A stretch of 64,000 bases of DNA from Antechinus flavipes (taxonomy: Eukaryota), in contig NC_067399.1 in assembly GCF_016432865.1 (NCBI RefSeq), positions 614,234,001 through 614,298,000 on the forward strand, read 5' to 3'. The notes below the pieces were generated by a model. The model was not told where the DNA came from. It made no database searches and saw only the letters and a list, made by a program, of their open reading frames with translations. Positions 1-64,000 of this stretch are shown in pieces. Each line of letters opens with the position of its first letter. The stretch's first letter is position 1. The translations under genes were made by a program, and so were the position numbers.

Positions 1-149
1 ATTTATACCAACAATAACTTGCTATAAAAACCTGTTACATAACATGAAACCCTTAGAGCTTTTTTAGATAAGTGCACATAACCATGCCTCTGTTATCCAT
101 TACTTAACATTTTTAAACTCAAGTGTTGTAATTTTCAATTATTGTTATT

Positions 150-470
150 CTATTTAATCTCATTTGTTTAGTCTGACTCTCCAACCCATCAGGGTAGCCT
201 TGGATCCTCTATCTTTCATTATGTTAACTACCCCTTCCAGTTTTGTCAAATCAGCAGATTTGATAAACTTGTTATCTATGCCTTTATCCAAGGTATTGAT
301 AAAAAGAATTAAGTCATTGATAATATTATTAACCAGCATGTAGTCAAACACAAATTCTTCTGCTTTACCTTAGAGATGTGATGCTAAATTGATGTTGGCT
401 TGTTTAACTGATCCAGTCATTCAGACAGTTCTGAATCCCTATATTAATATTGCCATCTTTTCCATAGAAA
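150..470 (-). mobile_element. Degenerate CR1/L3 LINE reverse transcriptase fragment
   Basis: Minus ORF 160-351 INTLDKGIDNKFIKSADLTKLEG resembles CR1 INDLDxGIxxxLIKFADDTKLGG. Confidence 0.75.
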
Positions 471-1095
471 TAGTATGTAAGAAGTATGTAATGAAATGCT
501 GTTTTTATAGTGGTGGTCTGATCTAGTTTAGTAACCCTTCCAAAAAAGAAAACGGACTTAACTTGGCTTACCTTGTTACTGGTAAAGTCTGTGTGGGTCT
601 TATCAGCATTTCATTGTCTAGATGTTCTTTCATGAACTATTCCATAACTTTCCTAGGAACTGGAGTCAAGCTCACTGGTGTGGAGTTTGAAAACTTCTTT
701 TCTCTTTCTTGAACCTGAAGCTGATTAATTCCTGCCCTTTCCCAGGCCTAGGCAACAGAATCACTGACTTTGTCTCCTCTGCTGGTTTTTTCAGTACCCA
801 AGGATGTGCTTGATGGCTGGAATTCATCTTCTTACCACCTCCTTCCTTACCTTGGGTCAGCATCCTGCTGGCTATTTTGGTTCCTTCCTTTCCAGTAAGT
901 GCAATGGAAGCCAGTACTCTTGGCAGACAAATACTTTCACATGCTCATAGCTCTGTGATCTCATCAGCTTGGGGTCTTGCTCCAGTGATCCAGTTTGCAA
1001 ACTCTCCATGCCTGCTTGTTTTGTTTCTCTCCTGTCCACCCCACTGGTCTGCTAGTGGTTTGGAGTCTGGCCTTCTCATAGTATAAAGAGAATCA

Positions 1096-1255
1096 CAGGG
1101 TCATAGATTTAGATCTGGAATGGACCTTAGAGACCATTGACTCCAATCCTCTTTTACAGATGAGGAAACGGAGGCCCAGAAAGGGTGATTTTCCTGGGGC
1201 CACGCGACAAGGATCTCTGAGGCGGGACTTGGATCCTGGTCTTCTTGGCTCCCAT
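1096..1255 (-). mobile_element. MIR-family SINE
   Basis: ttttacagatgaggaaacggagg core (reverse complement of the MIR core). Confidence 0.75.
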
Positions 1256-4200
1256 GTCCCCGCTCTGTCCCGTTACATCAGTGGTGCCAAAACTTCGGTA
1301 CAAATGGATCCCTGCAGATCGCATAGTGACATAGAAAATCTCAAATGGACATAATCTATGTTGTATTTTTGTGTATTTTGTTAGACATTTCCCAGTGCCA
1401 TTTTAATCTTGGAATCACAGCATGATGCCTCAAGAAAAGACACCAGTCAGTGTTCTCCTGTTTCCCTTGATGACATCCATTACTGCTTTTATTCTTACAG
1501 GTCTTTATATTGTATCTGCTGATGCAGCACTTCACCCCTACCTAACAATTTTCAGAGCCTCAGCCATCTTTGAAAAAAAAACAAACAGGAGAGGCAGAAG
1601 AGTCCCCTCAGCTCCATTCTTTCTGGGGTCACTTAGCCCTGTCCCTTCTATCCTGCTCACAAGCAGCACTTCTATCCTTTCCCTCATTTTTCATCTTCCC
1701 CTTTGAAAGCTGAAATCATTGTGAGCCTCACTGCTTCAGCTTAGAAATCACCTGAAAGCTAGAAAGCTTAGAAAAAACACCTCTCTCTCCCCTTTTCTCC
1801 CCATATAATTTTTTCATCTTCATATGTCCTTTTCCCCCATGTTACAGATGGGGAAACTGAGGCTACATAAATGGAGTTATTTCCCTCAGATTAAACATTA
1901 AGTCCCCAGTGGAGCAGTGGCCAGGTAAGGCAGGTCTTACCAGGTGATAATGTTGACTATTACATCAGGCTCCAAGGCACTGTGGCCCACTACCTGCCAT
2001 CTTCCTGAAGTGCACTCGGCAGACACCAAGCACGCTGGCTGTTTTCGGTGGCTGAGAGGGTGGAAGGGAGAACCTGGGGGGCGGGGGGGAGGGTGTCTGA
2101 GGATGTTTTAGCCTTGACCAGATTGCCAGGGAGTGAGGGAGAAAGTGTCCATTTGCAGACTGTGGATGCCCAGAAGAGCCTCTTCTCTCTAGCTGCCCCC
2201 CTCCCCCCCCCAGTGCTGTCCTGCTTGAATAGGAGGTCCCAGCAGGCACTGCCCCGTGCCCAGGAGCAACTTCTCCCTGCTCCGATGACCGAGGCTGTGG
2301 ACAAGTCAACAAGGTAGTGACTGCACTGTTCCCCAGGAGAGGAGGGAGCCGCCCTAGGAGGTGAGCAAGGTATAAGAGAGAGGACATGTGGAAAGACTCG
2401 GGCCCTGCAGAGAAGGGAAAACCCCAGAGGAGACCTCTGCTTGAGACACCAAGGTGAAGTTGTCTCGGCACTGAGAGTGAGGTACGGAGATTGAAAATGG
2501 CAGCCAGTGGGCCTCCGTGGAGGCCTCTCTCTTAGTCCGGGTAGTGCTCAGCACCCCTGAGCCCGGGTCCGGTCCTTCTCTCCTCAATCTAGAAGGAGCC
2601 GGAGAGAAGGACTAGCTGGCGAGATGATGATCTGGAGGGACCCGAGTGTGTCTGGGCAGGGCTGCCAGCCAGGCCGTCAGCTCCCCGCCAGCAGTGCCAG
2701 CCCTCCTCGCCTTGTCACTTTGGATTGCTTTTGGGAGCCCTGAGCTTGCCCAGGACAGAGGGGAGCTTGGGTGGGAAGTCTGTGTAATGATCTGCTGGAG
2801 CCTTTGGGCAGCCTCCGGCACACCTAGGACCCCTTCTGCACATGCCCTGGGCTTCTCCCCCACTCACATCTCTGGGCAGCCCCAGCAGAAAGAACACAGT
2901 GGTCAGAAGACCGGGGGGCCAGACGCACAGCCCCTTCACCTTCCGGAGCTTGAGCTTTCTCTTCTTCTCTGAAGTCCAGGGCTGCACTCCAGGTCTGACC
3001 GGTACTGCCCCGATGAGACAGACCCTTCCTGATGACTTATGTTGTCTAGGGCTGGGAAATTGTGTGCCCCTCCCTCCCCCCCACCTTTTGGGATTCCAGG
3101 TATTATTTTGATGCTTAGGGAGTGTGTTGGGAGAGTTTGGATGTGTTCTTGCCTCCTGCACCTTTCCAAGACCTCTGCTTCCTAGGTGACTGAATGCCTT
3201 TTTGAGATCTTAGAACCTTTAGATTTGAACACAGAACATTTTACAAAATTAACCAGCACAAACAAGATGTGAGGCAGAGGTTCTCCACCTGCCAGACATG
3301 CCATGCTTGCCAAGGAGGCCTCTGCCCCTGGATAATATTCTTTTCCAGTGCTACCCTCTCTTTACCCTCACCTACTTCCCTAATGAGACTTTATGCCTCT
3401 CTGTCAGAATTTCTAACCTTACATCCCAATCCCTATAAAAAAAATCTCTTTTATCAATCTAAATAAAACAAGATGTGAGAGTGGTTCAGAGCTATAATGA
3501 GGGGGAGAGCCTAAAGTAATGAGGAGACCTGGGGATGGGAAGGTTGTAGTGAGTGGCTGTACTAACATTTCCTTTGCGTTTTATCTTCTTCTCATCTTGC
3601 TTGTGGTAAAAAACAAATATCACACCTTTCCACTTAGAGGTGGCAATCTTTGTTTTTTGGTCAGCTCTCTGATTATCCTTGGGAGCAAATGCAGGATGAA
3701 GCACACAGGTGGGGGGGAAATGTAGTTATATGTGTGTGTGGTGTGCTTGGAATATAGGCTGTGCTGAAGATATTGCCATCAAGGACCTGCCCTGTAGGCC
3801 TCATCTCATGGGAGTCTCATATAAACAGCCCTGGAATATAGGAACTATCCAGTATCATTAGCTATATTTAACAGATGAAGAAACTAAGGCTGGAAGAACT
3901 CACATATCTGTCCCATAGTCACACAGCTACATAGCACCCCATATGCTGTACCCTACAATACACCACTGATTCCATGGCAAGGAAATAAAACTGTTCAAAC
4001 ATATATTATGGAGGAAAATAAGCAATTCCACAAACCCTTAGAGTCTACTCTTACCCATGGAACTCTTTTAGTTTTAGAGAATATTATTTAAAAGTTTGCT
4101 CTCCAGCAGGAGCTTTTAACTCTGGAAACACCAGACTTTCTCTAGATAGATTTCAGGAGGTCCTTGAACTTGAATGAGAGAAAAAAAATTATTCTTATTT

Positions 4201-4261
4201 TCACTAGTCTGTAATTGAAATTTTAACATTTTGCTCAATTATGTGCTTTTTTTTTTTTAAA

Positions 4262-4505
4262 TTAGAAGCAGTATGGTGTGGATTCAGTATTGGACTTGGA
4301 CCAGGAAACTTGCTTTATGTGCCATTCCTGACATTAAGCTCTGTATCCATAGGCAAATCACTCATTGGATTTGTTTCCTCATCTATAAAATGGGGGATGA
4401 ATATAATACCAGTAAGTCTCTGCTTCTTAGAATTGTTGTGATGTTTAAATGAGACTATATGGGATGTGCTTTACCAATTTTAGACAACCATATAAATGTT
4501 AGTCT
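4262..4505 (+). mobile_element. MIR SINE, near full length
   Basis: gtttcctcatctataaaatggggatgaatataatacc...ttgttgtgatgtttaaatgag. Confidence 0.8.
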
Positions 4506-4964
4506 TGTCACAATTTAATAGTCAAGGCAGTGACTTACTCTGCCTTCAACAATAATGAGAGTAATCCTTTTTATAGCAAAGGTAAGAGAATAAATGAAGA
4601 GACCCCTACAAAACACTTGCAGCTGTTTGAGGGGTCTCAGTTAATACCAGGAGGTGCAACTATATTTGGTGAGCATCTTTCCTAAAAGGCATGTACTGGG
4701 AACCATGAATAAATTCTGGATAGTGGATAGGAAAAAGAAATAAATCCATGCAGATGAGTGAAAGGATGTTTTACTACACACATCTGTGTGTACTTGCATT
4801 TGTTTAGGTCAGTGTTCATGTCACTATTAATGCAGAATATGAAGTCTTTCTTTGTCTTGGTAGTAATTGAGGAGGATATTGTGAATAGAATTTACCTAGA
4901 GTTCAGCAGAATATTGACAAAGGTTCTCATTCAGTCCTTATGGACACAGTAGAGAGATGTAGGT

Positions 4965-5800
4965 TAGATATTAGCATATAATTAGATAGATTTTGAAATT
5001 AATAAATATCTGGACCCAAAAAATAGCCTTTAGCAGCTGAATGTCTATGTCCCTGGGATCTTCTTTACTGTGTTGCTAATTATCAGGGGCTTTTGATAAA
5101 TGAATAAATGGCACGCGTATCAGATTTGCAGATGACACCTTTAGAAGATATCAACTAAAATATTGGGTGAATCTGGATCCCAGATTTTGACAGATTAATG
5201 GACTGAGAGATTAGATGAATGAAACTATTCCACACTTAGATTTTTTAAAATTAGCTTTAGAGGTACATGTTAGAAGAAAGAGGTGGTGCTGTAAGTTTGT
5301 TTGCAAAAGGCCTCTAGCTTTTAATAGGCAATCAGTTCAGTGTGGTTGCCAGGAAAGCTAAAGTAATTAAAGATTAGCTCCAGAGGAAGAGTTCCCAAAT
5401 CCAAGATTTCTGGTAAGACCACCTTTGAAATACTGTATCCCGTTTAGGCATTGCATTTTAGGAAGGAGTGTGTTGTTAACCTGGAGATTATCCAGAGCAG
5501 GATGATGGGTGATGAAAAGGATCATTCTTCCATGTGAGATCTGTTGACAGAAATGGGGAGTTTGGAGTGTTCATGCTAGCTGTCTTCAATGAAGTGTTTG
5601 AAGGGTTGTCATGTGGAAAGATGAAGCTAGTTCTGCTTGGCCCTCTGGGGCAGAAGTCTGAGCAGGGCATGGACCTTGTTAAGAGTTGATTCCAGCTCTT
5701 GAAGAACCTCTCTGAATGGAAGGAGCCGCCTTACTACGGGATGAAGTAGAAAACAGTCCTGGTTAGGTTGAATACGATAACCTGAGAATCTTCCATCTTG
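4965..5800 (+). mobile_element. Degenerate CR1/L3 LINE 3' portion
   Basis: atcagatttgcagatgacacc (IRFADDT) at about 5119 and CR1-like downstream sequence. Confidence 0.7.
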
Positions 5801-8039
5801 GAGATTCTGTGATCACTGTTTGTCCTCCAGTTCTCCCCAGTCTTCCTAAGCTTTCCTTCTCCCCTAACCTGACACAGCTCATTGTTAAAAGGAGCAATCC
5901 CTGGCTCTCCCAACCAAGTGCTCAGAGCTCCCTTTTGTGTACCCCTTCTTTCTGCAATTTAGGACATTTGTCCTCTTACCTCTAGGAGCATGAAATAAAT
6001 ACTGGAGGAGGGAAAGAAATGTCCGTGTCCTTCTCTGCCCAGACCTATGAGTAATCAATCCTCCTATTTATTGAGAGGCAAAGAAGCCCAAGAAGAGCTG
6101 GGACAGCGGGTTTTTTTTGCTGATATTTACTGCATCATCCAGGACTAATTCTCTAAGCTATAAATACTGTTTCCTTGAGGACCCTAAGTACCTTCAGGCC
6201 TGTCGAATAAGGATCATGTGCCAGACACCGAGGATACAAATGTAGTGAATCAAAAAATCTCTGCTCTCAGGGAAGGAACTTACATTCTGATGAGGAAGAC
6301 AGCAAGTACATGTATAAGTATAAAGGGACTTTATAAAGTATAAAGTAAATTCAAGGAAGCTTAAAGAAGGGCATGAGCTATTGAAGGTATTGGGAAGGGC
6401 TTCATTTATGATGTTAAAATGGCCTTCTGCAGCTCTGGATGAATTCTCTTTCTTCAGGTCTGTCTCTGCCTGGGAAAGGCTCCCACACCCTGTACCATGG
6501 ACTTTAATTAAGCAGGATGGCAGATTTTATCACAACGTGTGTCTGGGGAGATTTGAAGCTCTGTTGGTGAATCGGTGGTTCTCCATTGGATTTGGGGTTT
6601 ATGAATACAGAATGGTGTGAGGGCAGTGAGGTTATATAGAATGTGTCTAGAATTAGGCTCAGTTTTGCCTTAATATTGACTGCTCTTAAGGAAAGTTACT
6701 GTCAGTTGCTTTTATGATGAGGAAGTGCGGTCACAGCCATACCCCAAGAGCATGGAGTATCCTGGGGATGCTGCTTGGTAACAGTGTAGATGGCGGTAGG
6801 GGGTGCGGCTAGGGAGCAGTACAGATATAAATAGGAATGATTTCCTGGCATTGGTGAGCTGTGACTTTGTCCTGATGGAGAGCAATGCTGGTTGAGTGGG
6901 GTTTCTGCTTTTCTGGAAATTGTCCTTCATAGCTAGGCTAGACTCTGGCCCAAAGTGTTTTGATCATATTATTTTTGAAAAGTCTATTGTGAGTTTTTGG
7001 GGATTAGAATGAGAACCGTCTGCCTAAGCATCAGAGAGCCTTTCTGCCTGACCCCATTCGCTCCCTTCGGGTGCCTGGCCGGCCCTAGACTTCACCAGGC
7101 CTGCTGGGCTGTTGCTCCCAACTCCCTCCTCGTTCTCACCATATCCGCACTCAGGTGTGCGTTACCATTCCAGTTTATCCAGCTGCCTCCCCGGCATCAT
7201 TCTCTCAGGGGGCCGACCCCAGGCAGAATTGGGAAGTCACTCTAAGGCCCTCCTCCAGCTCCACCAGACACCATTCATTAGTGATGTCTCACCACTGCTC
7301 TTCCCCTCATTATCTTCCTGAACCACAGGCTCCCAGTGCCCTCCTAGGCTCCACCACCCCCCACCCACACTTGGCACACTGACTCTGCAAACCTGCTCTC
7401 AGCTAGCCAGCCCATCAAAATGGAGATGGTCAGCTGAATCACACATGTCAAGGTGGGGAAGTCTTTTTGGGTTTTGTTCATGTAGGGAATAATTTCTTAA
7501 ATTTCATTCATGTAGGGGATAATTTCTTAACCCAAAAAAATGAAGATGCTCTAAATGGAAGCATTCCAAGCATCAGTGAGAGAAATCTTGGCCCATTAAA
7601 TTGTGCCAGCAGGCAACTTTGTAAGGCTTGTTTTCTGGCCTCCAGTGCACGCCCAACTGCTCTGTAATTCAGAGGTTTTCTCCCTCTTACTCTGTAATTC
7701 ACACACTTCACTCCTTCACTCCCTATCCTATTCAAACGATGCATTCACCTCTACTGTTCATACTTACAGTATGTCTTTGGACTGTCTCCCCATGCATCCA
7801 TCCCTATCCTTTCATTGTTTGTTCCGTCCTTCTGAGGGTTCATATGGCATACTTAAGGAAGGAATTCCCTGGGTCTGTCTGTGTCTGTGCAGCACACATC
7901 CATATTTGCTATGTCTACATGATCGTGAAACCCTGGTGAGGGAGGAGAGAATGGAGCTGCAGAGTGGCTGTCTCCTCCAGCCCATGCATGTAGTTGTCTG
8001 CTCAGCTATTCTTTGTGTCCTCATTTGCCCTGGCTCCTT

Positions 8040-8640
8040 AAACTGCAAATAGTTTATTAAACTCCTACTGTGTGCCAGACTAGAAAAGCAAAAGGCAGCC
8101 CCTGCTCTCAAGGAGCTCACTTGTGAACAACTCTCTAGAGATCATCAAAAGAGGGCAAGTACTAGAAGTAATTGCACCACGGTGGGCTTTTAGTTGGGAG
8201 TGGGGATCAGAAAGAGGGGGAGGATTCTAAATGGGGAGAACAGCCCTGAAAAGTGCCAGAAATCAGGAAATGGAATATCTCTTGAAGAGGAATGACAAAG
8301 AGGTGGGGGAAGACTGGAAATGGGGACGGGGAGTAATTATGTAAGACTTGGAATGCCAGGGATCTTCTGTTTGATATTAGATTCTGGAAGTGATGGAGAG
8401 CCAAGGGAGTTTATTGAGAAGGCAGAGTGACATGGTCAAATCTCCACTTTAGGAAAATCCCATTGGCAACTGAAGGGAGGATGGGTTGAAGAGGAGAGAA
8501 CCTGTTAACAAGGAGACCCACCAGCAAAGTATTGTGAGTGGTCAGGCAGGAGGTGAGGAGGGCCTGCTCCTTGGTAGAAGAGATCTTGGAAAGGTAGCCA
8601 GGAAGGAGACTGAGGAGGAGGAAAAAAAGAAAGCTTTAGT
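8040..8640 (-). mobile_element. L2 LINE 3' fragments
   Basis: tttattaaactcctactgtgtgccagac...ctcaaggagctcac tail and following L2-like purine-rich sequence. Confidence 0.65.
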
Positions 8641-9085
8641 GACAGGGAGGAGAGTGGTGCCCTTGAAAGTGAAGAGAAGTTAGGAAGAAGGAAGGGTTTA
8701 GGAGAAAAGATGAGTGCAGTAAGTTGTCTGAGGGCCATCCAATTTGAGATTTTTAATAGACAATCTTCATGTTCTCTTCCTATTCTCCAGTCTCTTTTTG
8801 CCTTTCATGCATATATCCTTTCTTTGCTCACAAAAAAAGTTAATTCAAATTAGCAATTATAAACTACACACAAATCAACCAAATGAAAGGTTTGCTTTGT
8901 TTTAGTCATTTGTGGTTGGATAAAGTTCGGTTTTTATTTGTGTCTATCTGAAAATCTAGACAAGCAGCTCTTGCAAAAACCAACATTTAATCTTGCACAA
9001 GTGGAGAAGCACTTCATACCATGGACTGTCAGTTGGTGTGCTTAAAGATGAACTAGGAAGGCTTATGCCGGCCCAAGGAGGCAAG

Positions 9086-9104
9086 GGGCGCCCTCTGCTG
9101 GCAC
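9086..9104 (-). promoter_or_regulatory. CTCF motif CCAGCAGAGGGCGC in UBTD1 intron 1
   Basis: Full match to CCASYAGRKGGCRS on the minus strand (core 9088-9101). Confidence 0.65.
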
Positions 9105-11892
9105 CCAGGCCTGGCTCCTGCGGAGAAAAAAAATGGGGCTGTTTACTCCAGTTATTCTGAGCCCCCTTTCTCCCACAAATATTCTCATTCTAAAAGTGGA
9201 GAGGGCAAGAAAGGAAATTTTTGAAACACTTTGAAGCATCCTGGTCCACTGTCAGTCTTAACCTTCATCCTTTGGAAATGTTCAGGTAATATATTTCTAT
9301 ACAAGGGCTTTTCAAATTGTAAAGCACCACAGAACATTTATTATTCTCACTCATATTGTAAGCAAGAAATGGATAGCTACAAAGCAACGTGGTGTCCTAC
9401 AAAACTGGCTCGGAAGACTGTTCCTGCAGGAGAGTTAAAAAAAAAAAGGCTCTGTCCTCTGGCAGCCTCGTTGGTGGCAGGAGGGATAGAAATCACTCCT
9501 CAGAAACTTAGACAGCTGTGTGGCTCAGGTCAGCTCCCTTCACCTGCCCTGCTCTCAGTTTCCCCATCTGTATAGTGAGGAGTTTGGATTTGAGAAACGA
9601 GCATTCAGCTTCAGGAGGTGGCTATTTTAAGTGACAACACTCATCTGTGTGTAAAAGTTGTGGTTTGTTTAAAAATCAGTCCTGGATAACCTGTGCACAT
9701 AAAGCAGTGTGACTAGGGAAGTGATGCTGCTGAGATGGGGGACGGGTCCATGCACGTGCTCCCCATCCACTCTCCTCTGTGAGAGAACACGCTTCTCAGG
9801 CTCACATCTCTCAGCTCTCGAGCCCACAGCTGGAAACGAGAAAGCAAACAAGAAATAATCATGGCTCCCAGGTGCTTTTACAGTTACTGATCTAATTTGG
9901 TCTTCACAACAAATCTATAGAATAGGATTTAAAAAACGAAATAAAACCAAAAAAAACCTTGATTCAGAAAATTTAGTTAACTTGCCCAAGGTCGCATTAG
10001 CTTTTACTGGATGCCTTGTGTGTGCCAGACAGGCAGACTCTGGGCTGGTGCTGGAGCACAAACACATGTCCCCTCCCTGCAGAAGGCCACCTTCTGCTGG
10101 TAAATGCAAAGCGGTTTCCTTGGAGGGAGGTTTCTTGTGGGAGGCGCCCTGAGCTGAAGCTTCTGAAGTGACCGTGTGCTCTCCAGCCGTGGTGGGGCCC
10201 GGAATGCAGGCAGAAGGACGATGGGCATGGAGGAGGCCAGCCCCCAAGTGGCACATTGGCATTAGCCCTTGGTGCCCTTTCGTGGAGACAGCAGTATGTT
10301 GCTGGGAACGTGTGTGTGTGTGTGTTAATGTTTAAGCTTTTCCTTTTTCATTTTCCTACAGTATGACATGATTTAGTTTAAAAAAAAACTGTAATTTTTT
10401 TTTTAAAAGAATGATGTGCTTTAAGCTGAGGAATTGGGAGCTTCTGGAACTTTACTGGATAGAGAATGACATAATCCCGGGGGCTTGGCGGGTGTTGGGC
10501 TAGTGACAGCGCAGGAGAGAAGCTCCTGCTGCCACATGTCCAGGGAGGAGGCTGATGCAGGAGGTGCCGAAGGACCAAGTCGCCGTCTGGTGGCCAGTCG
10601 GACGCGGTGGGCTGAGGAGGAGGGGGGAGGGCCTGAAGGTGGCACTCTAGGTAACAGGCAGTGAGGTGGTGCCTTCCCCAGAAATAGAGAAGGGAGGGAG
10701 TGGGGAGTGCTGGGGGGGAGGGGTCATGAGTTCTGCTTCCGAAAAGTTGAGTTCAACAAGTGTACGGGACATCCCCTGGCAGGTGGTCATGTGCGCAGAT
10801 CTGGGAAGAGGGGAGCAAGATTCAGCAACACACAAATGAGACGGGAAGAGGAGGTGGTCAGCAGTGTCCCACAAAGGGGCCAAGAAGCAAAGATAGAGGG
10901 GGAAACCAGATTCCCAGCCGGGAAATGATGGAGGAGGGAGGTAACCTGGTGGAGGTGAGGTCCAGCAAAGGCTTTGGGGAGATGAGGAGTTGGGTGAGGT
11001 TTTCAGCATCAGAGAAGAAACTGGCAGCTGTGTGACTCTGGTAAACTCCCTTAACCTGTCCTCTTTTCCATTTCCCCATCTGTAAAGTGAGGGGTTTGGA
11101 TTTAATCAACTCTAAATCTATGCTCTAGAAATCGATGAAGTTTATTCCTGGGAGAGTCTCCTCACCCATGCTTCCTGTTGCACCAGACACTGCTGAGAAG
11201 GCCTTATCTCATTTCCCAACCTCATCAGATTAGAAACAAACATCAAGTGAGATGTAGAGGAAATTGGAAAGAGGGACTGAGGGAATGGAGGAGATACTAA
11301 AAAAAATAAATTTGACCACAAGAACTCAAAAAACATGTGTCTGCATTTATTTATCAGAGAGGCAGCCCCTACTGGCTCTTTTTTTTTTTTTTTTTTGGTC
11401 CTGTTGACAACAAAAAGCATTTTGTAGTTTAGAAGACTTACATCACAGAGTAAGTGTGATGAGTTTTAGCTGCAAGATGGACCAATATTCTGAAGCTGTT
11501 TATAGACATAATTACAATTTCAAAATTTTGAGAGCTGTGTAATAATAAAAATGAGCCATAAGTTGTTTTTTCCTTTGGATACAGTTTTTTAATCATATTT
11601 TTGGAGTGAAGATTTAAGAAAACTTCCTTTAAAACATTTCCAATTGGTGGAGGAAATGCCGGTCTTTTAAAATGTCTGTTATTGCCTAAAAATATATTTT
11701 AGGGGTGTAGGAACGTGACTTTTTTGGAGCAAATTCTCATTCTGTGAAAAGGTTCCCCAGACTTACATGACTCATAGCTGCTGCTGGAGGGCAACAGATG
11801 GGCCTGGACTCTCTGAGATGGACCTTCCCCAGAACCAGAGTGGAATCATCTGGGGCAGCAAGGAGCCCTCTCATCCCTTTTCTCTCTGGTAG

Positions 11893-12120
11893 GACGTAAC
11901 GAGCCCTTGAAGAAGGAGAGGCCCAAGTGGAAGAGTGACTACCCCATGACAGATGGGCAGCTGCGGAGCAAGCGAGATGAGTTCTGGGACACTGCCCCAG
12001 CCTTCGAAGGCCGGAAGGAGATCTGGGATGCCCTTAAGGCAGCCACCTTTGCAGTGGAGGCAAATGACCACGAGCTGGCACAAGCCATCTTGGATGGAGC
12101 TAGCATCACCCTGCCCCACG
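11893..12120 (+). CDS. UBTD1: UBTD1 coding exon 2 (exon 1 lies upstream of the window; 1-11892 is intron 1)
   Basis: ag|GACGTAAC...CCCCACG|gtgag, 228 nt; encodes (G)[50 protein letters not shown]...ITLPH, matching remembered human UBTD1. Confidence 0.96.
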
Positions 12121-12236
12121 GTGAGCGGAGCCGGCAGCTGGAGGCAGGCCGGGCTGGGGGGGGGGGGGGGGCAGGCATCGGGAGAAAAGGGGGAGGGTCT
12201 CCCTGGTTCTCCTCATGTTTTGCTCTTCCTACATAG

Positions 12237-12622
12237 GTTCTCTGAGCGAGTGTTACGATGAACTAGGCAATCGCTATCAGCTCCCCGTCTACTGCTTGGC
12301 ACCTCCAGTCAACTTGCTTCTAGAGCGCAGCGAGGACGATGGGGTGGAACCTCCAGAACCAGCCCCCAGTACCCGGCGCGAGTTCCCTCTTAAGGTGCGC
12401 CTGTCCACCGGCAAGGACGTGAGGCTCAACGCCAGCCTGTCCGACACGATCGGGCAGCTCAAGAGGCAGCTGCATGCCCAGGAGGGCATCGAGCCTTCCT
12501 GGCAGCGCTGGTTCTTCTCTGGGAAGCTGCTCACCGATCGCATGCGGCTACAGGAGACCAAGATCCAGAAGGATTTTGTTATCCAAGTAATCATCAACCA
12601 GCCCCTGCCGCCCCAGGACTGA
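12237..12622 (+). CDS. UBTD1: UBTD1 coding exon 3 (ubiquitin-like domain, stop TGA)
   Basis: atag|GTTCT..., phase 1 matches exon 2; SLSECYDELGNRYQLPVYCL...LKVRLSTGKDVRL...QVIINQPLPPQD*. Confidence 0.96.
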
Positions 12623-13345
12623 CGCTCCCAGAGGGAGGGCAGGGAAGGGCTCCTCCTTCCACCTGGAACCCCAGGCTCGCCCTCCTGCTGCCCTTGATCA
12701 CTCTTGTCTTCTTCAGGTGATACCTTCCTTGGTTGCTGCTTTTGTTGGCAGTGGAGGAACACTGCCAGGTGCCTCTGGGGTTACTTGATAAAGGCCTCCG
12801 AGAAGCAGTGCTGCTACATACAAGCCCCCAGAATAGGGTTTTTTGCTGATCCTGGTGCAAGAAAAGCAGGGGATTGCTCACTTCTCCTGGGTTAACAAGG
12901 TAGCCTCCTGGTTACACCTCTCCCACGGCAGGGTAGGGCAAATCACTTCTGGCTAAAGGGCCAGCGGCCCCTGGCCCATCGGGCCCAGATCTATCTAGTC
13001 TGGTGCTGTAGGCTGTGCTTACTACCAGCTTTTCCTCAGGGTCGGAAGCAGCTTCTGCCTCCCACACTCCCGGCTCTGTTGTGGGCACGGTGCCAGGTCC
13101 CATTAGTGAAGGGGACCAACAGTGAGTCCCAGGGAGCGGTGAGAGCTGATGAGGGCCCTCCCCTCTCTCCCTGCCCCAGCACAATTGGCAGGGGTGAGGG
13201 TGTGTGGCAGAGATGTAGCCTGAGCTGTTCCAGAATATTTCTGGACAGACTCATCTTCCCAGATGGAACCCTGGCGTGGCTGTCTCCAGGCTGGTTGTCT
13301 TTCCCATGGTGGGTCCTTGTGTACAGAAATATTTGCATATTTATC

Positions 13346-13351
13346 AATAAA
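13346..13351 (+). terminator. UBTD1: UBTD1 polyadenylation signal AATAAA
   Basis: First AATAAA I found after the stop, about 720 nt downstream, followed by a T/C-rich downstream element. Confidence 0.75.
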
Positions 13352-14144
13352 ACCTTTTGCTCCTTCTGTCCCGTCTGCTCCTTGACGTCTCCCTCTCACG
13401 GCCCGTTTCTAGCATGCTAACTTAAGGACTCTCGGACTCCTCCAAGCCTCAGTGGTCAGAGTTCGACAAAACTTGTTAACGCACCGAGAAGCCCGGGCCG
13501 CCTCAGAAGGATGCGGTGGGAGGCTCACGCGGCTGGCCGACGACTGGGCCAGATAGGGAGCCGGGGCCGCGGGCGTTTCCCTGGACCAGAGTTGTCCGGA
13601 TTTATCCTGGGGTCCCAGTGGGCCCTTGTCCCTGGCGTTGCCCACCAGGCCCTCAGAAGCCAAGGATCCACGCAAGGTCGGCCTCCTTTTTACAGGCTCT
13701 GTCTCCTGGGAGACCCCATCCCTCTACAGGCCCTACCTGTAACTCCCCTCAGAAGGGTACCAGGCAGGACACGGCCTAGGGGCTGCCCAGGAGGTGGTGC
13801 TGCGAGCCTGCAGCTGGCCCCTGCTCCCGGGCAGGAGCGCACTCCTGCTGGCCCTGGCTGGCGCCCAGGGGCAGGCGTGTAAGGGAGACTTGTCACTGTC
13901 CTCAGAACCCCAGGGCCAGTCCCTCTGTGCTGCTCCCCCCCCCCAGCCTCAGTCTACCTGGAGCAGTCTGCTGCTTCTGAATCACACTCCCCACTTACCA
14001 TAGCTGCTCACACAGTTGGGTTCCCTCCAGGCAATTGCCTGCCTTTGAAGGTGACCCAAGGGAGAGGGGAGGCTGTTAGTGAATTCAGCCAGTGAGCTCA
14101 TGACAAAAGCTCCCGGTCCCTGCAGGGGGAGGGGGGTCCGGCTC

Positions 14145-14150
14145 TATAAA
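14145..14150 (+). promoter_or_regulatory. ANKRD2: ANKRD2 TATA box (TATAAA)
   Basis: ctcTATAAAgg 71 nt upstream of the ATG in strong context (gccATGg) at 14216. Confidence 0.8.
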
Positions 14151-14215
14151 GGCTCTGCGGTCCTGCTGGGCCAAGCCAGCATTGTGAGGCTGGGGGTACA
14201 CGCAGGTCGCTGGCC

Positions 14216-14290
14216 ATGGCGAGCTCAGAAGAGGTGCAGAGGGCGACGGAGCTGATTGAGCAGCGGCTGGCTGAGGAGGAGGAGAACCAG
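14216..14290 (+). CDS. ANKRD2: ANKRD2 exon 1
   Basis: MASSEEVQRATELIEQRLAEEEENQ|gtactg, similar to human MEDSEAVQRATALIEQRLAQEEENE. Confidence 0.9.
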
Positions 14291-15540
14291 GTACTGAGGC
14301 TTGCAGGGCACGGGGGGGGGGGGGGGGGGGGGAGGGGAGAGGGGAGTGGGAGGAGGGAAGCCCCCTTCATCCAGAGCTGGGCTGAGAGGCTACAGGAGGA
14401 CTTGAAGCTGTAGCTAGTGAGCTTGAGGAGGGCTGCCCTGGGAAGAGGCAAGGCTGGTGAAGGTTCAGAGGGAAACTATCCCTCCCTTGGGCGCCCTTCT
14501 CTCTCTGACTGGTGACCTCCAGGCTGCGAGGGCTAGAAGTGCCGTACCCCCGAACAGAGAGAAGCGAGGGAACTGGCCCTGGCACCAAGTCAGGGCAATT
14601 GGGAGAGCAGGGCTCTTTGCTTATGGACATCCTCCAGCTGCAGCCCAAGCAGCAGGTGACCCTTCCTGGCCTCTGCAGAAGGACCAGAGACGAGGAGTGG
14701 GAAAATCCAGGTCAAAGGAAGGAGGAAGCAAAGGCACCCACACTATCTTAGGAAGCCCACTTTCCCCAGGCCAGAAGCAGGGAAGCGGATCCGCATTCTC
14801 CCCCATGCTGGCATCCTGCCACCGCCTTCTGGCACAGGCAGTCCCAGGGCTCCTCAGGGCTCCATTCATTCAGAGCTCAGGGAATTTAGGACGGGACAGG
14901 ACTCCCTTCAGAGAGAGGGAAACCAGCCTGGCCTGGCCGGGGTCTTCAAGTTTAATGAGTACCCGGGAAAGTTAAAATAACTCTAAAATAGTTAGGGCAT
15001 GAGTGATCAGCACCCTGTGCCCCAGTCCCTCCCAGCTGGCATTTGGAAGATTTCATTTGGGACGGGATTAAGTCATTTCTCGTCTAGGGGATCCTGGTGA
15101 TTCCAGTTAAGCGCGCTCCCCCCATCTCACTCTAGTTCTATATCGAGGCATGGGCTGGAGCCCTGGGGGCGGGGGGGAGTAAGAAGCAAAGCTGACTGAC
15201 TAGCGGAGCAGGAGGGAGGTGGGAGCGGCACATACTGTTCAGCTCCCACAAGTTCAAGGGCATTGGACCTCAGAGCTGCCAGAATGGGAACTTGTTCCGT
15301 TTCCAGGGAAATGTCAAGAGAACAATGTATCAAATCAGAAATGATTCTGTGGTAAAAGAACACAAAATGAGACTTTTATGAAAATGGTCAAAGTATGTAC
15401 GACCTGCCTAATTTTAAAAAAATTAAATCTAGCTTCTGTCCTCCCCTTGTTTTTTAATTCGATTATAAAGTCTAAGCTCTTAATTGCAACGTGGCTGTCC
15501 CATGACCTTGATAACTGTGTGCCTACTGTGTGTTAGAGCC

Positions 15541-15602
15541 TGACTCAGGTACCATCAGAATGTGAGAATGGAAACATCCCTGTTAGACCTCTCTAAATAT
15601 AG
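15541..15602. promoter_or_regulatory. Candidate muscle enhancer in ANKRD2 intron 1: AP-1 (TGACTCA 15541-15547) and MEF2 (CTAAATATAG 15593-15602)
   Basis: Exact consensus matches within 62 bp; function inferred. Confidence 0.45.
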
Positions 15603-17164
15603 AATGGGCCGCCTCAGGAGGCTGGGGGTTGGTTCTCTCTTCCTGGAGGCCTTCCAGCAAGAGTTGGGTGACTGCTTAAGAGGAAGGATACAGAAGCAAG
15701 GGTTGGGTGCGGATGGGCCTGGCCGGCTGAGGCCCCTCCCAAGCAGATACAAGAGTCTGGCCTTGTTGGTATTGGGTATTCTGCCATCACAGGTGGCCAT
15801 CCTCCTCAGCAATCTCCCCAAACCCTGTGGGGAACAGACCTCTCTGGTCTCAGGAGCGCCTTGAGTGATATCTCAGACTGCCCCCTGAGGATCCGGGGTC
15901 CCCCATTTACAGGCCTACAGAGGAGGACTTCAGTGGAGGCAACATCTATATTAATTACTACTAAACATCTTATTCCTCCACCCACAAAATTGGTCTGAGT
16001 CAAAAGCAGTTACCTAATAACTACCTAATAATTCATTAATCATTACCCTGAATTAGGACAGGAAATAGAAAAGGGTTCATTGTGGAGAGACAAGAAAAAC
16101 AGGAAGTTGCGGGTCCAAGAAACGTCTCCCTGCAGTTTCTGGCTTCTTTGCTGTTAGCAGTAGTGCCAGGTGTGATTCTCCCGGCCTAGTTGTAGCCTAG
16201 GAACTCTGTATTTTACCCCTTCCCCTTAAATTAGCTGTATCTCCCTCCCATTCCCACCCCACGCTAATGGGTTTCCCAGGACCACCGAGGCAGGATCCAG
16301 ACTCAAGGCCGGCTAACTCACTCACTCCAAGTCCAGCACTCGCCCTGCCTGGCTGCCCATGGAGGCACAGGAAAGGGGAGAGAATTGGACCCCTCAGCGG
16401 CTGAAGATGAAGGGGCCCGGCTACAGAGCAAAGGGAAGGGAAGTTGGGGATGCTGGTTTGTCTGGAGAGCGCACCAGTTAAAGGCTGGGTTTTTTGTTTG
16501 GTGCCGTTAAAATGAGACTCCCCCAGCCTGGCCTAGTGGAAAGGGTTGGACAGGTCCTCAGAGGTGGGAGAGCCAGGTCCGGCCATCCACCGCTCACCAG
16601 TTGTGGGACACTGGGCAGTCCGCTTCCCTCGAAAGGCTGGAGTGGCCTGGGAACTAACTGAGCTGCTGACGGCCGAGGGCCCGACCGGTGGTCTCTGCAT
16701 TTGGTCTCTAGAACCTTGGGTCCTGGTGTGGAAAAATGTCACTGGCCTTTAGAGCCTAATTCTCTCAGTTCCTGCGTGTCTGTACCTGGGCCAAACCTTT
16801 GGCAGTTCTGGGCTTTTCCGCTCTGCATCTCTGGTCCTGGGAGCTAAAATTCTGTGGCCTTTGACCCCAGGTGGGATTTGGAGTCAGAGGAGCCCTAACT
16901 CTGATACTTCTCTCCAGGTCAATAACTGCTCTTTCCTCAGTTTCCTCATTCGAGAAATGGGGATAAGGGCTCCTCCCTGCAGGGTGGTTGCAGATGAAGC
17001 ACTCGGCGCAGGGCCGGCACCTAGCAGACAGACACGGGGTAACGTCTAGCTTATCCTTGTGCCCCCCGTGGGGAATGCTGGAAGCAGGAAGGCTGCCGGG
17101 GCCGGAAGCCCGAGCTCCAGGAGAGGGGCCAGGGTGGCTTCTGAGCTTGGGTTTCCTTTCTCAG

Positions 17165-17275
17165 AAGCTCCACGATGCCGCCAGCACGAAGCTTGGGCCG
17201 CTGCAGATGGACATGCTGGTCCTAGAGGATGAGAAGCGCCACGGGGCCCAGAACCCGGCGCTTCAGAAGGTCAAG
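17165..17275 (+). CDS. ANKRD2: ANKRD2 exon 2
   Basis: tttctcag|KLHDAASTKLGPLQMDMLVLEDEKRHGAQNPALQKVK|gtaaga, 111 nt, phase 0. Confidence 0.9.
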
Positions 17276-17752
17276 GTAAGAGCCTGGGGGGACGAAGCCC
17301 TGCACTCCGGTCCCCCAGTCCTGGCCCCTGGCCCCCCCAGACCCATGCGCTTCTCTGGCCCTGAGAGAGGGGGGCCGCGGGAACTCCTTCCCTTCCGAGG
17401 GAGTTTGTGTGCTGGAAAGGGGGCCCCAGCATTTAAGGGCCGGCTCCTTCTGTGACCTCGGGGAGCCCGCTTCCCTTTTACTCCGGGCTTAGGTTTTTTC
17501 TGTGGAATGGCTGGGTTGGGTTGGCCCGAAGGTCCTGCCAGCTCCCAGAGTCCTGACTGAGAAGAGAATGAAGGAGGTCTCCGGCAGCCCCCGCCCGCCC
17601 CCGGCCTCCCGACGCTCGGAGCTAGGCTCCGGACGTGCTGGCCCGAAGCTGGGCGGGAGTAGCGCCAGCGGGAGGAGGCCAGCGGCCTACCCCAGTCAGG
17701 CAGGAGGAAGCCCACCCGCCCCACTCAGGCCGCTTGTCCCTGCTCTCCACAG

Positions 17753-17911
17753 GGTCAGGAGAGAGTGCGAAAGACGTCGCTGGACCTTCGCCGGGAGATC
17801 ATCGACGTGGGGGGCATCCAGAACCTCATCGAGCTCCGGAAGAAAAGGAAGCAGAAGAAGAGAGAGGCGCTGACCCCGGCTCCCGAGCCGCCCCCCGAAG
17901 CCCAGGAGATC
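17753..17911 (+). CDS. ANKRD2: ANKRD2 exon 3 (basic NLS-like KKRKQKKR)
   Basis: cacag|GQERVRKTSLDLRREIIDVGGIQNLIELRKKRKQKKRE...QEI|gtaaga, 159 nt. Confidence 0.95.
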
Positions 17912-18091
17912 GTAAGAGAGAATCCGGAGGGTGGGGGATTGCACGTGGGCCCCGGGAGGGAGAGGAGCGCGCCGGCTGCGGGGCTAGGGTCAGATGTGGA
18001 CCCCTGAGACTTCCCTCCCTGGCAGAGGGGGCCCTAAAGAGCCTGACTCTGGGAGGGGACAAGAGAAGCCTCCACTCCTGCTGTTAGAGAA

Positions 18092-18215
18092 GGGGCCAGC
18101 AGGGCGGCGCAGTGCGCAGAGCCCCGGCCCGGGAGGCAGGAGGACCTGGGTTCCCATGTGGCCTCAGACACTTAACACTTCCTGGCCGTGGGACCCCAGT
18201 TGCTTTAGCAAAGAA
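18092..18215 (+). mobile_element. WSINE1-like marsupial SINE with GC-shifted sequence (ANKRD2 intron 3)
   Basis: ctcagacacttaacacttcct motif and tRNA-like head align with the copies at 29966 and 40385. Confidence 0.8.
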
Positions 18216-18375
18216 GAGAAGGAGCTTGCGTTCCAGGCCTTCGCGGAGTCATCTTTCTGAATGAGGGGTCTCAGGCAGAGGTTTCCGGCTGGAACCCAGC
18301 TACCCTGCCGCGCTCCTGCTCGCGGCTTCTGCCGCGGAGTGCGGGCGACTCGGCCCCCCGGTGTCTTTCCCTCAG

Positions 18376-18483
18376 ACTGGACCCATAGAAGCGGAGAGCT
18401 TCCTGAAAGCCGCCGTGGAAGGGAAGATGCCTGTCATCGAGAAGTTCCTGGCGGACGGAGGCTCCCCCGACACCTGTGACGAG
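18376..18483 (+). CDS. ANKRD2: ANKRD2 exon 4
   Basis: ctcag|TGPIEAESFLKAAVEGKMPVIEKFLADGGSPDTCDE|gtaagg, 108 nt. Confidence 0.95.
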
Positions 18484-18551
18484 GTAAGGGCTCCTCTAAC
18501 CCCCCCGCAGCCCCAGGGCACCGTCAGCCCTGTTCCTCGGGTCCGCTCTCT

Positions 18552-19261
18552 GGGGGGGGGGCGAGGGTCCCGCGGGAGAAGCTCTCCAAAGGAAGCCAGG
18601 GTCACCGAGTCTCAGCCTCAGGCTGGAAGGGACGCCGCAAAGCTCAGGCGCGCGCCCGTAGCCCCACCCTCTGGGGGGAGGGGCGCGAGCGTCCCGTGGG
18701 AGAAGCTCTCCGAAGGAAGCCAGGGTCACCGAGTCTCAGCCTCAGGCTGGAAGGGACGCTGCAAAGCTCAGGCGGAGCCTGTAGCCACCGGGTGGGGGTG
18801 GGGTGGGGGGGGTGGGCCTCAGGCTGGAAGGGACGCTGCAAAGCTCAGGCGCGCGCCCGTAGCCCCCGCCCTCTGGGGAGGGGGAAGGGAGATGAGCGTC
18901 CCGTGGGAGAAGCTCTCCGAAGGAAGCCAGGGTCACCGAGTCTCAGCCTCAGGCTGGAAGGGACGCTGCAAAGCTCAGGCGCGCGCCCGTAGCCCCGCCC
19001 TCTGGGGGGGAGGGGCGCGAGCGTCCCGTGGGAGAAGCTCTCCGAAGGAAGCCAGGGTCACCGAGTCTCAGCCTCAGGCTGGAAGGGACGCTGCAAAGCT
19101 CAGGCGCGCGCCCGTAGCCCCGCCCTCTGGGGGGGGGAGGGAAGGGAGATGGGCGTCCCGTGGGAGAAGCTCTCCGAAGGAAGCCAGGGTCACCGAGTCT
19201 CAGCCTCAGGCTGGAAGGGACGCTGCAAAGCTCAGGCGGAGCCTGTAGCCCCCGCCCTCTG
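18552..19261 (+). repeat. GC-rich VNTR in ANKRD2 intron 4: five full ~125-132 bp units plus one half unit
   Basis: Unit starts at 18563, 18687, 18894, 19019, 19151; half unit from about 18817; units joined by variable G runs. Confidence 0.95.
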
Positions 19262-20118
19262 CGCCCTTCCTGGGGGACGGTTCCATGACCCGCTTTAGGG
19301 GGACAGCTTTTATCCAGCCGAGCGAGGGCCGGGTCGGAGTTTTGCCTCGGCCACATGGCGGGAGGTCAGGGACCTCTCAGCGCGCGAGGCCGGACGGGCA
19401 GATGAAAATGCCGCGGGGGAATGGCTAACAGACGGGGAGAGGTCCGGGCTGGACACCGGGGCATCTCCCCCGAGATTGTCAGAGCTGGGAGAGGAGGGTC
19501 CCCATCCCCACCTACCCTGAGCCTGCTGCTAATTGGTCCTGCCTCAGCCAGCACGGCGCCCGGCCCCTCCTTGGTTTGTTCATCTGTGGGGCTGGGGTGA
19601 TACTTCTCCAGCCTCGCTGGCAGGCTCATTAGGAGGAAGAAAGGCATTAATCATAACAGTATTAATAGGCCGCTTTTTTTTAACCAAACACTGTAAGGGC
19701 TGTCACGGTTGCTTCTGGTTTATTTTGAAAGTACTTTTATCTTAAATCTACTTTTTTTAAGCCTCATAAACCAGAACTTCACAAACAAGTTGAAGTTCCC
19801 CTTTACCATACACAGAGTCCTGTGGTCTGGTCAAAGACCACCCTTTTCAGACTTAGGAGCCTCTCTCGTTTCAGACTAGTCTCCGTGGAAACTGAAGGGC
19901 TTGGGGAGGGAGTGAAAAGATGGGGGAAGGTGGGGTCCAAGACCCTGAACTCTGCAAACCGGGCCCCAGAAGGTCTAGAGGCCAATGAAAGGCCTCCTCC
20001 GGGGAGCGGGGGTTGGACCAGTAGGAGAGGGGCTACCTCCCAGCTGAGCTCGCAGCTAGCGCAGGCAGGGCCGAGGCTGGTGTCCAGACTCGGGCTCACG
20101 GTGGTCTCTGGTGGGCAG

Positions 20119-20217
20119 TTCCGCAGGACGGCCCTTCACCGGGCCTCCCTGGAGGGCCACACGGAGATCCTGCAGAAGCTGCTGGACAGTGGAGCCACTG
20201 TGGACTTCCAGGACCGG
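20119..20217 (+). CDS. ANKRD2: ANKRD2 exon 5 (ankyrin repeat)
   Basis: gcag|FRRTALHRASLEGHTEILQKLLDSGATVDFQDR|gtgagg, 99 nt. Confidence 0.95.
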
Positions 20218-20489
20218 GTGAGGAGAACACCGCTGTCCTGGGCAAGGGTCCCCCGCATCCTCCCTGGGCCGGCTTTCCTGGGACGGAGGGACCACCGAGC
20301 CTAAGCCTGAATGTGACACGGATCTGAGGAGGGTAGGGCAGGGCTCCTCCCCCTCGACTCTCCCCCAGGCTTCTCCCGCGCCCCCCCCCTTGTTTGCTTG
20401 GACTTGGGGCTCCTCCTTTAGGGAGGGACGGGGAGCCTGGGACCTGCCGCTTTAATTCTCCTTCCCCTTGGGACCGCCGCGCCCACCAG

Positions 20490-20588
20490 CTGGACTGCAC
20501 GGCCGTACACTGGGCTTGCCGTGGGGGCCACCTGGAGGTGGTGAAGCTTCTGCAGAGCCGCGGAGCAAACATCAACGTGCGGGACAAG
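20490..20588 (+). CDS. ANKRD2: ANKRD2 exon 6 (ankyrin repeat)
   Basis: ccag|[33 protein letters not shown]|gtggga, 99 nt. Confidence 0.95.
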
Positions 20589-21013
20589 GTGGGAAGACCC
20601 AGCGTGGGGGGTGTAAGTGTAAAGGGAGGGGATGAGCCCCCAAAGCATCCCTGGTGCCCACTCCTCAGCCCGGAGCCCAGAAAAAGAGATTTTCCCACTG
20701 GGGCAAAACTGGCTGGGGTGGAGATGATGATCTAGTCACCTGTGCAGACTCACTGTTGGGTTTCCCTGCCCCGGGGTTTGGGAGGAGGCCATTCTGGTGA
20801 GTCAGGTAGGATTCTGGGCCTAGGCCCTGTCCTGGTGTGGCTGTCGGGCTCCCCCAGGAGCAACGTCCCAGGGAGACGCAGCCTGGGGGGCAGCATCAGC
20901 ACCCTTCGGGGGCCGGCCAAACAACACAGTGATAGATTAGAAAGCGGCAGGTGCCCTCCTGGCCCTCCGGGGAGGGCCCCTTCAGCCGGTAACCCCCATC
21001 CCTTCCCCCCCAG

Positions 21014-21112
21014 CTCCTGAGCACTCCCCTCCACGTGGCCGCCCGCACGGGGCGAGTGGACCTGGTGGAATACTTCCTCTCCATGGGAGTGGATATCAAT
21101 TCCAAGGACAGG
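21014..21112 (+). CDS. ANKRD2: ANKRD2 exon 7 (ankyrin repeat)
   Basis: ccccag|LLSTPLHVAARTGRVDLVEYFLSMGVDINSKDR|gtgcgt, 99 nt. Confidence 0.95.
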
Positions 21113-21290
21113 GTGCGTACCCCTAACTCCCCTGTGGTCTCGGGGGTCTGCGAGCCCAGCATTTCCTGGGGCAGTGCCCTGTTTACACTCTCCTCCCTTG
21201 GGTCTGGGCACTGCGGCTTGTGCCACATGAGGTGTCCCCCCGTCCCCCACCCCAATGCCAGACCCTGAGCCCCAGCCTTGCCATACATAG

Positions 21291-21389
21291 GAAGGAGACA
21301 GTGCCCTCCACGATGCCGTGCGCCTTAACCGCTATAGGATCATCAAGATGCTGCTTCTGCACGGGGCTGACATGATGGCCAAGAACATG
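21291..21389 (+). CDS. ANKRD2: ANKRD2 exon 8 (ankyrin repeat)
   Basis: catag|[33 protein letters not shown]|gtaagc, 99 nt. Confidence 0.95.
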
Positions 21390-21622
21390 GTAAGCGCCCT
21401 CGGGCCGGAGTCTCCATGAGGGGTGTGTGTCCCCCCCCAGGATAGGGGAGCCCCGAGGGAAGCCGGAAGGAGAAGGGCTCAGCTGGGAGAGAAACAGCCT
21501 TCCCAGAAGCCTCAGGGGAGCCGGCCTGCCAGCTGAAGCCGCCAGGCTTACTTCTTTCCCGGGGCTGTCCGACCTCCGGCTGGGAGGTGCGGGGCTCCTG
21601 GAGAAATCTCTGTCCCTCTCAG

Positions 21623-21766
21623 GCAGGGAAGACCCCCACGGACCTGGTGCAGCTCTGGCAGGCCGACACCCGCCAGGCCCTGGAGCACCCAGAAGCGGAG
21701 CCCGCCCACAGCCAGAACGGCCTGGAGGGGTCTGCAGAGAGTGGCACCGAGTCGGCCCCCCAGTAA
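21623..21766 (+). CDS. ANKRD2: ANKRD2 exon 9 (stop TAA); total CDS 993 nt, 330 aa
   Basis: ctcag|AGKTPTDLVQLWQADTRQALEHPE...SAPQ*. Confidence 0.93.
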   Translation, partial: AGKTPTDLVQLWQADTRQALEHPEAEPAHSQNGLEGSAESGTESAPQ

Positions 21767-22096
21767 TCTTTCCCATCTGGATAACTTGTCCAGCCTCTGC
21801 GGAAGGACGACACAGAGCCCTGTGATGGAGCAGAGGAGGAAGTTCCGGCTGCTATCAAGTGGGCATTTGCATTTCCTCACTCTCCACCTTCCTCCAACCT
21901 GGAGTGTTTTGCTATCTGGAGTGATAATTTTATTTTCCTTTGCCAGAAAGGAAGGGAATGAGGGAGTGGGAAAAGAGACTGCAGGGAGGAGAAAAAAAGG
22001 CGATTGTCCACCAAACCTTCTCTCTTTTCTCTTGGATACTCTTTCCTTTCAGGACTTTTCTTGAATGCTTCTTTTTAATTTTTTCTTTCTTGTTTC

Positions 22097-22102
22097 ATTA
22101 AA
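22097..22102 (+). terminator. ANKRD2: Candidate ANKRD2 polyadenylation signal ATTAAA
   Basis: First A(A/T)TAAA hexamer I found after the stop (second at 22138-22143); variant signal, not verified. Confidence 0.5.
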
Positions 22103-22139
22103 TAGCTCCCTTTTACATGTAAAAAGTTTTAATATTCAT

Positions 22140-23110
22140 TAAAAAATTTTGAGTTCCAAATTCTCTCCCTCTCTCTCGCCCTTCCCCCATCCCTTGAGAA
22201 GGCAAGCAATGTGATATCAATTATACATATGAAGTCATGCAAAAGAAGTTTCCACATTAGCCATGCTGCAATTGAAAACATACACATTGTAATGCCAGAG
22301 AAACTGAGGCAGGAGAGAGATTAGAGAGTTTTTAATATTTTATTAATGGGAGAGTATAATTGACTGGACAGGACTCTCATCTCAAATTATCCAGTCAGAC
22401 AGAGATAAGTATACTGGGACCAAAGAATTCATATTGGTCCCAGGGCTAGAGGAGACTGTCATCCCAAAGAATCCAGCGTCCAGCATACAGCCAGCTGCCA
22501 GCCTCCAGCATACAGCCTCCATCAATGAATGGAGGAACCCCAACTTCTTAAATACCTTTTCTCTAAACAAAGGAAGAGGTGAGAAGCGCGGGAAAATTTC
22601 TGTCCGGATAGGGGAGGCCATAAATCTTAAAAATCCAGAGACAGGATGTCTGAATACACAGAAATAAAGATATCAGTGAGGTATCTTGGAATATTTTAGA
22701 GGGATATTGTAAATCCTTGAGGACAGAAAAGAGTCAAGAGGTCTACTCTCTTGTTTGTCTTGCTAATTTATAACCTTAGAGCAAATGGTCTTCAGTCTTA
22801 ATGTCCCTGGGGGAGGGGGGTAACAATTTAGGGGATTGAGACAGAACAGTTAAAGAAACTGAGACAAGGGAAACTGAGTCAGGACAGTTAAAGAGAACTG
22901 TGGCATAACCACATGAAACCTAAAGGAAGTTTAAAAAGTACACTTTAATCTGTACTTGGAGTTCACCTGTTCTCTATAGGGAGGTAACCCATCATGGGTC
23001 TTTTGGAATTGCCTTGGATTACTCTTGGTGAGAGTAGTGAAATCACATTTAAGCATCTTTACAATTTTGCTGTTACTATGTACAACGTTCCCTGGTTCTG
23101 CTACTTCCTC
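22140..23110 (-). mobile_element. L1 3' end, split by a solo LTR at 22288-22909
   Basis: ttttgagttccaaattctctcc...caatgtgatatcaattatac tail; L1-like sequence resumes after 22910. Confidence 0.7.
22288..22909 (-). mobile_element. Solo ERV LTR with 5-bp target-site duplication CACAT
   Basis: Termini TGTAATGCCA...TGGCATAAC(A lost); CACAT at 22283-22287 and 22910-22914; minus-strand TATTTAA (about 22550) and AATAAA (22339-22344). Confidence 0.75.
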
Positions 23111-23247
23111 TTCTTCTGACTCATTGTTCTTCTCAGTTTCTTCTTTGCTAAGGGGAGAAAGGAGTAATGGTGGTGGTGGTAAAATGGACTCAACTACATA
23201 CTTCATCAATATCTCATTGGTTGGATCAGTGTCCATTGTGGTTACCT

Positions 23248-24010
23248 CTGTCTACTAGTGTTCCCCAAGGCACTGGTCTAGGCCCTTCTCTGTCCTCTAT
23301 AATTGATCATTAATTGATGATTTCCGAAATTCCCATGGATATAATTGCCCTCCATCTTGATGCTTCCTCAATCGGTATATCCAGTCCTAGTCTCTTCCTA
23401 AGCTCCAGTCTCCCAACTGCCTCTTGGCCATTTTGCAGGGAATGTTCTCTGGTATCTCTCTCAAAATCAACATGTTCAACTTTTGACCTTCTGTGTCAAG
23501 GTCATCTTTGCATGCTCTGAACCTTGGCAGATTTCTACTTCCACAGTATCTTCCCTTTCTCATTCACACAGCCACCCCCTTTTTCAGACTCTCCTCTCCC
23601 CTGCTCTGGACCATTACAGTAGCCTTCTTGGTGGCTTCCCAGCCTCAGAGCCGGTCTACCCTCCAAACAGCCATCAGGGTGATTTTTCCTAATGACTAAA
23701 CCTGTTGTCCCCATCCTCCAACTCAAATTCAAGCGGTTCCCTCCTGACTCTGATCATTCACAAATATTAGAAGCTATTTATAAACTGACCCCATCCTGTT
23801 TCTTTATTACACATTATGCTCCCCCTCCATGGATTCCAAGGTCCAATCAAGTGAAGACCTTTGTGCTATTTCTCATACCGGACATTCCACCATCCACCCC
23901 TGATCAGTACCTTTGCACTGCTTTGGAATCCCTAGTTTCCTTCAGGACACATTTCAACTATGACCTTCTTCAGTGTGAGATTTTCCTTATTCAGTCATTT
24001 TTCGGTCATG
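23248..24010 (+). mobile_element. L2 LINE RT/3' fragment
   Basis: gtgttccccaagg (GVPQG motif) followed by L2-like pyrimidine-rich sequence. Confidence 0.7.
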
Positions 24011-24020
24011 TCTGATTCTG

Positions 24021-24222
24021 TCACTTCATTTGAAGTTTTCTTGGCAAAGATACTGGAGTGGTCTGCCATTTCCCTCTCTGGCTCATTTTGCAGATGAGGA
24101 AACTGAGGCAGACAGGGTTAAGTGACTTGCCCAGGGTCACAGCCAGTAAGTGTCTGAGGCCAGATTTAACGTGTCTTCCTGACTCCAAGCCTGGCACTCT
24201 ATCCACTGTACATCTAGCTGTC
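24021..24222 (-). mobile_element. MAR1-type marsupial CORE-SINE
   Basis: cttggcaaagatactggagtggtctgccatttccc + CORE + tRNA-like head. Confidence 0.8.
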
Positions 24223-24374
24223 TAAGATCTTTCTTGATTCCCTTACCCACCAAATAAGCCCAGGTTCTTATTTCTATTTTATGTTTGTACATATATATGT
24301 GTATAAACATATGTATACACGCGTAAATATACATGTATATACACAAGTTGTCTTCCATGTTAAAATGTAAGCAA

Positions 24375-25275
24375 CCCTTTCAGATGAAGAAATCAAAACC
24401 ATTTCTAGTCATATAAAAATGCAGAGAAATTTAAATTAAGACAACTCAAGTACCCCTACACACCCCTCAGATCCAAAAAGATAGTGATGAATGTTGGAGG
24501 GGATGTAGGAAAACAGGGACACTGATACATCGTTGGTGGAGTTGTGAATAGATCCAGCCATTCTGGAGAGCAGTTTGGAACTATGCTCAAAAAGTTATCA
24601 AACTGTGCATACCCTTTGATCCAGCAGTGTTTCTACTGGGCTTATACCCCAAAGAGATACTAAAGAAAGGAAAGGGACCTGTATGTGCCAAAATGTTTGT
24701 GGCAGCCCTGTTTGTAGTGGCCAGAAACTGGACATTGAGTGGATGCCCATCAACTGGAGAATGGCTGGGTAAGTTATAATATATGAATGTTATGGAATAT
24801 TATTGCTGTGTAAGAAATGACCAGCAGGAAGATTTCAGAAAGGCCTGGAGAGACTTACATAATCTGATGCTGAGTGAAATGAGCTAGACCAGGAGATCAT
24901 TGTACACAGCAACAAGAAGATTATGTGACGATCAATTCTGATGCACATGACTCTTCCACAATCAGGTGATTCAGACCATTGGACTTGTGATGTAGAGAGC
25001 CATCCCAGAGAGACACTCTGGGGACTAAGTATAGATCACAACATAGTATTTTCATCTTCTTTTTTGGATTTTGTTTTCTCATTTTTTCTCCTTTCTGATC
25101 TGATTTTTCATATTATGCAGCACGATAATTGTGGAAATAGAATCACATTGTTTAACATATATTATATTACTTGATTTTAAGGGAGGGGGTGAGAGAAAGG
25201 GGAAAAAATTGGGACAAGCTTTTGTAAGGGTGTATGTTGAAAACTACGTGTATTTTGAAAAAAGCTAAAAAAATT
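24375..25275 (+). mobile_element. L1 ORF2 C-terminus and 3'UTR, 5'-truncated
   Basis: actgtgcataccctttgatccagcagtg (CIPFDPA) and aatgtttgtggcagccctg; A-rich tail. Confidence 0.85.
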
Positions 25276-25549
25276 TTTTTGAATGCTTTAAAAGAATGTA
25301 AGCTCCTTGAGGCCTGGGACTTCTCCTTTGGTCTTTCTCTCTCCATTCCCAGCAGGATGCCTGATGTACAATAGGTATTTAATGAGTGTTTAACAAGAAA
25401 CAATAAATGTTGATTCCCCTCCGGGTCTTACCTCTAACTGCCGGAAGCTCTATCTAAATCCTGAGTTTGGAGACTGATCCTGGATGCCTTCCCCTCTTAT
25501 TCACCCCTAGGCTCCCTTCCTTTATTCCCCTCCTCCCGTCCCCTTAACA

Positions 25550-26546
25550 CCAGCCTTAGTTCTCAGTCCCTCTTTCTCCACCCGCGGCGTCCTCTCGGTC
25601 CCCTTCCTTGCTCGCTGTCCGTTTCAGGTCCCTGCAAGCGCCCTGCCCATTCCCCCGTGCTTTCCCCCTTTGCAGAGTAGGGCCTTTGTGGCCGTGGAAA
25701 ACCTGGAAACTCGCGGGGAGCTGGTGGGAGGAGGACGGGAGAAGGCAGCACTCAGCCAATCAGTGACCCCGGAGCAGCCGTGTCCCCTCCCCCTCCCGGG
25801 GCCAGAGACCGGAAAACGCGCTCTGCAAACCCCTCCCCCTTCGAGCTTCGATTCCTCCACTCTAGGAGGGGGGCAGGAGGGGAAGTTCGGCCTATCCGGG
25901 GGTGGGGGTGGGGGTGGGGGTCGTGCCCCAGAATCTCAGGGTCTCCTGCAGGCAGCCCCGGGGCAGCGGAACTTGTCTGGCTCCCAGACCGCAGCCCCGG
26001 AGGGGAGGGGGAAGCAGCGAGATGTTCGCAGAGGTCTGCGCCCAGAGAGGCGGGGGTCTGGGTTTGAAGCCCAGCCTGGCAGCCGTTTTGCTGTTTGCTG
26101 CTCCATAAAATGACCGAGTCGGGCTAAGAGATCTCCAAGTTCGCTCCCAGCTTTCTCCCGTAGATCGCCCTCGGCCAAAGCTTCCCTCCTGCCTCTGTGG
26201 ACCCTGGGGTCAGGGGGGGCCGCAGCAAATTTTTAACTAGAACCATTGATTATTAACAAGAGGAGAAAGCCCAGGCTTGCCTCCTGGGCAAGGGCAGAGA
26301 GCGGCCAAGTCTGCTTCCGAGGGATTATGCTGGCACCCCGAGTCTGGTCCTCTGTGAGGCTGGGGGCAAGGGGGCTGGGCGGATGCCTGGCGCGGGGCCT
26401 GACGGGCTGGGCCTCCGCAGAGGGCAGGAAGGTGGACATCGGGGGCATCTACCCTCCGGTGACCACCCCCTTCACGGCCACCGCGGAGGTGGACTATGGG
26501 AAGCTGGAGGAGAACCTGTACAAACTTGGCACCATCCCCTTCAGAG
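25550..26546 (+). promoter_or_regulatory. HOGA1: HOGA1 GC/CpG-rich promoter and first exon region; CCAAT 25756-25760; HNF1-like ATTGATTATTAAC 26245-26257
   Basis: Visible GC/CpG enrichment upstream of ATG 26327; 11/13 match to GTTAATNATTAAC. Confidence 0.6.
26327..26546 (+). CDS. HOGA1: HOGA1 exon 1 (mitochondrial targeting peptide + start of DHDPS-like aldolase)
   Basis: [16 protein letters not shown]...[40 protein letters not shown]|gtaagg, 220 nt. Confidence 0.95.
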
Positions 26547-28272
26547 GTAAGGTGGCTCCTGGAAGGGGCGAGGGGGGCCGCACAGAGCCCTGGAAGACCT
26601 TCGGCCTTGGATCTAACTCCAGCTGCGTTACTCGGCACCGAGTCACTTGTCTTTCCCAAGTTTCCTCCTCCACGAAACGGGCAGGCTGCGCTCCTTCCGG
26701 TTCTGAGAGTCAGTGGTTGGTGGGGAGCGGGGGTGCTCCTCAGGATGAATGACAGCGGTCGGCATCCTTGCAGCCCAGAGCAGTCCTCCCCGAGGGGAGG
26801 CGGCCAGCCCTCTCCAGAGATGGAGAATGGCTTTGTTACTTTGTGTGAACAACGGGACGCAATCCCCCCAAAGCCTGACCTCTGAATTCCTGACAGGCCC
26901 TTTCTGAAACTCCTCTGAAGGGGGATCCGTCTGTCTTATCTCTCAGTCTCTACCTCCATCCGATCGAGCACTCCCAGGATCTGAGTAAGAATTTTCAGGC
27001 TAACAAATTCTTCCTCTCCTTCCCTATTAAGGACCCTCCTCCAGGAAAGGGACTGTCTTGCTTTTCTATCCCCAGTACTTAAGTTACCTGGCACACAGCA
27101 GGTGCTTAATAAATGCCGATTGACCGACTCTGCAATTGACTACTTTGGCCCCCTCATTTACTTACTCTTGACTGGCTTTGCTTTTTTCTCATCTTTCCTG
27201 ACCAATATTTAGAGAAGATCCTCTTGAGAAGTCTGATAAGACAACAGTATCTTATCATCACTACTACTAGTACAAACACAGCAGTGTCTTACTGGGTGAT
27301 TTTCACAGCCCCCACTCACCCTTCTGGAGATCCTTAGTTCTCTGGACCCCCTGGGGGTAGATAATACCCTGTAGAATTTTCCTTTCCATGGAGTCCTTGT
27401 CTGCTACTGTGGCCACTTGCTGAAGAGGGACGTCCATCTAAGAGGAAGATGCATCATGGACCAAATTTGGCCATGAGATCTATGGGCCCTTCTTAGAAGG
27501 CACAAAGTGAAACATATAGGATTGCAAAGGAAGCCAATTATATTGAAATCTAGTTATCAGAAATGTCTCTTTTTGTAAAGCCTCTGGCCTTAAGACCTCC
27601 CAAGCCAGAGAGGAACCCCGGGTAGCACCAGCCTTGGGGGTGCAGTGCACCTGACACCTATTTCATCGCCATTGGTGGGAGTACTTGGTGTTTGTAGCAG
27701 CACCGGGCCAGTGGTTGAGGTGTAGTTGCCCAAGTCGACTCCATCCTTACTCCAGCTGAGGAATAGTCTTTAAGGGGACAGAGAAGAGCAGGCTGGGAAA
27801 TGGCCAGGATGGGAAACTTCCCTCCTATTGTCTTATTCCACAAAGTGGTAGATCCAAGCCCAACAGTTTCTAACAGAACATGGCGGCTTGCTCCCCTCAT
27901 GAGACCTAACCACCCTTTTAGAGGCAGCAGATCATTAACACTTCCATTAAAAAAAATCAAGCTTGACAACTTAGGGAGGGCCTCTGGGAAGTGAATTTTG
28001 TACAAGCAGGAAATGTCCATTAAGAGCGCGAGTCCAGTGCTGGTTTAGGGCACACAAGCTCTTAGTGTGGACTTTGCTTCCAGGAGTTACTGGACAGAGA
28101 GAATGCGTAACTGGCAGCAGGCACCCCCTTGTCCAGAAGTTCTATTCCCCACCTACATTAAGAAACATGAAGATGAATGAGGGCACTGATTAACTCAGAG
28201 GTGTGGAAAAATCCATTGAGATCAGGGCAAGACACAGTGGGATCACCTTCCTGCCTCTTCCTCTCACTTCAG

Positions 28273-28328
28273 GTTTTATGGAGTATGTGGGAAGAGGCCC
28301 CGGGAACGTGATGATTACATCTTAAATG
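28273..28328 (+). other. Putative 56-nt cassette exon ending in TAA-ATG|gtaag
   Basis: Long pyrimidine tract + cag acceptor (28271-28272) and ATG|GTAAGA donor; predicted by eye only. Confidence 0.4.
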
Positions 28329-28840
28329 GTAAGACCAGGCCAGCTGAAGGTCTTTCTCAATCCCAAGCAAGTTGAATTCACCAGATCTGGTGTCCTGCCC
28401 TAAAGCATCCCTCCACTGCATAGCTCTTAATGTGGGTCAGACACGCCAACTCCAGGGTTATGCAGGATCTGTGAGCTATGGCTTTCATGTCTTCCCAACT
28501 CCAATAAATTCTAGCCTGGGAGGCTCATTCATGGAGGAAGCGGGGATCAGGAGGGAGGGATTTCCCCTAGTGTGGTACAGGCTGTCTCTCTCACAGGAAC
28601 TAGGAAAGCAGCTAAGGATGATAAAAGAGATGAATGGGAGATGGTAGCATGGGTGACTGCCGATGACCTGGGATGAGGGCACAGGGGTTAGTAAGAGAGC
28701 TCCTCCTAAGGACCCTTGGAGCAGAACACCCCAGTACCCCTATGTTGTGTTTTCTGAGTAGTTTTCTGAGCTTCCAGTCGAGGAGGCAAAAAGGTTTCCC
28801 TTCTAATCAGCTGGTCTCTGTCTCTGTCTCAGAGTGTCTG

Positions 28841-28842
<2 letters not shown>

Positions 28843-28904
<62 letters not shown>
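28843..28904 (+). repeat. (TC)31 microsatellite
   Basis: Direct reading. Confidence 0.95.
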
Positions 28905-28907
<3 letters not shown>

Positions 28908-29965
28908 TCCCCCCCCCGGAATTGCATCCCCAGGATGCAGGACACAGAGACCTCAGGAAGATGTCACATTTGAGCTGAGGCTCCCCTTGGTCAGGACTTT
29001 GTCCATCAGACTGCAGCGGGGCTTCTCAAATGGGTCTGACCAGTTGCCCTGTTTTAGTCTGAGGGAGGCTATTTTGTTCCTCTTCTTTAAAACTTTTTTG
29101 GTTGCCTCATCAGAGGTAAGGCACTAGCACTTTTGGTTTGTTTTTGTTTTTTTTTTTTTTTTGTTGCTGGATTGGGTTAACCAGGACCACGTAGCTAGTC
29201 ATTGTCCAGCGACACATTTGAAGTCATGTCCTCCTGTCCTGACCTGAGAGCCGATGCTCTATCCCCCCAGCTGCCCCTAGAAGAGATTTATTTAAAAAGA
29301 TAAGATTTTAGGTGACATTAAAGCTAGGGAGTCCAGGAAGTAGAAAAGAGGAAGAAAAATCATTACAAGCATGGAGCACAGCAGTGAAAAAGCCCATAGT
29401 AGGGACCTTAGACATTTTTCCAGGGCCTCCATTCCTTTATCCATAAAAAGTGGGGTATGGAGAGAAGGCTCCCGACTTCTGGGCTCCCTTCTGGCCCTAT
29501 GACACTGAGGAATAAAAAGTACTCATTTTACAGAGACAAAGCTTTCATGGGATCATAGAAGGGAACTGGAAAAAGTCATCTGATCCACCCCCACTCCCCA
29601 CCTTTTACACATAAGGAGACAGCCCCCCAGCAGTGAGAGATGATTAAGGTCATAAAGACAGAATGGGGGATTTGAATCCAGGTTGAATCCATCTGACTCC
29701 CAATCCAGCAAACTCTCTATAGTCCATGATCTCAGGGTAGGAGGAGTGAGCCCTGGAAGTAAGACGGGTAGCAATCTCTGCTAATAGGAAAAGAGCATCA
29801 TTAGTCTTTGTGAAACTGGGGACATGGCCGGCCTGATTTTCTTGAGGTTAGAAAGCAAAAATTCTCAAGAATGCAAAACTGGCAGCAGCTGGAGAGTCCC
29901 AGGGTGGTTTTTAATATGTTCAGTGAGAGCTGGACATAAAGCCTAATACTTCCCCACCCCCACCC

Positions 29966-30100
29966 CCAAGGCAATCGAGGATAAGTGACTTGCTTAGAGT
30001 CACACAGCCAGGCAGTGTTAAGTGTCTGAGACCAGATTTGAGCAGAGGTCCTCTTGACTTCAGAGCTGGAGCTTTATCCACTGCGCCACCTAGCTGTCCC
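29966..30100 (-). mobile_element. WSINE1-like SINE
   Basis: Reverse complement gggacagctaggtggcgcagtggataaagctccagc...ctcagacacttaacac. Confidence 0.85.
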
Positions 30101-30117
30101 AAACCTAACACTTTCAA

Positions 30118-30801
30118 CATTTTTTCCCTCTTTCTCCCTTCCTTCTCCTTTCCCTCCTTCTCTCTCCTCTCTCTCTCTCTCTTCCTCCATTTCCTTCTCT
30201 TTCTCCTTTTCCTTCTTCCTCTCTCCTTTCTCCTTATCTTTTTTCTTCTCTCCTCTTTCCTGTTTCTTCTCTCCTTCCTCTCTCCCTGTCTCCCTCCCTT
30301 TCCCTCTTCTTTATCTCCCTTCTGTCTTTCTCTGTCTCTTTCTTTCTTCCTTTCTTTTTCCCTCTCTCTGTGTCTTCCCTTTTCCTCTTTGTCTCTCCAT
30401 CTCTGTCTCTCTCTTGTTTTTGTCTGTCTCCCTCTGTTTCCCTTCTCTGGTTGTCTCTCTCCCTCTCTTTGTACTTCCCCTCTCTGTGTCCCCCCTCACT
30501 CCTCTCTCTGTCTTTGTCTTTCCATCTCTCTCTCTCTTGTTTTTGTCTCTGAATCCCTCTGTCTCCCCTCTCTATCTGTTTCTCTCTCTCTTCCCCCTCT
30601 CTTTCTTTGTATCCCCCTCTTTCTGTCTGTGTGTCTCCATCTCTGTCTCTCTCTTGTTTCTGTTTCTCTCTCTCTCTTTTTCTCTGTTCAATGTCAGGTG
30701 GATTTCTTTCCCCCCCCAGGCTTTTTTCTTTTTCTTTTTCTTTTTCTTTTTCTTTTCTTTTTTTTTTTTCTTTTTCTTTCTTTTCTTTCTTTTTTTTTTT
30801 T
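30118..30801 (+). repeat. ~680-bp polypyrimidine low-complexity tract ending in (CTTTTT)n-like repeats
   Basis: Almost all C/T; a ~120-bp sub-motif recurs near 30392, 30513 and 30632. Confidence 0.95.
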
Positions 30802-31469
30802 TGGCAAATTCTCCACTTCAAATAAAATACAAAAAGAGAAAGTTAGATGAAACTGCAAGGCTATTACATAGAACTTTCTCTTCTTTTTAAGTAACTAATA
30901 AATTCAACCTGTAACTTTTACTGCTTCCTAGCTCATTGGTGATTCCTTCTAGCCTTCTTCTAACTTTGAATGGAAGGGGAATTTCATTACTAACTCCACT
31001 TTTTCCTTCTAATCTCTTCACCCTTCCGTTGAAAAAAAAGAACAAATGTATTTAGTCAGGAAAAACAAATTCCCACACCATCAGTGTCTGAAGACATATA
31101 CCCCACTCTTTCATCATGAGTCCCTCACCTCTGTGCCAAGAGGTGAGACATTTCATCGTGGGGGCTCTAGAACCGCAAGGGTCCCTGTAGCTTCCCAGTG
31201 CAGCCGCTGGGCTGAGCTAACACTTTCTGTACTTCCCCCAATTGTGACCTAGCCCCATTCCAGAAGGGTCTCGTTGTTGCCCTCCTTCCCTTCTTGTTCT
31301 GGGGACTACATTCTCTTGTGTGGTTGGGAAGGCAGAGGAGGGAGACGGTCCTTAGTGGGCGTGTAGTAGCAGAAGGAGTTTGGGGATAAAGGGAGAGAGG
31401 GGCTTGGGCTCTGGCTGCAGGGTGGGAACGTCAGCTCCAGTGGAGAAGCGAGGGCGACAAGCTGGCAAA

Positions 31470-31680
31470 ACAGAGAGAGCCCTGGGCTTGGAGCCAGCAA
31501 ATGTGGTTTGTGTGACCCTGGACAAGTCGCTCGATTCTGTTGCCTCTGTTTCCTCGTCTGTAAAAATGAGCTGAAGAGGGAAGCGGCAAACCGACCCCCT
31601 ACCTCTGCCAGGAAACCCCCACACAGGGCCACAGAGAATCCAACAGGACCAGGAGACTCGCCAGTCACAACAAATAAAAC
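31470..31680 (+). mobile_element. MAR1-type SINE with GC-shifted sequence, upstream of the C10orf62 exon
   Basis: gtgaccctggacaagtc...ctgtttcctcgtctgtaaaaatgag...ggaagcggcaaacc. Confidence 0.7.
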
Positions 31681-32059
31681 GGCCTCTGCTTGCGCCATAG
31701 CCTGAACCGTGCGCAGAACCAGGAGGAGGCCGAGCTCGTGCTGGCGGCAGGCTGGGCTGGGAGACCCTCCAGGGGTCTGAGGAGAGCAGTCTGGCTGGGA
31801 CCCCAGATCCCCCTCCCTGGTTGGGTGCTCCAGCCCTGCCAGACCCCCCAAGCCCGCCGGGGCCCACCTGCCCACCCCTCCCAGCTGTCTCCCTCATAAT
31901 GGGCTTCATTGCTGAGGCAGGGGAGGGGCCTTCCCCAGGGGGTGAAGGAGCAGGGTTCTGGCCCGCAGACACCCTCTGGGGTGCCTTCCAGCATGAGCCA
32001 GCTTACCTGGGCACCCCATTCCCTCTCCTGCCTCATTTCCCCATGCTCTCTCCTCTCAG

Positions 32060-32821
32060 GCTGATCGGCTCAGGGTCCTGGAGAGCCTGGGAGTGCTAAT
32101 CCAGCAGCCATCATGCAAGGTGGTGCTGGCAGTCAGCCTGCTGCTGGGGGCTGGGGGGCTCTACCTCTGGTTCCAGGGGAAGAAGAAGACCCTTAAGAAG
32201 TCTCCAGCATGTAAGAAAGAATCCGCAGTGTCCGCTGCCATAGAGAATAAGAGCGATCCCTGGATCAAGTCCCACTTCAGCCGGCTCTCGGATGAGAAGC
32301 TGTGCGCGCTGCTGCAGGAGGGCGGCAGTGGGGAGGCGGGCTCCGCGCACACCAACATGCAGGTGGAGACGTGCACCTCGAGGATCCGCGAGGGCAAGAA
32401 CGCCGACATCCGCAAGGAGGCCTACATCACCCGGCAGAGGACCTCCGGGAGCAAGGTCTTCAAGGAGTGCCACAAGGAGTCCTCCAAGTCCAACGCGGCG
32501 GACGAGACGGCCTGGGCCTCGGTGGCCTCCTGCGTGCACGAGATTGACCTCACCGGCCGCCAGCTGGCCGACTCCATGCTGCAGCGGGCCGCCCGCTACC
32601 AGCACTCCGGGCACCTGGAGACCAAGGACATCAACAAGGAGGAGCTGAAGGCCTTGGAGGAGGTGGAGATGAAGGTCAAGGGCAATTTCCTGACCCGCTG
32701 GGAAAGCAACATGGCCGGCTCGAGCAACACCTACCACAACCATGGCTACCACAGCCAGCCCCCCCACAGTCAGCCCCCCCGCGGCCGCCAGGCCTCCCAC
32801 GCCTACTTTAACCTCACCTAG
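32060..32821 (+). CDS. C10orf62: C10orf62 ortholog, main coding exon nested in HOGA1 intron 1; start codon unresolved
   Basis: Open frame from a strong acceptor (ctctctcctctcag|GCT) to TAG 32819-32821; motifs WIKSHFSRLSDEKL and TAWASVASCVHEIDLTGRQLADSMLQRAARYQHSGHLETKDINKEELKALEEVEMK match remembered human C10orf62; syntenic position. Confidence 0.85.
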   Translation, partial: ADRLRVLESLGVLIQQPSCKVVLAVSLLLGAGGLYLWFQGKKKTLKKSPACKKESAVSAAIENKSDPWIKSHFSRLSDEKLCALLQEGGSGEAGSAHTNMQVETCTSRIREGKNADIRKEAYITRQRTSGSKVFKECHKESSKSNAADETAWASVASCVHEIDLTGRQLADSMLQRAARYQHSGHLETKDINKEELKALEEVEMKVKGNFLTRWESNMAGSSNTYHNHGYHSQPPHSQPPRGRQASHAYFNLT

Positions 32822-33108
32822 CAGGCTGGCAGTGCCCCCCCCCCTGCAGGGATGGCGCGGTCTGCCCTCGAAGACTGTCCCTACTGTCCGGTCCGAGGAG
32901 AGGCGGCCCGAACCTCCGGTCAGAGGCCTTCCGGTGGGGCCTCCCCGGCTGGGTCAGCGGAACCTGGGCTTGGGCCCGAGGTGGGGCCAGGGGGCCCGAG
33001 GGAAGCCCGCAGTCCCCCAGGGAAGACCTTCCATCGCTGTGACAGAGAGAAGACCTGCACTCCCCAGAGCATGGGATTAAACTAAAGAAAAACACCTGCA
33101 AATGAGCC

Positions 33109-33114
33109 AATAAA
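33109..33114 (+). terminator. C10orf62: C10orf62 polyadenylation signal AATAAA (inside HOGA1 intron 1, same strand)
   Basis: AATAAA about 290 nt after the stop; ATTAAA also at 33076-33081. Confidence 0.7.
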
Positions 33115-33689
33115 ACCCTGCAACACTGGCGCGGTGTCTGAGGGCTTGTGTGGGAGCCGCGACTTAGCTGCGGAACGAGGTCTTTTCCTGCCCTGGTGCC
33201 TCGATTTCAGGGGCCGCAGTGCTGTTTTGTGGGACCCCGCCCCCCACCGAGGCTCCTGGGAAAGGGAAGCTGCCGGGGTTAGCTTTAGTGTAGGGGCAGG
33301 GGCAGGGGCAATGACAGACCAGAAGGCCCTGTCCCCGTCCCCTCACTTCTTCTGGGAGAGCCCGGCCAGGCCTCCCTGATTCCTTTTCACCTTTTCCCAT
33401 TGAGTGAGTGGGAACCTTTCTCTCAGAAACGCCTAGTAAGTAAGGGCCCTGTACTTGTGCTGAACACCAGAGGTTCACGTGCAGACAAGGAGGATAAACA
33501 ACCCCCGCCTTCCAGGCGCTTCTGGCCACAGACTTTGTATAGTCTAGTCCGGTGTAGCTGGCGGGGAGCTGCGGGACCAGGTGGGAGGGTTGGGACAGGG
33601 AGTTCCCAGGGTGGGGATTGGAGGCGAGACTGACAGTGTTTTCCAGAAATACTCTCATTAACTTGATTATTTTTCTCCCCCAAAGCCCT

Positions 33690-33870
33690 TCTTTATTGCT
33701 ATTGTTGAGTTGTGTCCGACTCTCCATGACCCCATCTGGGATTTTCCTGGCAAAGATACTGGAGTAGTTTGCCATTTCCTTCTCCAGATTATTTTCAGAT
33801 GAGGAAACTGAGGCAGAAAGGGCTCACACAGCTGATGAGTGTCTGAGGCTGGGTTTGAGCTTCAGGCTGC
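33690..33870 (-). mobile_element. MAR1-type SINE
   Basis: tgtccgactctccatgacccc...ggcaaagatactggagtagtttgccatttcc. Confidence 0.8.
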
Positions 33871-34109
33871 CCTCCATCCCTGTATAAAGCACTTGTTCTG
33901 TTTCTGTTTCATCAATCCTACTCCCACTTCAGTACCTTTTCTCTGCACAGGTGAATTGTTCTTATGTTCCCCATTCCTTTCTTCATGAAGTAATGTCTAC
34001 CTCTGTCTGGTTCTTTCTTTTCTGTCCTCATAATCTCCCTCTACCCATCCCTCATCTTCCCTTAGCATTCTCTAGCTAACGGATCTTTCTCTCTCATTTG
34101 CCCAGATTA

Positions 34110-35970
34110 CTGATCAAAAGACTGCCAAAAGTCTTCAGAACCACAACCCAAAGACAGCAATTCTGCAGCTCTCAGATTTCCTTATGGTCCAAATCTCACA
34201 TCCATATGTTGCTACTGGAAAAAAAAAAAAAGCTTTGAGTGTATGGACTTTTGTCAGCAAGCTAATGTCTCTGATTTTAGTCTGCTGCCCAGATTTCTTT
34301 CTAAAGGACCAAGAGTCTTTTAATTTTATGACTACAGTCATTGTCTATCTAAAATGATCTTTGAGCCAAGAATATGAAATTTGACTCTTGTTTCCATTTC
34401 TTCTCCCTTTGTTTGCTAGCAATTTTTATAGTCAAGCAAAACAAGTTCCATTCTTGTCCGTGTCCAAAATATGTCTCATATGCATGGGACCAGTTGCCAA
34501 GATCCAAGTTTTTTCATGTTAAGCCTCAAGCCAGCTTTTACACTCTACTCTTTCCCCCTCATCAAAAGGCTTCTTAATTTTTCTTTACTTTCTGCCATCA
34601 TATTGGTATTGTTTGCATATCTGAGATTGTCAATATTTCTCCTAAAAACCTTAATTCTGGCTCCATAATCCAGCAAATGTTGGCATTTTGGTTCCCAATT
34701 CCTCTTCTAAAACTAGTATGTTCTGGTAATTCTCAGTTCACATGTTGCTGAAATCTCGTGTTTAAGATCTTAAGCATAACTTTGTTGGTGTGTGAAATAA
34801 GCACAGTTGTTCAGCAACTTGAACATTCCTGGGTATTGTCCTTTTTTAGGACTGGGATGTAAAGTGATCTTTTCCAATCCAAGTGCTGCTATTAAATTTT
34901 CCAAATTTGCTGACACATCAAGTACAGCACTTTATCAGTATCATCTTTTAGGTTTTTAAAAAAAAAATATATATATTATATATATTTTACCATCACTATG
35001 CTTATTGTTAGCAATGCTTTCTAAAGTCTACTTGAGTTCATTCTCTAAGATGTCTAGCTCTAGAAAAGTAACCACACTATTGTTTTTATCTGTGAAATTA
35101 AAATCTTTCTTGTATAGTCCTTTTGTATATTCTTGCCACTTCTCTTAATAATTTCTGTTCTGTTTGTCTTTTATCATTCCCATTTTTGCATGACATGTTT
35201 TTTTGATATCTGTTTTTTTGATATCTCTGATTATCTCTGATTTTCTTGAAGAGATCTCTTATCTTTCCTATTTTATTGTTTTCTTCTGTTTTTTTGCATT
35301 GCTCACTAAAAAAACAAACAAAAAAACAACAAAAAACTTCTCCTTGCTCTTCTCTGGACTTCTGCCTTTACTTATATTGGAACAGCTATTCAGCAATATT
35401 TGAGATTATCCCCCAATATTTTTTCATCCTTTTGTTGACTGTGAGGGTTACTCCATTTCTTCTAAGAGATATATACCCACAGTAGATGTAGTGATTATCT
35501 GAATTAAATTCACCTGTTGCAGTCCATTTACGTTTACTGATACCCAAGTTGTTGATGTTTAATCTTTCCAGTTCCTGTTTTGACACATAGAACTTGCCTT
35601 GGTTCATAAATCTTATATGCCACGTTCCTATGCAATATTGATCATTAAAGCATCAGACTTTTCCTTTCATCATCAGACATATCCATAGTCAAGTTTCCTT
35701 TCAGCTTTGGCCTAGCTGCTTTACTGGCTACTTTTGGTTGTCTTGTGCTAATCCCCAGTAGCATGTTGGATACTTTCCTACTTCAGGGGCTCATCTTCTG
35801 ATGTCATATCTTTAATAATTTTAATATTGTTTGTAGAGTTTTCTGGACAAAGATACATGAGTGGTTTATAATTTCCTTCTCCAGTGGATCAATACTTATT
35901 AGTACTTTCCACTATGATCTATGTGTCTTGGTTAACTCTGCACAGCATAGCTCATAGTTTCATTGACCTA
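34110..35970 (-). mobile_element. Degenerate, internally deleted BovB-like RTE LINE
   Basis: Minus ORFs MNQGKFYVSKQELERLNINNLGISKRKWTATGEFNSDNHYIY (endonuclease) and RDISLLTKVHTLKA...PVATYGCEIWTIRK (C-terminus) resemble remembered BovB protein. Confidence 0.85.
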
Positions 35971-36049
35971 GAGATCTGTTAAAGAACCAATATTTATTGC
36001 CTAGAATTAGGGCACTCTCTCCCTTGAACTATACTAGATAAACATTGAG

Positions 36050-36320
36050 ATAAGATAGTGTAGTACAAAGAGCACTGGACTTGGATTCAGAAGAAATTTG
36101 GATTTGAATCTTTATCTTTTGCTAGCTCTGTGTCTATGGCAGGTCATTTAATTCCTATAAAACTCAGTTTCCTTGTTCATAAAATAAGAATGAGCATAAT
36201 ATCTCCCTCCCTCTTAGAGCTGTTGTGAGAATCAAATTAGATCAACAAACAACAAATATTAAGCACCTGAGCCACCAAATAAAATAACATGTGAAGTGCT
36301 TTGCAAATCTTAAGGTACTA
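36050..36320 (+). mobile_element. MIR SINE
   Basis: gagcactggacttggattcagaag...ctcagtttccttgttcataaaataag...ttgtgagaatcaaattagat. Confidence 0.75.
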
Positions 36321-36451
36321 NNNNNNNNNNNNNNNNNNNNNNNNNNNNNNNNNNNNNNNNNNNNNNNNNNNNNNNNNNNNNNNNNNNNNNNNNNNNNNNN
36401 NNNNNNNNNNNNNNNNNNNNNNNNNNNNNNNNNNNNNNNNNNNNNNNNNNN
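36321..36451. other. Assembly gap (131 N)
   Basis: Direct reading. Confidence 1.
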
Positions 36452-36665
36452 TTCAGTCACATACAACTTTTGTAACCCCATTTGGGGTTTTCTTGGCAAA
36501 GACACTGGAATGGTTTGTCATTTCCTTCTCCAGATTATTTTACAAATGAGGAAACTGAGAAAAACTAGAGTTAAGTGATTTTCCCAAAATCACACAGTAA
36601 GTGTATGAGGTCAGATTTTCACTCTAGTTTTCCTAACCCCAGGCTCAGTGTTCTATCTACTATGT
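36452..36665 (-). mobile_element. MAR1-type SINE
   Basis: cttggcaaagacactggaatggtttgtcatttcc + ttttacaaatgaggaaactgag. Confidence 0.8.
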
Positions 36666-36854
36666 CTTCATCTTCATTACTTACTCTATGTCAGGACCCT
36701 GATTATGCTAGGTGCCAGGCGTACAAATATAATGACCTAAATAGTTCTTAAATGCAGAGAAACAGCTACATACATAAGTATATGGTGAATAAATATAAAA
36801 CGAATAAATATAGAGTGATTGAAGAAGTTTAAGAAGGGGAGGGCCCTAATAATA

Positions 36855-37345
36855 TACCATAACCAAGTAGGATTCATAGCAGGAATGCAGGCTCATTCTA
36901 TGCTAGGTTCAATACTAGGAAAACTATTAGTATAATTGATTATATCAATAACCAAACCAACAGAAATATCTCAATAGATGAAGAAAAAGCATTTGACAAA
37001 ATCCAACACCCATTCCTATTAAAAACACTAGAGAGCATAGAAATCATTGGAATTTTCCTTAAAATGATCAGTAGGATCTATTTAAAACCATCAGCAAGCA
37101 TCATATGTGATGGGGATAAACTAGAAGCATTCCCAATAAGGTGAAATAAGGTTGCCCACTATCACTATTACTATTCAATATTGTATTAGAAGTGTTAGCT
37201 TTAGCAATAAGAGAAGAAAAAGACATCAAATGAATTAATAGGTAATTATCACTTTTTAAAGATATGATGGTATACTTAGAGAATCAATTTAAAAACTGCT
37301 AGAAACAATAATTTTAGCAAAGTTGAAGGATACAAAATCCACATA
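36855..37345 (+). mobile_element. L1 ORF2 RT fragment, degenerate
   Basis: atctcaatagatgaagaaaaagcatttgacaaaatccaacacccattc (SIDxEKAFDKIQHPF). Confidence 0.85.
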
Positions 37346-37379
37346 AGAAAGGAAGGACTCTTAGCAGTTGGAAAGATTC

Positions 37380-38250
37380 AAAAAAAGTTTCTGATAGGTG
37401 ATAGGATCTGAGACGACTCTTGAAAAAACCGAAGGATTTTAGGAGGGAAGTGAAAAGGGAGTATTTTCCAGGCATGGGTACAGTGAAGGCAAAGGCAGAG
37501 AGATGAGAAGATGGAGTATCAAGTGTATGGATACAGAGAGGAGGTCAGTTTGGAGAATGTACAAACAATGTTCAATGAGGCAAAAAAGCCAAATTGGGGT
37601 AGGGATACGTTGATAAATATTACCAACTAGTCTCTGAAAAAAAGGTTCACAAGATATACTTTTAAAGTGTATTCTATTAAAGTTTTTCTCCATCACTTTT
37701 TAAGCTTAGATAATAAGACAATCAAGACTTGATTTGTGGTGTTTGTCAATTCCCAAGCTGTAAATGCTCACACTGAAAATGTAACAATCAGCTCCGAGGT
37801 GTGAGCTAGCTGCAGCCCAACCCTGGGTTGGGGCAAGGTCGAGAAGGGCTTTAAGTGGAGGAGCTCAAGGCAAGGGGGTCGGATCTGCACTTAAGGACAA
37901 TCACTGGAAGCGCTGAAGGAAGGATGGGCTTGTTGAGACACCTTTGTAATCATCCAGGAGGTAATGAGGGACGCCTCTGATCTCAGGCAGCAGCTGTGTT
38001 AATGGCAAAAAGGGGCCACATGTAAGAGATGTTACAAAGGTAGAAACGAGAGGATGGTTAACTGATTGGATATGTGAGATGAAGGGGAAAAAAGAATGGG
38101 AAATCATGCTGAGGTTATGAACCAGGGACAGAAATAGAGAAGTTTAGTAAAGGGCCACATTTAGGGGGAAAGAGAGTGAGTTCTGTTTGGGACATGTTAA
38201 GTTTGAGATATCTCTAAGACATCCAGTTTGAAATATATCCAATATATTAT
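37380..38250 (-). mobile_element. L2 fragments
   Basis: Purine-rich L2-like blocks (ggattggatatgtgagatgaagggg; gagttctgtttgggacatgttaagtttgag). Confidence 0.6.
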
Positions 38251-38449
38251 TGGATTTTTTAGTTTTGGATTAGTATTGGATAGTTTAATTTAGCTCCTTT
38301 TTAGCCCCTATAGGGCTCCATATAGTTCAACAACTGTCTGCTTTATCTTTCTGCTAATTAACTTCCAAAACTGCAGTTTTCTTTGAGCAGGTTCTCTTTA
38401 GATTTTTGTAGTTGGGGAGATAACATATTTAGTCTCATCTTATAGGGTA

Positions 38450-39085
38450 AGATGGCAGCTAAGGTGGTATAGAAGGCAGAAGCTGGGTTGGAGTCAAGGA
38501 GATTTGAATTCAAATTGAGCCTCAGATGTGTGTTGCTAGCTTTGTGACTCCAGGAAAATAATTTTACTTCAGTTTTCTCAACAGTAAAACCTCTCAAGAT
38601 TGTCATGAGGATTAAATGAGATATTTATAAAGGCACTTAGCATGATCCCTAACACATGATAAATGATATATTCCCTTATTTGCCCAGCCCCATTTCATTA
38701 GCCATATTCCTTTAAGGTTTAGCTACAATTTCAGAGGGTAATATTTTCTGACTTTGTCCTCAAATGCTGATGGGCCTGGAATGTCCAAAAAGGAAAAGAA
38801 ACAGGAATAGTATGAGTTCCCAGAGGACCTTGATTAAAATGGTAATATTTAGAACTAGACCTAGTTCTAGAGGCAGCTAGACAATGCAGTCAATAGATCT
38901 GAATCATGAAGAACCCTGAATTCAAATAAGCCCCCAGACATTTACTAGCTGTGTGATCCTGGACAAGTCACTTAACTCCCTTTTCCTCTGTTTCTCAAAT
39001 TAGAAAAGAAAATGGCAAACCACTGAAATATTTCTGCCAAGAAAAGCCCAAAATAGGTCCAAAGAGTCAGACGTGCCTGAACAGT
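38450..39085 (+). mobile_element. MIR (about 38450-38670) and MAR1-type SINE (about 38870-39085)
   Basis: SINE heads, CORE and aaatggcaaaccactg tail. Confidence 0.7.
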
Positions 39086-39872
39086 TCTTTTATTCGACCT
39101 CTTTTCCCCCTTTGATTTTTTAAAATTAAAATATATTTATTTTCTTTCCCTTTACCCTATCCCAAAGAAAAATAAATCGCTTAAAATTAATATGCTTAGA
39201 AAATCAACACATGCTATGTTCACTTCTTTTTTCTGATTTTTTTTCTCTTGTGGTTTTTCTCTTTTGTTCTAATTTTTCTCTCCCAATATAATTCATAAAG
39301 AAATGTATGTTTACATTTTTGTGGGGAAAAGATATGGTAGACTCTTGTGAATTATTGAATGAGATCCCTAAGAAATATATCTTTATTGATTTTACCATGA
39401 CTTTATAAATATGATTATGGCCATGACAATGAGCCAAATTACAAAGAATTCAACAATAAATTTAAAAAGAATAAATGCCTTTAAAGATCATACTTCAATA
39501 AAAATTGAAATAACAAAAATGTGTATTTAAAAAGTTAGTATACATGTTTAACCAGAAAAAAAAACAATTTTTTAAAAAAGCACTATTATGCTTAGTCAAA
39601 CAAAATGAATTCCCACATTGTCCATGATACCAAAATATGACTGTGCATCCTGAGTACATTACCTTTCTGTCAGGAGGTGAGTAACATAAGTTAATTATCA
39701 ATTCTCTATAATTAAAGATAGTTATTGCATTGACCTGATCCTGACCCACTGTTTGACTTCTCACACTATTTCAAACCTCTCCCCAAGTCACTAAGTTCAC
39801 CAAAGCCACTCAGGTCTTTTTAAATAACTTTCTGTCCAGTTACACTTCTCTCATCTTGTTTTTGTGAATTTG

Positions 39873-39876
<4 letters not shown>

Positions 39877-39910
<34 letters not shown>
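39877..39910 (+). repeat. (TG)17 microsatellite
   Basis: Direct reading. Confidence 0.95.
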
Positions 39911-39911
<1 letters not shown>

Positions 39912-40384
39912 CTTGCCATTTATTATTCTTATATTTAATTTTTAAAAATCAATCTAGCCCAACATTTTACCTTCCAGAATCTTTTGGGATATCTCTACAA
40001 CATTAGTTAATATATTATTATATCCAATATATAATATTGATATTATATAAAATCATAATTTATAATTGATATAATATAATATATAATATTGATATCATAT
40101 TAATACAACATATCTAATAATATAATTACATTAATATTAGTTATTCTTCTCAATTTTGTATCTTCCACAGACTTGATATGCATGTTCAGCTATGCTTTTA
40201 TCTAAGTCATTGATAGACATATTAAGTACCATTCCTGTATCCCTGAGACATCATACTCCTTCCAAATTAATAAAAATCTATTAATGACTGACTCTTTGGG
40301 TTTCAATTTACCTAACTAGATTGTGTATCACATTTTTAACCATATCCACAAAAATAGCATGAGATATGTTTTCAAATGCTCTTT

Positions 40385-40515
40385 ATTTTTTGCTTAGGCA
40401 ATTAGGGTTAAATTATTTGCCCAAGATCATGCAGCTAGTAAATGTTAATTGTCTGATGGTGGATTTGAACTCAGGTCCTCCCGACTTCAGGGCTGGTGCT
40501 CTATCCACTGCCCCC
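40385..40515 (-). mobile_element. WSINE1-like SINE
   Basis: gatttgaactcaggtcctcccgacttcagggctggtgctctatccactgc. Confidence 0.8.
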
Positions 40516-41089
40516 TCAAATGCTGTTCTGAAAGCTGGACAGACTATAGCCACAACTTTCCACCACAAAAATCCCCATATATACTATACCAGTAGTATAC
40601 CAAACTATAGCTACAACTTTCCCTTAATATATGTCCATATATACTATATATACACATATACATATATATGTTGGTTTTGTTATATGTTTCCTCCTTACAT
40701 ATGTCCCTATTTTCTCCTGTCCACATCATATATGTATACTCCAATGACAATATTGCTTCTATTTCTGTTTATTCCTCTTCACCATGCTTCTTCACTTTGG
40801 TTCTAAGATTTCCTTATATGAGAATACCTTATAATGTTATCATTTTTACTTTATACTTCACTTTATCCCTTTTTCTTGAGATTTATTAAAACTATATTCC
40901 TATCATAGGCCTTTCTCACCATATCTTAATGGCATGTTTGAGATGAAATGTGCCCTTAGATCTTTAGTGTACTTTGCTTTTTGGACATATTCTTTTTGCA
41001 TTTGTATCTAGACTTCCAAGAGCATGTTTTTATTTTATTTTATTCTATTTTATTGCTAAATTTTCTTTCTCAGGAAATTTTGTCTAATC

Positions 41090-42310
41090 AAAAATTCTAC
41101 AGTCATCAGAATTGATCATCTTATAATCTTGTTGCTGTGTACAGTAATCTCCTGGTTCTGTTCACTCCACTCAGCATCAGTTCATGTAAGTCTCTCCAGG
41201 CCTTTCTGAAATCACCCTGCTGGTCATTTCTTATAGAACAATAATATTCCATAACATTCATAAAACACAATTTACTCAGCCATTCTCCAAGTGTTTGGCA
41301 ACTCCAAGTCCAACTGGCATCCACTCAGTTTCCAGTTTCTTGCCACTACAAAAAGGACTGCCACAAACATTTTTGCACATGTGGGTCCCTTTCCCAACAT
41401 TCATTTTTTTTAAATAAAATTTTGAGTTGCAAATTTTTCTTCCTTCTTTCTTTACCTCTCTCCTCTCCAAGATGGTAAGCAATTTGATATATGTGCAATT
41501 GTAAAACATATTTTCATATTAGTCACATTGTGAAAGAGGAAACATGCAAAAGGAAAAAAAAAGCTATGGAAAAAATAAAGTGAAAAATAGTATGCTTCTA
41601 TATGCATTCAGACATCATCAGTTCTTTCTCTGAATATGGATAATATTTTCCATCATGAGACTTATAGAATTGTCTTGGGTCATTGTATTGCTGAAAAGAG
41701 CTATACATCACAGTGTTGTAGTTACTGGGTACAATGCTCAATTCTGCTCAGTTCACTTTACATCAGTTCATATAAGTCTTTCCAGGTTTTTCTTAAATTT
41801 ACCTAGTTCATTTTTCATAGCACAGTAATATTCCATTATGTTAACGTACCCCAATTTATGTTCAGGCAATCCCTAATTGAGGGGCAATCCTTCAATTTCT
41901 AATTCTTTGCTACCACAAAAAGAGCTGCTATAATTATTTTCATGTAAGTAGTTCTTTTCCCTTTTTTATTATCTCTTTGGCATACAGACCCAGTAGTGTT
42001 ATTACTGAATCAAAGCATATATACAGTTTAATTGCCCTTTGAGCAGGGGTCCAAAATGGTCTCCAGAATTTTTGGTTCAGTTTATAACTCTACTAACAGT
42101 GTATTAGTGTTCCAATTTTTCCACATTTTCTCTAACATTTATCATTTTCCCTTTTCTGTCATATTAGACAATCTGATAGGAGTGAGATGATATCTCAGAG
42201 TTGTTTTAACTTGCATTTCTCTAACTAATAGTGATTTAAAGCATTTTTTAATATGACAGCAGCTTTGAACTCTTAATCTGAAAACTACCTGTTCATGTCC
42301 TTTGACCATG
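41090..42310 (-). mobile_element. L1 ORF2 C-terminus/3' end fragments (at least two copies)
   Basis: Reverse complement of the motifs at 24375-25275 and 42995-43815. Confidence 0.8.
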
Positions 42311-42994
42311 GAAATGTTATTTCTGCTTTATTTTTACTTCGTTATTTTCTCAAAGATTCTTGGCCTTTTTTTCCTTGAAATTACTTTTATTAGTATTTAA
42401 TTTAGGTCTACAAAATAATGTTTATTAGCAGTAAATTAACATGATAAATTTATAAGTTAATTTAGGCAGTCTTGTAATGTTTATTATGTTGGCACATCCC
42501 AAAAAAGGCAACCAATATTCATTTAGTTATTGGTCATTCTTTATTCTTTAAAAGATTTTATATGTCTTTGTTCCTTGGTAGATTGACTTCCAGATTTTTT
42601 TTTTTTTTTTTTTTTGCTGTTTGTATTTATTTTGAATGAGATTTCCTTTACTATTATTTTCTTGTGGATTTTGTCATTCCTATTTGGAAATACTATTATT
42701 TTTGTAAATGTATGTTGCACCCTGCTCCTCTTCTGAAGTTGTTTATCTGGGTTTGTTTCTTTAATGAATTTCTGGAGTTTTCTAAAAGTAAATCATGATA
42801 TTCTCAACAAATGGGAATGATTTTTGTGTCCCATACCCATAGTTATACCTTTAATTTTTTTGCTCTTATCTTATTTCTGTCCCTAGTGTTTTTAAAACTC
42901 TGGCTAGCAACACTGAGAAAAGGTAATACCTTTGTTTTACTACTACATTCACTAGGAAAGTTTCTGATATTTTTCCATTGCAAATAATGCTAGC

Positions 42995-43815
42995 ATAAAC
43001 TGGGAAAACATTTTTACATTTAAGAGATTAAGGGTTCTGATAAAGGCCTCATTTCTAAAATATATAGAGAATTAACTCAAAAGTATAAGAATTCAAGCCA
43101 TTCCCCAATGGATGAATAGCCAAAGGCTATGAACAGACAATTTTCAGACAAAGAAATTGAAGCTTTTTCTAGTCACATGAAAAGATGTTCCAAATCACTC
43201 TTGATCAGAGAAATGCAAATTAAGACAACTCTGAGATATTACTACATACCTGTCAGATTGGCTAAGATGACAGGAAAAGATAATGTGGAATGTTTCAGGG
43301 GATGTGGAAAAACTGGGACACTGATGTATTGTTGGTGGAACTGTAAAAGAATCCAACCATTCTAGAGAAAAATTTGGAACTATGCTCAAAAAGTTATCAA
43401 ACTGTGCATACCCTTTGATCCAGCAGTGTTTGTACTGGGCTTATGTCCCAAAGAAATGCTAAAGAAAGGAAAGGGGCCTACATATGCAAGAATGTTTATG
43501 GCAGCCCTGTTTGTAGTGGCCAGAAACTGGAAATTGAAGGGATGCCCATCAATTGGAAAATGGCTGGATAAGTTATGGTATTTGAATGTTATGGAATATT
43601 ATTGTTCTATAAGAAATGATTAGCAGGATGAATACAGAGAGGCTTGGAGAGACTTACATGAACTGATGCTAAATGAAATGAGCAGAACCAGGAGATCATT
43701 ATACATGGCAACAAGAAAACTATATGATAATCAATTCTGATGGACTTGGCTCTCTTCAACAACGAGATGATTCAGGCCAGTTCTAATTGTTCAGTGATGA
43801 AGAGAGCCATCTGTG
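42995..43815 (+). mobile_element. L1 ORF2 C-terminus/3'UTR
   Basis: MNRQFSDKEIEA...MKRCSKSLLIREMQIKTTLRY ORF at 43129-43365. Confidence 0.9.
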
Positions 43816-43834
43816 GGAACTGCAAATATATTCT

Positions 43835-44587
43835 TTTTTTAAATTAACATTTATTTTTAAAACATTGGCAAGGATAATTTTTCATTCATTAACCCTTGCA
43901 AAACTTTGTGTTTCAGTTTTCCCCTCTTTCCTTCCTCCTTCCCCTAGATGGCAAGTAGTCTAATATATGTTAAACTATATGGATAATTCTTTTTTCTTTA
44001 TTTATTAATTTATTTTTTAATCATTATAGCTTTTTATTTACAAGATACATGCATGGGTGATTTTTCAGCATTGATTCTTGCAAAACCTTCTGTTCCAACT
44101 TTTCCCCTCCTTCTTCCCACTCCCTCCCCGAAATGGCAGACAGACCCATACATGTTAAACATGTTAAAGTATATGTTAAATACAATATATGTATACATAT
44201 ACATGGAAAATTTTCAACATTCACCCCTACAAAACTTTGTGCTCTCATTTTTTCTTTCTCTTTCCCCCACCCTCTCCCCTAGACAGTAGGTGATCCAATA
44301 TATGTTAAACATGTGTGATTCTTCTATACATATTTCCACAAATATCCCAGCAAATATATTCTTTTTTTTTAATTTAAATTTTATTTTATTTAATAATAAC
44401 TTTGTATTGACAGAATCCATGCCAGGGTAATTTTTTACAACATTATCCCTTGCACTCGCTTATGTTTCGATTTTTTTCCCCTCCCTCCCTTACCCCCCCA
44501 CCCCCAAGATGGCAAGCAGTCCTATAAATGTTAAATATGTTGCAGTATATCCTAGATACAATACATATTTCCAGCAAATATATTCTT
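43835..44587 (-). mobile_element. Stack of short L1 3'-tail insertions; one (44362-44570) has a 15-bp TSD CCAGCAAATATATTC
   Basis: TSD at 44347-44361 and 44571-44585, with poly-T next to the left copy. Confidence 0.8.
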
Positions 44588-45129
44588 GATAACTTTGGGT
44601 AGACACTCTCATTGTTTCTGTCCAAGAGCTAATACGTCATTCCAATATTCGATGTTATTTAACACAGGAGACTGTTTTAAGAGGATGCACTGATACACAC
44701 CGACATCACGGGGAACCTGGGCAAGCAGGGGACTGTCTGAGAGTAGGCAAGCCAGAGAAAGGGTAGGAAAGAAAAACAACCAAGATAATGTCTATTTCAC
44801 AATTTTGCCTGAGATTAATTCTGGCCCTGTGGCCGCTTGGCCTGTATTGGCCATGTTCCTACCTTTTATTTGTGCAGGAGAGATTCCGAATCCCAGGTTC
44901 CTGCCCTGTTCCTCTCCAGCCCCCTCTGCTCGCTTGGTGTATGGGAAACCCTCACACTTGTTATGCATCCTTTCCTTGCCAACACATCCACACATGCACA
45001 GCCTTTCTTAGCCTGGTTCCCTTCAGTGCCTTTAGTTGCTTAAATGAGCCACTGTCATTGTAAGATTGACGGTTCCACTCCCTATAAGAATAAATATCGT
45101 GTTGTTGCCCAACTGGGTCTGAGTCCCTA

Positions 45130-45345
45130 GGATGGGTAGTGATTAGCTTTGGAATCAGGAAGACTCATCTTCCTGAGCTCAAATATGGCCTCAGACACTT
45201 ACTGTGTGATCCTGAGCAAGTCACTTGATTTTGCCCATTTCCTCATCTGTAAAATGAGAAGGAAATGGCAAACCACTCCAGTATCTCTCCCAAGAGAACC
45301 TAAAATGGAGTCATGAATGTTTCATGTCTGAAACAACCCAACAAT
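45130..45345 (+). mobile_element. MAR1-type SINE
   Basis: ctcagacacttactgtgtgatcctgagcaagtcac...gaaggaaatggcaaaccactccagtatc. Confidence 0.8.
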
Positions 45346-45754
45346 GATAAGAACAATGTCTGTTCCTAGAATTAGGTAACCAGAATCAGAAGACCATGGT
45401 TGTAACAATAACTGTTTAGATTTTCTCTCTTTCGGATGAAATGTAAAGAGTCAGCTTCTTGAGGGCAGGACTTACTTCATTTTTATCTGTGCCTTGGAAG
45501 GTACCTAACAGATAAGGTACCTCATGAATATTTGTTAAACTGAATTGAATTAAACTCAGGAGAAGAAACTCCCAGAATTTTATCTTATTCAAATACTGGT
45601 CAGATTTAATAATTAAGTAACATTAATTTTGCCTTTTAAGGAACACTTTTCTCACACCCTGTGACATAAGTAATGAATGTGTTGCCAAAATATAATGGAA
45701 AATGTGCTCAACTTTGAGTCAGGAGCCTGAATTCACATACAAATTCAACCACTT

Positions 45755-46280
45755 ACATGAATGTTATGGAATATTATTGTTCTACAAGAAAGGACCAACT
45801 GGATGATTTCAGAGAGTCCTGAAGAGGCATGAACTGATGCTGAGTGAAACCAGGAGATCATTGCACATAACCATAGCAAGACTATTCGATGATCAATTCT
45901 GATGGACGTGGCTCTCTCCAAAAATAACATGATCCAGGCCAGTTTGAGCCATGCACACCCAGAGAGAGGACTATGAGAACTGAGTGTGGTTCATAACACA
46001 GCAACTTCACTCTTTGTTGTTTGCTAGCATTTTATTTTTTTATTTCTTTTCCAATTTGATTTGATTTTTCTTGTGCAGCAAGATAATTGTATAAATGTGT
46101 ATACATAGATTGGATTTAACATATATTTCTACCTTGTTTAACATATATTGTAATATTTGCCATCTAGGGGAAGGGGGATGGGGGAAGAGGGAGAAAATTG
46201 AAATACAAGGTTTTTCAAGGGTTAATGTTCAAGAATTATCCATGCATATTTTTGAAAATAAAAAACTTTAATAAAAAAAG
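45755..46280 (+). mobile_element. L1 3'UTR/tail
   Basis: gaatgttatggaatattattgttct...A-rich tail at about 46260-46280. Confidence 0.8.
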
Positions 46281-46596
46281 AATAATTGGATCAGTTCACA
46301 ACTCAGAAAAAAAAAATCAACCATTTAATCCTTGTTTGACTATGGGCAAGTGCCAGTCTTCATGTCTTTGAAAGGAAGGAGCTGGATTAAATGATCTCTG
46401 AGATCCCTTCCAGCTGATTCTAGGATCCTTTTTTTTTTTTTTTTTTTTTTTAATAGAAGAAATTGATAAGTGATGTGCTGAGAATTGTGTAACTAGTAAG
46501 TGTTGGGGCCAGAATCTGTGCACTAGCTCCAAGGCCATGGTTCTTCCTCTTTCCCCTTGATGACTCCCTCAGGCAGTAATGGGTTCTTTGTTGCAG

Positions 46597-46725
46597 GCTT
46601 TGTGGTGCAGGGGTCCAATGGTGAGTTCCCCTTCCTGACAAGCATTGAGCGGCTGGAGGTGGTGAGCCGAATTCGACAGGTGATGCCCAAGGACAAGCTC
46701 TTACTAGCTGGCTCAGGCTGCGAGT
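46597..46725 (+). CDS. HOGA1: HOGA1 exon 2
   Basis: ttgcag|(G)[43 protein letters not shown]|gtaag, 129 nt. Confidence 0.96.
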
Positions 46726-46962
46726 GTAAGAAGCCACAGGGGATCCTTGGGTGGGGTAGTGGGTCAGTGAGTCACACTTCCTCAGTCCTTTGGGGTTAGA
46801 ATATGGATTACTTTGCTTGGCTCACTCTGAGGTGTCTGATTTCTTTGTCTCAGAACTGTCCTTCCTCCTTCAGGGCCAGGAAAGTGGAAAAATTCGAGTT
46901 TTAATCTTAAATCAGTTATTCACCAGTTGCATGATCTGGAAAAAATCCCTTAATTTCTCTGA

Positions 46963-47235
<273 letters not shown>

Positions 47236-47488
47236 TGAGGGGCTCAGAAAATGGGGCAAGGGCTGGTTTGGGCAGGAGAAAAAGAATTAAGCTTAAAGAA
47301 TTAAACATTAGGTGGGTTTTTTTGGAGGAAGATAAAGTCTGTATGTCCTAGGGGTGCTCTCCATTGGAATGAGTAAAATGTGTTTAAGGTACAGGTGATT
47401 TGGGAAATCCAAGGTTGGAAGCAGGAGGGCCCCATGTTGCTCAGGACCGGGGCAGGTGCTTACACTGTCTCCTCTTTGTATCCTTCAG

Positions 47489-47623
47489 GTGGCTGATCTG
47501 TCCCCCATCCCGATAGTGCTGTATAATGTCCCAGCCAACACAGGACTAGATCTGCCTGTGGAGGCTGTGGTCACCTTATCTCAGCACCCGAACATCGTGG
47601 GCATTAAGGAGAGCGGAGGAGAT
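47489..47623 (+). CDS. HOGA1: HOGA1 exon 4 (catalytic Tyr and Schiff-base Lys)
   Basis: ttcag|[45 protein letters not shown]|gtcagt, 135 nt. Confidence 0.96.
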
Positions 47624-48369
47624 GTCAGTTCCCAGGGTCCCTTGCTCAAATATTTTTCTCTTTACCTGTTGAATCTTTCTAAAGTACAACCCATGTGCCA
47701 TCTCTGCTCCCCCACTGTCCTCATTCCCTCAAGGTTACTTAGGCCCTTTCTCTCCTCAAATATCTCAAATTCTACTTGGTTGACACTTTTCTTGAACATA
47801 TCACACATTCTTTTGTACAGTAGTTATTTCTGTACACATAGCCTGTAAACTCTAGAAGGAGCTAATCTTTCTACCTCCCCACCTAGCACTGTGGTTTCTA
47901 CTCAGTTAATGTGTTGAATCGAGTCCTCAGGGACATACCCATTCATATCCTAATTTTACTAATTAATAAAGCTGTATTTTAATATAGAAAAACCACTAAA
48001 TTTTCTAGCCAGAGGACCCATGTTCAAATCCTATATTTCTGTTACTGTATTTTTTTTTAATCTTTTCTGTTACTTGTTCTGTTGTTTGCATAATCTTAGG
48101 CAAATCATTGAAATTTTGCAAAATGGAAAGAGAAAACTGGATTAAATGACTTCAAAGGTCCTTTCTCCATGTCTATGATCCTATAACTCCTAGCCCCATA
48201 TTCCCCTTATCCTAACTCCTGGGTTTCTCTGTTTTTTCTCTCTTACCTTTTCTAAGCTCTTAGGCTTTTTTTTTTTCTCTTTGGTCTTTAGTTAATAATG
48301 CTTTCCTAGCCCCAGCCCTGTTTGTGTCCAGAGCTTTTTCAGCCTCTGATGCTTTATCTAATTTTGCAG

Positions 48370-48466
48370 GTCACGCGAATGGGCTTGATCATTCACAAAA
48401 CCAAGAAGCAGGATTTTCAGGTGTTGGCAGGATCTGCTGGCTTCCTGTTAGCCAGTTATGCTATAG
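48370..48466 (+). CDS. HOGA1: HOGA1 exon 5
   Basis: ttgcag|[33 protein letters not shown]|gtgagt, 97 nt. Confidence 0.96.
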
Positions 48467-50902
48467 GTGAGTTAGCCAGTTTAAACTCAGATGTTTTCAC
48501 TTTGAGACTTTGGAGTATATTTGGAATCTACATACAGAGACAAGTGGGCAAGAAGGGGCAAGTATTTATTAAGCACTTACTATATGAAAGGCACTGTGCT
48601 AAATGCTTTATACCTATTTTTTCATTTCATTCTCATAACTTAACAGTTAAGGAAACTGGGGCAGAGTGAATTGTCTAGGGTCACCCAGCTATCATCTGAG
48701 ACTGGATTTAAATTCCGGTCTTCCTGACTCCAGGCCCAGCATGCATTATGTATCCAGCTACTTCTATAGAAATGAAGTTCAGAAAAGAGACTGTGGAAGG
48801 TGACTAAATGGGGGTGAGCAGGATGGAGCAGAGAGGGTGGAGTTGGGCTAGCCAACCTAGTCACTCTGAAGCCTCAGGCCTGCTGCCAGGAGGTTGGCCC
48901 TTGTGAATATTTGGCCCCTGATTTTGTTTGGCTGCCTTGCACTCTGGGGCAAAGATGCTTTGCTTGTTGTGGGAACACCTAGGGCCTGTTCTAATGCCCC
49001 AGGCTCCCTGTTTTGATACAGATTTAGCTCCTCTAATCTCACTTTGTAAATCATTCACATTGGACAGTGGCCCAGAGCCTCTCCCCTTCAGGTCACCATC
49101 TTCTTCCTATCTCTCAGTGTAGAATGACTTAATGCAGAGGATTTTGGATTGGCCCTCTGATGGAATGGAAAGGGATTTGGGGTTTCTTGCTCTATGTTAT
49201 CTTGTTGGAGGTCAGAGTCCCTCAAATAGGCAAATATGTTGTTGATTGGACTTGGAATGAAGATCTCAGTTCAAATACTTGGATTCCTTCTTTTAACACT
49301 CTTTAGCTTAAGGGCTTTGGGCAAATCAGCTGACTTTTTTGAGAGGCCATTTCTTCATTTGTTAAATGAAGATGATAATACCTTCCTACTTTCCTTGGGT
49401 ACAATGGATAGAGCACTGGGTCTGGAGTCAGGAAGAACTAAATTCAGATCTAGCCGTCTTTATTTGCTAGCTGGATGATCTTGGGCAAGTTACTTAATGT
49501 TGGTCTGCTTCAGTTGCCTTAATTGTAAAGTAGACATAAAAAACCCCCACCTTCCTGGAAGGATTGTTGTGAGCATTAAATGAAATATTTGTTAAGTACT
49601 AGCACAATGCCTAGATAATAGACTCTGTATAAATGCTTATTTCCATCAGCCTTCTCTTGGTTACCTCCTAGGGCTGTCTCGAGGCTCAAATGTGATTATG
49701 TATTTAAATTCTGTGCAGACTTTAAAAATACTACACAAAGGGCTATTATTCATTTGGGATAAATAATAGGAATAGCTTGCTTTTGTATGGGCTTGAGAGT
49801 TTCAAAGCACTTAAGACATCACATTTGACCCTCTTCTCCCCATTTTAATTGAGAAAACAGTTAATTTCCCTACTTTTAAGTACAAATTTCTAATAAACTA
49901 TACCTCAGGGTGTATATCAGGTGCCCCTAAAAGGCACCTGGAAGATAATGGATCAACCTTTCACCACAATGGCACGGGGTTCTAGATTCCAAAAGCTTAT
50001 AGAAGAATGATCTGGTTACTAGCCTTAAGGGACCCTATTTCTCCCTGGCTTTTACTGGATTGTGAGTTAGCAATTATCTTCAAAGAGAAGAGAAATGTGG
50101 TGGGAGATTGGATTTATTTAATCTATAAGTCTCCTTGTTCTTAGAAAGGAGCTAAGGGCCTCGTTCCCAGACCCCTCATTCCTGTTTATTATACTGTTCT
50201 TTCTCCATAGGTTGAGAACCATTGTCTACCTGTTTCTACAGTTTCTTCTCTAAATAGTTGCTATTCTTGGGATCAAGGAGCAAGGCTTCTTCCTTGCTTA
50301 TGATCTGGGTCTCAAGGAAGCTTAGCGGGCAGATAGGACCTCGATTGCTCTGAATCATCCCTCCCAGCTCCCCTGGGTGCAGTCAGCATCCCAGCTCCAA
50401 TTTCTTGCCATCCACCAAACTCTCTAAATAGCTCTTGATTCTTGGGAATCCGTTTCTCTCATGCAGGACAGTGGTAGTCTATATACTGTGGTCACTTTGG
50501 TCAGTGCCAAGATGACAATTGCTTTCTCCCCATGCTTATCTGCACTGGGCCTGGGGGTGACTTGAGGACCACAACCGAGTCCCTTGAGTCCTACTTACTG
50601 TTTGGCTACACAATGTGGTTTAGGGATGATCAGTGGGAATTTAGAGACCTGGGTTCTAGTCTCTGCTCTTCTCAGTGCTCTTCTGGCAAGGTCCCTCTGC
50701 CTCTCCAGACCCCAGCATTCTCTTCTGTAAAATGGGATTGTACTAAATATTGCCCCTGGGTCCCTTCCAGATCTGAGTGCAGAGATTCTAAGGCTCCTAG
50801 CAGAAAGGAGGCTCCCAGAGACTTCCCTGGGGCAGGTTTGGGGGTGGGAGCGCATGCAGGCTGTGGCTGTGCTTTATGTTTTATTTCTATCTCTGGTGGC
50901 AG

Positions 50903-51036
50903 GAGCCGTCGGGGGTATTTGTGCTTTGGCCAATGTCTTGGGAGCGCAAGTGTGTCAGCTGGAGCGGCTCTGCCTCACTGGGCAATGGGAAGATGCCCAG
51001 ATTTTGCAGCATCGCCTCATTGAACCCAACGCTGCG
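50903..51036 (+). CDS. HOGA1: HOGA1 exon 6
   Basis: gcag|(G)[44 protein letters not shown]|gtgagc, 134 nt. Confidence 0.96.
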
Positions 51037-53635
51037 GTGAGCTCCCGGTCCAAGGGTCCTCCTCCCTTCGTGCCCATTTACAGGGCCTCTGCATGTGAAC
51101 AGCGCCCTGATTCATCTCTTTGTTTTCAGAGCCGGTGCTTTCTGAGAGGCAGGATATTCTTTCAAAGCTCTTGGGGTACCCACTAGGGAGAGGGGGGAGA
51201 AAGGTGGTGGAGAACACTGCCACAAGGATGACATCCTGACCCTGAGATAGACAGTGTAGAGGGTAGCTGAGAGCATGGCCCAGGCTGATCTTGAAGTTCC
51301 TGTGCCAGTGTTCAGGGCTGACATGGAAGACGAGGGTATCTCCTGGAAGGCAGGAGGCTGGGAGTTTGCAGTGCCAGCACAGCCAGAGTTGGGATGGTGG
51401 AGAGGCAGGAGTGTTCCCTTCCTATTAATGGCCCTCGAAGAAACAATCTGATTCCTCTCCGTTTTCATTCTCCTCCCCCTCCCAATAGGCACCCCCTCAT
51501 TATAATCTTGTGATAAGCTAAGACATAGATGTTTAGTTCAGATGTACAATAAATTGGGGTGTCTTTGGGTAAGTTTATGGGGAACCAGCCAGGTCTCAAA
51601 TACAGAGCTGAGGTGTGATTAGAAACAGCATTAAGATAGTCTCTGAGGGCCAAAGGGATGGCTTCTTTCCCTTGGATTCCTTCCCCCTGCTTACCCTCCT
51701 TCCTTTGGACTGCTAGGGGATGGATGGGTCTAGTTTCTCTTATTTTTTTGCCCCTTACAATGGGACACAAAGAAGGACATGAATCCAGATTCAAGGAAGG
51801 AACAGCTGGGGAGACAAGTATGGGACTCTTGGGATACAGAACTTCCTAGGGGCTATAAATAGGATGTCACAGTTTGTAAGATGAAGCCCCTCCAGCTAAG
51901 CTGCATCAGGGTACACGCTGCCCTGGCACATTAGACATTGTTCTGTGAGACTGGGCGACTTGTTCCTATAGCCCCCACTCAGCCAAACATCCCTTCTGTG
52001 AAAAAAGAGAGGACACAGAGGGAATGATTGATAAAGACAGGTAGACAGAATATGAGACAGGCAGGGAGACAGACACTGAGGTAGATAAATACAGGAAGGG
52101 AGAGGCAAGCAAACAATATAGAAATACTGCACCCAGAAACTGCCTGTATCCAGGCTAAAAACAAGACTGTTCTTTCAGAGTTCCTAGGGTACATACTAGG
52201 GAGAGGGGGGAGAATGACGATGGAGAAGCAGCAGATTTGATCTCTGTCATTATTATGAAGGAAAGAACTGCCTCTCTGCCATCCCCAAGTCTGGCTGTGC
52301 TGGCACTGCCAACAGCCAACCTCCTGCCCCCCAGGAGATTCCCTTCTCTCCTACGTCAGCCCTGAACTTGGGCACAGGAATTCCAGGGCCACCTGTCTGA
52401 AGCCTGGGCTGTGGTCTCAGCTCCCCTAAGTGCAGTTTGATGTCAGCAGATTGCCCTGCCCCATTGTACACAATGTCCTCCCTCCTTCCCATCTCCCTGC
52501 CAGACTTCTGCCCCATGGCTATATTTAGGAGTTTCCATGGCCTTCACTACCCAAGCATCTAACCTCCACTCTTCCCTTGGGCCTTAAGAACTCTGTAGGG
52601 GGGTCTTCAAGAGTTCTCCATGACTCATGCACTTCAGGGACAGGGCTATTAAGTTTTCTACCCACTGGACCTTGTTCCCTCCTCCTCACCCCCTAACCCT
52701 GTCATCCCATTCCAGAAAGAGTGTAAAAGGATGACCTCAGATCGGTTAGAATGGCCCCTCCATGATTGCTAAGAAATGCTGTCCTCTGGTGGATGGTTAC
52801 TCATAACACCAAAGACAGTTTTGGTTTTGTTTTTAACCTCTTACAGAAAATGCCCCTTTTGTGCAGTGAAGAACACCAAAGTTTAGAATGCAGGATGCGG
52901 ATTGGGGAGAAGCAGGAAAGTTTGAGGGTCATGAGGAGGAAAAAGGGAAATCCGTTCTTAAAGGGTGGCTTGAGATTATTGAGGCCAGTGAGTCACTTCC
53001 TAGGATATATTTCTGGCTCTATCTCAGAAGCCCCTCTCCTTCTTTGCTTTGGCCCTCCTGGTTTAAATATTGTCTGTATTCTGGGCCCCAGCTGATATAG
53101 GACACCCCAAAACAAGGACCTATAGGACCAGTCCAAGAGTTGGACACTTTCCCCTAGGGACCATGCTCTGATGGTTGTCCCCCTTCTCTCCTAACTAGGT
53201 TTTTGTTCATCCTAGAACTAAGGTATTGAAAATAAGATTCAGATAAAGGAAAGGAAACAAGTTAGGAAAGAGAGGAACCTCGTTCTCATTTCCACTTATC
53301 ACTAATGGTCTGCTCTTTCATTTCCTTCAGTCTGTTTCCTTCATTTCCTTGAGTCAATATGAAAAGGGTTTGGATTAAAGTATTTCTTCCAGATCCAAAA
53401 ATATGTGAAAAAACTCTCCATCTTTCCCTGTTTGACAAAAACTGTAGTCCTATGCTCGATTCTCACTCATCACTAATTACCTTGTGCCTCAGTACCTGAA
53501 CTTTGGCTCCAGATTTCCCCCTTGGTGGTACAAGCTTCGGAGTTCTTTATTCTAGGCTCAGGAGAAGTGGGAGGGAGCACTAACTTTGAGGGACCCAGGA
53601 TAAAGTTAGAAACTACCTCTGACATTTCCTCTCAG

Positions 53636-53785
53636 GTCACCCGACGCTTTGGGATCCCGGGCCTGAAGAAAACCATGGACTGGTTTGGCTACTATGGAGG
53701 GCCTTGTCGTGCCCCACTGCGGGAACTGAGCCCTGAGGAGGAGGAGAACCTGCGCTTGGATTTCACCTCCAATGGCTGGCTGTGA
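53636..53785 (+). CDS. HOGA1: HOGA1 exon 7 (stop TGA); total CDS 993 nt, 330 aa
   Basis: ctcag|[49 protein letters not shown]. Confidence 0.96.
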
Positions 53786-53894
53786 TGGCCAGGTCTCTAG
53801 CTGGCCTCTACCTCCTACACCCATAGCTTTAAGGATCCGGTGGAGGTCAGGGGGAGATCCGGCACTGTTACCCTGTGCCCATTCTTTCCCATCC

Positions 53895-54015
53895 AACCTC
53901 AGTTTTCCCAGCTGTAATATGGGGACAGAAATCACCTACCTCACAGGGGTGTTGTGAGGGTCAGATATTACAAAAAGCAGCTTCACAAATTTTGAAACAC
54001 GGTGTAGATGTGAGG
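53895..54015 (+). mobile_element. MIR fragment in the HOGA1 3'UTR
   Basis: cctcagttttcccagctgtaatatggggac...cacctacctcacaggggtgttgtgagg. Confidence 0.75.
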
Positions 54016-54628
54016 TGTTAGGATGTCTCCAGGCCCTTCCTCGCTCACCAGACACTACTGGCCGGGCAAGTGGCAGCATCAGAGCTACTTCACGCCGCCG
54101 CACCACCAACCTCTCAGCCGTTTCACCAACTCATGTTCTTCCGCGTCCCCTGTTAGGAGAAGATGTTTTTGGTTCCTTTGGTCTCTGCCCCCGCCTTTTT
54201 CCTCTGACCCCAGGACCCAAAAGGGAGGGTGGGGAGCGATGCGCGGGCTACATGCTGAGTGGAGTGAGGATGTCTGAGGGGATGAAACGCGGGCTGCTCG
54301 GGCTTGGGAGGACAAACCTGAGGCGGCTGTTTGGTACGGAACAAAGGCATGGTGAGGCTGGTAAGCGGGCTTTCTGCCTGCTGGTGGCAGCGCGCGGGAA
54401 CAAAACCGAGAGCTCCCAGTCTCAGAGCCGACAAAGGCCTTAACCCCGAGCTGCACCCGTGCCCCGCTCAACAGCGCCCAAGCTTTCGGAGAGGGCCTGG
54501 CACACAGTAGGCACTTCACAACGCTTCTTCCCTTCCCAATCCCTCAGTACTCCACAACTCGGGCCGCCCATCGACTCTCCATTCCCCGCATTGGAGGGTG
54601 GGGCCCGAAAGCCCCACGCTTGGTCTGT

Positions 54629-55292
54629 GGGTGATGGCGCCCCCTCCCGGCGCTCGGAGGGTGGATGATGGCGCCTGGGGTGATGGCGCAGCCTCCCCAA
54701 CCTCCCTGCAATCGGAGGGTGGATGATGGCGCCCCCTCCCGGCGCTCGGAGGGTGGGTGATGGCGCAGCTTCCCCAACCTCCCCGCAATCGGAGGGTGGA
54801 TGATGGCGCCCCCTCCCGGCGCTCGGAGGGTGGATGGTGGCGCCTGGGGTGATGGCGCAGCCTCCCCAACCTCCCTGCAATCGGAGGGTGGATGATGGCG
54901 CCCCCTCCTGGCGCTCGGAGGGTGGGTGATGGCGCAGCTTCCCCAACCTCCCCGCAATCGGAGGGTGGATGATGGCGCCACCTCCTGGCGCTCGGAGGGT
55001 GGATGATGGTGCCTGGGGTGATGGCGCAGCCTCCCCAACCTCCCTGCAATCGGAGGGTGGATGATGGCGCCCCCTCCTGGCGCTCGGAGGGTGGGTGATG
55101 GCGCAGCCTCCCCAACCTCCCTGCAATCGGAGGGTGGATGATGGCGCCCCCTCCTGGCGCTCGGAGGGTGTGTGATGGCGCAGCCTCCCCAACCTCCCCG
55201 CAATCGGAGGGTGGATGATGGTGCCTGGGGTGATGGCGCAGCCTCCCCAACCTCCCCGCAATTGGAGGGTGGATGATGGCGCCCCCTCCCCG
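54629..55292 (+). repeat. Composite minisatellite: 20 cores GGGTG(GRT)GATGGCGC with three spacer types and a 169-bp higher-order unit
   Basis: Hand parse: ABCAC x3 then ACBCA; first A spacer at 54641, corresponding one in the next unit at 54810. Confidence 0.95.
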
Positions 55293-55471
55293 CACTTAGA
55301 AGGTAAGATGATGGCCACTTGGCATGACCTTCCCCACATTGGTGGATAGAAAGACTGCGTGACCTCCCCGCAGATGGTGGCGCCATCTCCCCATGCTTGG
55401 AGGATAGGATGATGGCGTGATTTCAGGTTTGTAGTCCTGGGGCCCATCAGCCTCGTCAATCGCAAACACAC

Positions 55472-55487
55472 AGCGCCACCTGGTGGA
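55472..55487 (-). promoter_or_regulatory. CTCF motif CCACCAGGTGGCGCT between the HOGA1 and MORN4 coding ends
   Basis: Full consensus match on the minus strand. Confidence 0.7.
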
Positions 55488-55581
55488 CATGTGTTAACGA
55501 AGCCAGTCTAGTGCTGCTTTCGATTGGTAAAACCATTGTTCTGGAACTTCATTAATGTCCCTCAATCATGTGATAAGGAGC

Positions 55582-55800
55582 AATAAAGTACACAGATGCT
55601 AATTGATCTGGCCCTCTCCTCACACCACGCAATTTCCTTCCTGGACACCAAAGGGCCTTTGCCAGCTAGAGCCCAAAGGCCTGTTCTGAGGTCCACTCTG
55701 GTTTAGCACTTAAAGCAGACCCTAATGGATAGCACTAAGGAGAATGCCATAAATAATATTTCAAAGCCAGGTGAGAGGACCAATACAAAGCACAAATAAA
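55582..55800 (+). terminator. HOGA1: Candidate HOGA1 polyadenylation signals AATAAA (55582-55587 and 55795-55800)
   Basis: First AATAAA hexamers I found on + after the stop at 53785. Confidence 0.5.
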
Positions 55801-55934
55801 GTGGAGGGAACAAAGGGGAGGCATCTGGAATCTCAACCTGTGGCCTACTGATCTAGTCACAGCTACAAAGTGTAAGGATCAAAAGCAATAAGGAAATATT
55901 GGCAGCTTGGGAGGCACGATTCCTTATAAACACT

Positions 55935-55940
55935 TTTATT
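55935..55940 (-). terminator. MORN4: Candidate MORN4 polyadenylation signal AATAAA on the minus strand
   Basis: tttatt on + about 1.17 kb after the MORN4 stop. Confidence 0.55.
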
Positions 55941-57104
55941 TCAACGGTATAATCCAGAGATGAAAGAGGCACACAGCTAACATTTCCACCAAAATCTGCT
56001 GCAGATGAAACATTCAATGTGAGAATAACATGAAGTATGGTGTGTTCAAGTCTGAGGGAAACAAAGTTTCTGAATGAGCTGGGTATGATGCTAATGAGTA
56101 GTTTTCGTCTCCAGGCCTAATGTCCAGGGCTGGTGACAAAGAAGTTATGGTGACCTGGATATAGTCCATCAAAGAGTAATTAGCTCAGTGTATTCCTGAC
56201 TGGCCACCTTTGTCCAATTGCAGAAAGCTGCCTGTAGTCTGGCCAGATGGTCCACAAGAAGGAGCCCAGCAGACCCAGTTCCTTTCCAGTCTTAAGGAAG
56301 ACTAAGTCGGTTCTGGTCTTCACCCACTGTTAGTGGGCCTGGACATCCCTGTTCTCTGCTTTTTAAGATAGTGGGTTGTTGTTTTTTTCACTCACTTTCT
56401 TATCCATATCAGAACAGCAATGAAGGGACATAAAAATGAGATGTAAAAATGGAGTCTTTTTGTGTAATGTAGTTACACTGTTAAGTCAAGGACACATGAA
56501 GACCCATTACATCATCCAAGGACTGAGAAAGAGGACTGCCCAGTTCACGTGATATTCCAAACAATAATGAAAGAAGGTAACCTAAGAAAAAATCTCCAGG
56601 CTGGACTCTTAGACACCTGTTGCATGCCTTCTCCCCAGTCCCCTAGGTGATCCATTATCTTCCCTCCCCAAGGAAGCCCCAGGTATGAGCCACTGCTGAG
56701 GGGTGGCTGTTGGTTCACCTCTCTCAAAGGAGGTGGGGCACTAAGGACACTGCCGGCAACCATGGCCCCGGGATGGAGAAGGCAGCGGGGCTGGGGGCCC
56801 TGCAGGGATTTAGGGATGGAGAGTTCCAGGGCGTGGATAAAGGCAGCTGGTCTGAGCAGCAGCAGACAAGGGGGAGGGCCAAGGCAAAACTGAAATCAGC
56901 TGCTCCCTGTTCACTAGGACCTGTCAGGGACCCCAATTCACAACCTAACTCTTGATTGGCAGACAAAGGGAGGTGTTAGAAGGCAACTGGTTGGTGTTTG
57001 TAACTCAAAGAATCTTGGGTCTGGTTCATTGCTTCACCCTCAGTGAATGAACAGAGGCGATCGTCTGCTCAGTCCTCCTGCTGGCAGGGCCATGGCATCC
57101 CCTG

Positions 57105-57308
<204 letters not shown>

Positions 57309-57564
57309 TCAAATGTCTCAAGTCAAATCCAATTCAGAGGAGTCATAAAATGCTTCACAGGCCTCTGAGAAGTTGCTAGCTCCCCCATGATGAGGATCAT
57401 GGAGGGAAAAGATGGGGCTCTTAAGCATCAGTGAGTCAAAAGGGAGAAGTTGCTCTCAGAGGCTATCCCACTTATTCATGCTCAACAATCCAACTGCCTG
57501 GAACAAAGGGAAGGCCCAGCCCTGACTAGATGAACTGAGAGAAGAATCCACCATGTGGTTGTTA

Positions 57565-57702
<138 letters not shown>

Positions 57703-58053
57703 TCAGCCATTTGGGCAGAGACTCCAAGCTGGGTTTGAGCTAACATACAGATTATTTCACCTATTTCCAATCTCTAACCACACTCAATCAGAGTTAGTGA
57801 CTGAAATAGCCCAGGAAAGAAAGAAGGGAACATAAGAGGAAAATGTGGGATGGAAAGTGAAGGAGAGTAAGAGTCAAAAGGTCACTTTCCTCCTGGCCAC
57901 TTCAGAAAAGCTTCAAAATCTTGACATATTTAAGATCAATCAGGAGAGCCGCACAGACTCTTTGCTGGCAGGATCTGCAGGAACTGGGGCTGGCTCAGAG
58001 TGAGCAAACTGTTTATTATGATCCCATTTGTTGACTGGAGCCTCCCTGGTCTA

Positions 58054-58221
<168 letters not shown>

Positions 58222-59199
58222 TTAGACTGGAAGGGGGCAGCTCCTGGGTACCTTCCTATCATCCCTTCCCTTACAGACCACCGACTCAAAGAGGACAGTT
58301 ACCCTAAAAGATAAAAAAGAGGAGAAGTTAGTGCATCAGCTGTGCTTAGCATTCTGGTGCTCAAAGAGCTAGGAACACAAAGTACCAAAGCTGCCACTGA
58401 AGACAACGGGACTTCCTGGGACTTCCCCTCCTCAATTTACAACCAACTGGTTTAGTTTCTCTTCACAAGTGAAAGCAACAAGAAAAATACCAGAGAACAT
58501 CTCAACAAAAACACTGCCCCTCGGCAGCGTGAAAGATGGAAAAAAAATTAACTCTTAAGGCAATGGCTAAGTGCTCTACTTGCCCAGTGAATTGGCCAGG
58601 AAACAAAGCAAGATGCTGGGTAAACAATAATCTCTTGAGACAATGGAGAATGGAGTTTATTTTAGAAAGAAAAAACTGTCATTTCCTGGGACTACCCAGA
58701 AATTACACATCAGTTCTTGGAGGGCATGAAGATGGACCTTGGGAGAGAAGGAAAAAGGTTTGGAAGGTGACATCACTCCTCCAGGTCACATACTCAGTCA
58801 AGCTTCCATGATGGAATACTTCCATTGTAGGAACATGAAATTTGCCACAAAAGGAATGGGGTCAAACAAGGGTAAAAGTATTATTTATTCTTCTAGTTGT
58901 TTGCTACCAGAATAATGAAGGTTGAATTGAAGATATCCTTAATTCTTGTACTTTAAAAATGATTAGTTATATTTTTCTTATATAAACATATACCTGAGTA
59001 ACATCACTGAAAGATGTCGAACCATTCCAAATTTTACAGAGGACAGCACTGGGTGTGAGATGAAGGGAAACTAACATTGCATGTTAACTCTTTTACTCAT
59101 ACATAGTACAAAGGAAAGATGCTAGGGAGAAGAGATGACCCAGCAAAATTGATTCAAATACCCTACTATACTTTCCCTTTAACCAGAGAAGAATTCTCA

Positions 59200-59304
<105 letters not shown>

Positions 59305-60139
59305 TTACAGAAGAGCAGGGTGACAACCGCAGGAAACAGGCAGAAGCTTGCTATCGTCATAGGACAGCTAGAGAAAAGGAAAGCAGCTTTGCAAATATGT
59401 TTGTAAAAGCTTCTCAACCCACCCAAATTTTCACGAGTTCAAATAGATCCTATGAAAAACATCCTTTTCCCAACCACCATTACCCCCTTTTAATTATTCT
59501 CATCTTCTAGCCAACTCCTTCACCTAATTTTTGAAATGTGAGCAAAGTCTTATTTTCTAAGATTTCATGTGAAGAAAGAATAATCAAAATGAAGTCCTAC
59601 TTTGAGCTTAGTAAGTACAAAAGAACTGAGTTCAAGGATTTTACAATTTATTTGTTGATTTAAGAAGAAAAATGAACAGTCTAAGATACAATTAAATCTA
59701 AAACTGAAAATTAAATCCAATCATAAGTACTGCCAATATGCAAAGGAGAGGGAAACTAATTAAGATGACAATGGGTATGAAAAACTTCATGAAAGAAGGG
59801 GGTGAGGGTGGAGAAGAAAGAACATTTACTATCATAAAATATTTAGGCACTAAATGCCATAAATTTTCTAAGACAGTTCATTATTGAGATTCTGACATCT
59901 TAAAATTAGGAGATAATTCAACAAAATTCAATGATTTTTGCCCACAATGTGGAAAATTCATGTTAGGCAATGAAGATGAGAGAGAGCCTAGCGTAAGAGG
60001 ACCTGCCTGGGAAGATGCTGAACCAGATGCTCTTACCCTCATAAAGCTGGTGTTTCCATCTTAAGTGAGTGTGTGATAGTGAGTGAGAGAGAGAATATGT
60101 ATGTGTGTGTGTGTGTATGTGTGTTTGTGTATAAATGCT

Positions 60140-60560
60140 AGATCTAGGACAAGTCATCAGAATCAAAGAGTCAGCAGGAACCTCAGGTGTTATCTCATCC
60201 AATCCATACCTGAGTAGAAATCACTTCTAGAATATCCTGGCCAGGCATTCAGCTTTCTCTCGACCGCCAGCACTGGGACACTGACTTCCTCGGCAGGCAG
60301 CCTATTCCCCTCCTAGAGAGCTTTCATTATTATTAAGTTCTCCTTACAAGGAGTCCAAATGTGCTTCTCTGCAGCTTCCACTCTGACTTTCAGTTCTGCC
60401 TTTTGGAGCAAACAAAACAACTTTAATCCCTTTGTCTCATGACTGCACTTGAAATATAGAAACACTATAACCATCTTCCCTTGAAGTTTCCTCTAGGCTA
60501 AGCATTCCTTCTTTCCCCTAATATCCTGATGACCTATTTTCTCCAAACAAATGCAGAGCT
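60140..60560 (-). mobile_element. CR1/L3 3' end fragment
   Basis: tcatccaatccatacctgag...cagcctattcc...cttctctgcagcttccac...gttctgccttttggagc. Confidence 0.65.
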
Positions 60561-63484
60561 CAGTTCCCAGCACACCTTCCCATCCATCAGTATTCCAGGC
60601 CCTCAGCTCCAGTTTCAGACTCACAAGGCCCTTATCTCACAAGTTAGCATCAGACAAAGTCTGGGTGCAGGTCAACATGACTCAATTGCAAATACAACAT
60701 TAATGAGAGCAAGAGGAATGGTTTTCCATCTCAGGGGATAACTCTTTCCAGTTCAGACAGTCGTTTTGATAAATAAGGCCTAAGGATGGTTCTTCCATAC
60801 TATCAGAGGCAGTATAATCTATGACCACCATTCCACTCATTTGAGATCATTCAGGATTGATGGCAAGATACAGTGCTACATATTCTATCATTGAAAAAGT
60901 AATTTCAAAAGCAAATTCCAAGTGACAATTTTCCTAAGAAGGTTATGCTAGGGCAATTACTTAACAAGTTCAGCTGAAACAAATAAACATTGCTATGCCT
61001 CAAAGGTTTGCACAGTTTGTTCCAAGAGGTTTTGTGGAAGGGACTAGCATGAAATCAGCAACCCCACTGAGGAACTAAATCTCTGTTTCTGAGGAACCTG
61101 TTCGATATTGGAAGAGAAAACATAAGTCATTAGCTTTATCGACCGAGAAGACACTGAATTGATCCTTAGCTAGGGAACCAAGCATGCCTTTGATATGTTG
61201 TTTGTTGGCCCTGTGGGAATAAGCCCCAAATAAGAAAGCTGATGAAATGCTATGGATTACTTTCTTGTTACCAGGACTCAATTAAGGAGGCTCTGCCTTG
61301 GCCACCCTTTTTCATTTGGTTTTAAAGCATAAGTTACAAAGTCCCCAGGGAAGTGTGGCCTATCCTCCTGGCAACTGTCTATTTGATACAGAATTTGTAC
61401 CACTAACATACTCCAGAGAGTACAAGTAGGAATGCTATTGAAAAAAAAAATTGAGAATCCCAGCCAACAGCCAAGCAGCGGCAACAACTGTCTAAATCTT
61501 ATTTCAGCTGTTTGGGGACAATAGAGAAATTTACTGCTTTCACTTCCATAATGATTCAAACTGATTAATGGACAGCTGTACTGCCAATAGCTCAGAAATA
61601 GAATTTTATCACTGACCTTGGTCAGTGATAAATTTACTAGTTTTTAAAAAAAAGGTAACACCTGCTAACAAAGCCTGGAGCTTAATTAGCATGTAACAAA
61701 AGCTGCCAGAGTACAAATTACTTTAACAATGAACTCAAATCAATATTTGTGCAAGTTATTAAAATCATCATTTTAAAGAGGATATAGAAACTCTAGGCTT
61801 AGAATCCAGGTTTAGAAATGGAATCCAGCCACAAAGGCAAGATGATTCATGATTCTTAACAGACACCTACCTTTTCTATCTTTTTCTGTACTCTGGATAA
61901 ATGAATGAGTTCTAAAGCTACAAAGCAAATGCCAAACATTTGCTCAAAAGGAAATTACTCTGCTGTCTCAGAGAATGGATGAACTAACATGCTACTCAGT
62001 CCTTACAATGGAATTATCATTTTATGAGCATGGAATAACCTGTCCCCAAATAAAGAAGGCTGTTTTATATGGGGACAGAATCTCCTAAGCTAAAGCACAT
62101 TTTACTGTCTACTTTACCTGCTTATGTTCTAGTCTATAATATTCCAAAAATACTACACTCCCAGATAATGTCATAATTCAGATTTCAACAAAGCTTTCTC
62201 CTTGATTAAAAAAGATATTAGTACTTAGGTTTTAACAATCCTAAAGAGAAAGAAATAAAGACTGATAAATATCAGACAGGCCTTGAAATTCAACTTGGAT
62301 ATTCTGATGGATATTTGATTCCATTGATATGGGCATTTTTCTCCAATATTGCATATCTAAGCCCAATCATCCCTTCCCATTGTATTTTGTACAACTCCTG
62401 TCTGGATCCCCCTGTAACTAAATCCTCTATAGCAGAATCAAATCAACCTGGCAGGGAGGGGGAGGGGGAAAGGAACAGAGAAGCAGATATCTCTAGATCT
62501 TAACATTGTATGGGGAAACCGCAAAGATTGTGTGGGCTCTCTATCACTTCTCCCTAGTTCTTGCTAGCAATCCCTTGTTGCATATAAATTATTACCATAA
62601 AAATATTGCAGATATGGGGAATATAGGCCTATATGCCAGTACTTACTGACAATCTCCCAATTTTTTAATGTGAAGGATTATGTGTGTGTGTTAATATTAA
62701 GGACTAAGATTTAAATGACGTCTTTGGTATCCTCGACTCATTCAGATACCTTGAGAATAAATTCAAGACTGCCACCTTCACAAGAGGGTCGCTGTATATA
62801 TTTCTTCTGTTTCAGACACTCCTCACATCTTAGCTTTTTGCAGGCACTGAGATGTCAAAGGCTAAATATGCAGGCTTTATCACTGTTAATGAGAGTAAAA
62901 AAAAAGTTTTTAATAAATTCTTTCTTGATACTGCATCTTCTATTACATGAACAGAAGATGATCCAACAAGGATCAAATACTTGGACTTGGTCATACACAT
63001 CCTCAATATTTCCAGTCTCCATCATCACCATCCTCCCAGTTCCAACTGAACCACGGAACAGGTACATGTGAATTCAAGAAGGACCTACTCTGACACTAAT
63101 ACAATCTGACAACAATCATCCCGAAGGGGCTCGAAGGGTCTTCATTTTGCTTGAGAAAATTGAAGTTCAGAGAGTTGGAGGGACTTCAAGTTTGTCCCAA
63201 ATCATATGGGAGCCTAACGGCAGATCTAGATAAGATTTGAAACGGAATCCTCTAACTCTTAGCAACGGTCCTTTCTGGTGCCATATTTTAAATTTAACAT
63301 ACCCAAGAAATTTATTTTAAATATTCACATACAAAAACCACAAATTAAATGGAAATAAAATTTTCATCACCATCCAGGAGTCCTAGTTAGGAAGTTTGTG
63401 GGGCAGGTTCCATTAAAGAGGGCAAGAAACTCCAGGGATCGGAAAGGAAGAGGTTGGTTAGCGGCAAAGCAGCCAGAAGAGGAG

Positions 63485-63650
63485 TCAGTCCCCTCACCTC
63501 TCTGAAACTCCGTCTCCTCATCTGTAGAATGGGGAGATTTACCTGCACGGGGATGGCGAGAGGCTGCGATGACCTAATGCCAGGGAGGCGCTCCGCACAC
63601 CTTAGAGCGCCGCTCAGACTAGCGATGCTGGATTGGCTTTTATTATTATT
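63485..63650 (+). mobile_element. MIR remnant with GC-shifted sequence at the edge of the MORN4 CpG island
   Basis: ctccgtctcctcatctgtagaatgggg core; tail ending ttattattatt. Confidence 0.65.
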
Positions 63651-64000
63651 ACCGGCACTCAGCTCGTTAGAGCTCGGTGATCCCGGCCATCGGTTCCCAC
63701 CCACGCCCGGGAGGCCAGGCCCGACTCGGAGGGCTCCCCTGGCAAAGGACAAGCTCAACATCCTCGCGTCGGCGCCATCCCTGACCACACCCACGGCCAC
63801 ACCCACTCTACCTGCATCTCGTTCCCTCCCCTCACGCCAGCTGACCTGGGTTCCCTTCAAGACTCCCGAGTCTCGGCTTCCACGCCTCCGATTCCGTCTG
63901 GTCAGCCGCCGCCGCTGGTCGCTCCACAGTCTCCCTTGGAACCCTCTCGCAACCCCGCCCCCTCCGGGACCCCGGCGCGGCACCGAGCAGAGTCCCCGCA
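63550..64000 (-). promoter_or_regulatory. MORN4: CpG island, likely MORN4 promoter / non-coding exon 1
   Basis: High CpG density about 4.2 kb upstream of the first coding exon; exon 1 boundaries not resolved. Confidence 0.65.

Follow-up and report, generated by a model that had tools for sequence, protein, structure and literature searches.

A 64,000-nt stretch of the Antechinus flavipes genome (hereafter the window) contains a single coding exon of the dasyurid orthologue of C10orf62 and, with it, a simple question: where does translation of this protein begin? The human gene is reported to be testis-restricted and to encode a protein of 223 residues with unknown function (PMC4144267). An earlier note on the window had drawn attention to a hydrophobic segment near the 5' end of the reading frame and had proposed that marsupials make a membrane-anchored form of the protein that eutherians truncated. 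Below we follow the frame from its anatomy, through the conservation of the hydrophobic segment, to the competing candidates for a start codon.

A C10orf62 coding exon without a local in-frame AUG

The anatomy of the exon can be read directly. On the forward strand, to which the gene features described here belong, the main frame is closed upstream by a TGA at 31994-31996, which echidna shares in the same CAGCATGAGCC context, is open from 31997, and ends with a TAG at 32819-32821; an AATAAA at 33109-33114 is, from its sequence only, the likely polyadenylation signal. The first in-frame ATG (32357-32359, encoding MQVETC) lies 3' of the conserved WIKSHFSRL motif (32261-32287) and is also where a 149-aa devil model in GenBank, KAM9062995.1, begins. 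Both the upstream stop and the late position of this ATG had been described in the earlier note and are confirmed in the sequence, as are the hydrophobic stretch, the basic residues (GKKKTLKK) that follow it and the lack of any local in-frame ATG. The missing ATG is not an assembly slip, since the independently assembled Tasmanian devil genome, with two differences in 31865-32176, agrees in having the same stop and no ATG.

The identity of the gene is clear from three sides. A profile search matches Pfam DUF5569 (PF17729) at 32165-32773 with an E-value of 8.5e-63 and 212.7 bits against a cut-off of 37, covering profile positions 2-214 of 225, that is, essentially the full-length C10orf62/DUF5569 domain. 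Identity to named orthologues is 44-77% overall and 69-77% for marsupial proteins named 'C10orf62 homolog', and at a threshold of at least 90% identity the frame clusters with Tasmanian devil proteins. Finally, the position is orthologous: C10orf62 is nested in the HOGA1 intron that follows exon 1 (26327-26546, donor G|GTAAGG, phase 1), on the same strand and downstream of ANKRD2, and the same nesting is found in devil, Dromiciops, Tamandua, echidna and leopard. In these five loci the called genes include ANKRD2, HOGA1 (DHDPS) and, nested in it, the gene for DUF5569.

Because profile position 2 falls on LWFQ (32165), the hydrophobic stretch is located before the curated domain, on its N-terminal side. 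According to the earlier note, the human protein starts MLWVQRKRRRK and aligns to YLWFQGKKK. Curated C10orf62, as represented by the PF17729 profile and the short protein models, thus starts at the end of the hydrophobic helix and leaves outside both the helix and a flank running from V-L-E to P-S-C; in the window, no AUG precedes this helix and flank.

The hydrophobic helix and its conservation

The segment upstream of the curated domain comprises a conserved 15-residue N-flank (VLESLGVLIQQPSCK, 32075-32119) with an invariant P-S-C, an 18-residue hydrophobic, transmembrane-like helix (VVLAVSLLLGAGGLYLWF, 32120-32173) and a polybasic C-terminal flank, QGKKKTLKK (32174-32200). Several properties bear out the earlier description of a transmembrane-like segment. 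The Kyte-Doolittle 19-residue mean is 1.79 in the window and 1.61-2.01 in 23 of 23 orthologues, reaching the transmembrane threshold throughout, and the maximum elsewhere in the protein is 0.41. On the Hessa scale, insertion is marginal, with a sum of -0.29 over the 18 residues and a range from -1.4 to +0.6 across the 23 orthologues. The C-flank carries a net charge of +5 in 10 residues in the window (+4 to +8 in 23 of 23 sequences) and the N-flank one of -1 to +2 in the same sequences, a charge asymmetry that agrees with the positive-inside rule. An AlphaFold2 model built on the 23 orthologues has a low mean pLDDT of 58, and its most confident element is a helix spanning residues 12-41, with pLDDT values of 79-90. 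Foldseek found no match to this low-confidence model in the PDB.

Helix and basic flank are present in seven marsupial models, 15 eutherian models and the echidna frame. Across this 23-sequence alignment the invariant residues are P12, S13, C14, L18, L24, G25, G27, L31 and W32, and the density of invariant residues in the helix region equals that in the rest of the protein. The comparison set was assembled without the human sequence and without unlabelled Logan/ENA/JGI/MetaClust proteins.

To gauge selection we calculated Nei-Gojobori (NG86) omega, over short segments, for six genomes (window, devil, Dromiciops, Tamandua, leopard and echidna). For 32075-32176, from V-L-E through the helix, omega is 0.12-0.14 within marsupials, with 7-8 synonymous and three nonsynonymous differences between dasyurids and Dromiciops, and 0.22-0.31 between marsupials and eutherians. 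The two alternative frames of this stretch fare worse than the main frame in marsupials; between Tamandua and leopard, the main frame has no clear advantage over frame +1 in the helix region. Immediately upstream, in the 26 codons before V-L-E (31997-32074, hereafter segment A), the main frame is open and unconstrained: omega is ~1 (1.09 for window-Dromiciops, 1.01 for window-Tamandua and 1.13 for Tamandua-leopard), and the 23% divergence from Dromiciops is near-neutral. Coding constraint therefore sets in sharply at V-L-E (32075), 15 residues before the helix. The extension is, in sum, kept in the marsupials, eutherians and echidna and evolves under constraint, and we regard it as highly probable that the helix is translated and pan-mammalian.

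Might the upstream frame nonetheless be a relic in the species at hand? Suppose that dasyurids had lost their start codon and that only the 149-aa product from the ATG at 32357 were still made, as the GenBank devil model would have it, with the frame upstream decaying. We would not then expect what the two dasyurids display: five synonymous and no nonsynonymous differences between window and devil in 32075-32260, and no indels or stops over 360 nt of the main frame, in a neighbourhood where the flanks differ by ~8.7%. Such a product would, moreover, go without the family core WIKSHFSRL. We consider this scenario very improbable.

A different possibility is the one raised in the earlier note, namely that the membrane-anchored form is marsupial or ancestral and that eutherians truncated it, through the Met of the MLW start, into a soluble protein. 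This would fit ~20 non-human eutherian models that, like the 223-aa human annotation, begin with MLW or MMW followed by basic residues, and also the Tamandua-leopard comparison, where the helix region gives no clear sign of selection specific to one frame. However, the helix, the P-S-C motif and the basic flank are kept in every eutherian genome or long model examined, and the omega against marsupials given above is low. In the alignment, the Met of the MLW start falls on a marsupial Y or C inside the helix; judged from these sequences, the short models begin at a Met that occupies one of the hydrophobic positions of the helix. Twelve eutherians have V, I or L in place of that Met (Tupaia, Tenrec, Octodon, Sciurus carolinensis, Castor, Ictidomys, Sturnira, Manis, Acomys, Miniopterus, Erinaceus and Pteronotus), and their NCBI models begin further upstream and take in the helix. 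Furthermore, short and long models coexist in different databases within a single genus, in Panthera as in Sciurus, which suggests a choice of annotation rather than a difference in biology. Since eutherian models and the echidna frame encode the same helix and basic flank, truncation in eutherians is not supported and appears improbable to us. What survives of the original proposal is a constrained, transmembrane-like helix; what does not is its restriction to marsupials, of which the helix is no novelty. What emerges goes beyond the original claim: a helix common to the mammals checked precedes the annotated short start, with no conserved AUG before it.

Candidate start codons

If the helix is translated, from which codon? 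The class to which this locus would belong, conserved non-AUG-initiated N-terminal extensions of mammalian proteins, has been defined by comparative genomics. C10orf62 resembles its members in several respects: purifying selection acts upstream of the first in-frame AUG, with an upstream stop and no AUG in between; the constrained region has at its 5' border a conserved CUG in good context; and the extension bears an element of targeting type. No in-frame AUG is found in the local frame of window, devil or Dromiciops, and the first AUG of the echidna frame falls inside the helix. At the edge of constraint, the Leu of V-L-E is encoded by CTG (32078-32080, G at -3 and G at +4) in six of six genomes (window, devil, Dromiciops, Tamandua, leopard and echidna); GTC CTG GAG is invariant in the five therian genomes, all of which have this context, and echidna has C at -3. 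The earlier note had favoured a second CTG, at 32087-32089, as an alternative to an AUG. Its good context (A at -3, G at +4) is as described, and the idea of a non-AUG start has moved from alternative to leading candidate; the codon itself is less well conserved than CTG 32078, occurring in the three marsupial genomes only. In Castor and Miniopterus, the protein models have an AUG one or two codons before V/A-L-E, suggesting that an N-terminus at V-L-E is tolerated.

Two features set the locus apart from other non-AUG extensions: dasyurids would have no AUG-initiated isoform that contains the WIKSHFSRL core, and several out-of-frame AUGs lie near the CUGs, at 31899 (in strong context), 31993, 32043 and 32113. 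Should the transcript start upstream of 31899, these four AUGs would make CUG initiation inefficient. In addition, the conservation of CTG 32078 is spread over few independent lineages, about four, and could reflect mere codon usage. A search for stimulatory RNA structure downstream of the CUGs found none (z = -0.21), an Rfam search gave no hits, and none of 11 papers that mention C10orf62 places the gene in the context of non-AUG-initiated extensions.

The out-of-frame AUG at 31899, whose context has A at -3 and G at +4, opens a 66-codon ORF (MGFIAE..., 31899-32099, ending with TAA at 32097-32099) in frame main+1. Could this be the real start, joined to the main frame by a -1 frameshift within 31997-32099 or by removal of an 83-nt GC-AG intron (31991-32073)? 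Six mammals have kept the ATG in its strong context, and in dasyurids and echidna a -1 step leads from the ORF to the main frame. The T TTC CCC at 32036-32042 formally fits the slippery pattern X XXY YYZ, conservation of the leader between the two dasyurids is extreme, and a wombat model has an 83-nt intron. Yet the relation between the two frames is not stable: the ORF is in main+1 in dasyurids and echidna, in main+2 in Dromiciops, continuous with the main frame in Tamandua and limited to 11 codons in leopard. ATG 31899 therefore serves neither as a conserved N-terminus nor as a conserved partner for frameshifting. The heptamer departs from the canonical form and is not kept in Dromiciops, so that neither the conserved frame relation nor the canonical heptamer of programmed -1 frameshifting is found here; the GC donor (cca|GCATGA) scores poorly, and the stretch of overlap is neutral in the main frame. 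We give this reading very little credence.

The surroundings of ATG 31899 are of interest in their own right. Between window and devil there is one difference in the 210 nt of 31865-32074, compared to 8.7% divergence in the flanks (P ~1e-7) and 3.9% in the rest of the ORF (P = 0.002). Against Dromiciops, the sole part of this stretch still conserved is an island at 31865-31996, upstream of the main frame, with 10.7% divergence as opposed to 24-37% in its flanks. The island holds a motif, ctca(c/t)aATGG, that echidna shares with three marsupials and two eutherians; since its reading frame varies between species, it is not conserved as protein. As a guess, the island might be a promoter, a 5' leader or the start of an upstream ORF.

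Another out-of-frame ATG, at 32113-32115, begins a 27-codon ORF within the 22-nt block CCATCATGCAAGGTGGTGCTGG (32108-32129), which is identical at all synonymous sites in five therian genomes; the ATG is also present in echidna. A test for synonymous constraint on the helix block is suggestive only (Fisher P = 0.064), and the ORF, with omega above 1, is not conserved as protein. We also considered a +1 shift at the stop of this ORF and rejected it, given that the stop is absent in devil and omega in that frame is above 1.

The main rival to a CUG start is more conventional: an ordinary AUG in a 5' exon, possibly lineage-specific, that is spliced to an acceptor just upstream of the constrained region. 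There are two acceptor-like sites. A pyrimidine tract at 32039-32059, with 89% pyrimidines in the 19 bases that precede the junction, ends in AG at 32058-32059 and would open a phase 0 exon at 32060; the Gnomon model of Trichosurus uses this strong acceptor with a 175-nt intron. A second AG, at 32072-32073, would open an exon at 32074, immediately before constraint begins; the Dromiciops model splices to it, and the wombat model, with its 83-nt intron, implies the same site. Gnomon models of Trichosurus, Dromiciops, Petaurus and Notamacropus all include an upstream exon; Gnomon draws on cross-species protein alignments, however, and these models are therefore not mutually independent. Neither acceptor is general, the first AG being AA in Dromiciops and the second absent in Tamandua.

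The proposed exons also differ between species. For devil alone there are four incompatible models: NCBI's XP_023350540.2 is labelled 'partial' and has no start, an older model starts from a mini-exon encoding 'MAVGSP', the Ensembl model removes the helix as part of a 116-nt GC-AG 'intron', and the GenBank model begins, as noted, at ATG 32357. The other marsupial models (n = 5) have five different starting peptides, and NCBI marks the Tupaia and Sturnira models, along with that of devil, as partial. Two of the proposed exons, when located in the window, turn out to be unusable. The homologue of the 'MAVGSP' mini-exon (27880-27906) has lost its donor (GT to AT), and we rejected it as a start. 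The same applies to the 'MIFSG' first exon of Dromiciops and Petaurus: the window has no copy encoding that peptide, and the homologue (29726-29740) reads ATG ATC TCA GGG TAG and thus runs into a stop codon, with a donor that has changed from GT to GG. The Dromiciops Gnomon first exon as a whole (L002:9887-10032, corresponding to 29683-29821 of the window) starts at the 3' edge of a MIR-like SINE, whose core, GTTAAGTGACTTGCCCAGGGTCACACAGC, has many copies within the window.

A chimera of HOGA1 exon 1 and C10orf62 was likewise discarded, because exon 1 ends in phase 1 and would keep the frame with none but weak acceptors. A canonical GT-AG solution with good sites does not exist locally, and enumerating combinations of ATG, donor and acceptor proved uninformative: 636 in-frame combinations arise by chance, so that any one solution proves nothing. 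On balance we think of a 5' exon as a possible, though not a probable, explanation. Were it true, C10orf62 would have an ordinary two-exon structure, and the absence of an ATG would be a gap in annotation.

With no in-frame AUG at the edge of constraint and the upstream exons dead in the window, translation most likely starts from a near-cognate CUG, decoded as Met, either at 32078 or, in marsupials, at 32087. This is our best guess as to the initiation codon, and a tentative one, held with distinctly less than even confidence. For the combination of a C10orf62 orthologue, a pan-mammalian signal-anchor-like helix and a near-cognate CUG start, we would put the chances slightly below even.

Possible membrane anchoring and neighbouring features

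What might the helix do? Taken together, the hydrophobic stretch and the polybasic flank would form a translated, N-terminal, signal-anchor-like helix common to the mammals checked. From the distribution of charges one would predict that the short N-terminus crosses the membrane and that the DUF5569 body stays in the cytosol, with an anchor in the style of ER type III or of the mitochondrial outer membrane; both insertion and topology are deduced here from sequence properties. The tail in front of the helix would measure 13-15 residues with a CUG start, a length that would suit a signal anchor, and would be longer with an upstream AUG. Mitochondrial outer-membrane signal anchors combine moderate hydrophobicity with a net positive charge within ~5 residues after the helix, and the helix of C10orf62, with a Hessa sum of ~0 and the +3 carried by the five residues of QGKKK, fits this description. 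Anchors of the Tom20/Tom70 type, or of the ER type-III/P450 type, share with C10orf62 one helix near the N-terminus that contains Gly and is moderately hydrophobic, a Lys/Arg cluster no more than five residues after it and a bulk that is C-terminal; they differ in having no sequence homology to C10orf62. Hydrophobicity alone cannot tell ER from mitochondrial targeting. A mitochondrial outer-membrane anchor is a plausible analogy.

If the conserved helix is the real N-terminus, C10orf62 would be membrane-tethered, the short reference models would miss its targeting element, and its function might be sought in the sperm mitochondrial sheath or in ER or acrosome membranes. One may go further and suppose that, throughout mammals, a membrane-anchored C10orf62, possibly a spermatid protein of the mitochondrial outer membrane, starts at the CUG for the Leu of V-L-E, downstream of a conserved upstream AUG in strong context. 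We consider this extended version doubtful, though worth stating: if it were true, the short models, including the human one of 223 aa, would begin inside the helix and be N-terminally truncated. The starts that annotation pipelines assign to this gene are mutually incompatible, and constraint begins without a conserved AUG, which recommends C10orf62 as a locus for testing non-AUG initiation in spermatids.

A few further observations concern sequence composition. In the gene body (32261-32821), synonymous divergence from Dromiciops is saturated, with differences at 92 of 120 synonymous sites, and it is low at the 5' end. The body of dasyurid C10orf62 is also extremely GC3-rich, which may be due to GC-biased gene conversion; a similar signature had been seen in ANKRD2 by the author of the earlier note. 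Elsewhere in the window, a run of 131 N at 36321-36451 marks an assembly gap or a masked stretch, and a tandem repeat (minisatellite) at 54630-55290 produces serial tblastn matches of the type LPAIGGWMM.
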